DNA of 63,999 nt, filler included, from Perkinsus olseni (lineage: Eukaryota): assembly GCA_013115125.1 (NCBI GenBank). It is 31 parts of 31 records of this genome, joined end to end, with 100 filler letters (N's around TTAATTAATTAA, not from the genome) between each part and the next. Parts side by side here need not be neighbours in the genome. Positions count along the whole stretch, not along the records: positions 27,426 to 29,410 come from JABANN010001679.1; 30 more parts are not named here. One strand, given 5' to 3'. Numbering within the stretch: position 1 is the stretch's first letter; the number at the start of each line of letters is the position of its first letter. Below are positions 1-63,999 of this stretch, in pieces. The position numbers were made by a program, and so were the translations under genes. The notes below the pieces were generated by a model. The model was not told where the DNA came from. It saw only the letters and a program-made list of their open reading frames with translations, and made no database searches.

Positions 1-2031
1 CCCAGACGCTGAGACTTTACCCGATGACAAGGCGGCATTAGCTGTACGGTTATCACCGAACAAGCAAATGCTGGAGAACTTCTTACCAGTGTCGAGCTCG
101 TAGTTGACTATGACACTGAGTGAGTAGTAGGCTGTAGTAGCTTCCTTGATGTTGATATGGAGTGAGCGTTCCTTCCGAGACCACTTCCATTGGTGACGGA
201 GAACCTCCTTGCCGTCCTGGAGAGCTACCATAGCGCCAAGTGTCTCCGAAGCATCAAAGTACACATATAGCGGTTGATCAACGGAGATGTGCTTGTACAG
301 AGGAGAAGGGGGTGTATCTCTCAGTAGTTGTTGCCAACGTCGGAGTAATGATAGAAGTCTTGGATCCTGAATGGCTGACTTCCATTTGGCCTCGTTGAGA
401 GCACGAACTCGAGATACCAGAGCGGTGAGGGCATTCTTGCAAGCAAGTATATGCCACGGCAACAGATCCCATGCCTGAGTGATGAAACCGAGTAGGCTCA
501 GTGCAGAGCCGTAGGTCAGGGCATTGTTAGTATCAAAGTGGATAGTCTTGGCGTACTTGTCATCAGGAAAGTGGAGGTAGTCCCCATCGCCGGATAACTG
601 TGAACCGAGTACAGTACGACCGTTGGAGTCAGGGCCGTGCAAAGGCTCGGATGTGAGGATCATGTTGTAGTTGGCAAAGTGGTTGGTTATGATAGAGGTG
701 CCCTTGTTATCATCACTGACAGACAGACTGGTTAACTGTTGTATGTCATCCATGTAGCTGGTGAGATCATCGGCGAAGTCAGGGTCGTTCAGGATATCCT
801 CTATCACACGTTGAACGCATAACTCCAGCACCGGTGGGTTAGTAGAGTGACCATCACACATAAAGACATATGTATAGTTGTGGCCATTGTAGATGACCTG
901 GCTGAGTAGTTGTGCATTGCCTCCCAGTCGAATGCTGCGGTATGCATCCTTGACATCATAACCTATGGCAAACTTTGTAGTACGGAACTTGTTGAGGAGA
1001 CGGTCTATCTTGACCTGACGGTCCTTGATAGGGAAAGACCGTTGGGCTTGCTGCAACAGCTGGTTGGCCTTCAGAGCTGGTACAATAGGGCGGCATCGTT
1101 TGCGGCCTCGGACAGGATACCAATTTGAGTAGAGGTTGTTCTTGTCGGAGTCCGGTGTTGGGATAAGTTTATTGCTGGCAATCAGGTCATCCAGGCGTTG
1201 CTCAGCATCTTGACGATCTTCCCTAGTAGCAGTGATGAGTTTGTAGTGACTGGTCGAGACCGGCTTGGGCTGGTTCTTCAAGACGATGTGAAGAAGTTGG
1301 TCACTGTAGTCGACATAGAAGGTCTTCTGATTAGTGTTATCTGACAAGACGCCAACAGTGCACCACTCATTCTGATAAACAGTCTCAACATGAGTGTGGC
1401 CTTGGGGTATTGCAGAGAAGCTCGGCGTCGAAGTAGTCAGTGGAGACAAGTCGTAAGGGTCCTTAGATTTCTTGGACTTGGTGACAGGCCGGACTGTATT
1501 GGTCTTCAGCTCATCATGGAGTTCTGAAGTTCCATGCGACAGTTCTTCAGTAGTGGTTGGAGTTGAAGGAGAACCACGAGTTGTAGATGGTGTGGGAGAT
1601 GAAGGAGAAGCTTGCTGGTTACAACCATCAGTAGTGGACGGGGTCACCGTTAACGTCGAAGCAGCAGTGGGATGAGACGAAGCCTCACCGAGGGAGTTGA
1701 TGTCGTAGAGGAATGGAGTGACCTGTACCTTGCGAGCACCTAGGTCCAGACACAGGCCTTGAGGTTCGAAGGTAAGGGCATCCATGCCAAGAAGGCCTTC
1801 CGAGTGTAGGAGCAAACCATCGCCGACGATAGCGGGTTGCCACTTGAAGGTGTAGTGGTCCTTACTATCAGAGATGGGCAGGTCGATCTGGAGCTCGTAG
1901 TCAGAATTGAACGACTGAGATTGAGTAGCAGTGTCAAAGACGGACTTGGCAGGAATGACCTTGGCATTCGGAATGTTGGAGAGTAAATGGCCTGCGAGTC
2001 TCCAGCTGATAATCGATAGTGAGCATCCAGT
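1..2031 (-). mobile_element. pol: Retrotransposon pol fragment: aspartic protease - RT - RNase H in one uninterrupted frame (missed by the ORF track because it runs off both ends)
   Basis: Manual translation of frame 2031->1 shows no stop in 677 codons. Motifs: (D)TGCSLSII...LLGMD protease; RCRPIV, YDVKDAY, YMDD at 756-745 and VLG in RT; YFDAS, HINIKE, GDN in RNase H. Confidence 0.93.
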
Positions 2032-2032
2032 G

Positions 2033-2132
2033 NNNNNNNNNNNNNNNNNNNNNNNNNNNNNNNNNNNNNNNNNNNNTTAATTAATTAANNNNNNNNNNNN
2101 NNNNNNNNNNNNNNNNNNNNNNNNNNNNNNNN
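2033..2132. other. Artificial contig linker N44-TTAATTAATTAA-N44 (first of 30 copies, recurring every ~2.0-2.1 kb)
   Basis: Identical 100-nt spacer throughout the window. Insert lengths decline from ~2030 to ~1920 nt. Confidence 0.99.
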
Positions 2133-4108
2133 AGTAAGAATGCTATCCTCGGTGTCCGCAGTATGTGTGACTGCGGAGTCACGTTGAGTTTTGGCGTGAA
2201 CAGTGACTCTGAGCGATCTGTAAGAGGTGAGTTGAGGCAGCTGACTACTTCCTCCGGCCCGCAGGCCGATCCTGTTAACGCTGCGGACGAGTATATTGAT
2301 GATGGGCTCAGTGGCCTCTACCAAGTTGAAGATGGCGACGACGCGAACTCCGTGCTCAGCCAGATAGCTGATACTCCTGGTTTCGTGGTGTCCGGTGGTG
2401 TCCTTAATCATCCGTCTCGAGAGGGTCAGTCGGTTAGCATCGACACTAATGGTTGGCTTCCTGTTAAGGGTGCCGAAGACTATCGATGGCGAATGAGGCG
2501 CCTCCTACCAACTGAGGAGAAAGACGTCCCATCTACTGTGCAGAAGTGGATCTTCCTCTCAAGCCGATCGATGATAAAGCATCTTCCAGGCCGAGAAGAG
2601 ACTATACTGGACGACTGTTTTCAAGGCTGTCGCCGAGTGAGTTAGCTGCATTCCAGGAGGAGCTCAAACGTTACTTGACGAAGGGATGGTGGTGGAGCTC
2701 TAAAGGTGAGGAGGGGGAAGGTCCATCACTTTTGGTCTTTCCTCTCCCCAGTCCTGGCCGGAGTACTCGATGTAGGCCCATCATCGACGCCAGAGACTAC
2801 AATCGGTTGCTCCCAAGGTGCAGCTATGACGGACTAACAATCACTCAGATTTTGAATGACCTGAGATTGCGGTGGAGACCATCTGGGAGGCTTATTACGT
2901 TGGATTGTGCTCAAGCCTTCTATCGCATCCATATAAAAAGACCGGTGAGTTTAAAAGCCAATAACCGGTGCTATCGAAGTATGCGATTGGTCTGCGGCCT
3001 AGGGATAGGCCCATCTGGCCTATACACTGTGTTGCTGCACCTTATGAGCGTTGCTTATTCTCAGCTGAGTGCCGAGGATAGAGGTCTGCTGGAGACGGCG
3101 AGCTTCTATGTTTACCTTGACGACATCACCATCTATGCCCCGAGACGTGCTACTAGTGCTGTTGATCGGTTTGTACACGAGATGGAGAAGGTTTTTCTAT
3201 CTGCGGGTTTCGAGTTGCCTTTATCGAAGCGACACGATTCTGATAGGGATCCTGAGTTCAAGCATCTTGGCTTGGACTGGAGCTTTCGTCAGGGGAATCT
3301 CGTGCTTTCGTGTAGGAAGTCGACTCCTTCCGGTCTCAGATTGTCTGACGGGTCCTTTAATATGCGATGGTCCGCACGGCTACTCCTCGGTATAGCTGGT
3401 TGTGGTGGCACTGGGGTTGACCCTTGCCGACTGGACTGTGATGCTCGTCTGGCTGGCGATCTTCTAAGGTCGATTGTCGGGAAGGCATCGAAACATGGTA
3501 TGGACAATAAGGTCTGCCTTGATGATGATGTGGCCAAAAGTAAGATCCTCTCATCGTGCTTTACTACCCCCGAGAGCTACTCTGTTCAACGCTGTGAGCA
3601 TTGGTGTTATGGTGGTTCGCGTCTGGAATGTTTCGGCGATGCGTCTCCAGTGGGTTATGGTTGGTGTATAGAGGTCCCTAGTGGGACCGACACGTTATCC
3701 CGATGGAGTCTCGCTGAACATTCCGACGTGTGGTGGGGGGCGAAGGCGTCTTACCACATCAATAGGAAGGAGTTGATGGCCATTTCGTCGGCCATACTCT
3801 ACCTTCATGGAATGTTCTGTGGTCATAGAACCATTAGCCCTCCTGTGTCATCTATTACTATCTACGCTGACTCCCAGACCGCACTTCGGTGGTTGGAAAA
3901 GCGTATAGATGCTAAGTCCATCGAGAAGGTTGCCGTCCAGAGGTTGGTCTGCTGTATTAATGAGCTGGTATCCGACATTCGTGCCTGTGGTATAATGGTG
4001 ACTTATAGTAAGGTCGAGGGTGCTCTAAATCCGGCTGATCGGCTCAGCAGGCTTATAGAGCATTGGGGCCTCACTACTGCCTTGGGTCTTGTCAGAGCTA
4101 ATCAATGA
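2133..4108 (+). mobile_element. pol: Retrotransposon pol fragment (RT-RNase H), with an apparent frameshift near 2545-2555
   Basis: ORF 2546-4108: RCRPIIDAR, LDCAQAFY, YLDD (3113-3124), KHLG, FGDAS, HINRKEL, ADSQ, NPADRLSR. Upstream ORF 2163-2645 is in another frame. Confidence 0.92.
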
Positions 4109-5865
4109 TCAGCACTGTGTTATGGATGATCTTTCGTGGGCATCGCTTGTAGGACGGTGGTNNNNNNNNNNNNNNNNNNNNNNNNNNNNNNNNNNNNNNN
4201 NNNNNTTAATTAATTAANNNNNNNNNNNNNNNNNNNNNNNNNNNNNNNNNNNNNNNNNNNNTTAAAGAGAGTGGCGATCTTCTTCGCCGGAGAAGAATCG
4301 AAATCATCGAGATGCATCTTACGGGCCTGCAGGAAAGCACTCTCTTGAGATGTTCCACATGTACCCATTATCTCACCGAAAAAGAAGCTCCAGTCGATGG
4401 AGTCGCATTACGGCCTCTGGAAGCACACAGCTCTGGGGTCGCCGCGGTATCATTGGCGTAGCCGGCTTCTCCGCGAACAGTTACGAATAATGCGACATGT
4501 GCCATTTGTCTGCCGCATCGGCTCCTCCTGCAATTGTTAGAGCGTCATGAAGGGAGTGCTCGGTGAGAAGGCGAAGGTCTCCAAAGAAATTCTCGTTGGT
4601 AGTCTGGATCTCTGCCTGGCCGCCTAGCCTAGGCCAGGCTTCAACCACGAACGCCACCACATCAGAATGATAGATATTGCTGACATCCTTGACGTCCAGT
4701 CTTCTCCTTTACCTCTCCCCGCCGTAGAACAATTTCAAGATTAGCATTGATCAGTGCCGGCTGGCAGTGCCAGTTTTTGTAGAAATCATGTTGGTAGTGA
4801 TAACGGTCTCAGGTCCTGTCTTAGGACTGTAGTTACGCTATCCATCGAGCAGGAGACACCCAACCACCCATCATTCCCACACTTCGGGAGTGCCGCACTG
4901 GCCGGAATAGAGCGTCAATCTGATCCCGGTGAAAGCATGTATGATAACCTATGCTCTACATGAGAACACATTTCAACAGTGCCATCAAGCTTAGATGTCA
5001 ACATAAAATCGAGTGTCGCATGTATCATTCTCACTCTCAATCGTCATACCATGAGCCGAGACGGCGAAAACTTCACCCTCTAGCTTGTGGCGACTCGCGT
5101 CGTACTACTCACTGTACCTACTGCATCATTAAACGCGCTCTTACAAAAATCACATGGCTACACTGCAGCTTCTAGACCAGCGTGTCCATCACCGAGCTCA
5201 CCGATCCGGCAATGACGGGTCAAAAACCCGCGTTGGTCATGAAGTAACGCGAGAATCCACTCAAGAAGTGCGAACCTGCGAGTCTTGCGATGATCAAGGG
5301 CGAGCAGCGAAAGGCATAGCACGCAACAGGAAAGAAGAGTTCGAGACCACCAGCGCTATACTCAACTAGCGAGAAGAGAATCCTTACGTTGATCCTCTTT
5401 CATTATACGCTGCATCTTCTGCAACTTCTAGCTTCAAGCGCTCCATATAGACTGACTTCACCTGACCAATGTCGGTCACGTAACCGGAGGATTCGGAATC
5501 GATCGGACACGGGAGCCAAGTCGCAGCATGGGCAGCGACGAAGACGATCTGAGTCTCCGTCAATCGTTGATTAATGGACAATGCTGAAATCTGAAACGTT
5601 AAAATCGAAAATATCAAAGTTCAAAATTTTATAAAATAGATAACTTATGGAATCGCAGGGATTTTCAAATTCTACACTATTCACGTTCTTTTAAAGAACG
5701 CAAATGCTGTGCAACTAGGAAATTTCCACCTCAAAATTTAAAGCAAGTAAAACAAGTTCATTCTCGACATACGTATCAGTAGACCTCAAAATTTGCAATT
5801 CGAATTCAATTCGTGGAAATTGATGCGCAGCGCATGAAAGCTTAAACCAGGTTCACGGATGTCTC

Positions 5866-6222
5866 AAGAAGATTTTTCTCACTACCGACTTCCGTTGGGT
5901 CCCATGCGAAGGAACGGTTCGACTTCACTGCCACGTACACATGTTGAGAGCGGTTAGAGCGTACCTAAGGAGACTGGTAAGGGATCAAGCAGAAGATGAA
6001 GCCCACGAAAAGATCGAGCGCTTCCTCGCTGACATCCGACTCCTGCAAGTTTTCCGGTCGCACGTCATGTTCGCGGTGGCAGCTAAGCTTCTCTACTCTC
6101 GTTGGGAAGCAGAGTGGGAAGAGGCAGCAAGATACTTCGCTCGGACCTGGCTGCACAAGAAATTGCGCTTGCTTCCAACTGTAAGCGGAAGTTGCGGAGC
6201 GGTGCTTCGCTCCGCTCCGTGA
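5866..6222 (+). mobile_element. Mutator/MULE-like transposase fragment
   Basis: In-frame RLHCHVHMLRAV (CxxH, 5929-5940), followed by a helical region and YFARTWL, the typical post-CxxH MULE pattern. Confidence 0.55.
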
Positions 6223-6547
6223 AGCAGAATCCCTATGTCAGCTTGTCCCATTTAGGCCTTCATCCTTGTGACAATTCCCGCAGATCTTNNNNNNNNNNNN
6301 NNNNNNNNNNNNNNNNNNNNNNNNNNNNNNNNTTAATTAATTAANNNNNNNNNNNNNNNNNNNNNNNNNNNNNNNNNNNNNNNNNNNNATCCACTTTCGA
6401 GCCTTCGATGGCGTATACGCCGCCAATCGCCTCGAAGATGATGATCAAGACGCCTGAGCTACGCGAATCTTATAATTTGTAATGAGAAAGCTTCGACTTC
6501 CAACCCAACACGTAATGCCAAAGCTGATAGAAGTAATTTCCCCTCAT

Positions 6548-6778
6548 TCAGGATTCAAAATCTCCTTCACGGAAGTGCAATAAATAAAACAAGCGCAACT
6601 TTCTAGAAAGATATCTTCCCGCCATAATCACCACCAATGTTACAACAACCACACCCAAAAGACGGGTGAAGTACGAACGATGATGACCGGCAGCAGCGGC
6701 TCTGCGTGATGGGCTGAGCTCTCCAATATCAGACATGCTAGACAATCTCCTCCTCACAGTCTCTGCGTTGCGCTCCAT
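6548..6778 (-). CDS. 5' exon of a hypothetical type II membrane protein
   Basis: MERNAETVRRR...LLGVVVVTLVVIMAG single TM, with a pyrimidine tract + AG acceptor-like sequence upstream. Confidence 0.35.
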   Translation of the reverse strand: MERNAETVRRRLSSMSDIGELSPSRRAAAAGHHRSYFTRLLGVVVVTLVVIMAGRYLSRKLRLFYLLHFREGDFES

Positions 6779-7040
6779 CGCATCCTCGCAGCTCACCAGC
6801 GGTGGTAGCGTGTTGGTGGTCTGTATGAAAAGTAAACCGTTAATGAAAGGCTTTGCAGATCCTCACTTCTTCCCGGGCACCATCTTGCGTTTTCTAATAC
6901 CCCGCACGGACGTCATTAACAATACTAGCTGTATGATGATAGTCGGCATCCCATCAGTAGTCGACTATCTCTCCGACTTAACACAATCGATCAATCCACA
7001 TCACATCATAATAAATACATCATGAACATCATCATCATCA

Positions 7041-7466
7041 TCATCCTACACGCTCTAATTTCACCCTCTCCCCACCAATGAAGATCTCCACTCCCGACCC
7101 GGAAGGTGAGAAGATATTCACCAACTTTGGGCTCGCGGTGAATTTGTAGCTGGCCATTCTCGAGGCCCAGTCAAACACCTCCATGTCACTTATGGTGTAG
7201 TTGTTCATTACGGAGAATTCCTCTCCCTCGGCGACGATTCTCTCCATCCTCATCCAACCAGTAGACTTGCTCTCCCCGGACGCGAGTATCGTGAACTCAA
7301 ATTTGGCTGAGAAATCTTGGGAGATCTCGAGGTTAATGCCGATGGTCGAATTCCAGTGTCCCGAATATTTCTCAACCAGTTCGGGTTCGGGTTTCAATTG
7401 CAGTTCATTACCAACCGTAGAAGCTCCGACAACAGCGAGCAACTCGATCACCGAAATCAACTTCAT
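7041..7466 (-). CDS. Small secreted hypothetical protein (~141 aa)
   Basis: ATG at 7466, MKLISVIELLAVVGAS signal-peptide-like N-terminus, intact ORF. Confidence 0.65.
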   Translation of the reverse strand: MKLISVIELLAVVGASTVGNELQLKPEPELVEKYSGHWNSTIGINLEISQDFSAKFEFTILASGESKSTGWMRMERIVAEGEEFSVMNNYTISDMEVFDWASRMASYKFTASPKLVNIFSPSGSGVEIFIGGERVKLERVG

Positions 7467-10260
7467 AGTTTGAGAGACGGGAAACCCGGCAGTACCAGAC
7501 GCGCGGGCGAGCAATATTGCTCGCCCGTGGACAGCCCGCCCGCCTGCCCGAGCGATGGAGTTTCCTTGGCGGCATCGCTATGAGCCCGAATCGTCATGTG
7601 CACACGTCGTGCGGAGGACCTCTATCAAGTCATGAGGCGTAGTGGGGTAACCATTCGTGGTGAGCCAGTCCAAACCCAAGTTCACTTGTTACTATTGGAA
7701 GTCGGAGTCATCGTACGAATTGGAGTTATGAATCGATGAACCCTTTCCTGCCCAATTGCCGCTGTCCGGCACACAACGTGTGTCCCCAATGGAAGAAAGT
7801 CTATCGCCAAGCTCAGCCTGATGGGCTGCGTCTACTGAGTTCAATGCAACAAACTTCGAAAGGATTCTTCCCCTTCTGTCATATCCGGCGTAGTGTCAGC
7901 TCAATGACCAAATCCCTGCCACCGAAATGCCTCTCCCCCATTTTCGCTCTGTTTCTGTGAGCTCCAGGCCGTCAGATGAACCCTGTGAGTGATGAGAATG
8001 AAGACGAACTACCGTCGGTGACCATGAGGGTCGAATGCGAGTTGTGGTCGGCTGGTCAATAGCCCTGGTGATCTCACCTGGCCCTAACAGAAGAAAGACA
8101 GACGAGAACACACTCCCCAGCGAACTACTCCAGACATGGGAGCGAATGCAGGCCGCCGAAGAAGTTACTCCGAAAATCTATCAAGTACTGCCACCGTGCC
8201 ATTCTCGGACGTGTATTGCGAGGAAGCGCAGATCCCCTGTAGCTGAGCTCTTGGTGCAGGGGTGGGTTGTGTCGTAGTGTCCCCATAGCCCTGCCCTCCC
8301 AACGAAGGCATCGATGGAAGCTCTCCTCATACATCGTGCTGTAAATGGTGTACAATCGCCATGTCTCCAAGCACAAAGGGAGCTTCCGGCTGTCACGCCA
8401 ATAATNNNNNNNNNNNNNNNNNNNNNNNNNNNNNNNNNNNNNNNNNNNNTTAATTAATTAANNNNNNNNNNNNNNNNNNNNNNNNNNNNNNNNNNNNNNN
8501 NNNNNCATCATCATCATCATCACCTCTTGCAATAGGGCCTTGCCAGCGCTGCTCTGCTCCACCGACGTGCCCCTCAGGTTGTGGTGGCGTCTGTCGAGTT
8601 CGGGCTCGTGAAGGGAGATGATGACTGCGATTTTGTGGGCCTTCCAAGTCTGCGTGTGAAGGAGGACTGGAGGGGCCGGGGAGTCGGCTCTGAGCTGCTG
8701 AAGGCGCTCGTGGAATACGTAGGTCGATCTGACTACTGGAGAGACTCGCCCGTATGAGTTGGAGGGGCAAACTTTAAAGGCAGGCTAAGCAGTTTCTGAT
8801 AAGACAATTATCGCGAAGTTGCAGAAATTCCGTCGCGAAGAGCAGCAGCTTTAGACGAAAGTAAAACTATAAACTGTTGTGAGCTCACTATTCAGCCCCC
8901 TCCTGCTGATATGGAAGGGGGCTAGTACATCATATTCTTGTTGGAAATGTGGTAGTGTAACTCAACGTGGACTCGAAATGAACGCGATAGGGCGGGTGGA
9001 CTGAGTAGTGGAGGGGATTGAATTTGATACTGGGAGTACTATGAAGCTAGTGTACACTAAGTTCAGTTTTGTTATGTAGGCAATGCTCTAGGACAATGAC
9101 GGAGTGGTTCAGGTTCATGCCGTGGGATCTCCACAGATCCGGTTCGTGTGGATTTTCGAGAGGAGTAATGATCCCGTTGTTAGTGAGGCATGCTATGGAG
9201 CTGGTTTTGAAAGATATTGTGAGTGTAGTGGCTTTGAGTGCAACTGTTGGATGAATCTTTTCAGTTCTCGATGATGGTGTTATATACACTTATGATTACT
9301 CCGAGGACGATAAGCCTACAGGCGATAACAGCGCTTTGCCCGTCATACCCGATCCTAGACGCAACATCTAGTGTTGGCCTCATTGGGTGTATGTGACAAG
9401 GTGTATTACATGATGCTGATGTCAGCTGCTGCTGTTCACGATCGCTCACCTGCCAACTTGCGTTCTACGTCATCCATCCGAGTGCTTCGAAGCTCTGGGC
9501 TCATTCTGGAGGATGGTCTCTCTGCGGTCGAGTGGTAGTCGAGTATGATTGGGTTTCCTCCGCTGACCCGAAGTTGCTTCTTACGCGACTGATCCTCAAG
9601 GACCGGGATCTTCTCCACACTCAAACTGCTACTCGTGGTTTAAAAGACGAGTATCGTTCCATCATTCGAGGTCGTTGCCATCATCGGCGTCATCACCCTT
9701 GTTTTTGGCGTGTTCAACATCCCCAGGCTTGTCTCCGCCTCTGCTGCCAGGGCGGGCTCTCTCCTCAGTGGCCAGTGCACTTCTAGGACTCGTCAGAAAT
9801 CAACAACAGTCGAGCTCTGGTCGTGGTTTCTACAGGCCTACTGCCGCCGTCTGGAGGCCCCTACCGGTAACACTGGTTACCATTGCAAGTCGGGAGGAGG
9901 AGTGTTTGTGATTACGCGAACAACAGTCCTGTCTGTTGTCCGAGGCGTCACTCTAGTTGAGTCCTTCAAGCGTCGTCCTCCAAAAAACTGTCAGCGGGTG
10001 GTAGGGCATTCTAGTAGAATCGCCAAAGGCAGCGTGGACGGACCAGCGTGAGAAAAGCGACGGGCCTCGAACCGTGAAGTTTGGTTTCGGAATGATGGAC
10101 ATGATTTCGGGCCATCATGATGGAGATCCGCCTTCGCCAGAGCCGTACGCGAGTGATGCCATTTTGGCAAGCATGCGCCTTTCAGACAGGTGAGCGGTGT
10201 TGTGTTGCATAAGGATGGGGAGGAGTCATCCACCCTCCAGTTTACAGATTTCCGTTTCTA

Positions 10261-10520
10261 ATGTTTGCCGGCCTAGCAAGGCCTACCATATTTCGCCCAA
10301 CTCTAGCAAGGCTGGCCAGTGGGGTGCCGTCCTCCGTCCTCAGCGGGTCCTGTCTATCGCCCTACCCCACCCTCAGTAGGGTCCGCTTCCATAACACCCA
10401 AGCCTTCGTTACTCCCCTAAATGGTCCAATGAGTAAGGAGGATGCCGAGGCGGAAAAGGCGTGTACTAAAGTCACTTGGGTGGGGCTGGCCAGCAATGCC
10501 GGCCTCAGTGCCTTCAAGCT
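10261..10520 (+). CDS. Cation diffusion facilitator (CDF) metal transporter, N-terminus with mitochondrial-type presequence (partial)
   Basis: Arg/Ser/Leu-rich, acid-free N-terminus, then VTWVGLASNAGLSAFK, resembling CDF TM1. Confidence 0.6.
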
Positions 10521-10620
10521 NNNNNNNNNNNNNNNNNNNNNNNNNNNNNNNNNNNNNNNNNNNNTTAATTAATTAANNNNNNNNNNNNNNNNNNNNNNNN
10601 NNNNNNNNNNNNNNNNNNNN

Positions 10621-10996
10621 CATCAGTTTTATCATAGTATATATTATCAAAAGCACATGATCTATTCCGATGCCAACCAACACATTGTATTCTTGACCAT
10701 TCTACCCCGTCACCACCACGAGGGGATATATACTCGATAAATGATGGCCTACCACTCATACTGTCTGTTAGATTACCACCAGTTACCAAGGAGGTAGTAG
10801 TAGTAGAAGCTGTGGGCATTAATAGAGTCGTTTTATTCCAGACGGGGAAGTCGCCAGCATACATAAACCACAATTGTACCGCAACCATGCCGCCAACAAG
10901 CATGATTCGGAGTAGGAAGGACATCGCTCTCAGCAGAGGAGAATTATGAACATTGCGCCGCTCGGAAACAGAATCGACAATGGACGGCAATCCCAT
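10621..10996 (-). CDS. Type II membrane glycosyltransferase, GT61 (EOGT/POMGNT2)-like, N-terminal part
   Basis: TM anchor, Thr-rich stem, then SRIQCVGWHRNRSCAFDNIYY (C...RxCxFxNxxY pattern). Confidence 0.5.
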
Positions 10997-12907
10997 CGCC
11001 GGAGCAGCAGAAGGAAAAACTAAGAATAGGTGAACAATCGGCGGCTGAAACTAGACGGGAGATATCTCCAACACACAACAGACGCCAGAAGCTACTGACA
11101 ACCCAGGGTGGTGAACACAATACTTCCATCAAGATGGCACATCTAATGATGATGATGATAAGCATGCGAGAAGGGAGGTTCACAAAAGCCTCGGTTGCCG
11201 TGCGAAGATGGTCGCAATACCGCGAGGAAATCTGAGAAAGACTCCGAGAGCTGACTTCGCTTGCCGAGCATGATGATGACCTATGGCCTGCAGGGACCGG
11301 CATTAAACTGGGATCCCCAACTTCAGATACACCACTCCTCGGTAATCTACCATCAGCAGTAGAGAGGTTCAATGATAAAGACCCCTGTTTGGGTTGCGGC
11401 GCATTATCATTACTACTGCACGTGGTAACTACTGCGCTGGCTTCCTGAGAAAAGCCGGCGCTGGGGATCGAACCTGCGTGCAATGCTGCACCGAAATACC
11501 TTCCGTCGCCTATCAAACTCCTTCAACCATGCTTGCCGCTGCTTGGACTTCAGAAACGAGTCCGGGAAGAAACAATCGAGATACTTTGGTGCCGGTATAG
11601 TATCTTTAGGTCTGCTCCAACCCATGACTAACATACTCTCCTTCCAAGTGCGAACTAGCAAGCGTCATGTAGTACCTGTTTCTACCCTATTACTGGAATT
11701 GGGCGTTGCTTCATCCATCTCCTCAACAGGTTTTACTGTGCGGGAGTAGACGCACTTATCTAGGAGTTGAAGACTAGGTAACGAACGAGCAAGCTCTGGC
11801 TTGGCGTATTTCCTGACATAACGATGATGGGCATCGGACGATGAAGAACGACGATGCTCACATTCCCTTAACGATACTCAAAGGGGTTGGGGAGGGTTGA
11901 AGTAACTCCTGGGCTTTGGAAAGCCTCTGGGATGGATACTGAGAATATGACAGACTTATAAAACACTTGATAAAGTAATACCTCCTCGTTGTGTGGACTA
12001 GCAGTAGACGGATAATAAACACCATCGGTCGTATTGGCTGAGGAGGGGCCGATGGTTATCTGATCGCCGAGAGTAAGATGGCTGCGCGGACAGCTAGTCC
12101 GGAAAGAAACGATATTTTATCATCTGACAGATGGAAAGGAGGTGTGGGAGTGCATAAGGGATAGTCTAGTGGCGGTGACGGGCATGAGGGTACTCAGAAA
12201 CACCAATGGCATTGTGTGGGATAATCGTGGGAGTACTACATCTCTCCTTTTCCGCTCATGTACTGGTATGAAGGGCATGGCCAAACTTAAGGGTTGGAAC
12301 AAACTAGTACAACGAGTAGATGATGAGCTCCTGATAGAAGAGGGACAACGCAAGCAGTCCGACACAGCTGAGGAGAAAATAATGTGGCACTCCTGTGGGG
12401 ATAGTGAACAAAATGGATACTGGTATAAACGAGGAAACAGATCATTATCAGCCGGCAAGACTGGATCTACGGTCGTACTAAAGATGTATAGAAATGAGCA
12501 CAATTCAGCAAACACAAAGGTCTGCTTGTGTTGGTGGAGCATACGGGCAATCAGGGGGGTCCACTCCCAGGAGGAGGGCAAGACTCTCATCGTTGGTCAA
12601 CTCGCCGGTACTACCAGCTTTCTGCCTTCTTCNNNNNNNNNNNNNNNNNNNNNNNNNNNNNNNNNNNNNNNNNNNNTTAATTAATTAANNNNNNNNNNNN
12701 NNNNNNNNNNNNNNNNNNNNNNNNNNNNNNNNGGGCAGACTACTAGCCATAGCTTAGCCAAGGGATACGGAGGCACACAAATAGGGACACGAGTATCCGA
12801 CACGCTGCCGATTGAGCACGTATGAGACCACCATCACTCACTACACTCGATGTGCTGATAACAATAACATGAGCATCATCATCATCACAGGCTACAGGCT
12901 CCCATAG

Positions 12908-14574
12908 TTACCTTCGATGTCTGAGTGGGAGCATACCCGCATGAGCAGTAGAACTAGCTGCCCCAGCGGCTTCCTGTGCCGAGACCAGAGCATAATAGAC
13001 CCCATTAGGGCGGCCTGAAGGGGGAGGATGATGATGCAGACACCAGCGATGGTCGAGGCTGATGTTACCTATTAGATCATGATGTGTCCCTGACTCGACA
13101 AGTATTCCGCCCTGCATGACGAATATTATGTCAGAGTTCCGAACTGTAGAGAGACGATGTGCAATTGAGATGGTGGTGAGGCCGGATGTTCTTTGAAGTC
13201 TGAAAGGATATACCACAAAACTCTGATGATGAGCAGCCTACATGGGCCTTACTTGTCTATTGTAGATTGGACCATCTTCTCACTTTCGTTATCGAGGGCT
13301 GAAGTTGCCTCATCCAGTAGGAGTATCTCAACAACATATGTAATGGTAAAGTCAATACGGCAGCTTCAATAGGATTACTTGGGGATTCCTCAACAATGCT
13401 CTGGCAATGGCAACCCTCTGCTTCTGCCCACCGGAGATTTGACTGCCTCCTCCACTAGAAGTGCCGCAATAAGTATCGTACCCTTCTGGTAGAGAGGATA
13501 TAAATGATTGAACCTGGAATCCAAAGGTCCCTGGTTCAAACCCACCATCCAACATACATTAGCTCTCTGACAAGCGTCTCTTATTTGGCTCTCTGAAGGG
13601 GTGTAATCGAGCCCGTAGGTGAGATTATTTCTAATAGAAGTTGCGAATAGTACCGGCTCTTGACCAACGTACCTGACGTTATCATAATCCAACTAATGGC
13701 GAAAAATGATGAACTCACCCGAAGAGGGACCGTATGGCGGTTGGCTTCCCCTCACCGAATTTGCGATAATCTACTCCATTCATTTCTACTTTACCACTGA
13801 CAGGGTCGTAGAAACGCTCGAGCAAGGCCATAACAGTACCTGCATGAGAAGGATGGGTAGAGAGGACTTTGAGATTGAAGAATAATTACTCTTGCCCGAA
13901 CCACTCTCCCCTACAAAAGCCACCTTCATTCCGGTAGTAATGTCGAAAGAGACGTTACTCAAGACCTGAACAGAATGGTCGATAATATCATGGATACATC
14001 ATCAGAGTCTGGGCATCATTACCTGGACTTCGGGACGACTGGGATAAGTGAAACAGACATCGCGGAAGGAGAGTTTAGAGAAGGATACAGGAGGAGGGGG
14101 AGGAGGAGTACTCGACGATGAGGTAGTAGAAGTCATCTCTCGAGTGATAGAGGTCTCAATGAGAGGGACCTCCTCATCAATGACCCGATAGATCTCGCCG
14201 GCAGAGGCTTTACCAATCTGGAATATCTGTATTGGGGGCATAGCTTGTCCAAGACCGAAGGTAGCTGAGAGAGGGAGAATAAGTAGAGTACCAAAGAAGG
14301 GCGTCCTACCCATGAGAGCTGAGAAGAAGACGGCAATCACGTCCCCGCCAGTGTAAGGCAATCCGGAGAGAGCGTTGATAGTTCCATCCCGAACCAATGT
14401 ACCACCATACCTGAAGGAGAAACGATAGAGCGATAGGAAAAATGATGCTGACCAAATCGTAAGGGCATAAGCGGCGTAGATAGCAGCAAAGGTGAGACCA
14501 AGGGAGATACCAGTGTAAAGACCAGCCTTCGTTCCACCTAACAACATATTGAGAAAATGCGAGCTCACGAGCAA
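12908..14574 (-). CDS. ABCB/MDR (P-glycoprotein-like) transporter, internal multi-exon fragment (TM5-6 + NBD1)
   Basis: FTYPSRPEV; Walker [10 protein letters not shown] split by a 50-nt GT-AG intron (13840-13889); [43 protein letters not shown]. Confidence 0.95.
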
Positions 14575-14994
14575 AGCTGCAATAGAATCTAACCTCTTCT
14601 GGCATCCTCAAGGGCGGAGCTATATCGCTCGATTTCTCGCTGCTGTCCACCAAAGGCTGTTACCGTTCGAATACAGACCGTGCATTTTCGATAAGCGAAA
14701 CAGAAATTTTATCAGTTCTTCGCTATTAATTTAAGTATGAATCNNNNNNNNNNNNNNNNNNNNNNNNNNNNNNNNNNNNNNNNNNNNTTAATTAATTAAN
14801 NNNNNNNNNNNNNNNNNNNNNNNNNNNNNNNNNNNNNNNNNNNGTCAGTCTGACGTGAATCGCGAGTTGGCTATTGCCGGCCCTGATGCACTGGTCCTGG
14901 ATGAGTGCTACTCACCTCATGCTGTTCGGAGCTGCAGGACGCCACTGAGGTCCTCCCGAAGAGTCCGAGTTGAGAAGATCAACGCCTGTCCTCA

Positions 14995-16690
14995 GGCACG
15001 CGGCATTCTGTGGTCATTCCAATATTGTTGAGGCCCTCCTGGAGCAGCCAAACACATCAGCGATGGCTCATGTAAGCTCAAGCGTTCATTATGAAGGTTG
15101 GTTCCACACTCTTCGCAGTACACCGAAGACGGCTGGTCAGCTCTTCACTCGGCTGCCAGTCAGGGTCATGATGAAGTTGTAATAGCCTTCCTAACAAAAT
15201 CTTCGGATATTCACAGCAGTGCGCGTTTCGACGGTTTCGGAGTGGTGAGTCGACTCCTAAGGCGTGGTTGTAGTACGGCATTCCTGGCCAGTTACACGTG
15301 GTAGCGGAGATTTGCAACAGGAAGCTGGCGAGTGACGGAGCTGATGTTATGGCACATGCATTGAAGTGAGCCTCGGGACCCGAGGCTCGGGTCTCTGTGG
15401 TGACATCAGAATCACGAGCTGAGTCCACTAGCCTGCTGATGCTTGAATACATCAGCACACAATTGTGGACACTCGGGACGCGCATGAGAACAAAACAACT
15501 TATTGTCGATCACTTCGTCATCAACGCGTTTCCGCCTCATCTCGTCTGGGATGTTTCGAGCAGTTGCACGCTTGTTATGCGCAGATCGCATTTGTGCGTG
15601 CGTGCAAGATCAATGCCTCTCGACTCGAGAGTCTCGAGTGAGTGAGCTTGGGGCGTACTGGTAGAACATTAAATGCGTTACTAGACTGTTTACTACCAGG
15701 AACCCACTTCGACTCAGTCGAATCAACCAGCCGGCATATGAGGAGTATATGATATTTCAACTCGAATCATAGTCAATGGATGGGTGTTCCCTTATTGACA
15801 TGATGCTCACGTTGAGAGCAGCAAATTGTACACGACGGGATCCTATGGCGATCACCAGTTTTGGCTGGTTTCAGATACTATCGAGGCCAGGTACATGAGA
15901 GGTCCACTCGTGGAAGATTCATGCGTGAATGGACGCCACTTCATGTGTGTTGCTTGAAAGGTAAGGTGCGCGCGGCTCAACTGCTGCTGAAGGCCGGGGC
16001 GAAGGTGAGAGAGGTCAGAGGATCGATTCTCGGCTGCGACACTTATTTCTAGCCTTCTGCAAGAACCGGCGCCATCTGCATACACTCCGCACTGTTCAAT
16101 GACATAGCCAGCGGGAGAGTCCGAGTGGGGAAGATCGAGCCCGACCGTGACGCTGATGACGGCACCCTTCCCAAGAGTGAGCCTCCGTACCGTGGCACTG
16201 GAATTTCGGATATGTGATGTTGAACCCAGAGGCGTATTCTCGTATGCTTACCCAGCAGCGCTTTTTCCGGAAAAGCGAAAGATGCGCGGAACAGTTTGTT
16301 AGCGGTTTTGGAATCTCTTCTCTTGTGACATAATGTCACTCACTGTCAGGACATTCAATGTCACTGACATTGAATTTTCCTCTGGGGAGATCAGATGGCC
16401 CCACGACTTTAGCTCGGTGAGCCTTCCCTGCCTTTCTGATTCTCGTTCAGATCGCTACCCATGGCTCCACTTGGATATGGTAGATGAAGGACTCCTGCCG
16501 ATCCACTTGGCAGCGTTGGGCGGGCACTTCAAAACGGTCATGATGCTCGTAAGTGTTACGCAGTGACGGGGTTCCAAGTGCTCTTACAGTTGAAGCAGTA
16601 CGGAGGCGATCCGAGCTCGACATCATTGAAGCACCAATGGACGGTGCTGCACTACGCTGTGTGGGGAGGCAACTTGAACCTTGTACAGGT
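14995..16690 (+). CDS. Ankyrin-repeat protein(s), multi-exon (possibly two genes)
   Basis: HAAFCGHSNIVEALL, WSALHSAASQGHDEVV, WTPLHVCCLKG, LPIHLAALGGH and WTVLHYAVWGG, separated by short introns. Confidence 0.85.
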
Positions 16691-17198
16691 GAATAACTAC
16701 AGTGATGTCACACTATGATCATCATGCGGATCTCATCTCATTCTCGATCTTATTCTACGACATTCTGGGCAGGCTAATCGGTAAACTAACCACCCTCCGG
16801 GAGTACTTTTTTTACTCTCCATAGGGAGTGGACTCGAGACTGGCATAGGGNNNNNNNNNNNNNNNNNNNNNNNNNNNNNNNNNNNNNNNNNNNNTTAATT
16901 AATTAANNNNNNNNNNNNNNNNNNNNNNNNNNNNNNNNNNNNNNNNNNNNCTAGGGCGGCCCCAGTTGCAGCGACGAGGAAGAGGGTGAGAGCGGCGTAC
17001 ACCATTTCTTACCTCCCAGATGGGTGGGACAAAGGCGTATGTTCCATAGCATGACGAGGAATGCACATGTTCACTGGGACGAACGTACGTACCATGAGCA
17101 AAGACGCACAAAGAGCAAGGTGGGTACGTAGCAGCAATGAAGCCTTCATTTGAAGGTAGTTGTCACCATAGTGCAGGTTTCTCTCTCCCTCCGAAGAA

Positions 17199-17640
17199 TC
17201 ATCGGATAGGATAGAGCTGATCGTCGAAACTAGAGACATTAGCAGGACCGGTAGGATCGAATCTCACAGGGACTCGTCGTGATCGTCGGACTGGACCGCT
17301 TGGGGCTGATTCCCAAGAGGAGGCTTGAATAGAATGCCAAGATTGGGCAGAACGATCAGATCTTCCGATAGTTGCAGCAGAGGAAGACGAAGACGAGGTA
17401 GAGATAGAGGAGTGAGCGGAATGATCCTCGGATGGAGTTGGTGGTAGGATAGGTTGTTCTTGTCGAAGGGGTTGTACAGTAGGCAGAACATTAATCACAT
17501 CCGTCGCAGTACGGGGTACTTGACAAGGAGTTGACAGAGATGGACTCATAAATTTAGTTGTATTCGGAGTTGGACTCTGCAGGGGAGGAGTTTGAGTGAT
17601 GAGTTCCCTGATATGACGAACGATGACTCTTGTGCGATAC
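17199..17640 (-). mobile_element. Probable retrotransposon integrase C-terminal tail remnant
   Basis: VIVRHIREL, Pro/Ser-rich linker and PVRRSRRVPVRF (RRSxR-type motif common at integrase ends). Confidence 0.4.
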
Positions 17641-17996
17641 CGCAGTGGCATTCTTTCAACGTTGAGGGTTCTTAAGTGTGTTTGTGCGCGGGACATTGTG
17701 TTTGCGTGCAGCACTCCAGGTAGCTTGCTTTGCGCGTTGCGTGAGGTAAGAAGTTGAGCTGCTGCTGGCATTCGCGGTAGTTGAGTGTACTTAACTCTGG
17801 ACCGCTACAGAGTTCCTGGTTCACTTACTGCACTGTTGAGGTTCGCAACTGACGTCTAGTTACGGTGCACGCACGTTACGTTGGTCAGAAGGTAGCTTGA
17901 ATATCCAGTAGTTCAGACCTTGAGTTGATAGTAGTCATGGTTCTAACGCGAAATGGAGCACGTAGTGAGGCTGCTCACATATCAGAGGGTGTTCGT

Positions 17997-18827
17997 TGTT
18001 CTCCAAGACTTATTCACAAGTGCACTGAGGATACGTCGCGCGTCAGTCCAAGGCAGGGTCCGTCAATTCGATCAACTAATTCTCGGGGTTGTAAGACAGT
18101 CTTACTAAGACTCGCGGTATCAACGCAGTCGGCCGTGGAAAGGGTTCGGTTGTGGTCACACCATCCACAAATTCTATTCCTTCGGGTAATAGTGCCGTCC
18201 CTACTCGCCCACGCGATCACTCTGCCGGATCAACCAGGCGGAGGAACGAGGTCGTGTCAGCGCCATACTCTAGGGGGGCTTGGAAGGGCGACGAAGCTGT
18301 AATTACCTTTCATAAAAGCTATAAATGCTTCGTAGGCGGGGTAGGCTATAGTTCTGAGATGGGTTAGAACGCGATGCTGAGGATGGAAGGGGGTGACCGC
18401 AACCGATTGAAGAGCCAGTACATGCGGGCTCCTGAGGAACTTGAGGCAGGATAAGAGTTATCGTCAGGCTGACGACGTCAGCTGATACAGGACGATAGGA
18501 GGTAGAGAGTAGTAGTTCCGGTGGGCGAAGGCTAAATGTCTAGGGGTTACACCATTGTGGACTTGTTGGGGAGTGTCTACCTAGTGTTTACCATTGTCGA
18601 CTTGTACGCCGCTGTACCGGAATTGTATGAAGATGACCAGTAGGAGCACCGTGATGGAACAAGAAGCAACCGAAGGTGTAGAAATAGCTCGCCTCGAAGA
18701 GATGTAGCAACTTGACACCGAACAGAACATGGTGAGGGAGAGTTCGTTGCACAATCAGGGTTTGGGCTCGACCTCCATGAAGACGAGAAGGCACCGGGTG
18801 GAAGTCCGCAAGTGGTCTTCGAGAACA
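17997..18827 (-). mobile_element. Putative 831-bp 3' LTR preceded by a polypurine tract
   Basis: Perfect terminal IR TGTTCTC...GAGAACA. PPT-like GGTGGAGGGAGGA at 18840-18828. Upstream frame runs into the LTR (...LVEGGC). Confidence 0.65.
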
Positions 18828-19897
18828 TCCTCCCTCCACCAGAGTGTAGTGTGGGTAGGTGTCTTCGCTGTTGGTGAGCTCCGCTCCGCCCAACCTCATA
18901 GGGAACCAGCCGACCTCATCCACTGGTAGTGGCAACGCCTTTATTGCCAGTGTATANNNNNNNNNNNNNNNNNNNNNNNNNNNNNNNNNNNNNNNNNNNN
19001 TTAATTAATTAANNNNNNNNNNNNNNNNNNNNNNNNNNNNNNNNNNNNNNNNNNNNTGCTATAGCTGAGCATAGCTCGGAGCTAAGATATGGGACTGATG
19101 CAACACACGACACAACGCATCCTATTTCACAGTGGGCACCGTCCACCAAGAAACGACATTTCGATCTTGCGTTCTTGCAAGATCTAGCAAAGTTTCCAAT
19201 ACTTGGACTGTGGCGTTTCACAAGAGCGCAAGATTAGAACGGCGGACTTCCAGGTCAAATCATGTACGAGGTGGCTCTCCGAGGACATGAATGCATTCCA
19301 CGAGAACCGCTCACTGAGCGGCGCTCAGCGATTACTGTGAGACTCATAGGGTGAATTAGATTTGTGGGCACGTCTCGCAAATTCAGCTTTCCTTTGCACA
19401 CTCGCAAACCCGATGGATTCAAGATCAACGCGCGAAGCGCGAAAATTTTTTTCATATTTTTCCATTGTTGCCGTATTTTTCTGTATTTTCCCATTTTTCC
19501 ATCCACCCCACCATTCTTTCCAACGGCGGAGCACCCTGCCGATAGCCCCCTTCGCCCGGAGCTGCTTCACCAGCGAGGGAAAGTTCGGATCACCCTCATC
19601 TGCCCCAGATGATCTGGGGCAAGACTAAGTATGCTGATCGCAGACTCCTGAGTTGGAGGAGGGTCCTGGTCGAATATCAGCCCCAAGACGAGGTCATTCA
19701 CGCCGGTCTGGCCAACCTTTATCCTCTCTTTGCGCTGGAAAACCTTGATTCTGATACCATCCTGGAACTTAACATTTTTCGTCGGTTGCTTAGGCGCACA
19801 AGGACCCTCGCACTCGAAGCATCCGGCGACCATAGTGCTACAACTCCTTTTAGTCGCCGCTTCATACCAATCCTTCCACACAAAGAAGAAGTAGTCG

Positions 19898-20061
19898 TGT
19901 AGTGAATGTTGTTGATACCACTACAACTCAACTCACACAGAGTTGTTGAAGACTTAACTTAACCGTACGATTAAAAGAACAGTAACTCAGACCAGTACTA
20001 GCTTACGCTAAGATACTGGAGACAAAATACACAAAGTAGACGTTAACACAATCTCATCACA
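19898..20061 (-). mobile_element. 164-bp 3' LTR of a Gypsy element
   Basis: TGTGATGA...TCACTACA termini. PPT GGCGGGGAGAA at 20072-20062, just after the integrase stop. Confidence 0.75.
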
Positions 20062-20083
20062 TTCTCCCCGCCGATGACTCGGA

Positions 20084-21050
20084 TTATACTTCGAAGACTC
20101 TAGTCACTGCAATGATTGCATCATAGGGATCCAAAGCTATATTCTTAGAAGCTTGGATAAACCCGCGTAAACCACCAAAATCTTTAAAGTCGTCGCGAGT
20201 CATACCGAACTCACGACGTATATGAGATTGTACGTCAGCAATATACATAGGACCCGCTTTAGATAAAAGAAGAGAATGAATAAATCGCTCAATCTCCTTA
20301 CTGCGAGATAATGGTTGCTTATCATCAGCATCGCTATTGGTGGTAATCAACCTATCATCAACACGAATAGGTACTGCCTCTTCAATAGTGTCCACCCTAA
20401 ACTGGATATCATCAACTGGTAGAACATGATCAACATTAACAGGACCCGTGACCCTTGCTTTCGGATCTGCTCGATCCACGAGATAAAGAGAACCATTGGC
20501 AGTAACTTGTTGTACTTCGAGTGGTTTAGACCAGCGATAACCCAAACGAGTATTAGTAAAGCGGCGAACCAATACTTTATCACCAATGCTGAACGAAGGA
20601 GCCTCTTCACGTGCATCATCATACCGCACTTTTTGCTTCAACCTATCATCCAGAGTAACATCCCGCATCAATGCGAAGCCTTCACTCATAACCTTCTTCA
20701 ATTTCCCAGCATAGGTACCAATGGTACCGTACCATAATCAGTAGTTTCCAACTCCTGAGGTTGAAGTGGTTGATCCACAATCGCTGGTTCGAATGGTAGT
20801 CTCGGACGCCTCCCATGAATAAGTTCATAAGGACAAAACGATATATTTGGCAGAGTTCTCACATTATGCGAAAACGTCACACTAGCCAGAGCCAGCTCCC
20901 AGTCCTCTTCAGCGCACAACCCTTCTTTAATAAGTATAACCAGATCATGCAGCAAGCTTTGATGGCTTCGTTCATTAGCTGCATTCCCTTGCGGCCGATA
21001 ACTTGTAGAGAAGGTAACCGATAACTTGAACAAATCATAGAAGGCTTTAC
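20084..21050 (-). mobile_element. Ty3/Gypsy integrase C-terminal half, frameshifted at ~20715-20728
   Basis: STSYRPQGNAANER (catalytic E), WELAL...HN, PYELIHGRRPRLP, FSIGDKVLVRR...RWSKPLEV...VNVDHV (GPY/F region), plus an extra C-terminal domain. Confidence 0.9.
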
Positions 21051-21168
21051 NNNNNNNNNNNNNNNNNNNNNNNNNNNNNNNNNNNNNNNNNNNNTTAATT
21101 AATTAANNNNNNNNNNNNNNNNNNNNNNNNNNNNNNNNNNNNNNNNNNNNTTCTAGCGGCAGGCCTCA

Positions 21169-21252
21169 AATAAGGAAATCAATTCCGCGAATGAGGCACA
21201 CAATTTCATGATTAAGGAAGTCAATTTCGCCAATAAGGACATCAATTTCGGG
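21169..21252. repeat. Four degenerate 21-bp tandem repeats (AATAAGGAxxTCAATTTCG..)
   Basis: Units start at 21169, 21190, 21211 and 21232. Confidence 0.8.
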
Positions 21253-21352
21253 GGGTGGGGGTGAACTTAAACCACACCGGAAATCTTCCAACTGCGATTC
21301 TCAGCCTGACACAACTGCGCGCCGGTGCAGAGTAGGCCTTCGTCGGTTCCAT

Positions 21353-21525
21353 TGTGTAGTTTGTCCCTATGATCCATTCCACTCATATAGCTAAGCTTAA
21401 GTATAGCCTGTGGCTCGAGCTTCTTACCTTACCCCTACTATTCCACAACCTTATTCATTGTTGTGTGTGTTACGCTATCCCTGCATAGTAGCAGCTCCTT
21501 GTTGACGACATTGATAACAACAACA
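21353..21525. mobile_element. Candidate 173-bp solo LTR
   Basis: TGT...ACA ends flanked by TCCAT/TCTAT (4/5-match TSD), directly abutting gag coding sequence. Confidence 0.4.
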
Positions 21526-21530
21526 TCTAT

Positions 21531-21870
21531 TATGCTCTGCCCGAGTCCTTCGACCCGTTAACGGCTACCTTAGATTTCGAACAGTGGGTTCGAAAATTTA
21601 AGGCTTGTGCACAAGCAAACAACTGGGATGCCGAGGCGCAACTACGTCACTTACCACCTCTGTTGCGTGGAGATGCCTGGATTCTTTACGACGAGCTCTC
21701 GGATGCGGAGAAGGCTACTATGGATACCCTGGTTCAGAACCTCACCAAGAAGCTGAATGTCGCTACTCAAATTCAAAGCGCGGAGAGGCTGTACCAGCGT
21801 GTTCTGGACCCTAACAACGAGTCTTTGCTAACTTACCAGAATGATATCAAGCGGCTCGCTCATAGGAGCC
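21531..21870 (+). mobile_element. gag: Gypsy-type gag N-terminal fragment (truncated)
   Basis: PESFD...DFEQWVRKFKACAQANNW...LLRGDAWILY...NESLLTY...RLAH. Confidence 0.8.
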
Positions 21871-23625
21871 GACTGCAACTTTTTTTCGTTTTTCGTGGCC
21901 TCACCACCGACACACCCAATTTGGACAAGTTACTTCCCCCCCAACAAAGAAAAGAAAGAAAAAAATGAAGGGTCTCAGGATGAGACTCTCAGCCTGAGAC
22001 TCTCAGGGCAACTGAGAGACTACGAATCGACAATGGTACGCTTTGACGGGGCTCCTCCAATCGAAAGGACGCGCAACGGCACTGTGGGGTAGTCAGAGCT
22101 AGAGCCTGGCGCGCGCGCTCTCATCGCTGGATTTGGACCACTCTACACTTTGTGTAGCGCTACATGCAAATCGGTCAAGTGACTTGACTCAAGTCTTCGA
22201 TTTCTCGCCAGCCACTAAGAGTATTGCCTTCAAACTTTGATGGTATATCCGGTGCAGCATATTAACATACCCACTGATGCCTCGTTGCGAAACAATGTCG
22301 TAGAAGGCCAAAATGCTGAAACCCCCTGATTTTCCAAGAATTGTACCTCTCGCGATGACGGAGGAGGCTCTCGGGCCAACACGGCAGGGAATTCGGCATT
22401 CCACGATGATGCCATCCAGCAGAGTATACCTCAGAGTCTGAGCCTCAGACTCTGAGGTATGCTGACTTTGAGGCTCAGAGCCTCCAAGTCAGACCTGCGT
22501 CTGAGGCAGAGGAGTGGCCTGATGATATGTGTGTCCGATGTAGGGACGGTGCCCCTGGGACCCAGTTTCTATGGCACTGTGCGGCTTGCACGCTGCAAGT
22601 AGTGCACAAAGTTGAGGACACATAAGTCAAATCGTCCGTCCCTGATGACTGAGGCATCAGTGTGATCGCTAATAATTGTTAGAGATGGGGTCAAAGAGCC
22701 AATGCCTAGTCCGCCACGGAATGATGGGCAGTGCCTGATGCATTTCTGGTCGAAGAGGAAGGACTGAACTCAGCAGTATGCCTGGCGGGCATTGCCTGCG
22801 CGGAAGACCGAGTTCAACGGGGCTCCGCACAGAACGGCATGGCTCGCACAACTGCGAATAATAAAGACTTCATTGGTAAGCATGATAGAAGTGCCGAACT
22901 TCCGGTTTTCGCGGTCCGGCAATCCGAGATTGCCTCAAGGAAGCTATTGAATAATCAGAAACAAGATGCAACGACCAAAATGCACTTTAATGGCAATCCG
23001 TTTTTTGGGACACGCTACGTCGGAGACAACAAGTGGCGATACAGCCCTAAGCTAAGATCGCGAAGCTACGTTGCCCTCATTGATGGAGCGATAGTTCCCC
23101 ATCGTATTAAAGCATTGACCACCTCAGTCCTAACCTTGGATTATNNNNNNNNNNNNNNNNNNNNNNNNNNNNNNNNNNNNNNNNNNNNTTAATTAATTAA
23201 NNNNNNNNNNNNNNNNNNNNNNNNNNNNNNNNNNNNNNNNNNNNTCCCTGTTCGACTGCTGTGACGTCCTTGCAGGTAGCTGTCGATAATGCTAAGCAAC
23301 AGGCAACCAACCATGTTATAACACTTTCTGATCGCGAGGATCAATTTGTAAGGATGTTCCATCTTCAAGCGGTCGACAACTTTTTCTTTAGTGTGATGTG
23401 GGTACTGATGCTGCAGGAGCTGTGAATTTTATTGTCAAAGAGACGGTTAACTCTGAGTGATGAAACATCCTCAGCCCTCCCCCTCAGGAGGGTCATGCGT
23501 GGCAATTTCTCAGATTCGGATTCCTCCTTGATGCTGCTTTAAAGCCTGAGCTCCTGAGAAACTTTAAGGGTGGTTATGACTTTTCCGTAGCGGGTCAAAA
23601 GGCTCCGAACATAACCGCTACAGAG

Positions 23626-24538
23626 ATGACTAACACTAAGGGAGGGAGGAACACAGGAGGGAAAAGTGCTGCGAATGAGACAAAAACCACGACCAGAGTT
23701 CCCACCCTACAACATCATCTTATGACGGAGATTACCGGCATAACACCATGGGGCCGAGAAATGCTATATCGCCTTAAAATGCGGGGACAGAGAAATCTAG
23801 TCCCGTTCCCAAGCAACGTGCTTTTCCCGGCTCCCCCACGCTCAAAGCTGAAGTATCTTGACTTGCCCCGCAAAGGATGCGAAGCTGTCGCGATGCGGTT
23901 CATTAGACGCGACCTCCCGGAGGAGAAAGCACTCTTTGTCAGTTCATGTTGCTGCTTCATGTGTTATCATTCATCACCCGTGTTGTCGTAGATACAATGG
24001 GTGACATGGTTCAAGCTCGACATACCAGTACCCGAAGAGGGCTTCAAGATAACACGAGTGTCCACGAGCCTCGACCGTTACATACCGTAAGGTCGATTCA
24101 CTATTCGATAATCGAGGTGAGGATTCTCCGTTATTCAGAGAGATGAAGTTAGAGTTCAACGAGGATCGTCTGAGGGAGTTGGAGGGTGGTGCCGACCGTG
24201 TCATGCCCGACCCGACACGAGTCTCTGACGAGAACTACATGCTTGAGATGTGCGACAAGCAGTATCGCAATTATGCGAAGTACATTGCACAGAAGGAAGG
24301 CATTCCTGAGGCTGACCTTGTGGATGATAGTGATATCTCTATGGGTACTGTATTGTGGCTCCTAACGGGCAAAGTATTCCCCTTCCTTCCGGATAACATC
24401 GATCACCACATCTACCCATACTCTACTCTTCATTACAAAGATGACTACCGAGCCGCAAAGCGTTGGAAGCGACGGTTTGAATGTTTCATGATCTTGTCCG
24501 ACAAGGTCAAGGAACGGATCGAGCTGTATTATTATTGA
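23626..24538 (+). CDS. Three-exon orphan gene (exons 23626-23937, 23992-24086, 24139-24538), multicopy
   Basis: Two GT-AG introns (54 and 52 nt) join the exons in frame. A diverged copy of the 3' end and UTR lies at 59111-59399. Confidence 0.7.
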
Positions 24539-24606
24539 GGGTATCTATCTTCATTGATACTCAATCATGTCCTTGATGTATGATGTTCTCCTTCGACAAT
24601 GTTACC

Positions 24607-25185
24607 TCCGAGCCGTCTTAGTGTTGTGTTCCCGAGTTCGTGAGCTCGGAAATCGTGTTCCTCGGTTCCGAGTGAGGCGATTTATCGATTTTTGATTAAA
24701 GTGTTGAGCTTTCCGAGTTCCGGGTTCGAAAAGCTTTCAGGGTCTCTCGACTCTCGGAAATCCTGATCCGAGCTCGGGGAACCCCCCCAGAACCACTCGC
24801 CAACAACGAGCGCTCGCTTGTAAAAACCCTCGAGTCTTCACCAAGAAATCCCGAAAGGGAGAAACTCCTCGCAGGCAAAGATTCGCGGCGTTTCACTTTT
24901 TCCGAGTTACTCAGGAACCACCTAAATATTGAGTGGCTTTTTCCGAGATCGAGCTGGTATCGATGGTGAGCACTTTAATTCGGGGAAAGTGACTCGGTCC
25001 GAGTTCTCGGAAAAACCCGTCGGGAAACAGTCTCTTCCGAGGGATCGCACTTTAATCCGTGGACTCTCGGAATGGGATTTCCAAGGCTCGTAACTCGGTA
25101 ACCGAGTACTTGGACTCGGAACTCGGAACGCCTTAGCACTTTAATCCCGGGGAAAAACCCGGGAAAAAACCTCTCACTCGGGATA
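24607..25185. repeat. Region dense in CCGAG/CTCGG pentamers in both orientations (transposon subterminal-repeat-like)
   Basis: Many copies of CCGAG(T)/(A)CTCGG, plus repeated GCACTTTAAT. Confidence 0.55.
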
Positions 25186-25337
25186 TTGACAATTGCGTGT
25201 TTCGTGGATACGCGCAGCACAACTTTCAAGATGCGCTNNNNNNNNNNNNNNNNNNNNNNNNNNNNNNNNNNNNNNNNNNNNTTAATTAATTAANNNNNNN
25301 NNNNNNNNNNNNNNNNNNNNNNNNNNNNNNNNNNNNN

Positions 25338-25522
25338 GCATGTCTGCTGGTGCTGATTACACTGTTGATGGTGATGATATCGAGTTCTCTAACTACGATC
25401 CCATGCTTGCCAAGTTGATGCATCAGTTCCACATCAATAAGATTGAGGGTACAATCATCAGCCCCGATTCCGTTCATATTAAGATCGGTTTCCTTCTTGA
25501 CACCACTATCACCAAATGTTAA
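25338..25522 (+). CDS. 3' end of a small hypothetical gene
   Basis: Open frame with biased codon usage, ending ...LDTTITKC*. Confidence 0.45.
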
Positions 25523-27435
25523 AATACATTCTTGGTTCACTATTTCTCATCTTGCCTGTAATTGTTCGGGTTCAGCGTTGAGTTCATTAATTAGCACCCC
25601 GCCTTAATTATTGTTGGCCATGAATGTAATTAGGCCGCTGCGTAGTGCCGAGGTAGTCAACTTGACAACCTCTGCTCCTCTTTTCGGCTTGACAGTGAGA
25701 CAGCCTTGCAACCTCAGACGTGGAGTATCCATGTTCGGGGTTCAGCGTGGATTTTCCGCCTCTCACCTCAACCTTCCACCACTCAACGGTTGGGTAGGCA
25801 AAACCCCTGGTGGCAGTCGTAGACTTGATGAGCACGACAAAAGTAAAGCCAGCAAAGCGACGGGAAGGCCCAGTCCCTTCTACCCTTTTCCGACTAAATC
25901 GACACCTGGTTCGACAGTTCTAGGTAGCCTATCTCGGTAATATGATCCTCAATTGATTGCACCATGAGTTCGAGTTCGACCGTCATATACAAGAAACTAC
26001 AGGTAGTCCAGAAACTCTCAAATCTCGTAAAACATGAGCATTGTGATCATTTGTAAAGGGTATTGAGCCATGCATCAGCAGGACGTCCTCCGCCGTACCT
26101 AGTAGACGGTTCTCCTGAATAACTCTTCATCAATAGTCCCACCTGCTCCAGCCATGTGCAAGCCCTGTTTTCGACACGATGCCAAACTTCTTGTGATGTT
26201 GGATTCGCAGCCGATGCCACCTGACGAATCCATAAGCAGAGCCTTACCTTTCTGAGGAAGCACCACTCACCTGTACTTCACGTTATCCTTAGGTAAGTCC
26301 CTCACGCGCCGACGGAAGCGTCTCCGTCCACCACTCTTAGCGTAGTATTCCAGAGCATGGCCAGCCTTGAGCACTCGAGCCATATGAGTGAGGCCTACTA
26401 CTGCTGGTGCTACGTGGGCCAACGTCTGGGCTACTTGTTCCTAACAAAGCACCCATGGAACCTTCCGCTGCGCATCGGCATGCACCTGTGAGAACCGCGA
26501 CACTGCTATGGGATTGCGGTCTTTGAGTTGACCGAGTTGAGGGTTCAAGGGGTACCTAGCGCACACTGACAGAGTGCATCAGCAGGCGCCTCACATGATG
26601 GGCATGGCCAGCCTTGACTGAAGTAAATTAGCCACTACACTGCACCTGGCGAAGAAGGTATCTATCAACACTAGTATTTGCAGGAGACAGCCGGTACCGA
26701 GTCATCTACTACGCAATCGGGCAGGGTCGATCTTCTTCGGGAGTCCGGCCATGTAATGACACCTTCCATTAAGGAGGCCTGGGTGCACACTAACGCAACA
26801 GCAAATAACTAGAGAACTCTCCAATGGTGTATTTCATGCTTGTTCATGTCTCTCTTCAGCTTTCCATGCAAACAGGGTGGACCACCAGGACTCAGTCGAG
26901 TCTTGGTCGCTGAATGGCTGCTCGTCGCTGATAGCATGGGCCCAGCTTTGAGTAAGGCGAACCATACTGTCATCACCAGACGCGTATAAGAAGTGGAGAA
27001 CCTGACCAGCCTCAATCGGCACCGTAACAGGCCCACCAGGGTCACCACGACTTTACATCATCCTGTGTGAGCCCCCCGGACTTCTTGATGCTGTCCAAGA
27101 CACCTCCAGTCGGCTGTAGTGCAGCAATGAGTTCCTTCGCGTTCAGTGACTCCGCCTGAGCATCTAGCCATGCCGCCCCTCTGCAACCCTCTCCTTACCG
27201 TGGGGTTCCCTGCCTTGCCGGCCACAGCAGCCCACCACTGCCGTGCAGCCTTGTCGGTGCGCGCTTTAACAATACTTTCCTCCAGCTGGGGTATCTTTCC
27301 CTTCAGCACCCCTATAGATTGGCGCNNNNNNNNNNNNNNNNNNNNNNNNNNNNNNNNNNNNNNNNNNNNTTAATTAATTAANNNNNNNNNNNNNNNNNNN
27401 NNNNNNNNNNNNNNNNNNNNNNNNNTCCAGAAATG

Positions 27436-27533
27436 CTGCACCACGAATTCGTCAAGCCATGCTGTGTCTCTAGTTCGTCAAGTGCAGCTGCACCACAATT
27501 TCGTCAAATCATACTGCAGTCCAAATTCGCCGA
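27436..27533. repeat. Four degenerate ~25-bp repeats (CTGCAxxxxxATTCGTCAA) downstream of the SL RNA gene
   Basis: TTCGTCAA/TTCGCCGA recurs at ~25-nt spacing. Confidence 0.65.
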
Positions 27534-27536
27534 CTG

Positions 27537-27621
27537 AAAAAGGGTCGTCACCGACATTCACCTTTCGGCTGCAGCCTAGCGAGCGGACCTGATATTTACC
27601 TTGAGCCAAGATGGCTACGGT
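27537..27621 (-). ncRNA. Spliced-leader (SL) RNA gene, Perkinsus type
   Basis: Exon ACCGTAGCCATCTTGGCTCAAG at 27621-27600, then GT donor (27599-27598), a ~60-nt GC-rich intron part with a GAAA-capped hairpin, and TTTTT at 27541-27537. Confidence 0.95.
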
Positions 27622-27789
27622 GACCTATAGGGCTCCAGGTTGTGGTCGTGCCAGTAGCATAAAATTCCGTTGCGCCACGAAATTCCAAGAAACGAAAAAA
27701 GTCGACCATCCCGACCTATTACTTCTGCCCAATCCATCCATTCTCTTCCGTCCCCTTCTTAACGATATGCTCCAGCCTTCCTTGTAATT

Positions 27790-28480
27790 GACACTGTCCA
27801 ACCCAACCGGGCGCAGGTTCAATTCCAGTTGGAGACATTCAGGCCATCTTCCATGCGAACGACCCAGGTTCAATCCCTGCGGACCACACTCTCCACACTG
27901 GAGTTCAATTCTCACCGACTCCATTCCATGCTTAGGTAACCGGACCACCCCGGATCGATCCCTGGTCGCTGCGCATTCCCCACTCGGGTTCAATTATCGG
28001 AGACTTCATTCCATTCTGGGCCATTCGAGAGCACGCAGGTTCAATCCCACCGGACTGCTCACCTTTATGGAAGTTGAACTCCCACCGACTTCATTCTACG
28101 CTGCGGTATCCGAAACACCCGAGTTCAATCCTCACTAGCTGCGCATTCCCCACTCATGTTCAATTACCACCCACTTCACTCCGCGCTGGCTACCCGAGAA
28201 CACGTGGGTTCGATCCCACCCAACTGCTCACCTTTAGGGAAGTTCAACTCCCACCAACTCCATCCCATTCTGCGGCAGTCGAAGGACCCGAGTTCGATCC
28301 CTGCTATCCGCGCATCACACACTCGAGTTCAATTCTCACCGACCTCACTCTACCTTGGCCTATCCGACAACACCACGGTTCAATCCCACCGGACTGTCCA
28401 ACCCCACTCGAGTTCGGTTCCCGCCGACTTTATTCCGCGCTGCGGTGACCGAAGCACCCCAGTTCAACCCCCGCGGTCTC
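27790..28480 (+). repeat. Degenerate tandem array: ~85-bp unit with ~170-bp higher-order period
   Basis: GTTCRA-like cores at 27817, 27868, 27903, 27953, 27988, 28039, 28073, 28123, 28158, 28208, 28242, 28292, 28327, 28378, 28412 and 28462 (spacings alternate 50-51 and 34-35 nt). Confidence 0.9.
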
Positions 28481-29510
28481 CATTTCCTACAAATCACTGA
28501 CCATTTCCTCGCGATTTCTCCGAATTTACCCGCGCACTCTCCAATTTGCTCACATCACCGGAATCCTCAGCTCACGCGCTCTCCAGCCACACCGCCAATT
28601 TTACTCTCGCGCACCTCCAATCCATCCAATTCTCTCCGACAAGCAGCATCACTCTCAGCTCGGAACAATTCACCAGCCACGGGAGCCCTCTCTCGAATTC
28701 CAGCAAGGTAATCGCGAACGTGATTGGCGCGGTAAAATGTGGTAGCTCGCGCCCAAGGGTCTTGTGCGCGCCTCGGCCAGCAGAGCGCGCCGTAAATCGA
28801 TTGCGCTATAACGTGCTCGACAAGATAGGCTTGCCGTTGGCTCACGTGTTAGTCCACGCTTGTCTAGAAAAAAAACGTCCACGTCTCTTGTCTACGCTTG
28901 TCTACACCTGTCTGGCGTTTTCCTCTGTGAGCTAGCTCTCGAGCGATTAACTGGTAGTGAGCCACGCTTCGCCCCCCCCACTTTCTCTCATCGGTTCGAT
29001 CTTCCTTCGTTGCGTCGCTCTTCACCCTCTGACCGCTCAGGATCCCCTTCTCGCCCCTCCGATCCGAGGCATGGTAACCAGAAGGCTACGAGTCGACGTA
29101 TCAAGCCTGCCTGTCCACGAGTCGGAGGGCGACCGAAGTCTCCCGTTCTGCACGAATTTCAACTTGAAGCCTTCAAGGCTAACCGGCGCCTTGCCCTCTG
29201 CGGCTCTCTCTCACGTTCTGGCCCCTAGCGGCCTTCCTCTGCCCTCCGTGGCTTCGATAGTCCCTAGTCGACTTATTACTCGCCGACCAGCCCTCTGCGG
29301 CTGTGGTACCACTCCGTGGTCAGTTTAAGATACCTGGAGTTCCCATGACGGAATGTACACTGATTAAGACTTGTTCCTGCTCAACAAGTTTGTTGCCGAG
29401 TTAATCAATTNNNNNNNNNNNNNNNNNNNNNNNNNNNNNNNNNNNNNNNNNNNNTTAATTAATTAANNNNNNNNNNNNNNNNNNNNNNNNNNNNNNNNNN
29501 NNNNNNNNNN

Positions 29511-29581
29511 CCCAGACCCAGGATCGAACTGAGGACCTCCAGATCTTCAGTCTGGCGCTCTCCCAACTGAGCTATCTGGGC
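29511..29581 (-). tRNA. tRNA-Phe(GAA), last ~2 nt cut by the contig end
   Basis: GCCCAGA-TAGCTCAGTTGGGAGAGC-CCAGA CT GAA GA TCTGG-...-TTCGATC cloverleaf. Confidence 0.95.
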
Positions 29582-29783
29582 TGGTTCACGGAGTTTACGG
29601 GCACTGTGGAGGGGAATACGTCGCGCGCCCGTGACTCTGGATGTCTCATCCCAGTACGACCACAGCCAGGCGTGGAATTCTGGGAAAACTGAACAAGTGA
29701 TCACAAAATATGGTAAAGAATATTTAAATACTCTTACTAAAGGAGTTGATCAATTGATCAGCTCATTCACTGTGGCCATATAC

Positions 29784-29856
29784 TGCGGCCTGCGAGGATC
29801 GAACTCGCGACCTTAGGATTATGAGACCTACGCGCTACCTACTGCGCCAAGGCCGC
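29784..29856 (-). tRNA. tRNA-Met(CAT), elongator type
   Basis: GCGGCCT/AGGCCGC acceptor stem, CT CAT AA loop, TTCGATC T-loop, G1-C72. Confidence 0.95.
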
Positions 29857-30180
29857 GCATCACGATAGTAGGAACTCGCTACCGATTGTCCCATTAATTG
29901 GGGATCTGGAGGTAGCGGGATAGCCGTTATGTAGTGGATAGCAGAGTCTTCATATTATCCTTCATCTCTCGTAGTAACTGAGCGGTACTGTTTTTCTTTA
30001 GTTTGTGTGATTTCACTATGATATGAACACAACTAAGATTCCTCAGCTCTGAAGCTAGGAGTATGACGAAGACGAGTGGGTATTACTATACTATTGATTG
30101 TGATGATCGTGAGATGAGCTTTCCAGATCATATGTCTTTTATCAAGTTGGATTTCCCATTCGTATTATTTCCTCTTATCT

Positions 30181-31495
30181 ATGCCGTCTTCTCCGCAGGG
30201 TAATGATAGTACTATGAACAAGGAAAAAGGTGTTGAGTTTGTTGACAGCCAAGATGAGTCTACTACAAGATACGAACAGTGGAACCTAAATGACTTGAAT
30301 GTCATAGGCTCTGATCTCTCTAGAACAAGGCCGAGAGTTCCTAGTGCTGCAGTCTATATTTTGGGCAATTGTCTTGACTATACTTGGAGGTATTATAAGT
30401 TTAGTTATGATACTTATCAGTATTCCCCGGAAGCTGTTGCTAGAGGTGTCTGGTGGAAAGACATTGCTGCGTGGTGTGATCCTTCCCTCGGTAGTGCATT
30501 TCACGCTGAGAGCTCGGTGATACTACGGCGACTGCAAACTGATTATGTTCTTGACGTCCCACTTGCGACCTTTGTATTTTTCTACACGCTCGAATTTCGA
30601 TGCGAATCAAAGGTTAAGCAGCAACGTGGTAGAGATGTTCTACGAGCGTATTTGGATAGCAACGAGTCGGAGGCCACTCAGTTTCTTCTCTCCTTAGAGA
30701 AAGGAGAAAAATGTACTTTACTAGGCGCTAACGCTCTCCCGTCTGATGATGCTTTAGCAGATGGCAGTGGTTCCTGTAGATTAGTGTTTACTCATCATGA
30801 AGGGTGCACGGATGGCCGTTCTGCTCCAGTTAATGGCTCTGATGATGTTCTGCAAAAGGACACTGAAGAGAAGACTTCCGAGGAGGATAAGGAAGTAGAG
30901 CACCTAGAGGGAGAAGAGGCTGAGGTAGTGCAGGATGACTTGAGCGAGAAAACTAAAGCTTGGGGATTGCTTTTGCGAATTGCAATTCTTTATGTCGGCC
31001 AGTGTCCTTCTGATGGTAATAACCTCAGGGAGGCTAAGAATGATTGGCTGAAGGTAAAGCAGGATAAGGACAAGACCTTTGAGACCTATGCTGCTGAAGA
31101 ACGGCAAGCTTACGAGAAGATGCAAGTGATGTATCAATGGAGTGGTGTGGAGTGTCCTACTGAGTACGAGCGTATCATTAAATTTATGAAAGGCCTGAAC
31201 TCAGGATTGGCCGACGCCTACTCGAAGAAGCTGAGGAAGCAGGATCGAAGAGCCGAGGAGCTGACTTATCGATCAATGGTAAATGACCTTTCTCTACTTG
31301 ATCATAGTATGTCACTTGTTTTCCCTTGGGAAAAACTCGATAGCGCTAAGAATGAGAAGAAATCGAAATCTGGTTCTTCTGGTGGTGCCGAGAACTCAAA
31401 ATCTTCTACGTCTCCATCTCCTAGTGCTGGTGTGTCTCAGCCATCACTCTCTGATGACAATAGGTCTTCCAAGCAACGACATCAATCGCGTCAAC
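30181..31495 (+). mobile_element. Retrotransposon gag-like ORF (3' truncated)
   Basis: WLKVKQDKDKTFETY...EYERIIKFMKGLN (gag major-homology-like), followed by a Ser/Lys-rich linker. Confidence 0.6.
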
Positions 31496-31595
31496 NNNNN
31501 NNNNNNNNNNNNNNNNNNNNNNNNNNNNNNNNNNNNNNNTTAATTAATTAANNNNNNNNNNNNNNNNNNNNNNNNNNNNNNNNNNNNNNNNNNNN

Positions 31596-33574
31596 TACAC
31601 TGCCTTGGTCGACCAGTATCTCCAACGCCGTCACTGGACTCCGATGGCAGGGGACGCCGGTGTCGGGGCCGCTGAAGTCTTCATGGTTGGCGGTGTTGGC
31701 ACCTCGGTCAAGGGCCGGCTGGTCTGCGACTTCAGAGGGCTTAACCAGGCCCTACCTAAGAGCTCAAGTTCGGCGTCGTTCCTTCCGGTGGTCATGGCTG
31801 CCCTTCGTCTCTCACGACCGCATGCTGTGGTGTGTGCCGACATGCATAGTGCGTTCTACATGCTCCATCTATGTGATCATGAAGGTTGCCTCAACAAGCT
31901 CCAGCTGCGGTATGGCGACGGTCGCTCCTTCGAGAGTTCGAGAGTGTGTTTCGGTGCTGGTTTCGGCCCGGAAAGTCTCGACCGTTCACTCGGACGCCAA
32001 CGACGCCAGTTCCTGCGAGACCCGCCTGTCCGCATGCGTCGGTCAGGGCTCGCACAGTGGGTTGACGACTTCATCTTCTTCTTCGGCCGGATGGACTTGA
32101 TCAACATCTTCACCATCTTGTCGGTCTTCCTACGATTCGTGGGGCTCTGTGGCTTTGTCGCAGCCTTGAAGAAGTTTGCCATCTTGGTCGCCGATGCTGC
32201 TCGACCCGAGTTCCAGGCTCTTCAAGACCTCATCCGACCGCAGGCTACCACTCTCGGTGTCACTCTCAGTTACCACTCCTCTCCGGTCGCAACCCTCTCT
32301 CTCGCCTGTGACCGGAATGACCGCCTCCAAGCTGCTCGCAGCATTCTGTCTCAGGAGCAGTGGTGCAAGACTGAGATATACGCGGCTGCTGGTGGTATTG
32401 GTCACGACCCCGTCGGCTTACACGGGGATGCCAAGCCCTACTGTGATGCTACTCGACGACTTTTCGGTGGAGCTTTCTCCAAGGTTTCTTGGGGTAAACC
32501 ACTCGTCAAGGCCGTTTTCACGGAGGACCAGTGGCTGGCGTGGACGACTCTCCGGGAGCGTCTTCTCTCTTACGTAGAGGAGCACCTGGCCTGTGGTTGT
32601 GACCACACCATAGCTGTGAGCGACGGTCCAGTCGAGAAGATGGTTCTCCGAACAGATGCTTCTCAATCTGGTGGTGGCGTCTACATCTTCACTCTGGACT
32701 CGGATAACCGTGAGGTCGACATCATCAGGGACGCCTTTTGCTTCACCAAGACCCAGCAACACTACCACAGCAACCGCAGAGAACTTCTGTGCTTGTATCG
32801 GGGAGTATGCTGGATTCGTCGGATACTGTCCCAAATGAAGGACACTAGCTATGGTCGGACGGCCTCGTCGACTACTTCCATCACAGGAGAGACCGGTCTA
32901 CCGACTGTGGTGATTCAATCCGACAACTCCTGCTCTGCTCGGTGGTGCCTGTCCTCTGGAAGTACTCTGAAGGTCACGGCTGTGGAGCGGGCTGCAATCG
33001 TCAGACTTGCTGCCGCGCTCGGTCACGAGCTGGCAGAGATCAAGGCCCTGGGTTCTAACTACGTGGTGGAGCATCTGAGTGGCACCTGCAACGAGACTGC
33101 CGATAAGCTTAGCCGAGCTCTCGACATCGTCATCAAGGGGCGGTCTCCTCTGACTCTCAACGCTCTGCTCAACCGGTGTCTGGGTAACGGCGTGTCTGAG
33201 ACCCATGATGACGTCTTCAACTTGGCTGAGTTCCTCCACTCGCAAGTCTCTCATGACTTGTGTTTCGAGCCATGCGGCCCAGACTGCCCTCAGACTGGTG
33301 CTCCGACACTACCCGAAGCTCCCTCAGTAGTCTCTGAAGATTGCCTACGCCTGGTACAAGAGGTGGCTCCGTCAGCAGCCGCTTTGGTTTGCGAGGGTGA
33401 CTACGTCTCTCGGTGTTGGGAACTCTCCGGCGTCCGAGCCGGCGAAGACCGATGTCAAGTCATCTCGCCTGTCCCTTCTGACCAGCGCCTTGGCTCGTTC
33501 ATCTCCGACACTCTGCGATTATGTTGGGGAATGAACCAGTGCTGTTCTCTAGTGGCGGTGTACCGGTGGTGTTG
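31596..33574 (+). mobile_element. pol: Retrotransposon RT-RNase H, open across the contig; WVDD catalytic motif
   Basis: RLVCDFRGLN, ADMHSAFY, VCFGAGFGP, WVDD (32058-32069), TLGV, TDAS, HSNRREL, SDN, HLSGTCNETADKLSR. Confidence 0.92.
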
Positions 33575-34144
33575 NNNNNNNNNNNNNNNNNNNNNNNNNN
33601 NNNNNNNNNNNNNNNNNNTTAATTAATTAANNNNNNNNNNNNNNNNNNNNNNNNNNNNNNNNNNNNNNNNNNNNCGGTTGCGTGGTGCCTTACCAGAAGT
33701 GGACGTGCAATTTCTACGGTCTAGATTTCCGAGAGATTTGACCTTCGCACAGAGAGAGCCGCAGAAGGCGTACCACGGAAGACGGCTGGGTCCAGGTTCC
33801 TCTCGCGGCAGACTGCAACGGCCGAGGAGAATATTATAACGTTTGGCTGAGAACCGAACTCCACCAGGACGTCTTCGTTGAACTCTTGGTCTCTGAAGAA
33901 GATGCTCGTCACCACTGAGCGAGTGGAACCAGAGTGACGACAAGATACTTCTTGCCCAACACATGCTGCGACCTAAGATACTCTCCCGCTATTCTTGCGA
34001 GATACTGACACTGTGGCCGCCAACAGGGCACTTCGAGCACGTACCGAATGTCAGGATTGCACGCATGCACAAGGTGAGGCCCTCATCACGAGGTGCCCGT
34101 AAGAAGGTGATAAGAGCACACGCGGTGTTACGTCAGCTGAACGC

Positions 34145-34376
34145 CGCAGACCTTTAACGCCTCCCTGAACTCCTCGGCCGTGAGCCTTCCATCGGCATCT
34201 GAGTTGGGCAGCAAAGAAGGCGTTGAGCCTAGATCTTCTGCACGCACGCGCAAGCCCGACTCCGAAGGAGACAGCCCGCCCATACCCGCGTCGAAGATGT
34301 AGAACACAGCTCTCTCGTCGAAGCTGCCATCAGCCGGGCCCCCAGAGGGGCTGCTGGGTGAAGAGTCACCATGCAT
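34145..34376 (-). CDS. EF-hand protein, first two exons
   Basis: Removing the GT-AG intron 34199-34285 gives AVFYIF-DADADGRLTAEE-FREALK, a canonical EF-hand loop. Confidence 0.7.
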
Positions 34377-34444
34377 GATGATGAAATGAAGATACTGCAG
34401 GAGGGAAGCGAAGGGGGAAGGACGCAACAGTCGCGACACAGGCT

Positions 34445-34910
34445 TCAAGCACTCCCATGCAAATGTCGAAAAATGGACTCAATCCTCCGGCTGAGCATCT
34501 CTGCTCTCCTCACCAGCTCCTTGCGGGCGTGCTTCGCTGTCTCCTTCCCTGAGCAACAACAACAATGCCGAGTACGGGTAAGGGGACCACGCCCTACCAG
34601 AATGAAGGTTCCCGGTCTCTATTTCGTCGATTCCCTTAAACTGGAGCTTGTCAAGTCTGAAAGGACAAGACATCTCCTAAAGATGGTCCGGTCATCGTCA
34701 CCTGGCTTCGACTTGTGCCAACACATGCTGGGCCCGCTCGGCCGTGAGAACTCCCGAGCATAAATCGCTTTCAACTTGGCGAACCTGAGCTCGGTCGGCC
34801 GGAATTCAGGAGACGACCCGTGAGCCCTTACCTCAGCCTCGACTCCGGTGAGTTGTTGATCCAAGCCTTCCAGAGCACCGCAGGTTTGCTGGCTCAAAAC
34901 AGACATCGTG
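34445..34910 (-). CDS. BAG-domain-like helical protein, multi-exon
   Basis: Exon pieces LAQVEAR|LDKLQFKGIDEIETGNLHSG|KETAKHARKELVRRAEML resemble BAG helices 2-3 (D...RK.LV). Confidence 0.5.
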
Positions 34911-35477
34911 CGCATTGGGCGGTTACTCGACGGCACCTACTCAGAAGCTCACGACGAGCTTTGCTGGGGTCAGTTCAGCCGGGTACCTCTCTCTTCGAGG
35001 CGTGATCAGTCGGTAGGCCCGCCGGCCGCATTGGAGGGAAAGTGTGAACTGCCGATCGACAAGCAGTGATTCGGTCGGGAACAAGAGTCTTTCGCTGGAG
35101 TCCACCACCGTAGCAACGGGGGACTGCCGGGTCGTGGAAAGCCCAGAAGCTAGTGTGTTGTGATGCACCGGTCATTCACCATGGGGTGATGCCTCTATAG
35201 TCCCGTCAGAAAAGATTGCCCAGGGGCGACTGCGGGAGTTCCAGTGTATGGCGACTCGAGGGACAAAGGACAAATACGTTGCACGTTCAAATATCCCCCC
35301 AACCCGAGTATAAATTCGGCATAAATTATTTTTTATTCAAATATTAATAATTTGTTATTTCGACCATTCCATTCTCGAGACGCGTGCGGTCAGCAGGCCA
35401 GGGGTGCGCGAGCGTGTTCCGGACTGCGTCACGCAGTGCATTGGATAACTTCACCTAATCGGACTTCGACTATCGTC

Positions 35478-35546
35478 GATAGTCAGGGGGTACAGCTCCG
35501 ATAATCGATAGTCTATCGATTATCGGAGCTGTACCCCCTGACTATC
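35478..35546. repeat. Perfect 69-bp palindrome (34-bp arms, 1-nt centre)
   Basis: GATAGTCAGGGGGTACAGCTCCGATAATCGATAG-T-CTATCGATTATCGGAGCTGTACCCCCTGACTATC. Confidence 0.97.
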
Positions 35547-35579
35547 AAGCCTCTTGAGCGTCTACGCACCGGAGGGCTC

Positions 35580-35650
35580 TGTAGTGTTCCCGGCTTGACC
35601 AAACCGTTCACTAGAGACAGCAGGAAGCTCGCCACCCTTAGAACTCGACG
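35580..35650 (-). mobile_element. LTR terminus shared with the element at 58328
   Basis: TGTAGTGTTCCCGGCTTGACC is identical at 35580-35600 and 58328-58348. Confidence 0.65.
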
Positions 35651-36354
35651 NNNNNNNNNNNNNNNNNNNNNNNNNNNNNNNNNNNNNNNNNNNNTTAATT
35701 AATTAANNNNNNNNNNNNNNNNNNNNNNNNNNNNNNNNNNNNNNNNNNNNTCTATAGCGTTGACGCTAGTGGGGTGTTCCAGCACTCCCCTCTAGGTGGA
35801 GTGTCTTGCTTCCTTTGGATCGTGAGTTGCGATTGTTGTTAGGTTTCTTTGAGTTTTATGCACTCTCTCTTTTAAAATGTGATGCTCGTCATCTCCGAGA
35901 AGCGTTCAGCCTGAAAGGGTATCACACCCGACGGCTCAATCGAGCCCCTCTCCCGGTGGCCTTTGCAAGGTCCGCGGCTATCACAGCCCCAAATCGGTTA
36001 TCATAACCTTTCCCACGCAGCATGTATCAAACATGCCCCGCCGCCCACCGAGCAGGCCCCCTCCTCACCGACGTCGAATCCATCGCCATCAAGCACACCA
36101 GTTACTGGTGTTACCGGTGACCAGTAGCGCGGGTCGTGGTCCACAGTCTCGGCCTGGAACCCCCAGGGCTTTCACAGCCCCCTTGAGGAGAGGCCTTACG
36201 CCCCATCGCCCTGTTAGGCGGCCGTGTTTCACAAACACTGTTTGTTGCCCAACTCGAGAATCTTGAACGACCTTGGGCCGAGTTGCGAGGTGCATCGTGC
36301 GAGCCGCGTGTCGGCAAGTCCTTCTGATCAGTTCTCTCTTTCATCTCCCTCCCG

Positions 36355-37656
36355 ATGCCAACCGAGACCACCGTCGCCACACCCCCAGCCGCCGATTCTG
36401 GCGACAACGTCACCAAGCCCATGAAGGAGCCTGCACCATCCCCGGTCGAGAAAGTTGACAATGCCAAGGATGGCGGTGACTCTGGCAAGCCGAAGCCTAA
36501 ACCCAAGGCCAAGTCGAAACCGAGAAGGTCTACCAGGTCGTCCGGCTCCAAAGCAGGAAAGCAGCAAACTGCAGCTGAGCCGAGCTCCCCCAACCCCAAG
36601 ACTGGTGACGATAGCCTCCTGCGCAAGCAGTTGGAGAACCTGTCCGTCACGGACGATACCTTGGCGGACGGTACCACTCGCGAGGACGTCTCCCCTACCC
36701 CAGTCGAGGCTAACAAGGATAAGAAGACCGCCGAGGGCGACAACGACATCGAAACCGACGACGACATCCCCGACGAGGCAACCTCCGACGACGAGGCGCT
36801 CTCCGACGAGGACTCTGCAGCCGAGTCCAACAAGAACGGCGATGACGAGGTGCAGGAGGACGCCGCGGAAGGCCTCGGGCCTTTCGTCGGATCCTCCGAG
36901 TCCGACTCGGACTCAGGCTCCGATTCCGACACCGTCTCCCCGCAGGGTGTCAGAGAGCTGTCTAAGGCTCTTCACAAAATCGTGAAGCCCAGGCGGCAGA
37001 GCAGGAAGACCAGAGCGGCTATCTCGCGCCGCATCAAGAAGGCCAACCTGACCGGTCTGGACCCTGGTTACCTTCCCTACAAGACCCTACGGAAGGTCCT
37101 GACCAAGCCCAAACACTTGCTGGATACTCCCATCTGGTCCTTTCTACCCTCTAGGGCAAAACCTTCCACCGCCGATGAGACCAAGCCGTCAAAGTCGTCT
37201 CCTACTCATCACTCCTTCATTGAACTGATGATGGCTCTAGACGCCTGGGTCCTCTGCGCCCTCCTATGCGGCATGGCGATAGGGCCGGCTATGTCGCACA
37301 AGATGCACACTTTGGAGGTCGCCTCTAAGAGGGCCGGGTCCGGGAGCCCGACGAATTTGCAGCTGGCGGTCCAGTATGATGAGCGAGTCAGGTTGGAGGG
37401 CTATGAAAATTTGGTTACGTATGCCCGGTCCCTCCCCACGATCTTCTCTGCTTTTTCCACCATTAACTTTCCGGTGATGACTGCTGTGATCAACGAGCCC
37501 CAGAGAAACGCCACACCGGCCTACCATAACCACGGTGGCGGAAAGGGCAAGGGCGGTCGTCGCAGGAACTACGGCAATGACAACGGCTCCAACAAGTACA
37601 GATATGGCGGGGGCTGGAATGGCTGGTATTACAATGAGCAGAAGCAAGGCAACTAG
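36355..37656 (+). CDS. Gag-like ORF1, probably of a DIRS/Ngaro-type element
   Basis: Long disordered acidic N-terminus, helical core with LAVQYDERVR (YD...R), and a GGKGKGG RNA-binding-like tail. No introns. Confidence 0.55.
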   Translation: MPTETTVATPPAADSGDNVTKPMKEPAPSPVEKVDNAKDGGDSGKPKPKPKAKSKPRRSTRSSGSKAGKQQTAAEPSSPNPKTGDDSLLRKQLENLSVTDDTLADGTTREDVSPTPVEANKDKKTAEGDNDIETDDDIPDEATSDDEALSDEDSAAESNKNGDDEVQEDAAEGLGPFVGSSESDSDSGSDSDTVSPQGVRELSKALHKIVKPRRQSRKTRAAISRRIKKANLTGLDPGYLPYKTLRKVLTKPKHLLDTPIWSFLPSRAKPSTADETKPSKSSPTHHSFIELMMALDAWVLCALLCGMAIGPAMSHKMHTLEVASKRAGSGSPTNLQLAVQYDERVRLEGYENLVTYARSLPTIFSAFSTINFPVMTAVINEPQRNATPAYHNHGGGKGKGGRRRNYGNDNGSNKYRYGGGWNGWYYNEQKQGN

Positions 37657-39369
37657 CAACACTCGCAGCTGAGCTGCTAGAAGTGTAACACAAGATCCGG
37701 AGATATTGGGCTGCGATGGAGAGGGNNNNNNNNNNNNNNNNNNNNNNNNNNNNNNNNNNNNNNNNNNNNTTAATTAATTAANNNNNNNNNNNNNNNNNNN
37801 NNNNNNNNNNNNNNNNNNNNNNNNNGTCCCCGTCAGCCACGCACTGAAGCGCCGCTCGCGTCCCCGTATTTAACATACGATAACAAGTTATCTTCGCGTG
37901 AATGTCAAGGCCATGCTGTACGAGCAAGGTTGGGAAGGACAAGAAGAAGAGAATGTTATTCAGCCACAGAGTTTAGAGGAGTCCAACAACGACTCCCTCA
38001 AGGGGCCTTCGAGTTGCATATTTTCTCTATCTCTTTCAATGAGCCAGGTGCCGTATTTGCCGATAGGATACTAGTAGAAACACCGAGGCTCCGCGTGGTT
38101 CCCGTTAATGATAACCGCTACAGCTCGATCCCGTGTTTATATGACTGGCACCAATATGTGCCACTCCTAACGGACTGCCGCTGGAATCGCGTCTAGAGCT
38201 TGGGATCACCAAGAGCAGTGTTTCTGCCGATGACTAGTGTTTTTTATCTTATATGTGCCTTATGCAACTTCCTTCGTCATGATACATGGTTCATATGTAT
38301 TACCGATATCTATCCGCGTTGCATCGAAAGTGCTGCCGAGCAATAAAATACTAGCGGTGGCTAGAGGAATGGGACACATTGTGTGCAACACACGCTACAG
38401 CACTCAACAATTTAGATGGAGGAAGATGCAGAAGAATTCGGTCGAAGCCTTAGAGCAGGAAGACGTGATGACTAATTCATGTATTGCTCGTTATTGAGGA
38501 ACGTTTCAATCTGACAATCTCAACAATTTGGGGACACCAATGACCAATTCGGCCCCAGCGGAAGAATAGTGCACTCGACTCCCCGTTATGCTACACGTCG
38601 TGTAGGAGGTGAGCACTGCCGAGTATCTGTTTACTGTGGCAAGTCAGTTTTGGAACGGCATAGTTGCCGCCCAGCGTACACTTCATAGAGTACATGTAAA
38701 CAGGGGAAACAGCAATTGGGCTCTACCACATTGCTTGTTCTGACGAAGATGAAACCTGCAAGCTGCTGGCACGAGCATCCTCACTGTGGGGCTGACAGTT
38801 GCAGACTGTCGGTCTGCGTCCTTTTCTCAAATGTCATACAATTGCGTTTTGAACGAAAGTCAAGCAGTTTTGAGTGGTGAACTCAGAAGAGTTCAGTACC
38901 AGGATGAGCATGCTGTCGACGAGAATATCTTGCTTCGCGGCGAAAGAAAAAAATCGTGCCGCGATTACGGAAAAGAGGTAGAAAACTTATTTGAAATGCG
39001 TTAACCTACGAAGCTTTCGTCAGACTAGGCATGGGAGCGCTCCACACACAGCTGCTGCGACCACCAGCAACTCAAACGCAACATAGAAAGTTGGGCCGAA
39101 AGGTCCAAGCCACTAGGAAAAATCGACCGGATTGATTCAACCCCGAGTCACCTACAACTTTGATTGTAACTCTATAAAAAAGGAGATGAACTGAAAATGT
39201 TGAGCGTCATTTGACCTCATGCTGGGTGACAATGCTTTGCCTGGCATGTCACTCAGGTCAACGGGTCAGGTCTGGCATGTAACCTAACACAGCAGGTTCA
39301 CAACGGTAGGAGTGCACAGACTGTTTACAAGGGGAGCTTGTGCACTCCATTGGGGAGATGGTAGAAGTG

Positions 39370-39800
39370 TCAAGTGGATGTCGTGGGAATGGAGGTAGTT
39401 GGCTCGCCGGAGGTTGGCCCAGGAGTAGTCGGCTCGCCAGAAGTTGGCCCAGGAGTGGTAGGCTCGCCAGAGGTTGGCCCAGGAGTGGTAGGCTCGCCAG
39501 AGGTTGGTGCGGGAGTAGTGGGCCCGCCCGAAGTTGGCTCGGGAGTAGTAGAAGATCCACCGCAAGTACAAGTATCGTCAGACCCTTGACAGACGCCCCC
39601 ACCAGGCCCGAACTGCCAGGCAGCCTTGCAGTAAGAAGCTGGATCACCGGTGACCTGCTGACAGTAAGCATCACCCTCGGGGCAGGGTCCACCGGAAGTT
39701 GGCCCAGGAGTAGTCGGCTCGCCAGAAGTTGGCCCAGGAGTGGTAGGCTCGCCAGAGGTTGGCCCAGGAGTGGTAGGCTCGCCAGAGGTTGGTGCGGGAG
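39370..39800 (-). CDS. Mucin-like Pro/Thr repeat protein with a 6-Cys module (3' end; one-base frameshift in a G run near 39600)
   Basis: 30-bp repeats encode PTTPGPTSGE. Module CPEGDAYC...SYCK..W.../GVCQGSDDTCTC. Confidence 0.7.
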
Positions 39801-39900
39801 NNNNNNNNNNNNNNNNNNNNNNNNNNNNNNNNNNNNNNNNNNNNTTAATTAATTAANNNNNNNNNNNNNNNNNNNNNNNNNNNNNNNNNNNNNNNNNNNN

Positions 39901-40361
39901 GAGTTGGACGTGAGGATGTCCGTGGCATCTCCACCTAGTCCTGATGTCTCCAACGATAGCATGGTTCTCATCCCTTGTGAAGCGGACAGTTCCATCCTCG
40001 TGGAAGCGCAGCTGGCAGAGGTTTACTGAGGGACTCGACAGGTACCGCAGTCAGAACTAACCTGCAGTAGGAACACGTCGGGCTCTTCTTCACCGAGGGC
40101 GCTGAGCTTGACAGTGGCGTTGAACGTGCCAGAGGAACTCCTGCCCAGAAGGCTTGCGGGGACCTGAAGTCGAGTTGATCAGACACCGTAGTAGTTATCG
40201 GACACTTGCCATACGTAGTAAGAACTTCTAGTCTCCTCTGATAGGCCAATCCAGTCTCGATAGCGTCGACAAAAGCTAGTCTGACTGCAGGTCCTTCTAG
40301 GCGGTCCCTGAGCAACCACCGCGGCAAGGATCGAATGAGCGAGGAGAAGGGAAAGCTTCAT
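39901..40361 (-). CDS. ER glucosidase II alpha subunit (GH31)-like, N-terminal exons
   Basis: Signal peptide, RTCSQTSFCRRYR, then LRFHEDGTVRFTRDE...RTRW after two short introns. Confidence 0.75.
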
Positions 40362-41972
40362 GGAGTGAACCAACTGAATTGATTCAATTCCTGGCGGCAA
40401 GGCATTCCCGCAAAATCGATCGTTTCGCCGGTCACCGAATGCGTTCAACTTGATCAGTAGTACTCCATGAAAGTGGATCCCCGGACCACGCTTGGCCTTT
40501 CAAGCGACTTGTGGATGCCCCATGGCGGGTCACCATTGAACGAGCGAGAGAACCGCACGTGACAACCAGGATAAGGGGACAGACCCGTGGCTAGCCATGG
40601 CTAGTAGCCGTGGTGACAGCGTGTGAAGGTGAAGCTCAATTCATCAAGCTAGTCCTGGCGGAGTGGAGATGACTCCTTATAAGTGTCGCAAAAGGAGGTT
40701 TCGAGGGCCCTAGAAGGGAAAACCTCCGAAGGGTAGGGTAGGGAGGGTGCTATGCTGAGGCAGACGAGCATCTTCTCTCGTCTCATAAATTCGTCGCTCG
40801 TCCAACGGGATAGGGACAGAGTCTCCCAAATGGCTAGTCACTAGCGTAAGGTAGGCTAGAGTTGTCACATAATCTGCTGTTGAGCCGTCTTTTGGCATTT
40901 CGGTGTCCTGCGGCTTCCCTGCAGTGACAGGTGGCTCGCCCCGAAGAACCAATCAGTTTTGTGAGCCCATCTCGCCCACCACGAATAAACCGAGGTTTCG
41001 GGGAGCGTTGTATATACCATTCGAGCATGACTTCGACGCTGATGTTAGTCAATGCGAAACACGCTGACATCCAGAGATAGCGTAGAAATGCTTTCAGGAG
41101 CCCACGTTGCCCTTCAGTTATCCCGGGGGATTGTGTATTGTTGCCGCCGTCATCTCATTGGCTACACCTATCACGCAACATCACACCAACAGGAAACCAG
41201 ATTCCTTTATGTTTTAGATCAAACTCACATTGAACTGGAACTAGGTGAAAATGAATCGGATCAAGGTTTTCGAAAAAGTCGGTTCACGGAACTACCGAGA
41301 TGGTAGCCTCAGAAGTGAATCCTGAAATTACGGCTCGTCTTAGGGGGTACACAAGAAGACTCTGTGGGTATTTCCACGACGATCTCTGCACCTCCATGAC
41401 TGGCTTTTCTCGCGCCTCCAGCGCCGCCAATGCTTTCTGAGGCTAGACCACTGGTATGAGATGCAGCTCATTCAGCCAGAGAACTTACGGGAGTGCGAAT
41501 GGTCAGTGACTCCTATCGAAACAACACGCTCAATGCAGATTGGATAATGGCCACTGCCCTCTCCGGGTGATACCCTCAGGCTGCCATTGTCGAACCTGAG
41601 GCATCGTGTCAAGAGCGACCACACACGCTATGCGAAGCTCGCGGGGAGAGGTCAGTCATTCAAATCGTTCAAGGGCTCGTCGATGAAGTGGGCGCGAAGT
41701 GCTCCTTGGCCGTCAACAGGGAGGTGAGAAGGTACACCGCGGTACCACGTCGCACTAACGGCGGCTACTTACTTGAGTTTCCAGAAGTTGTGCTTGTCTT
41801 CGTCGGTACTGTTATAGCTGATGGTGTCATCCAAGTACCTGAGGTACCAAACCCAACCTTCGCATGCCTACANNNNNNNNNNNNNNNNNNNNNNNNNNNN
41901 NNNNNNNNNNNNNNNNTTAATTAATTAANNNNNNNNNNNNNNNNNNNNNNNNNNNNNNNNNNNNNNNNNNNN

Positions 41973-43940
41973 AGAGGTCACTTGAGCAGGTCGATCGCCA
42001 AGTCGAACTAGAATACCCTCCGGCGATATAGAGATGGTAGTACGTAGCTTGGCCATGGTAGAGCACCCTATGATGACCGGGGTACTCAGATCGTCGGACG
42101 CCAATAGAAAGGAATCCTTAGCCAGGGTCTTCCCGTAACCAACCTCGAGCTCAACCTTCCCTAGTATAGAAAGACTAGAACCGTTAGCCACATTGACACG
42201 TCCCTGGACAGAGGGGTCGTCGAAGTATAGCTTTTTGTTAGTGATCTTACGGAGGGTACCGGCAGCTATGAGAGAGACATCGGCTCCGGTATCATAGAGT
42301 ACAGGTCTCACCACACCGCATATAGAGAGATCACCGACGACCATGGAGATCCGAGAGGACGCAGGCGACGGTCTAGAGGATGGTAGTTCGTCACCAGTGT
42401 GAAGAACATTAGAGCTCGAGTTGATGTCATCGATCCCCAAAGGAGAAACCTTAATCATAGAGTTAAGGGCAGTAGATGATCCGATGACATGGGCCTTAGA
42501 GGACTCGTCCACAACCTGAGCATTAGTAGACGGAGTCGATGGGCTAGGGCGCTTCGTAGACTTAGTTGGACGTCTAGGAGGTCCAGCCTTAGACTTGGGT
42601 CTGGTACCTCGCCCAGGCTTGCCTTTAGTCGTCTTGGCAGAAGAGTCGGCGTCGACAGGACTAGAGGCTCGACATACATAGGCGAGATGGCCTTGCCGTA
42701 GACACCTCTGACAGTTGAGGGACTTGGTGGGTACCTCACATAGACCGGCGGTGTGGTTGGGATTACCACATTTAGAACAGCGAGACTCTTGATTGCTCAC
42801 CTTACCTCGGCATAGACGAGCCGGGTGACCGGTCTCCAAGCAGCGATAGCACTTAATAGACATAGAGTCGGCGCCCACTGCGAAAAGATGGCTGTTGGTA
42901 GAACCACCATACCCGAGATCAGTAGAAGGGGGCTCAAGGGCATTGACTCTAGTCATGGGTGCTTGACTAGATTCAGAAGTCTTGGACTTGGACTTAGAAG
43001 GAGCCAATCTAGAAGTGACAATCTCGGAGTAGAGCTTTTGTCGTTGTTCACGCCCTAGTCGTCGACGCTCATAGTTGGACAATAGAGTTACAAACTTGTC
43101 GTAGGAGACAGCCTTGTCGCTCAACTCGTTGTCAATCTTCTCACGTAGATAGTCAGAGTTGAGACCATCATATAGACGCCGCTTGAGGATGTACTCATAG
43201 GTGCGGATACCCATGAAGTGGAGCTCCGTGACAATAGATTCTAACCGTTTGACAAAGTTAGAGAGAGACTCCGAGTCACCTTGTTGACAGGTAACAAACT
43301 GTACCTCAGCCTTGGCAATGGCGTCGTCATTATCATAGAGCTTGCGGATAGTAGAACATAGTCTATCCAGATGCTTCTCGTAGTCTAGATAACATCTTGT
43401 AGGCGGCTCAGTACCCTTGATGAGCTTAGCCCAGATAGACCCTTCGATGTTCTGCTTAGCCCACAAGTACTTGGTGACAGCATCGTGGCCTTCTAGAGAT
43501 GAGACTATCTCGCGAACGAAGGTAGACCCACTCCGATTGTCATCTTCACCGATGAACTTAGAAGTCGATGGAGACTTAGTAGCGATGTTAGTAGCAACAT
43601 CATAGTCCTTCATAGTTATCTTAGACTTGCACGGTTTGGACTTGCATCCAGGACACCTTGACCGATAGGAAGGTGTAGCTCGCTCAGCAGGGACATAGAA
43701 GCGATCATTAGTGATACCACGTTGACCACATAGTCCATAGAGGGATCGAGAAGAGTGGCTCGACCCTTTAGAGGTAGCATGACCTCTATCACTGCTGGAA
43801 GAAGACAGCAGCGAGGAGCGTCTAGAGTGCGAAGTAGATCTTGAAGGACGAGAACCTCGAGAGGTCGGAGATGGTGTAGACGACCTTGAAGAGTGACGCT
43901 TGTGAGAGCGTCTAGCGTGACGAGAACTAGTAGGAGTGCC
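41973..43940 (-). mobile_element. gag: Gag-protease polyprotein, open across the whole contig
   Basis: CQQGDSESLSNF gag motif, three CCHC knuckles (CYRC..GH...C, CSKC..NH...C, CQRC..GH...C), YDTGADVS, IIGC. The frame is also open upstream of 43613. Confidence 0.93.
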
Positions 43941-45372
43941 NNNNNNNNNNNNNNNNNNNNNNNNNNNNNNNNNNNNNNNNNNNNTTAATTAATTAANNNN
44001 NNNNNNNNNNNNNNNNNNNNNNNNNNNNNNNNNNNNNNNNTACCACTTCGCCTTACCATGCTAAAAGGTAAGGTTTTTTGATCCACATCGAGCGTCTCGC
44101 TGCAATCCTCTTGGTTCCAATCGCTCACCGTTGACATCAAGACCTCGCAAACGGTGCCTCGAGTACTGCTTGGTGCCAGCTGCGCTGCTGATTGAATCAG
44201 CCTGATTCGGAAGGGTGCTACGGCTGCTACAGCTTTGAAGTGGCACCCACCACTGGGCGGACGGAGGTTTGGAATCGACCCCGAGGATGTGACCTCGTGT
44301 ATCTTGTAATGACTGCGAGTGCGAAGTGATATTTTTGATATCCTGGCTCGGTCAACAACTAAGATGGATCAAACTGCGTGGCCTTTGTCACTGTCGGATG
44401 TGAGAGTACTAGCTTGCCAGCGTGGGAGGCACAGACGGGACACTAGGTGTCCCGCTGTGCGCACAATATAACACGGCATATCTCCGCGCCGGTTTTAACC
44501 TAGATAAACTACTCGTTTTATCCGCTGAAAAAAGTTGGTGAAGACTATCGCCTAATGATAAGCTACTGTAACCGAACGGCCCGTTCGGAACCGGGAAAAC
44601 CAACTTGATTAGCGGACTTTTCGAGTGCTGGAGATGATGCTTGTGGTGGCACACCGGGGCAGGTCTCGTGTGACGTTGGTACGCGCAGCCCCCCGAATGT
44701 GTACGCGGATCCTGCCAGGAGGAGAGGAAGCCTCTCTGTTCGGATGTATCCCTGAGAAAAGCTTGTTGACGAGTGTCGGACTTCACTGCGTGCCAACGCT
44801 ACAGAGAGTCTGTGACTGAGAACATCGGCGAAGGTCTAAGCCGGAACCGGTGATGGATTAAAAACTCACACACACGCGCACTTCCATAGGGAGAGCATTC
44901 GGTCTTCTGAATCGTATTCACAGCCCATGGAGGGAATGCAATAGCAACCTGCTCCAAGCGAGGTTTGTCGCACATCCTGCCTCCGAGGCATGCTCGATCG
45001 TATATTCGTGGCTCACAAATTACGAGTTTCCGTGCCACCGGGACACTGGTGTGCTTGCTGTCCGGACTGAAGAACCTTACGGTCCTTTCACCAGTTCGCT
45101 GGTGGGTTTGAGCGGAAACTTGGGTTACCAGTAGGGCCAAAGCGGTTCGACACGCCAATTTATCCTGAAAGCCACCTTCTCGACTCTTTCACCAATCAAT
45201 ACATCCTTGCCTTTGAAGCCTCAACCCTACGAGGAACTATCCAACCAAACACGGCAGCTGTGCGGCAAAATCTATCCCACCTCGAATACCAACTCATCGT
45301 AAAAAAGTGGATCCAATTGACTTTGATCCATTAAAATATTCCCCCATCACATTAAAATCATCTCATCAAATT

Positions 45373-45986
45373 CTACTTGACGTCCTTGGCAACGGTAGAG
45401 ACACACTTGCCGAGCATGACAACACCGTTGCCCTCCATGAGAGCCACACGAGAGAGACCCTCGCAGTTCTTGAAAGAATCGACAACCAGAGGCTGAATAG
45501 GCTCGAACACGACCTCAGCCATTTCATTCGACTTGAGAGCATGAGGATCCTCCATCTTCTTTCCACCAGTCTCCTTGCCGACCTTCCACTTGATACCGGC
45601 AAGGCGGCAGGCTGAACGACCAGTACGAACAAAAGCAATCGGAGAGTACCCAACCTTGATCTCGCCGGGAACATCCAAAACCTGGACCTGGGCAGTGAAT
45701 GACTGCACATGCTTGAGCGTACCATCCTTCTTGTAGATCATGACATCACCGGTACGGGGCATGTTCTCTTTCACTAAGCCCTTGACGTTCAACCCGACAT
45801 TATCACCAGGAAGAGCCTGCTCCTGACGGGTGTGGTGCATCTCGACAGTGAAGACCTTGCCAGTGCAGGCAGTTGAGGGTGTATGCGTAGGCATGAACAC
45901 AACCTCCTCGTTAGGCTTGACGATACCCTGCTCGACACGGCCAGTGATCACATCGCCAACACCCTTGATCTTGTAGATACCGGAGA
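45373..45986 (-). CDS. EFL: Elongation factor-like (EFL) GTPase, C-terminal domains II-III
   Basis: YKIKGVGDVITGRVEQG, GKVFTVEMHH, NMPRTGDVM, GYSPIAFVRTGRS and FKNCEGLSR are EFL-type rather than eEF1A-type. Confidence 0.9.
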
Positions 45987-46095
45987 NNNNNNNNNNNNNN
46001 NNNNNNNNNNNNNNNNNNNNNNNNNNNNNNTTAATTAATTAANNNNNNNNNNNNNNNNNNNNNNNNNNNNNNNNNNNNNNNNNNNNCGTATATAA

Positions 46096-46117
46096 TCCGT
46101 AGCCATCTTGGCTCAAG
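46096..46117 (+). other. Spliced-leader sequence without a splice donor (SL relic or SL-derived locus)
   Basis: TCCGTAGCCATCTTGGCTCAAG followed by ACC, not GT. TATATAA lies immediately upstream. Confidence 0.9.
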
Positions 46118-46933
46118 ACCTTAGTTGGGCTTTTGCGTTTCCCCAATTAGGATCAAACAGGCGATCGAGCGGGGAGCAGCTGCCGACGATCCGCCGTCGT
46201 TGATTCAATAGTGTCCGAAGAGGTGAACCATTATCCTTGAATCACGGCTACTCGCAGTCACTGAGTGTCTAGGAGGCGTGCCACAGCTCCCTTGTCATCA
46301 GTGACAGGGATACTGCAGGTCGAGCATTCAGAGCACACCGTCACGCCTCCAGGCTAGTTCGTCAAACGTCTTCCACGATCTCTTCCGGCCTGACTCTTTG
46401 CTGTCAAAAGCCATGGTAGGCACAACAGCGTCCTTGCGAGACCGATAATAGTCGATATGGGTGATCTTAGCCCTCATGAGAGCCCGGGTGAGGATGTCTA
46501 CCGTGTTGACCAGCTAGCGCTGTCCCGCGATATGTCTTTCCGCTGTCTCCTGGTCTTCTTTTTATGTACGACTTTCTCTTTAGTCGTCGGCACGTCGGGT
46601 TCTCTGCTCTTTGTTCTTGCTCATCTGTGCCTTGTGCTGCATCACCAGCCTCAGCTTTATTGACTGAAGCCTCGAGGGATAGTTCGCAAGCCCTGCCAAT
46701 ACCCGAGACCAGCGGCGCCGAATGCATGCGTAAAAGCTGACAGGCACAGCATGACGCGATCGATTTGTAAACTGCCATAAACAGGCTGAACTCCTGACTA
46801 ACATCCTCCTCTTGTCCTTTATCGGCTAGGAGACCGAGTTGAGCCCAACGAGTGACGGGGCCACATCTGTCTGTTGACATACATGAGATCTAACGGTCGG
46901 GTAGCTTATCAAGTTCAGGCTTTCTTTACAAAC

Positions 46934-47401
46934 ATGAAGTCCTTCTTCATTGGTACGATCCTCCTCATCACTTCTGATGCCCTTGTTGTTGAGAACGATG
47001 ATGATGCGAAGAACCGCTATCTAGTCAGAGGTGGCACCGTCGCCCCTGCTCTAACACCCGGAGACAGTCGTGCATTGTCAACTGACAACCTCCTCCGCCT
47101 CATCGGTGGTCAAGGCGGAAACGGTGGCAACGGAGGCAACAGTGATGTCGTCGGCGGCAACGGCGGTCGCGGTGGCTGTGGCGGCTTCAGTGGCGGCGAA
47201 GGCGGTAATGGCGGCTCCGGTGGTGCTGCCGGCGGCAGCGGCGGCAACGGCGGCAAGGGTGGTGTTGCCGGCGGTAATGGCGGTAACGGGGGCAACGCTG
47301 GTATTGTCGGCGGCGACGGCGGCGCTGGCGGTTATGGTGGCCTCGTAGGTGGCAACGGTGGTGATGGCGGCGACAGTCGTCGGGTCCTCTTTTCCACTTA
47401 A
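46934..47401 (+). CDS. Secreted glycine-rich (GGxGGxGG) protein, 155 aa
   Basis: MKSFFIGTILLITSDA signal peptide, then ~90 aa of GGNGG/GGxGG repeats. Confidence 0.85.
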   Translation: MKSFFIGTILLITSDALVVENDDDAKNRYLVRGGTVAPALTPGDSRALSTDNLLRLIGGQGGNGGNGGNSDVVGGNGGRGGCGGFSGGEGGNGGSGGAAGGSGGNGGKGGVAGGNGGNGGNAGIVGGDGGAGGYGGLVGGNGGDGGDSRRVLFST

Positions 47402-48129
47402 AAAGGCGTGGCAGAAGGGCGTGATGGTGAGTACTGCAAACTGCAGTCTACAATCACTGCCCTGGTACATGACCCTGCCACTAGCATTCAATGTGAAGGA
47501 TTCACAGTTGAAATTTTTTGCTTTACTCCATATTTATCAATCCAATTCTGTTCTGGCAGCTGCAGACTACAACTTGTCGTAGAGCTGCTGCAGTTCAGAA
47601 AAATTACCTCTCGCCTCTGTCCGCACTCCGTGTAGGGTTGCCAGGGCTCCGAGAGAATACTCATTCCAGTTCACTATCGGTTTTTAATCAAACCTTGAGT
47701 CGAAAACCGGACCTTTGGGAAAGCTAAAACGCTTGGTTTTGCGTTTCAAGAGTTACCAGTAAGTGGAGAAAGGAACGATCTCAAGTTAAAGGGAATCACA
47801 AAACTTGATTCTTTCAATTCTTTCGCGTTTTGGACAACCCTGGTCAGCAGTGTGCTTGGGTAACCTGGGTGACCCGGTTAGGCTCATCACAGTTTGGTAA
47901 TATGAACAATCTCTGTGAAATCACACTCAGAATGGTGAATTCAACCATGGTTGTTGGAAGTAACTACGCTGGTGTACTATCATCGGAAGTCGCTATTCTC
48001 AACGAATGATGGTATACGCAAGTCTCATTNNNNNNNNNNNNNNNNNNNNNNNNNNNNNNNNNNNNNNNNNNNNTTAATTAATTAANNNNNNNNNNNNNNN
48101 NNNNNNNNNNNNNNNNNNNNNNNNNNNNN

Positions 48130-48959
48130 CCAGCAGAATGCCCCATCCCTTCGATGGTACTACCGACTTCCGGTCATGGCTTCGTCGTTATGAGGCAGCA
48201 GCTGATGCAGCGCAGTGGTCGGAGCGTTCTCGAGCGTCCCGTCTTGGGATGTACTTGGAAGAAGACTTCTTTGACTCATGGGAAGAGTTGGCAAGTAAGA
48301 CGAACTGGAAGGACGACAAGGTATTAATGCTGAGTCTCTTCGCTAAGCGTTCGCCGGATGAAGCGCTTCGGGCTTTCAATTCTCTTGCGTGGGACGGTCA
48401 TCAGCGCTTTGTGGTCTTTGCGGCTCGTCTTGGTCGGTATCTGAAGGAGTATAACCGGTCTCTTCCAGAAGGTCAACGTATGTCTGCGGAGTCTATGGGT
48501 CGGCAGATTTTCGACCGGTGTGTTGCGGTTGCTCCTGAAGGTGCCCAGCAAGAGCTCCGCAAGCAGCAAGACTATTCTATTCGTGCTATCTGCTCCATCG
48601 TCGATGACTACAGCCCGGGTACCGCTACTAAGGACGGTCGTATGATATCAAGGCCTCCAGTCAAGGCAGAATCCCAGCCCCTCGCGGCTGAGATTAGCAA
48701 GGCTCTTCAATCTGTGTTGGCTCCTATGATGGAAAACTTGGCCGGTATTACTCAGAGGCTGGATTCCCAACAAAGATTTGGTAAGGGTAATGGTGGCAAA
48801 GGCCGTGGTCGCGGAGGTTGTGGTAATTGTGGCGGCGCTCACTCTGCGTTGGCTTGCCCTAATAAGGCGTTCGACTCTGGTTGTTTCAAGTGTGGTCAAC
48901 CTGGTCATCTCGCTCGTAATTGTCCGTCCCGTTCTAAGCCGTCTAGTCCGGGAAACTAG
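48130..48959 (+). mobile_element. gag: Gypsy gag with two zinc knuckles
   Basis: PFDGTTDFRSWLRRYE, CGNCGGAHSALAC, CFKCGQPGHLARNC. Confidence 0.92.
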
Positions 48960-49020
48960 CTGAGCGATCACCTCTTCGCGAGCCTCCGGCCGGCTCGGTG
49001 ATCGCTGGGAGGCCGGAAGC
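48950..49020 (+). promoter_or_regulatory. -1 programmed ribosomal frameshift signal (G GGA AAC + 6-nt spacer + stem-loop/pseudoknot)
   Basis: Slippery heptamer 48950-48956 in the gag frame just before TAG. Stem 48963-72/48997-49006. Loop 48985-91 is complementary to 49011-17. The -1 frame is open into the protease. Confidence 0.85.
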
Positions 49021-50038
49021 TATTAATTCGAGTTTGACGTCTGCCTCTACTTATATTGACTTATTTGGTCGGCATAGCCCGCAGGTTTGGGTGATGGTGT
49101 CTTCGCCTCTTTCGGTGGATCGGTCGGCGCTTCTATGCGGCGTTATTGATACTGGTAGTGACTTGTCTCTGATACCGCAACAAGCGCTCTCCCCGTCCAT
49201 GCTGTCTCTGGTAAGGCCGTGTCCGCTGAACTTCATCAGGACGGCTAATGGTGGTACGTGTAAGATATTGGGTGTACTGGACTTGGACGTCTGTTTCTAT
49301 GTTTTACCTCCCGGCCGGGAACCGTCTTCTCGGTCCGGTCCGACTAAGGACGAGGTAGTTCCGGGGCCGGTTTTCCCCGTATGTATGATAGTTATCGACT
49401 CTCTTAGTGTAGATATGTTATTAGGCATGGACTTTCTGCGTCATTTTGGAATGGGTTTGATGGCTGGTATGGATACTGTGCGTTTATCGGTTCCCCAAGA
49501 ATTTAGGAAGCGTATGTCTGAGCCTAATATTCCTGATTGGTTGGTTAACTCTGCTGATCCCGTGGTCATGATTCCTTCAATTTTTGTTGGTGAAGGTCCA
49601 GAAGATGTTGGTTCTTTAAGGCCGGAGCACGGCTCGGTGTTGGACGTGGTAGCTCCGGTGAACGCCGCTACCCCTTCTATAAGCCCTTCGTCGGAGCCTG
49701 GTCGTCATCACCGTCGTCATCGTCGCCGTCGTCGTCGCCGTCGCCGTCGCCGTTGCCGTCGACGTAAGGTTAATCGCCATCGGTCGGGTTCAAGTCGGTC
49801 CTCTTCGGAGTCCAGTGGTCCGTCTTCGTCGTCTGCCGCGTCAGATATTGATGCCGGTCGTTATCGGTTGCTTTCACTCCAAGTTCCGGTACCCAAGATG
49901 GTTTCGAAGGAGGTTCAAGTTGAAGACCGGTGGTGTGAGGCAGCGGTTGAAGGACCTGTGACTCCCGTTCTGAAGGATGCGACTGGCGACCTTGGTGGAC
50001 GGAGGCCTCGCTCTATGCGGGGTACCTCACAAATGTAG
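48956..50038 (+). mobile_element. pol: Retropepsin protease ORF in the -1 frame relative to gag
   Basis: VIDTGSDLS...LLGMDFL, with a poly-Arg tract downstream. Confidence 0.9.
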
Positions 50039-51804
50039 CGGCCCGAGCGGGGAAGGACCCGNNNNNNNNNNNNNNNNNNNNNNNNNNNNNNNNNNNNNNN
50101 NNNNNTTAATTAATTAANNNNNNNNNNNNNNNNNNNNNNNNNNNNNNNNNNNNNNNNNNNNGTTTTACAATCCAGAACATTTGCTCCTTTGTAACAGTGA
50201 AATTGCCATTTCGCTCGTTTGTATTTTCTCCGCGAAACAAAACGTTTCAAGCAAAGTAGCAAAAGTAGCAGCGAGTATGTGATTAAGCAATCCAGCACTT
50301 TCAGCCAGTTTGCTCGGTTGCTCTTCTGTGACAGAGCCGAGAGCGACTAAGCTTAGAAGCACAAAGTAGAAGACTCTATACTCCTTCTCGCCTTTCGTTG
50401 ACTATGAGCAACAACGGAGAAGCAACAGTCGCGCAGATGTCGAAGTGTCACAGATGAGAGGAAGTCGGCCTAAATTGAGTAGTTGCCTGAAATAACGATG
50501 GTGAAATTCTGCACTATTATTGCGCCCTGTGGGCTCAGTTCGCGGTCATCCCAATCATTGCCTCCAACCGAAGCATCTTGGCTCTCTGTCACGGAGGAAG
50601 AATAACGCTCAGAACTCAACCACCCAATGATGTCTTCGACAACTCGGCATGTCTGCCTTTGTGACATCGAAACCACGGGGACACAGAGGAGAATATGAAT
50701 ATTGCTGCTCATACGTAACCTCGATATCTCCCGGTTGAGCCCTTATTTGTGTACTTCTAGAATGCTGGTGGAACTGCTAGTGTTAAAATTGGATACACTG
50801 CTAATTGCCATTGCTACAATGCTTGCTCACTTTTACGGAACCTGTGGTTCAAACAATGATCCGTGACACGCCCGCTTGAATGCCATCAGCTTAGCGATGC
50901 AAAGGTAAATCGCCGGCCAGGTCGACGCAATTGGCCAGAGTTGAAGGTCAATCCCGTGCAACTAGTGTCGGCCAGCTACCTCTAGCTATACTTCAGCTCC
51001 AGCTCTGTACTAATAAGCTTTTGCTCGGTCACCGCCTGTTCGTCACAGTGATGGGCGGTGGCCAATGTACGTGTGTATCTGTTATTTGGGTGAGCGTGCT
51101 TGCTTGATGGGCCACCCCCTATCACCCAGATAGTTTTACTGTCTGCATCTTGCTGGACGTGCAATCCCCAGCTGCTGGTGGATAGCAATTCGATGGCCCC
51201 AGGTAATCTGGGCCAGATTTGATCGACGGAGCGGTGAGAGTCGAGTTTCGGCTGGGAAGCTGCGTTCGGGCATGGGTTTGCAGGTTACAGTAGGAGCTGA
51301 ACCCCAACGATAACGTATTACTCTGTCGTAGGGGTTCAGCTCGAACCACGAACAGAGATGTTACACCGGGTGTAATGTTCGTGTTTCGAGCCACGAAGAA
51401 CTCGCTTGATCGGATGACGAAGCTTTCCCAAGATTACCAACTGTGTTCTGATACGCTTAACAGTGATTCTTCATGTCTCTGTGTAGGCCTCCCGCAAGGC
51501 ATCTCCTACCAACAACTCGCAAAACTCAAAATCAAGCCGAAGATAGAGAAATAAAGTTCTCGTCTTGACAGGACCTAGAACGGACCCAATAATAATCAAA
51601 GCACTTGGTTAACTTGTGCAGTGTGCAACCTCAACAAGAACCGATTTCTTAGAGTTTCGACATAATCTTAGAGTCGATGAACTAGCTTACTTTACAATAG
51701 TGTGCTGCAGTACAAGGCACACTCATGTTGAAAGAGAGATGAATGAAACCGAAGTAACACTCATTGGACGATAAACGTCAAAAAAAACGTCGTTACGGCA
51801 TATC

Positions 51805-52093
51805 TCAGTCGCACTGGCAAGGAAGGTTAGTCGATGAGCAAACGCTTGGAGTTGACCAATATTTGCAGTAACTTCCCTCGTAGGCGGAGTCACAGAAAGC
51901 ATCACATTTCAAGACCGACGGCTCCGAAGTGGTGAAGCTCATGGTGGGAGAGGCCGTCGACGGCGGCGGGTGGGCTGTAGTCTGTCCGCATGAACAGAGA
52001 ATATCAGTACCCGAGCAAACACTGGGAACTTGCCAGTACTTGCAGAAGCTACCACTACTCATCTGGTCGCAATAAGCATCACATGTAGCATTT
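51805..52093 (-). CDS. 3' end of a protein with two tandem 6-Cys modules
   Basis: CDAYCDQMSSGSFCKYWQVPSVCSGTDILCSC, a Thr/Pro linker, then CDAFCDSAYEGSYCKYWSTPSVCSSTNLPCQC*. Confidence 0.8.
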
Positions 52094-53239
52094 NNNNNNN
52101 NNNNNNNNNNNNNNNNNNNNNNNNNNNNNNNNNNNNNTTAATTAATTAANNNNNNNNNNNNNNNNNNNNNNNNNNNNNNNNNNNNNNNNNNNNACTCCGA
52201 ACTCTCCTCGACCGAACCACCCACTAGCACCAGCACAAAGCTACTGTCTCCTCTGTGCGCCGGGCGACATGAAGAATGTGAGGTTTGAAGACGAAGATGT
52301 GGTGTATGGCATTGGAATTTTTCGGGACCACCAGGAACGTCTTTATAGAGTTCCATTCTGACCCTCTAGTTTCGACTTGCTGCGATTGTCAGATATTTTT
52401 CTTCACTGTGAATGGGCTCCATGCTTCATTCAACTCTGAAGCGAAGGCCAGCATAGGGCTTATAGTTTGAACATGAATCAGTTAGCACAGAGCTTTCTGT
52501 ATTGATAGCTTCATCGTTGTCGGCCCAGTGAACAAGATTTATCTAAAGAATTGTTGTATCCGTCAGTGATGAGGTGTTGAGCATCTAGTTAAGCCTGTCC
52601 CCCTGCTGCACAGGACTTAGCTGAGAGGCGTCGTTCGAGAGGGGAGGGAACCAAAAGATAGAGACGAGTATAGACGCTCTGTGAATCTGAGCTACCCGAG
52701 GTGGGTATAACGCAGGCGGTGAACATCGTGTGTCGTGATGCCGAAAAGTAGCTCCCTAACTCCCGGCAGATTGTCCTCCGGATGAGGCACTAGGACTTTA
52801 TACTTGGTAGAACTTGGATGCTACTGCGTTCGCTCTCCGGGGAGGCAGGTCGGAGCTCCCCTTACCTGATGACTCACATCACGAAAAACGCTCCTGGACG
52901 ACCTTAAATTGAGGCCAAACGACTTGCGCGGAGTATGCTAGACGCCAACGATTGGCTATGCCCCCTCCATGAGCCGTCACAGGCCACGTAGAGTGCCATA
53001 GGTTGCAAGATACATCCACAACGGGGCTGATACATGGAAAACCCTAGAGCTCCTCAAAACGATGCTGTCGATCCATGCTCTCAGCTCCATATGGTAAGGA
53101 TGAGCTTTGAACCTCCAATCAGGCTGCAGCGCTGCGGTGACCCTCCAAGTCTGGGAGAGGGCATTCATTCCGGTGTAGCAAGTGTAGTCACCTAGCGGTA
53201 GTCAACTAACGGCCACAGCCAATGGCTGTCAGCCATCGG

Positions 53240-53545
53240 TGGCGGCCGTGGGATTCGCCAGGTGGCGAGATTTCGGACTGGGCAAGTCGTAGCCTCGCCC
53301 GGGCGGGCTTAGCACCGGAGATGTATGCGTCAGTCCAGCGGTGGGAACAATCAGGGCTAACCGCTGGCTGACCGATTCCCGATGCCTCTCAACTCTAGAA
53401 TAGTGGCCGTTTGTGGGTGCCACGAGAGTTGATATATGTGTCTGTATGTCAGACAGGGGGCCCATGCACTCAGAATACTGTTGAGCAGCAAAACTTGTGG
53501 TTGAGTTGAGGCGCGCGAATGCATCGGTTCCCGGCGGGGCCGCCA
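53240..53545 (+). ncRNA. Candidate structured RNA of unknown family
   Basis: Closing helix TGGCGGCC/GGCCGCCA encloses at least 7 nested helices (see findings). Confidence 0.45.
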
Positions 53546-53565
53546 TACACCAACAGCTCAACAGA

Positions 53566-53647
53566 GACAGCGTGTCCGAGTGGTTAAGGAGGTGGACTCG
53601 AAATCCACTAGGCTCTGCCTGCGCAGGTTCGAATCCTGCCGCTGTCG
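53566..53647 (+). tRNA. tRNA-Ser(CGA)
   Basis: GACAGCG/CGCTGTC acceptor stem, GTGGA CT CGA AA TCCAC, long variable arm, TTCGAAT. Confidence 0.97.
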
Positions 53648-54261
53648 TCTTCTGTATGATTGCTTTGTCATTCTCTTGGGCTTCTAGATACGTATTTCCG
53701 AGTAAATCAACCACTCTATTCAACCCCTCCGTAACACTGCAAAGACAAGGTGAGTCAGGTCAGACACGCATGCCATGCATCTACCATTGCATGGTACAGA
53801 AGAAGAATCTTCCGGCATGCCTAGCCTGGACAGTCCAGATGGAGACAATATTTAAGCTTCAATATCACTGCCTAATATATGCCTATGCTTATGGTACTGC
53901 CTAAAAATACGTGAATTGAGCTGTCCAGCGAATGATTCGACAGGCCAACCTATCTCGTTGTCCTGCCTCTCGACCCAGCCTTACGCCCACCAGTGGTAGC
54001 CGGGGCCTGATTCAGACTGGAAATTGGGATGAAAGCCCGTACACATCAGTTAAACTCCCTCAGCGGCATTTCAATATTGTGAAGAAGATTCAAACCAACT
54101 TGATAACACGACAGTCACATATNNNNNNNNNNNNNNNNNNNNNNNNNNNNNNNNNNNNNNNNNNNNTTAATTAATTAANNNNNNNNNNNNNNNNNNNNNN
54201 NNNNNNNNNNNNNNNNNNNNNNTCGACCCCTAGTCCCGAAGCACGAAGAGTGAGGGAGCGT

Positions 54262-55395
54262 TCACGGCCTAAAAGGAAGTGAGCGCCCTAAAGCCCTACT
54301 CCCGAACTTACTTCGTTTCGACCAGACTCGAGCCACCTCGTTGGCTATACGTGTGACCTCGTCGGATGCATCTCGCAGGTAGTGAGCTGTGAGCGTTTCC
54401 GTACCAGACCATCTCCCTAGAATAGCTATTTCCTCCAAACGCATGCCCTGCCGAAATGCTATGGTAGCCCCAGTTCGTCGCATAGCATGACTAGTGCAAC
54501 GTGGCTTATCTCCCATAACAGTGAATAACGCTTCTGTTAAAGCGTCCTTGAAGGTCTCCTGGTAGCGTTTGGGGAAGAGCAAAGAATCTTGCATAGGTTG
54601 TCCCGGAACGAACCTTTTGAGGGAGTGAAGAACACATAGTGGGGAAGAGCACGAGGAGACGGAGCTCGAGATACTCTCGGGGCAACCGACCGGCACCGTG
54701 GAACCAGCGGAAAACACGTCAGTTTTGCTGGTTGTAATGCGGAATATCACAGACGAACCAGTGTAGCTTACACATCGTTTTGTTAAATTAAATAGTTCAG
54801 ACACACGGAGGAGCGCACAGGTTCCCACCAGGAACATTATACGATGTGGCCCGTTCAAAAGATGCAGAACTTGAGAAACCTGTGGCAGGGACAGAGTGTG
54901 GGCTCGAACTACCTTTCCTTTGCCAAGCACTTTACCCGCCGAGCGTAGCGAGAGATTGACCCAGAACATGATAGTGGCGGACGGAGAGGCAAAACCAAGA
55001 ATCTTATTCTTGGAGTAGATGTGGTTGAGATAGCGTAATACTGAATTGTAAGCGTAATTCTCCGTAGTCATTGTCCAGATGAAACCACAAAGTGAAGCTT
55101 TGGACAGGGGCAAAGCTGGAACCCTGATAGCCTGGCAGGTAGCTTCGTAGAACTTCCAAACGGATTTCATCTGCGAGAGTGACCGAGGGGCATACGCATT
55201 AAGGCAGAAGGTATGCAGCATTGCAGGAGAAAGAGTCCTCGCTCGTACCAATGCCGCCTTACGATTAGGCCGCTCCCGAGAGGGGCAAGTAGACTTCGTA
55301 CTGGAAGGTCTCACGCTACGTGGCTTGAAAATTCCGGGCTTTGGCGACCAAGATACCATTGGCGAAGGAGACCATTTAACCATAAGGTTTCCCAA
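54262..55395 (-). mobile_element. Tyrosine recombinase of a DIRS/Ngaro-type retroelement
   Basis: SAM-like N-terminal domain; R (LRVSEL), K (SKTD), HxxR (HAMRRTGAT), W (LGRW), Y (AHYLR). Confidence 0.9.
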
Positions 55396-55476
55396 ACTCG
55401 CTGTTTAGTCAACAGTGTTGACAATGACCGACCGAAACGCGACACCGGAATACGAATGCAAAACAGACTACAGAAC

Positions 55477-55620
55477 TCACACAGTGCGAGGTGCGGCACA
55501 GTCCGAAAAGCAGAAATCACTATGCCATTTCTTCCAATGAGCTGGAGGCCGAATAACTCGCAGCCGTGACAGCCCGTCAGCCAACCAGTTGTCTTCTCCC
55601 TTAATATGTTCAACATCGAG
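55477..55620 (-). pseudogene. RNase H C-terminal remnant upstream of the recombinase
   Basis: LDVEHIKGEDNWLADGLSRL. The frame has stops further upstream. Confidence 0.7.
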
Positions 55621-56249
55621 GCAACCCTCCGAGGCCGGAGGGTAGGCGACCCGACAACTTGCCTGCCCAGGTTTCCTTGCGCGGCGGCGACGCTAGATTG
55701 ATACAGATCCGCAAGCGAGAGATGCATGGTTTTAGGCAATAAGCCGCAAACCTAGACCCTCTTTCGGAGAGGTTACTCGGTAGATGAGGGCATCAATGAA
55801 CAACTCAGGACCGGGTCCGAAGGTTACCCAGGCAGCGGCGAACTACGTACTCGCTAGGCACGACCTGCAGCAATATCAACTCGTTATTAACAAATCATCG
55901 CGACTATAACTCAACAAGATTTCGGAATGGCTACACGGATTACCATTACCATTAAAAACAATTTGGAGAATAGAAGGCACGTCAGGGGAGAGGCTATTCT
56001 CATGTGAGCTACATCATAACAAAAGTCAAATTAAATAGTGAACCCGGTCGTATAGGGAGAGCACATAACGGGTTCGAGCACGGAATCATCACAAGTGTCG
56101 GACTCAGTAGGTTGGAAGCAATAACCATCATCCTTATGATAAAGACCATNNNNNNNNNNNNNNNNNNNNNNNNNNNNNNNNNNNNNNNNNNNNTTAATTA
56201 ATTAANNNNNNNNNNNNNNNNNNNNNNNNNNNNNNNNNNNNNNNNNNNN

Positions 56250-58175
56250 AATAGGGTGAGAGAGTGAATCACCGAGGCGTGACAGGGAATGGTCCGTCGT
56301 AACATCGAGCGCCTTGCCCGACACGGCTAGGCCGAAGCCCGCCCGGGTCATGGCGAAGGTGTTAGCAGCAGCAGGCAGATGCGGGAAAACAGCGCATTGC
56401 CAGTATCGGAGAACTGGGTCCATGTGAATCTGCATATACGCATGCTTAATATCGATCGTTACGTACTCAGCAGGGTCGAGGCACCGCCATTTGCGCAACT
56501 CTGCGGGACAGGAAACAGGTCCGTTGCGGTCGTTGGGTCGCGACTCGATAAGGTCATTGAGAAACTTGTAGTCGATGACCACACGGACTGGGGTGCTCCG
56601 GCCCAGAGACACAACGGGCATGGTGGTGACGGTCGCCTTGACCAGAGATGGGTCGACCAGCTCGAAATAGCCGTTCGAGATCATAGTCTGGATCGATTCG
56701 TGAAACAGGCGAAGCTCATGATCGCTGAGCTTCTCTATCGTCTGGGGGTAATGAGGAATGTTGTGGATCGGAGCGAGAGGCTCGTGACCACCTCGCCAAA
56801 TCCACGAAACTTGCCATTGATACAATTGGCGAGGGTTGTTCTTCTGAGCCGGATCAGACACTGTGAAGCGGCGAAGAATCATGTCGTGCTCCCGTAAGAC
56901 CAGTGGGTTCTCGACAGCTGGTGCGGAGCAAAGAGCGTAAGCATGACTAGGGAGACTATGCCCAGGGTGAAGAAGACAGGATCTCCAACCAGTGGGCCCG
57001 CGCGTGATCGTGATACCTGGTGTTCTTCGCAGCCAGTCGAGGCCGAGGAGAACCCGTATCGGACGATCGCCGATAGTAAGGAACACTGTGCGTTCAGTAG
57101 TTAACGGACGAACGCAAACACCATCAACCTGGAGTGTGAGACACTCAGTTGGCGATGCTGGAAACGAACCAGCCAAGGAGTTAATATGAGACGATGAGGA
57201 TGAGGATCCGCGATGGGCGTCGTCGACTCCGAGATCGTGGAGGACGCTACGGCAAATCAGGGACACGGATGAGCCTGTGTCAAGCATGCCCTCAACGTAG
57301 CCTGAGTGTACGGGGCTACACCTGAAGCGAACTGAAACATACCGTTCAGTGGCGTCACACAACGTGCCGCTAAGGAGCACATCGCTTACCTGTCCGGCAG
57401 CGCCGGCGGCCTGGGACTGAGGCTGGGAAGGGCAGCTGGCGGCGACGTGCCCGCGGCCATTGCAGTTGAAGCATCTGACGCCTTTACCGCCGCCTTTGTA
57501 GCCCTTCGAAATATCGCGAGATACAAAGCCTTTGCCTCTCGATCTGGCACTACCCTTGCCCTTGCCGGCTCTGTAGCCCTTCCCGGCGTAACCCTTGCCT
57601 TTCGCGGGAAACGAAACAGCAGTGAACCCGTCTGCTGTAACGGCTTTACAGAGGTTCAAAGCATGTTCAATCATATCGGTTTGGCCGGTAGCCAACTCGG
57701 CCTGCCACTGTTGCCTCAGGCCCATGAGGCCTGGAGTGGACGACGGAAGTCCTCTCCAAAACTGGAGGCAAACGAAAAAATCAACGGGTTTGCTGCGCTC
57801 GGCTTCTGGAACGGAGAAGTCGCTGGGCAGACATTGGCGGAAGAGTTTCTGCAACTCAGACATGTAATCTCCGCTAGACTCGCCCTCGGCGAGGCTGCGG
57901 GACACGGCAGCTTGCCATGTCGAAAAAATGGAGGGAGCATACCTGCTCAGCAAGACAGATGTGGCCTTGGAGTAAGCGGTCGGGTCATCCTTAGCAACGC
58001 GGACATTGTTGTTGACTATTTGAAAGGGGACCCCCTCAATGTTAACACGAAGAACATTGTACTTGGTAGCTGCAGGCCATCCCAGTAGGTTGTAGGTCTC
58101 TCCGAACTTGGCCAAAAATTCCACAATGTCCTGGTTCTTCTCACCACGGAAGGGGTCGATGATCTTGTAGTTACG
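56250..58175 (-). mobile_element. Single-ORF gag-protease-RT polyprotein fragment
   Basis: PFRGEKNQDIVEFL, GKG-rich linker, CFNCNGRGHVAASC, LDTGS, LLGLDW, VRVVIDYKFLN, IDIKHAYMQI, RAGFGL. Confidence 0.93.
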
Positions 58176-58308
58176 NNNNNNNNNNNNNNNNNNNNNNNNN
58201 NNNNNNNNNNNNNNNNNNNTTAATTAATTAANNNNNNNNNNNNNNNNNNNNNNNNNNNNNNNNNNNNNNNNNNNNTCGGTCGGTGTTCGTAACCAGTAAA
58301 AGCAAGAA

Positions 58309-58326
58309 ATCCTGCATCGGGTACCA
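58309..58326 (-). promoter_or_regulatory. Primer-binding site TGGTACCCGATGCAGGAT, 1 nt after the LTR end (..CACTACA)
   Basis: Complementary to a tRNA-like 3' end (AT CCTGC ATCGGGT A CCA). Confidence 0.75.
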
Positions 58327-58346
58327 ATGTAGTGTTCCCGGCTTGA

Positions 58347-58640
58347 CCTTTGTTGCGATCTCCATCGCTCCAGTCTCAAGTCGGGGGCCCCAGGAGTGGT
58401 CTCCACTTGAGTGCATCGTCGCGAGCGTTCGGGGGTCCTTTGTTGCGATCTCCATCGCTTCAGTCTCAAGTCGGGGGCCCGATGAGTGGTCTCCACTTGA
58501 GCGCATCGTCGTGAGCGTTTGGTCGTGAGCGATTGGGGGTCCTTAGTTGTGATCTCCATCGCTCCAGTCTCAAGTCGGGGGCCCCACCACTTATTACATG
58601 AGTGGTCTCCACTTGAGCGATGAGTCGTGGGCGTTTGAGG
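58347..58640. repeat. Three ~90-bp tandem repeats in or beside the LTR
   Basis: Units start at 58347, 58437 and 58541, each with a CTCAAGT...ACTTGAG inverted pair. Confidence 0.9.
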
Positions 58641-59110
58641 GCCGGTTACGGTCTCTATTAGACATGATCGACGCGTTGCCTTTGCGTATCAAGGTGTGCA
58701 TCGTGTTTTGGAGTGAACGAAAACGATGGAGATGCTCCTGTCAATCCCGTCAATCAGTTGAGGGGTTGTTGAGACTCTCAGCTTGTAGCTTGTAAACCAG
58801 AACAAAGTGAATTATAGTTTACCCGAAAGCTTGGTGCCAAAGCGGCACCTGTGACCCCTGACTTGTGCCCGGTTGATTCAAGTACTATATCATAACATAA
58901 ATTCTCAACGGCACACGGTTGTTATGATAGCTTAAAATGTTGTAGCAACAACACAGCGTTGGAACAGCAGACTATCGTTGGAATAAGCATAAACTGTTGT
59001 GATAGTAAGATACAGTTGAAGTCTTTCCTCTGTTGGCATAATCCGAGATTCATTGGTTTTAATATTGCCTCGTTGGAATAACACTCCTCAGTTGATATAG
59101 GCTTTCTATC

Positions 59111-59399
59111 CTGTATTGTGGCTCCTAACGGGCAAAGTATTCCCCTTCATTCCGGATAACACCGATCACCACTTCTTCCCATACTCCACTCTTCATTACA
59201 ACGGTGCCCACCGAGACGCAAAGAATTGGTGGCTACGTTTGGAAGCTTTCGCACACTTATCCAACGAGCTCAAGAAAGGGATCAAGCTGGATTACTAGTA
59301 AGGGTGTCCATCCTCATTGGTACTCACTCACTGATGTATGATGTTCTCGATTGACGATGTTACTCCGAGCCGTGTTGCTATCGTGTTTCCGAGTTCGTG
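59111..59399 (+). pseudogene. 5'-truncated paralog of the orphan gene at 23626-24538, including its 3' flank
   Basis: VLWLLTGKVFPFIPDNTDHHFFPYSTLHY versus VLWLLTGKVFPFLPDNIDHHIYPYSTLHY. Nucleotide similarity continues ~100 nt past the stop. Confidence 0.85.
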
Positions 59400-60301
59400 T
59401 CTGGGGATACCGCTTGTTTGAGTCCGCTGCAGCCGTAGCAACTTTCGTTGCGTGACCTAGTGAGGCAGTCTTGGACGCCCATGGATTTTGGCTCTCCCAT
59501 GTCTATATTCCATATCATCATCATGCACTGTATTTGTCTAAGTGCGCAGCCACGGAACCTCAGCTTAGCTTGAACCCAGTGAATGACTTCATCAGTTGAA
59601 GAATGAATTTCAGGTTTCCATCGGCATTCACCGCCCGTGAAGATCGAGCATCGCGAACCATGGTTCACGAGTATCTCTACGACCTCGAGGGCAGCTCATA
59701 ATAGTTTGCAGATTATATCAGTCTGATTAAGTCTGTGATATTGGAACGGGCAAGCGGTACAACCGAGGAAGAACCGTGCTGACTAATATTGAAGGTACCC
59801 CTCCGTGTGGCGGCTGCTGAGGACCACCCAGGCCTCAGAGGCTGCCCAAAGGTTGTGAGGCATATAATCCATCCCTGATGCGACGAGAACGACGCTAATA
59901 ACGCAACAATTCCAGGGGGAACAGATTTCACGTTAACTGTAACGAATTGCTTCAACTCAAGCTAATCCAACATCACTTCTCGGAATTCATCTGCGATTCT
60001 TTGACCCGATATTGAGCGGCTATTCATCGAGTAGTGATTGCTCTCTACTTACCAGACCGGGTGGCAGTAGGTCTGCATGGTCGTTGGGATCCCTGATCAA
60101 GCTCCAGGTTGAGGATTTGGGTGCCCAGCAAGTGGCGGGTCCCGCCTCACTCTTCACGCTTCACACGCTTCTCGGGCGAGCCGCTACCGTCAACTGCATT
60201 ANNNNNNNNNNNNNNNNNNNNNNNNNNNNNNNNNNNNNNNNNNNNTTAATTAATTAANNNNNNNNNNNNNNNNNNNNNNNNNNNNNNNNNNNNNNNNNNN
60301 N

Positions 60302-60344
<43 letters not shown>
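60302..60344. repeat. (GTT)n microsatellite in an intron
   Basis: Seen directly. Confidence 0.95.
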
Positions 60345-60350
60345 CATCAG

Positions 60351-62212
60351 GTCGCCGGTCCTTTGGTCGTGGCTGATAACATGTCCGGTTCTAAGATGTA
60401 TGAGGTGGTTCGTGTTGGTTGGGAGAATCTTGTCGGAGAGATTATTAAGATTGAGGGCGATACCGCCTCTATTCAGGTAACCATCATCATCATCATCATC
60501 ATCATAATAATAATAACCACCCTTATTTATTAGATTATTATTAGGTTTATGAGGATACTGCCGGTCTAACTGTTGGTGATCCGGTTGTTAAGACTGGTAA
60601 ACCTCTTGCTCTTGAGCTAGGACCTGGTATTCTTAATAATATCTTTGATGGTATCCAACGTCCTTTGGAGCGTATTCGTCATCTATCTGGATCATTATTC
60701 ATCCCCCGTGGTGTTGATGTTGCTGCTCTTGATGCCGATAAACTCTATGAGTTTAAGCCTGCTGCTAACGTACGTGTTGGTGATCTCGTAACTGGTGGTG
60801 ATATCATTGGTTTTGTTGTTGAGAATGGTTTATTCAGTAATCATAAGGTTATGGTACCCCCGGGTAATCAAGGACGTGTTCAATGGATTGCTCCTAATGG
60901 TAACTACTCTGTCCATACTTGTTTAATGGAACTTGAAGATTATCAAGGAGAGGTTACTAAATTATCTATGGCACATAGTTGGCCTGTAAGACATGCTCGT
61001 CCTTGTGTTGAGAAACTACCTGGTATTGCCCCTATGCTTACTTGTCAACGTGTTATTGATGCTTTATTCCCAACTACTCTTGGTGGTACTTGTGCTGTAC
61101 CTGGTGCTTTCGGTTGTGGTAAGACCGTTATCTCCCAATCATTAGCTAAATACTCCAATAGTGATGTTGTTGTTTATGTTGGTTGTGGTGAACGTGGTAA
61201 TGAGATGGCTGAGGTCTTAACCGAATTCCCCCAACTTACTACTCTTATCAATGGTAAAGAAGAACAGATCATGCAACGTACTACTTTGGTTGCTAATACC
61301 TCTAATATGCCTGTTGCTGCTCGTGAGGCATCTGTCTATACTGGTGTTACTACTGCGGAGTATTTCCGTGATATGGGTCTTAACGTTAGTATGATGGCCG
61401 ATTCTACCTCTCGTTGGGCTGAGGCACTTCGTGAAATCTCTGGTCGTTTGGCTGAGATGCCTGCTGATTCTGGTTATCCTGCTTATCTCGGTGCTCGTCT
61501 TGCTTCTTTCTATGAGCGTGCAGGACGTGTAAAGTGTATGGGTTCCCCTGATCGTGAAGGTGCGGTAACTATTGTTGGTGCTGTATCTCCTCCTGGTGGT
61601 GATTTCACGGATCCTGTTACCTCCGCAACCTTGTCTATTGTACAAGTATTCTGGGGTTTGGATAAGAAATTGGCACAAAGAAAGCATTTCCCTTCCATTA
61701 ACTGGAATATATCATTCTCTAAGTATACTCGTGCCTTGGAGCCCTTCTTCAACAAGTATGATAATGAGTATTCTGCTTTACAACAGAAGGTTAAGGAGAT
61801 CCTTCAGACTGAAGATGATCTACAAGAAATCGTACAATTGGTTGGTCGTGATTCACTTTCTGAAGATCAGAAATGTACTCTTGAGGTTGCTCGTATCATT
61901 CGTGAAGATTTCCTTCAACAGAATGGTTTCAGTGATTATGATTATATGTGCCCTCTACCCAAGACTGTTGGTATGATGAAATGCATTTGCCATTTCTATG
62001 ATGCTGCTCAGAGATGCTTGGCCGAGAATCATGGTGATAAGACTATTGGATGGTCTCAGATATCTACTGGTTGCAAGGATGTTATCATCGCTATCACCAA
62101 CATGAAGTTTGAGATGCCCCAACATAGTGAAGAGGATTTCGATAAATTCTTTGCTAATCTTGCTAACCAGATTGATACATCATTCCAGAATCTTGTGGAT
62201 GAGGCTAACTAA
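60351..62212 (+). CDS. VMA1: V-type ATPase catalytic subunit A (exons 60351-60476 and 60545-62212; first exon missing)
   Basis: [20 protein letters not shown], Walker [39 protein letters not shown]. 68-nt GT-AG intron. No intein. Confidence 0.97.
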
Positions 62213-62558
62213 TGACAACAACNNNNNNNNNNNNNNNNNNNNNNNNNNNNNNNNNNNNNNNNNNNNTTAATTAATTAANNNNNNNNNNNNNNNNNNNNNN
62301 NNNNNNNNNNNNNNNNNNNNNNGCTTCAAACACGCAATATGGCATGAATTAGACTGATTTTAGTGATTTGCATATCGAATTGGAACACCCTGTAAGCCGA
62401 AGTGATGGACAAAGTGGGGTCACTGCAGAGTAGCAGTCGAAAGGAGAGCTTCGGGTGAAGATAGCGGACAGGATATCCGTTCACAATCTCCGGGACAACA
62501 ACAACACAACAAGAGTATGCTAAACCACATTACACATCTTCATCTCCTCGTGGCAGCG

Positions 62559-63107
62559 TCACTCACTGCGGGCGCGGCGCTCCAAGGTGAGGTGGTTCAC
62601 AAAGAACTTCTCGGTCGCCATGGGTCGTTTAACATCGTGATGGTGATCTTGAGATTGAAGGAAGACCCCTGTCAGGCAGGCTAAGTCCACTCGCACGCTA
62701 TTCGAGGCTTGAAGAGCTAGTCCAGACTCGAGCGCGGTTGTGCCGTTGAAAGCCCTACACAACTTATCAGCAAACTCATTGAAGGTTATTCCCTCTGTTC
62801 CAACCATGTAAGTATCCTCCACCGTTATGGTCGAGGTGTCCGTGTCCAGCTGCATCTCGAAGAAGGTGTTCCATTTTTTCGGCGGTCGGAAGAAGGACCG
62901 TACCATGGACTCGGGTCCCTCGGTCATAACGAGCCTGCCGTGCATCAGTCCGGCATCCGAGGCAGTGAGCAGCTTTAGTTCGGATATTCCATCAGGGAGA
63001 TCGTCCTTAGGGGCGGTGAAGGTGGCAGAGGGAAGCACAGGAGGGGCCGCGCTATCAACGAGGATAGTCGGCAACAGTACGAGAAGCACGAAGGGAGGGA
63101 AGGACAT
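62559..63107 (-). CDS. Secreted hypothetical protein (~182 aa)
   Basis: MSFPPFVLLVLLPTILVDSA signal-peptide-like N-terminus, intact ORF. Confidence 0.65.
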   Translation of the reverse strand: MSFPPFVLLVLLPTILVDSAAPPVLPSATFTAPKDDLPDGISELKLLTASDAGLMHGRLVMTEGPESMVRSFFRPPKKWNTFFEMQLDTDTSTITVEDTYMVGTEGITFNEFADKLCRAFNGTTALESGLALQASNSVRVDLACLTGVFLQSQDHHHDVKRPMATEKFFVNHLTLERRARSE

Positions 63108-63999
63108 TATGAAGCCGGACTGACCAGAAGCTGGAAGAACGATCCACAGCCTTGGTGGCAAGGCACGACACTCTAGTCTCTACAGCAAGGGACGATGATG
63201 GTGGGGGTGCTGCCCCCGATCGCAAAAGCCAAAACCATGCATCCTGGGTCCTCGCGAAGCACTATGATTCGGCATCGTAGAGGAGTGCACCCTGATCGGC
63301 AGCCGATCAGGATTACATGGAGTGTGTCTTCGGCGCAGGCTCGACACCCTGCTGAGAGTCGATCTTGCTTCTTTGACCACTAGGGGGGAGCCTGCATGGA
63401 CTCCCCAGTCGTTTCAGGAACCCAGATCTCTCGCGTCTGGTCGCAGCCTCATTCGAAGTGAGCACCGAACGCGACCCCCTTAACATGGCGCAGATGACGA
63501 CAGGCGGAAGAGGGTGACAGTCTCGATCGCCTAGTCCGTCACTCTTTCCGCGCGAGGTCTCCATGTCTGCAGATTGCAGGGAAGGGCTTCTCCGTCAACC
63601 ATGGCGCTGTGAGCATCTCATCCTGCTTGGCTGGCGAGACGGTTGAGCCCATCTCGGCGCGACGGAAAACCCTCGCGGGCGGGGGAATTCCCAGTATGTT
63701 CGCCCTTGGCTGGCATGGTGGTCACCCATCAGTTTTCTAGCAGGTGGCTCATCTCAAGTGTTTTGCTCAGAAAGGGACTCAACAATTCCGAAGGAGAACG
63801 AGAGTGCTTCACGTGGGAACGACTAGGTCTGGGCCAGAAACAAACCGAAAGCATTGGAGAAAACACGTGACGGTGACTGCACTAATGTGCAGAGCACTCC
63901 AGTACAAAACCAGAAGGACACAACAGTGCAAACCTAGGCCCGATCGCAGCTTCCCACCCAAAACTCGTCAACTCGACTCGTCCCGCCCTGCCGATCAAA

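Follow-up and report, generated by a model that had tools for sequence, protein, structure and literature searches.

The window, a 63,999-nucleotide stretch of Perkinsus olseni DNA, is a chain of contigs of about 2 kb joined by N spacers, and only positions 27426-29410 (contig C750) are contiguous with the locus described here. Its features are as follows.

27426..27536, no strand: downstream flank, common to the SL copy on contig C3068 (sequence comparison)
27537..27621, minus strand: Perkinsus L-type SL RNA gene (exon, GT donor, intron and T5; probe matches)
27654..27675, minus strand: proximal upstream element (-54 to -33, core TTTTATGCTAC), found in 7/7 SL genes with their own 5′ flank
27816..28470, plus strand: B-box-like array of 16 motifs, opposite in orientation to the SL gene (motif scan, autocorrelation, TRF)
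28461..28470, plus strand: terminal motif of the array (local alignment with single motifs of two other SL cassette types)
28490..28702, no strand: pyrimidine-rich block, common to SL cassettes C883, C991, C894 and C2093 (sequence comparison)
28703..29410, no strand: non-cassette, lower-copy flank (depth and loose ends in sequencing runs)

The first-pass annotation had reported an intact minus-strand SL RNA gene ending in T5, and this is borne out by the gene's parts and by probe matches. A 22-nt exon (27621-27600) is followed by a GT donor (27599-27598), an intron and a T5 run (27541-27537), for a total of 85 nt. In by-eye comparisons with Table 1 of PMC3101222, the Perkinsus L-type exon probe matched the exon exactly, and 18 of 20 letters of the P. 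marinus L-type intron probe were equal to the intron. The same source gives P. marinus SL transcripts as 80-83 nt long, with 3′ ends that map in a T tract. The L-type features present at our locus are the exon and its GT donor, the conserved intron, a length of about 80-85 nt and the T-tract end. Folding of the gene into two stems was no better than that of shuffled sequences (z -0.85), the 21-nt S-type SL had no exact match in the genome assembly, and a scan of metagenomes for the SL gene returned no matches. Just downstream of the gene, at 27447-27530, lie four TTCGTCAA-like motifs spaced by about 26 bp. Other contigs of the window carry an SL exon relic at a contig start (46097-46117 (+)), which begins with T and has no GT donor, and tRNA-Phe, tRNA-Met and tRNA-Ser genes (29509-29581, 29784-29856 (-) and 53566-53647 (+)) that are unlinked to the locus.

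Upstream of the SL gene, 16 motifs start between 27816 and 28461. Eleven match RGTTCRAYYC exactly, four have one mismatch and one has two; GTTCRANNC, the B-box consensus, is fully matched by 11/16 and missed by 5/16. Exact matches averaged 0.016, with a maximum of 1, in 500 dinucleotide shuffles, and the minus strand of the array contains none. All 15 spacings alternate between 50-51 and 34-35 nt, just as had been described for this array, and the proposed 85-bp unit and ~170-bp higher-order repeat are both recovered as autocorrelation peaks (0.453 at lag 85 and 0.469 at lag 170, with 0.271 expected). TRF assigned a period of 169. Four subunit types, of 34, 50, 35 and 51 nt, thus build 85-bp units and a 170-bp higher-order repeat. 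Two further details of the original description stand in part. The array was said to begin about 170 bp upstream of the gene; its first full motif is located 195 bp from +1, although a remnant with two mismatches is present at about -174. A 17-bp lattice had also been proposed. At lag 17, identity (0.23) is lower than expected, and a direct 17-bp tandem repeat was dropped for want of any signal at that lag, but a decayed motif copy occurs at +16/+18 and A/T dinucleotides retain a 17-bp period when the motifs are masked. The decayed copy suggests an older unit of about 17 bp.

The terminal motif aligns with the motif at -93 of the C883 SL gene, which is broken but gives a strong alignment, and with the motif at -89 of the C2678 SL gene, which is intact but gives a weak one. 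Since each of these two cassettes has a single motif near -90 that corresponds in alignment to the array's last one, the array would represent an expansion at the position that holds one box in other cassettes.

In the assembly, matches to the array were found on at least three contigs (C750, C2093 and C894), all of which carry an SL-cassette block. C2093 and C894 stop before the position of the SL gene, and both keep the distal block; the C2093 array is one 170-bp repeat shorter than that of C750. It had been asked whether the array is a generic satellite or a transposon terminus, and we set this aside, as the matches listed are confined to the SL-cassette family and include no dispersed copies away from SL loci. 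To the comparison of contigs we added four public sequencing runs, aligned along C750 as contigs. Contigs covering the gene, its array and the pyrimidine-rich block were mostly several-fold deeper than those over the flank beyond 28840. Depth in run X7 was about 380-1550 over the gene, array and block vs 75-167 in the flank, and in run X6 the deepest pieces reached 87-188 and the flank 11.7, with a depth of 32 for the piece whose sequence is identical to the array described here. These values, which are read depths and not copy numbers, hint that the array-type unit is multi-copy. Joints that skip 169 and 178 letters in two runs reveal variation in array length, which, as read from these sequences, changes in 170-bp steps. 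Most copies of the pyrimidine-rich block run on from 28702 into a palindrome-bearing spacer, and loose ends at 28702 in runs X2, X7 and X6 lead into C894-like sequence; the C750 contig therefore appears to hold a copy from the edge of the SL repeat. In a record from run X10 and at a joint in X7, sequence upstream of the gene is joined to the beginning of the array with a 51-letter insertion between them, and an X6 record connects the SL gene to 27739, while no record of the four runs spans the gene and the array together. An outward walk from C894 ended in a dispersed repeat.

The cassettes carry additional structured elements. Upstream in SL and U6 cassettes C883, C991, C894, C1465, C2678, C383 and C786 is a palindrome whose GGTGACTGGTGACAC arms enclose an AT-rich centre, and a second inverted repeat, with CCCTGGACAATGTT arms, is located downstream of the SL and U6 genes of the same set. 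At C190:40200-40390, the GGTGACTGGTGACAC motif forms a 22-bp tandem repeat of at least nine exact copies. On the far side of the locus, the 28703-29410 flank overlaps contig C900 by 73 nt, and this is followed by a 451-aa ORF (L095:136-1491, -) with Ala/Lys/Asp repeats. The ORF has only a weak Pfam match (HC2), below cut-off, and may be a retroelement gag.

SL genes with an SL-type intron or promoter were found elsewhere on C883, C991, C2678 (a tandem unit of 1939 bp), C1465 (two copies) and C3145 (cut by the contig end), and promoterless SL fragments on C3068 and C2869. The element at -54 to -33 is common to 7/7 SL genes that have their own 5′ flank and is likely to be the core promoter of these genes. 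It also occurs at nine places in the genome that have no SL gene, and these places have neither an antisense B box nor an Rfam match. Co-occurrence of the array with SL genes at a fixed distance did not survive this comparison: the six other SL genes hold 0-2 B boxes within 350 bp, one of them broken, and distances vary. For the seven genes, the nearest intact upstream box is at -89, -195, -306, -409, -583 or -1116, or there is none. The C2678 gene has boxes at -89, -276, -1349 and -1579; its two proximal boxes have no A box, and one belongs to a U6-type repeat. The C991 gene has a box at -306. At C883, the broken box at -93 is accompanied by true divergent tRNA-Glu and tRNA-Gly genes, the nearest intact box being at -1116, and the C1465 SL has one true tRNA gene upstream, whereas C3145 has no upstream B box. 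Wherever strict upstream matches were found, they were antisense; sense matches occur at 0/7 genes. C1465 (L052) and C3145 represent a divergent SL type, with a different intron and an exon centre of CACT rather than the CATCT type, and the two C1465 copies lie in tandem between tRNA-Glu and tRNA-Gly genes. On C2719 (L131, L146), three antisense B boxes lie upstream of an SL exon relic that has no GT donor. About 470 bp past the last of these boxes is another, detached copy of the SL proximal element, and a T6 run follows about 45 nt beyond the expected start.

A related arrangement was found at U6. Three of the four U6 genes (C383, C786 and C999; L090, L086 and L087) have their own antisense B-box repeat of 3-4 copies with a period of 71-74 nt, in which boxes are positioned at -124, -195, -266 to -269 and -340, the -124 box being fixed in all three; the fourth has no B-box array upstream. 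The two families of cassettes are connected in other ways. The upstream spacer of the C2678 SL gene is 81% identical to a U6 upstream spacer over 991 nt, and the palindrome of the SL spacers is also found beside U6 genes. BLAST detected no similarity between the SL array and the U6 units, and the identity they share is concentrated around the B-box motif. With a cassette remnant on C2699, in which the motif is duplicated with a 30-nt period, the B box has been amplified with three periods: 85/170 (SL), 71-74 (U6) and 30 (C2699). Downstream of the C786 U6 gene are two decayed tRNA-like elements with both A and B boxes.

Other small-RNA genes of the same genome are organized differently. Among seven U1, U2, U4 and U5 genes checked, none had a strict upstream box, and no array was found at the 6/6 7SL genes examined of the eight found, one of which has a single match. 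Matches to 5S were partial only. By eye, 8/8 U1/U2/U4/U5 genes have a CAACT 3′ flank within 15 nt and no T4 run, and 7/8 have an upstream element at about -57 to -62. An element of CATACCAC type is common to U1, U2, U4, U5 and 7SL, at about -57 for U2, U4 and U5 (contigs C1858, C3068, C1015, C2917, C2548, C2993 and C759). Together with CAACT it likely constitutes a Perkinsus snRNA promoter element and 3′ box. Because 7SL shares the upstream element with U2, U4 and U5, the element is no marker of polymerase.

The conservation of the B box was compared with that of the rest of the unit, and B-box columns proved to be better kept. Across seven repeat copies (five whole, two partial), omitting terminal units that run into non-array DNA, the majority fraction was 0.919 in B-box columns vs 0.799 in others (Mann-Whitney p 0.0013), and between the C383 and C999 U6 repeats 21/21 B-box positions were equal vs 150/179 others (p 0.03); both p values overstate the case, given the relatedness of the copies and the fact that conservation was what drew attention to the motif. 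Invariant columns numbered 18/28 in the B box vs 50/142 elsewhere. The B-box mask ranked 3 among 170 cyclic shifts, and most of the top shifts fall on or beside motifs again. All four runs, and C2093 as well, carry an A58 change at 28297.

Traces of tRNA beyond the B box are slight in the array. An A box was found upstream of 0/16 motifs, and in 27622-28720 two stricter patterns gave none and the loosest gave one, at 27800. In contrast, an A box is retained by 4/4 distal decayed tRNA-like elements of the C2678 and U6 cassettes, which score z 3.5-7.2. Against a set of 41 genomic tRNAs, incomplete at 17 anticodon types, tRNA likeness was below z 2 for 15/16 array units, with a maximum of 2.6. 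T-stem pairing (31/64) exceeded a composition null but was equalled by a slid control. We rejected the array units as tRNA genes or pseudogenes, as they have no Rfam or ARAGORN match at default thresholds and no tRNA homology beyond the motif; a single ARAGORN prediction inside the array under relaxed settings, which yield many spurious genes, was treated as noise. The 34-35-nt spacing was likewise rejected as the D-loop/T-loop pair of one tRNA, no unit having tRNA homology. Lacking an A box or a tRNA fold, the units appear to act as a DNA element and not as RNA.

Genome-wide, B-box-like fragments number 2051 vs 386 in the control, and there are 26 motif pairs 47-77 nt apart vs 4. SL-array or U6 contigs hold 13 of the 26, and one more lies next to an SL relic; of the 12 that remain, 11 are isolated pairs. 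C715, which is neither an SL nor a U6 locus, has three motifs in 300 bp. The genome encodes a homologue of the TFIIIC subunit Tau95 (E 2.9e-9). A search for the B-box-binding (B-block) subunit gave a weak match (E 0.008), and the control for this search was positive in 7/14 prokaryotes.

How should the array be interpreted? The account we prefer, tentatively and at somewhat less than an even chance, is that the array derives from tRNA, is maintained by selection and serves TFIIIC as a landing platform; its role would then be architectural or supporting, and not that of the core promoter. More generally, the B-box runs at SL and most U6 genes probably serve as TFIIIC landing sites rather than core promoters. 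This is argued by the better conservation of B-box columns in the SL array as well as in the U6 repeats, by amplification of the motif with different periods, and by the concentration of half of the close motif pairs in SL-array and U6 contigs, with upstream SL boxes all antisense. It is also argued by the absence of an A box from the array when the decayed tRNAs of related cassettes retain theirs, and by the encoded Tau95 homologue, taken with a report that B-box clusters of fission yeast are bound without Pol III (PMC7474672). Against it stand the five motifs that are off consensus, the widespread A58 change, the broken aligned motif of C883, the genome-wide abundance of B-box-like fragments and the non-SL, non-U6 cluster on C715. 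In the sequence of events we envisage, an ancestral cassette would have carried one antisense B box about 90 bp upstream of SL. Unequal crossing-over could then have multiplied it, the early units being ~17 bp and 85 bp long and the present steps 170 bp. TFIIIC would bind the intact boxes and hold the locus open or tether it with tRNA and U6 clusters, the array would insulate or support the SL gene, and initiation would be set by the -54 to -33 element.

Neutral amplification is a serious rival, even if on balance we consider it unlikely. On this view, a decayed tRNA would have left its T-arm fragment in the SL repeat, unequal crossing-over would have made further copies of it, and the resulting spacer minisatellite would carry the B box as a functionless relic. 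Copy number does vary freely, as the 16 motifs of C750, the shorter C2093 array and the joints of 169 and 178 letters attest; decaying tRNA genes occur in the same orientation in related cassettes; and several SL and U6 genes are missing the array. The 5-fold enrichment of dispersed B-box fragments means that raw material for such amplification is common. What neutral drift accounts for less readily is that B-box columns are better conserved after amplification in SL and U6 repeats alike, that the motif is present in repeats of three different periods, and that runs of at least three boxes are nearly confined to SL/U6 cassettes. A role in nucleosome phasing, which the first-pass annotation had offered as one option, is very improbable. 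A 170-bp repeat that varies in such steps could place nucleosomes beside the SL promoter, with the motif incidental, and Perkinsus chromatin is described as nucleosomal (PMC5029490). The array nonetheless has no 10.4-bp A/T dinucleotide signal (power 1.1, or 3.2 with motifs masked), the U6 repeat has a period of 71-74 nt, and conservation is centred on the B box.

The identity of the polymerase bears on a further alternative. SL RNA needs a methylguanosine-type cap, which is usually tied to Pol II. In 3′ end and cassette, SL genes nevertheless resemble U6: U6 genes end in T6-7, and SL genes in T4-T5 in four of six cases, with only T2 in the other two, while none has a CAACT 3′ flank or an snRNA-type upstream element. 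These observations could fit a trypanosomatid-style extragenic promoter or enhancer, in which Pol III reads the SL gene and divergent B boxes recruit TFIIIC, as for U6. In such a scheme, SL RNA would be transcribed from U6-interchangeable cassettes, and the A-box-less array, variable in number, would be a tunable upstream TFIIIC enhancer. We regard both the promoter model and this enhancer version of it as doubtful. In their favor are the 991-nt spacer of C2678, the T4-T5 ends, the lack of elements of the U1/U2/U4/U5 type, the mapping of P. marinus SL 3′ ends in a T tract (PMC3101222), and the presence of a divergent B box or true tRNA gene at most 1.7 kb upstream of 6/7 SL genes. However, the A box is missing and the distance is not fixed, the nearest intact box ranging from -89 to -583 and reaching -1116 in C883, whereas in trypanosomatids the A box is held about 104 bp away (PMC4950102). 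One U6 and all six examined 7SL genes are without an array, and two of six SL genes end in T2 only. A T-tract end is also given for kinetoplastid SL (PMC3101222), and the trypanosome SL promoter is listed among those of Pol I/II-dependent genes (PMC10781861). A required promoter is further opposed by the 0-2 proximal boxes of six SL genes, when all seven share the separate -54 to -33 element. The proposal of an extragenic Pol III/TFIIIC enhancer is supported in part, by the layout shared with U6, and weakened by the missing A box and the 7SL genes; with no fixed co-occurrence, the trypanosomatid model serves as an analogy and does not include this locus as a member.

Comparison with known systems delimits what is new. 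The trypanosomatid snRNA and 7SL promoters, as presented in PMC4950102, are alike in that B boxes precede a small-RNA gene and point the other way, an arrangement seen here at U6 as well. The P. olseni array has the divergent upstream B box but fails two of their defining features, the A box and the fixed distance, and it reaches 16 copies. It is also absent from 7SL, U1, U2, U4, U5 and one U6, and the gene it accompanies, SL, is Pol II-dependent in trypanosomes (PMC10781861). Clusters of B boxes outside tRNA genes offer a second comparison. The IR-L and IR-R elements of S. pombe have five B boxes each, and clusters there are bound by TFIIIC without Pol III (PMC7474672); extra-TFIIIC clusters of C. 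elegans lie on CeRep3, at sites that keep A boxes (PMC6950938). Both resemble our array in placing several B boxes in a repeat outside tRNA genes, and in P. olseni the B box is also better conserved than its surroundings, among copies that are not independent. Unlike those clusters, the array lies inside small-RNA gene repeats in strict tandem phase, and its TFIIIC binding and boundary activity are putative. The P. marinus L-type SL genes are alike in the 22-nt exon, the similar intron, the 80-85 nt length and the T-tract end, and their account, in the portion of PMC3101222 covered, includes no B-box array, U6-shared spacer or promoter element. In the literature searched, which took in few subscription papers, there was no report of B-box arrays or of a polymerase assignment for Perkinsus SL genes, and for perkinsid or dinoflagellate SL genes neither a promoter nor a polymerase is named in the papers found. 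The long array and the link to U6 therefore appear to be new, a real, SL-cassette-specific variant of known B-box arrangements with a putative function.

Every trans-spliced Perkinsus mRNA needs SL RNA, and this locus family offers two candidate elements, one at -54 to -33 and the other the array of B boxes, along with a built-in comparison in the U6, 7SL and U1-U5 genes of the same genome. If TFIIIC binds the array, B-box-only clusters would be extended to alveolates; if Pol III reads the SL gene, this would be a departure from the Pol II arrangement of trypanosomes; and if neither holds, the array would be an ordinary spacer minisatellite. SL genes near U4 and U2 are reported in P. marinus for the S type (PMC3101222). 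In P. olseni, the SL copy at C3068:79173-80095 has U4 and U5 genes after it in the opposite orientation, and the end of that contig resembles the U1 flank on C368 (42 nt, 90%), a resemblance that suggests an SL-U4-U5-U1 cluster.
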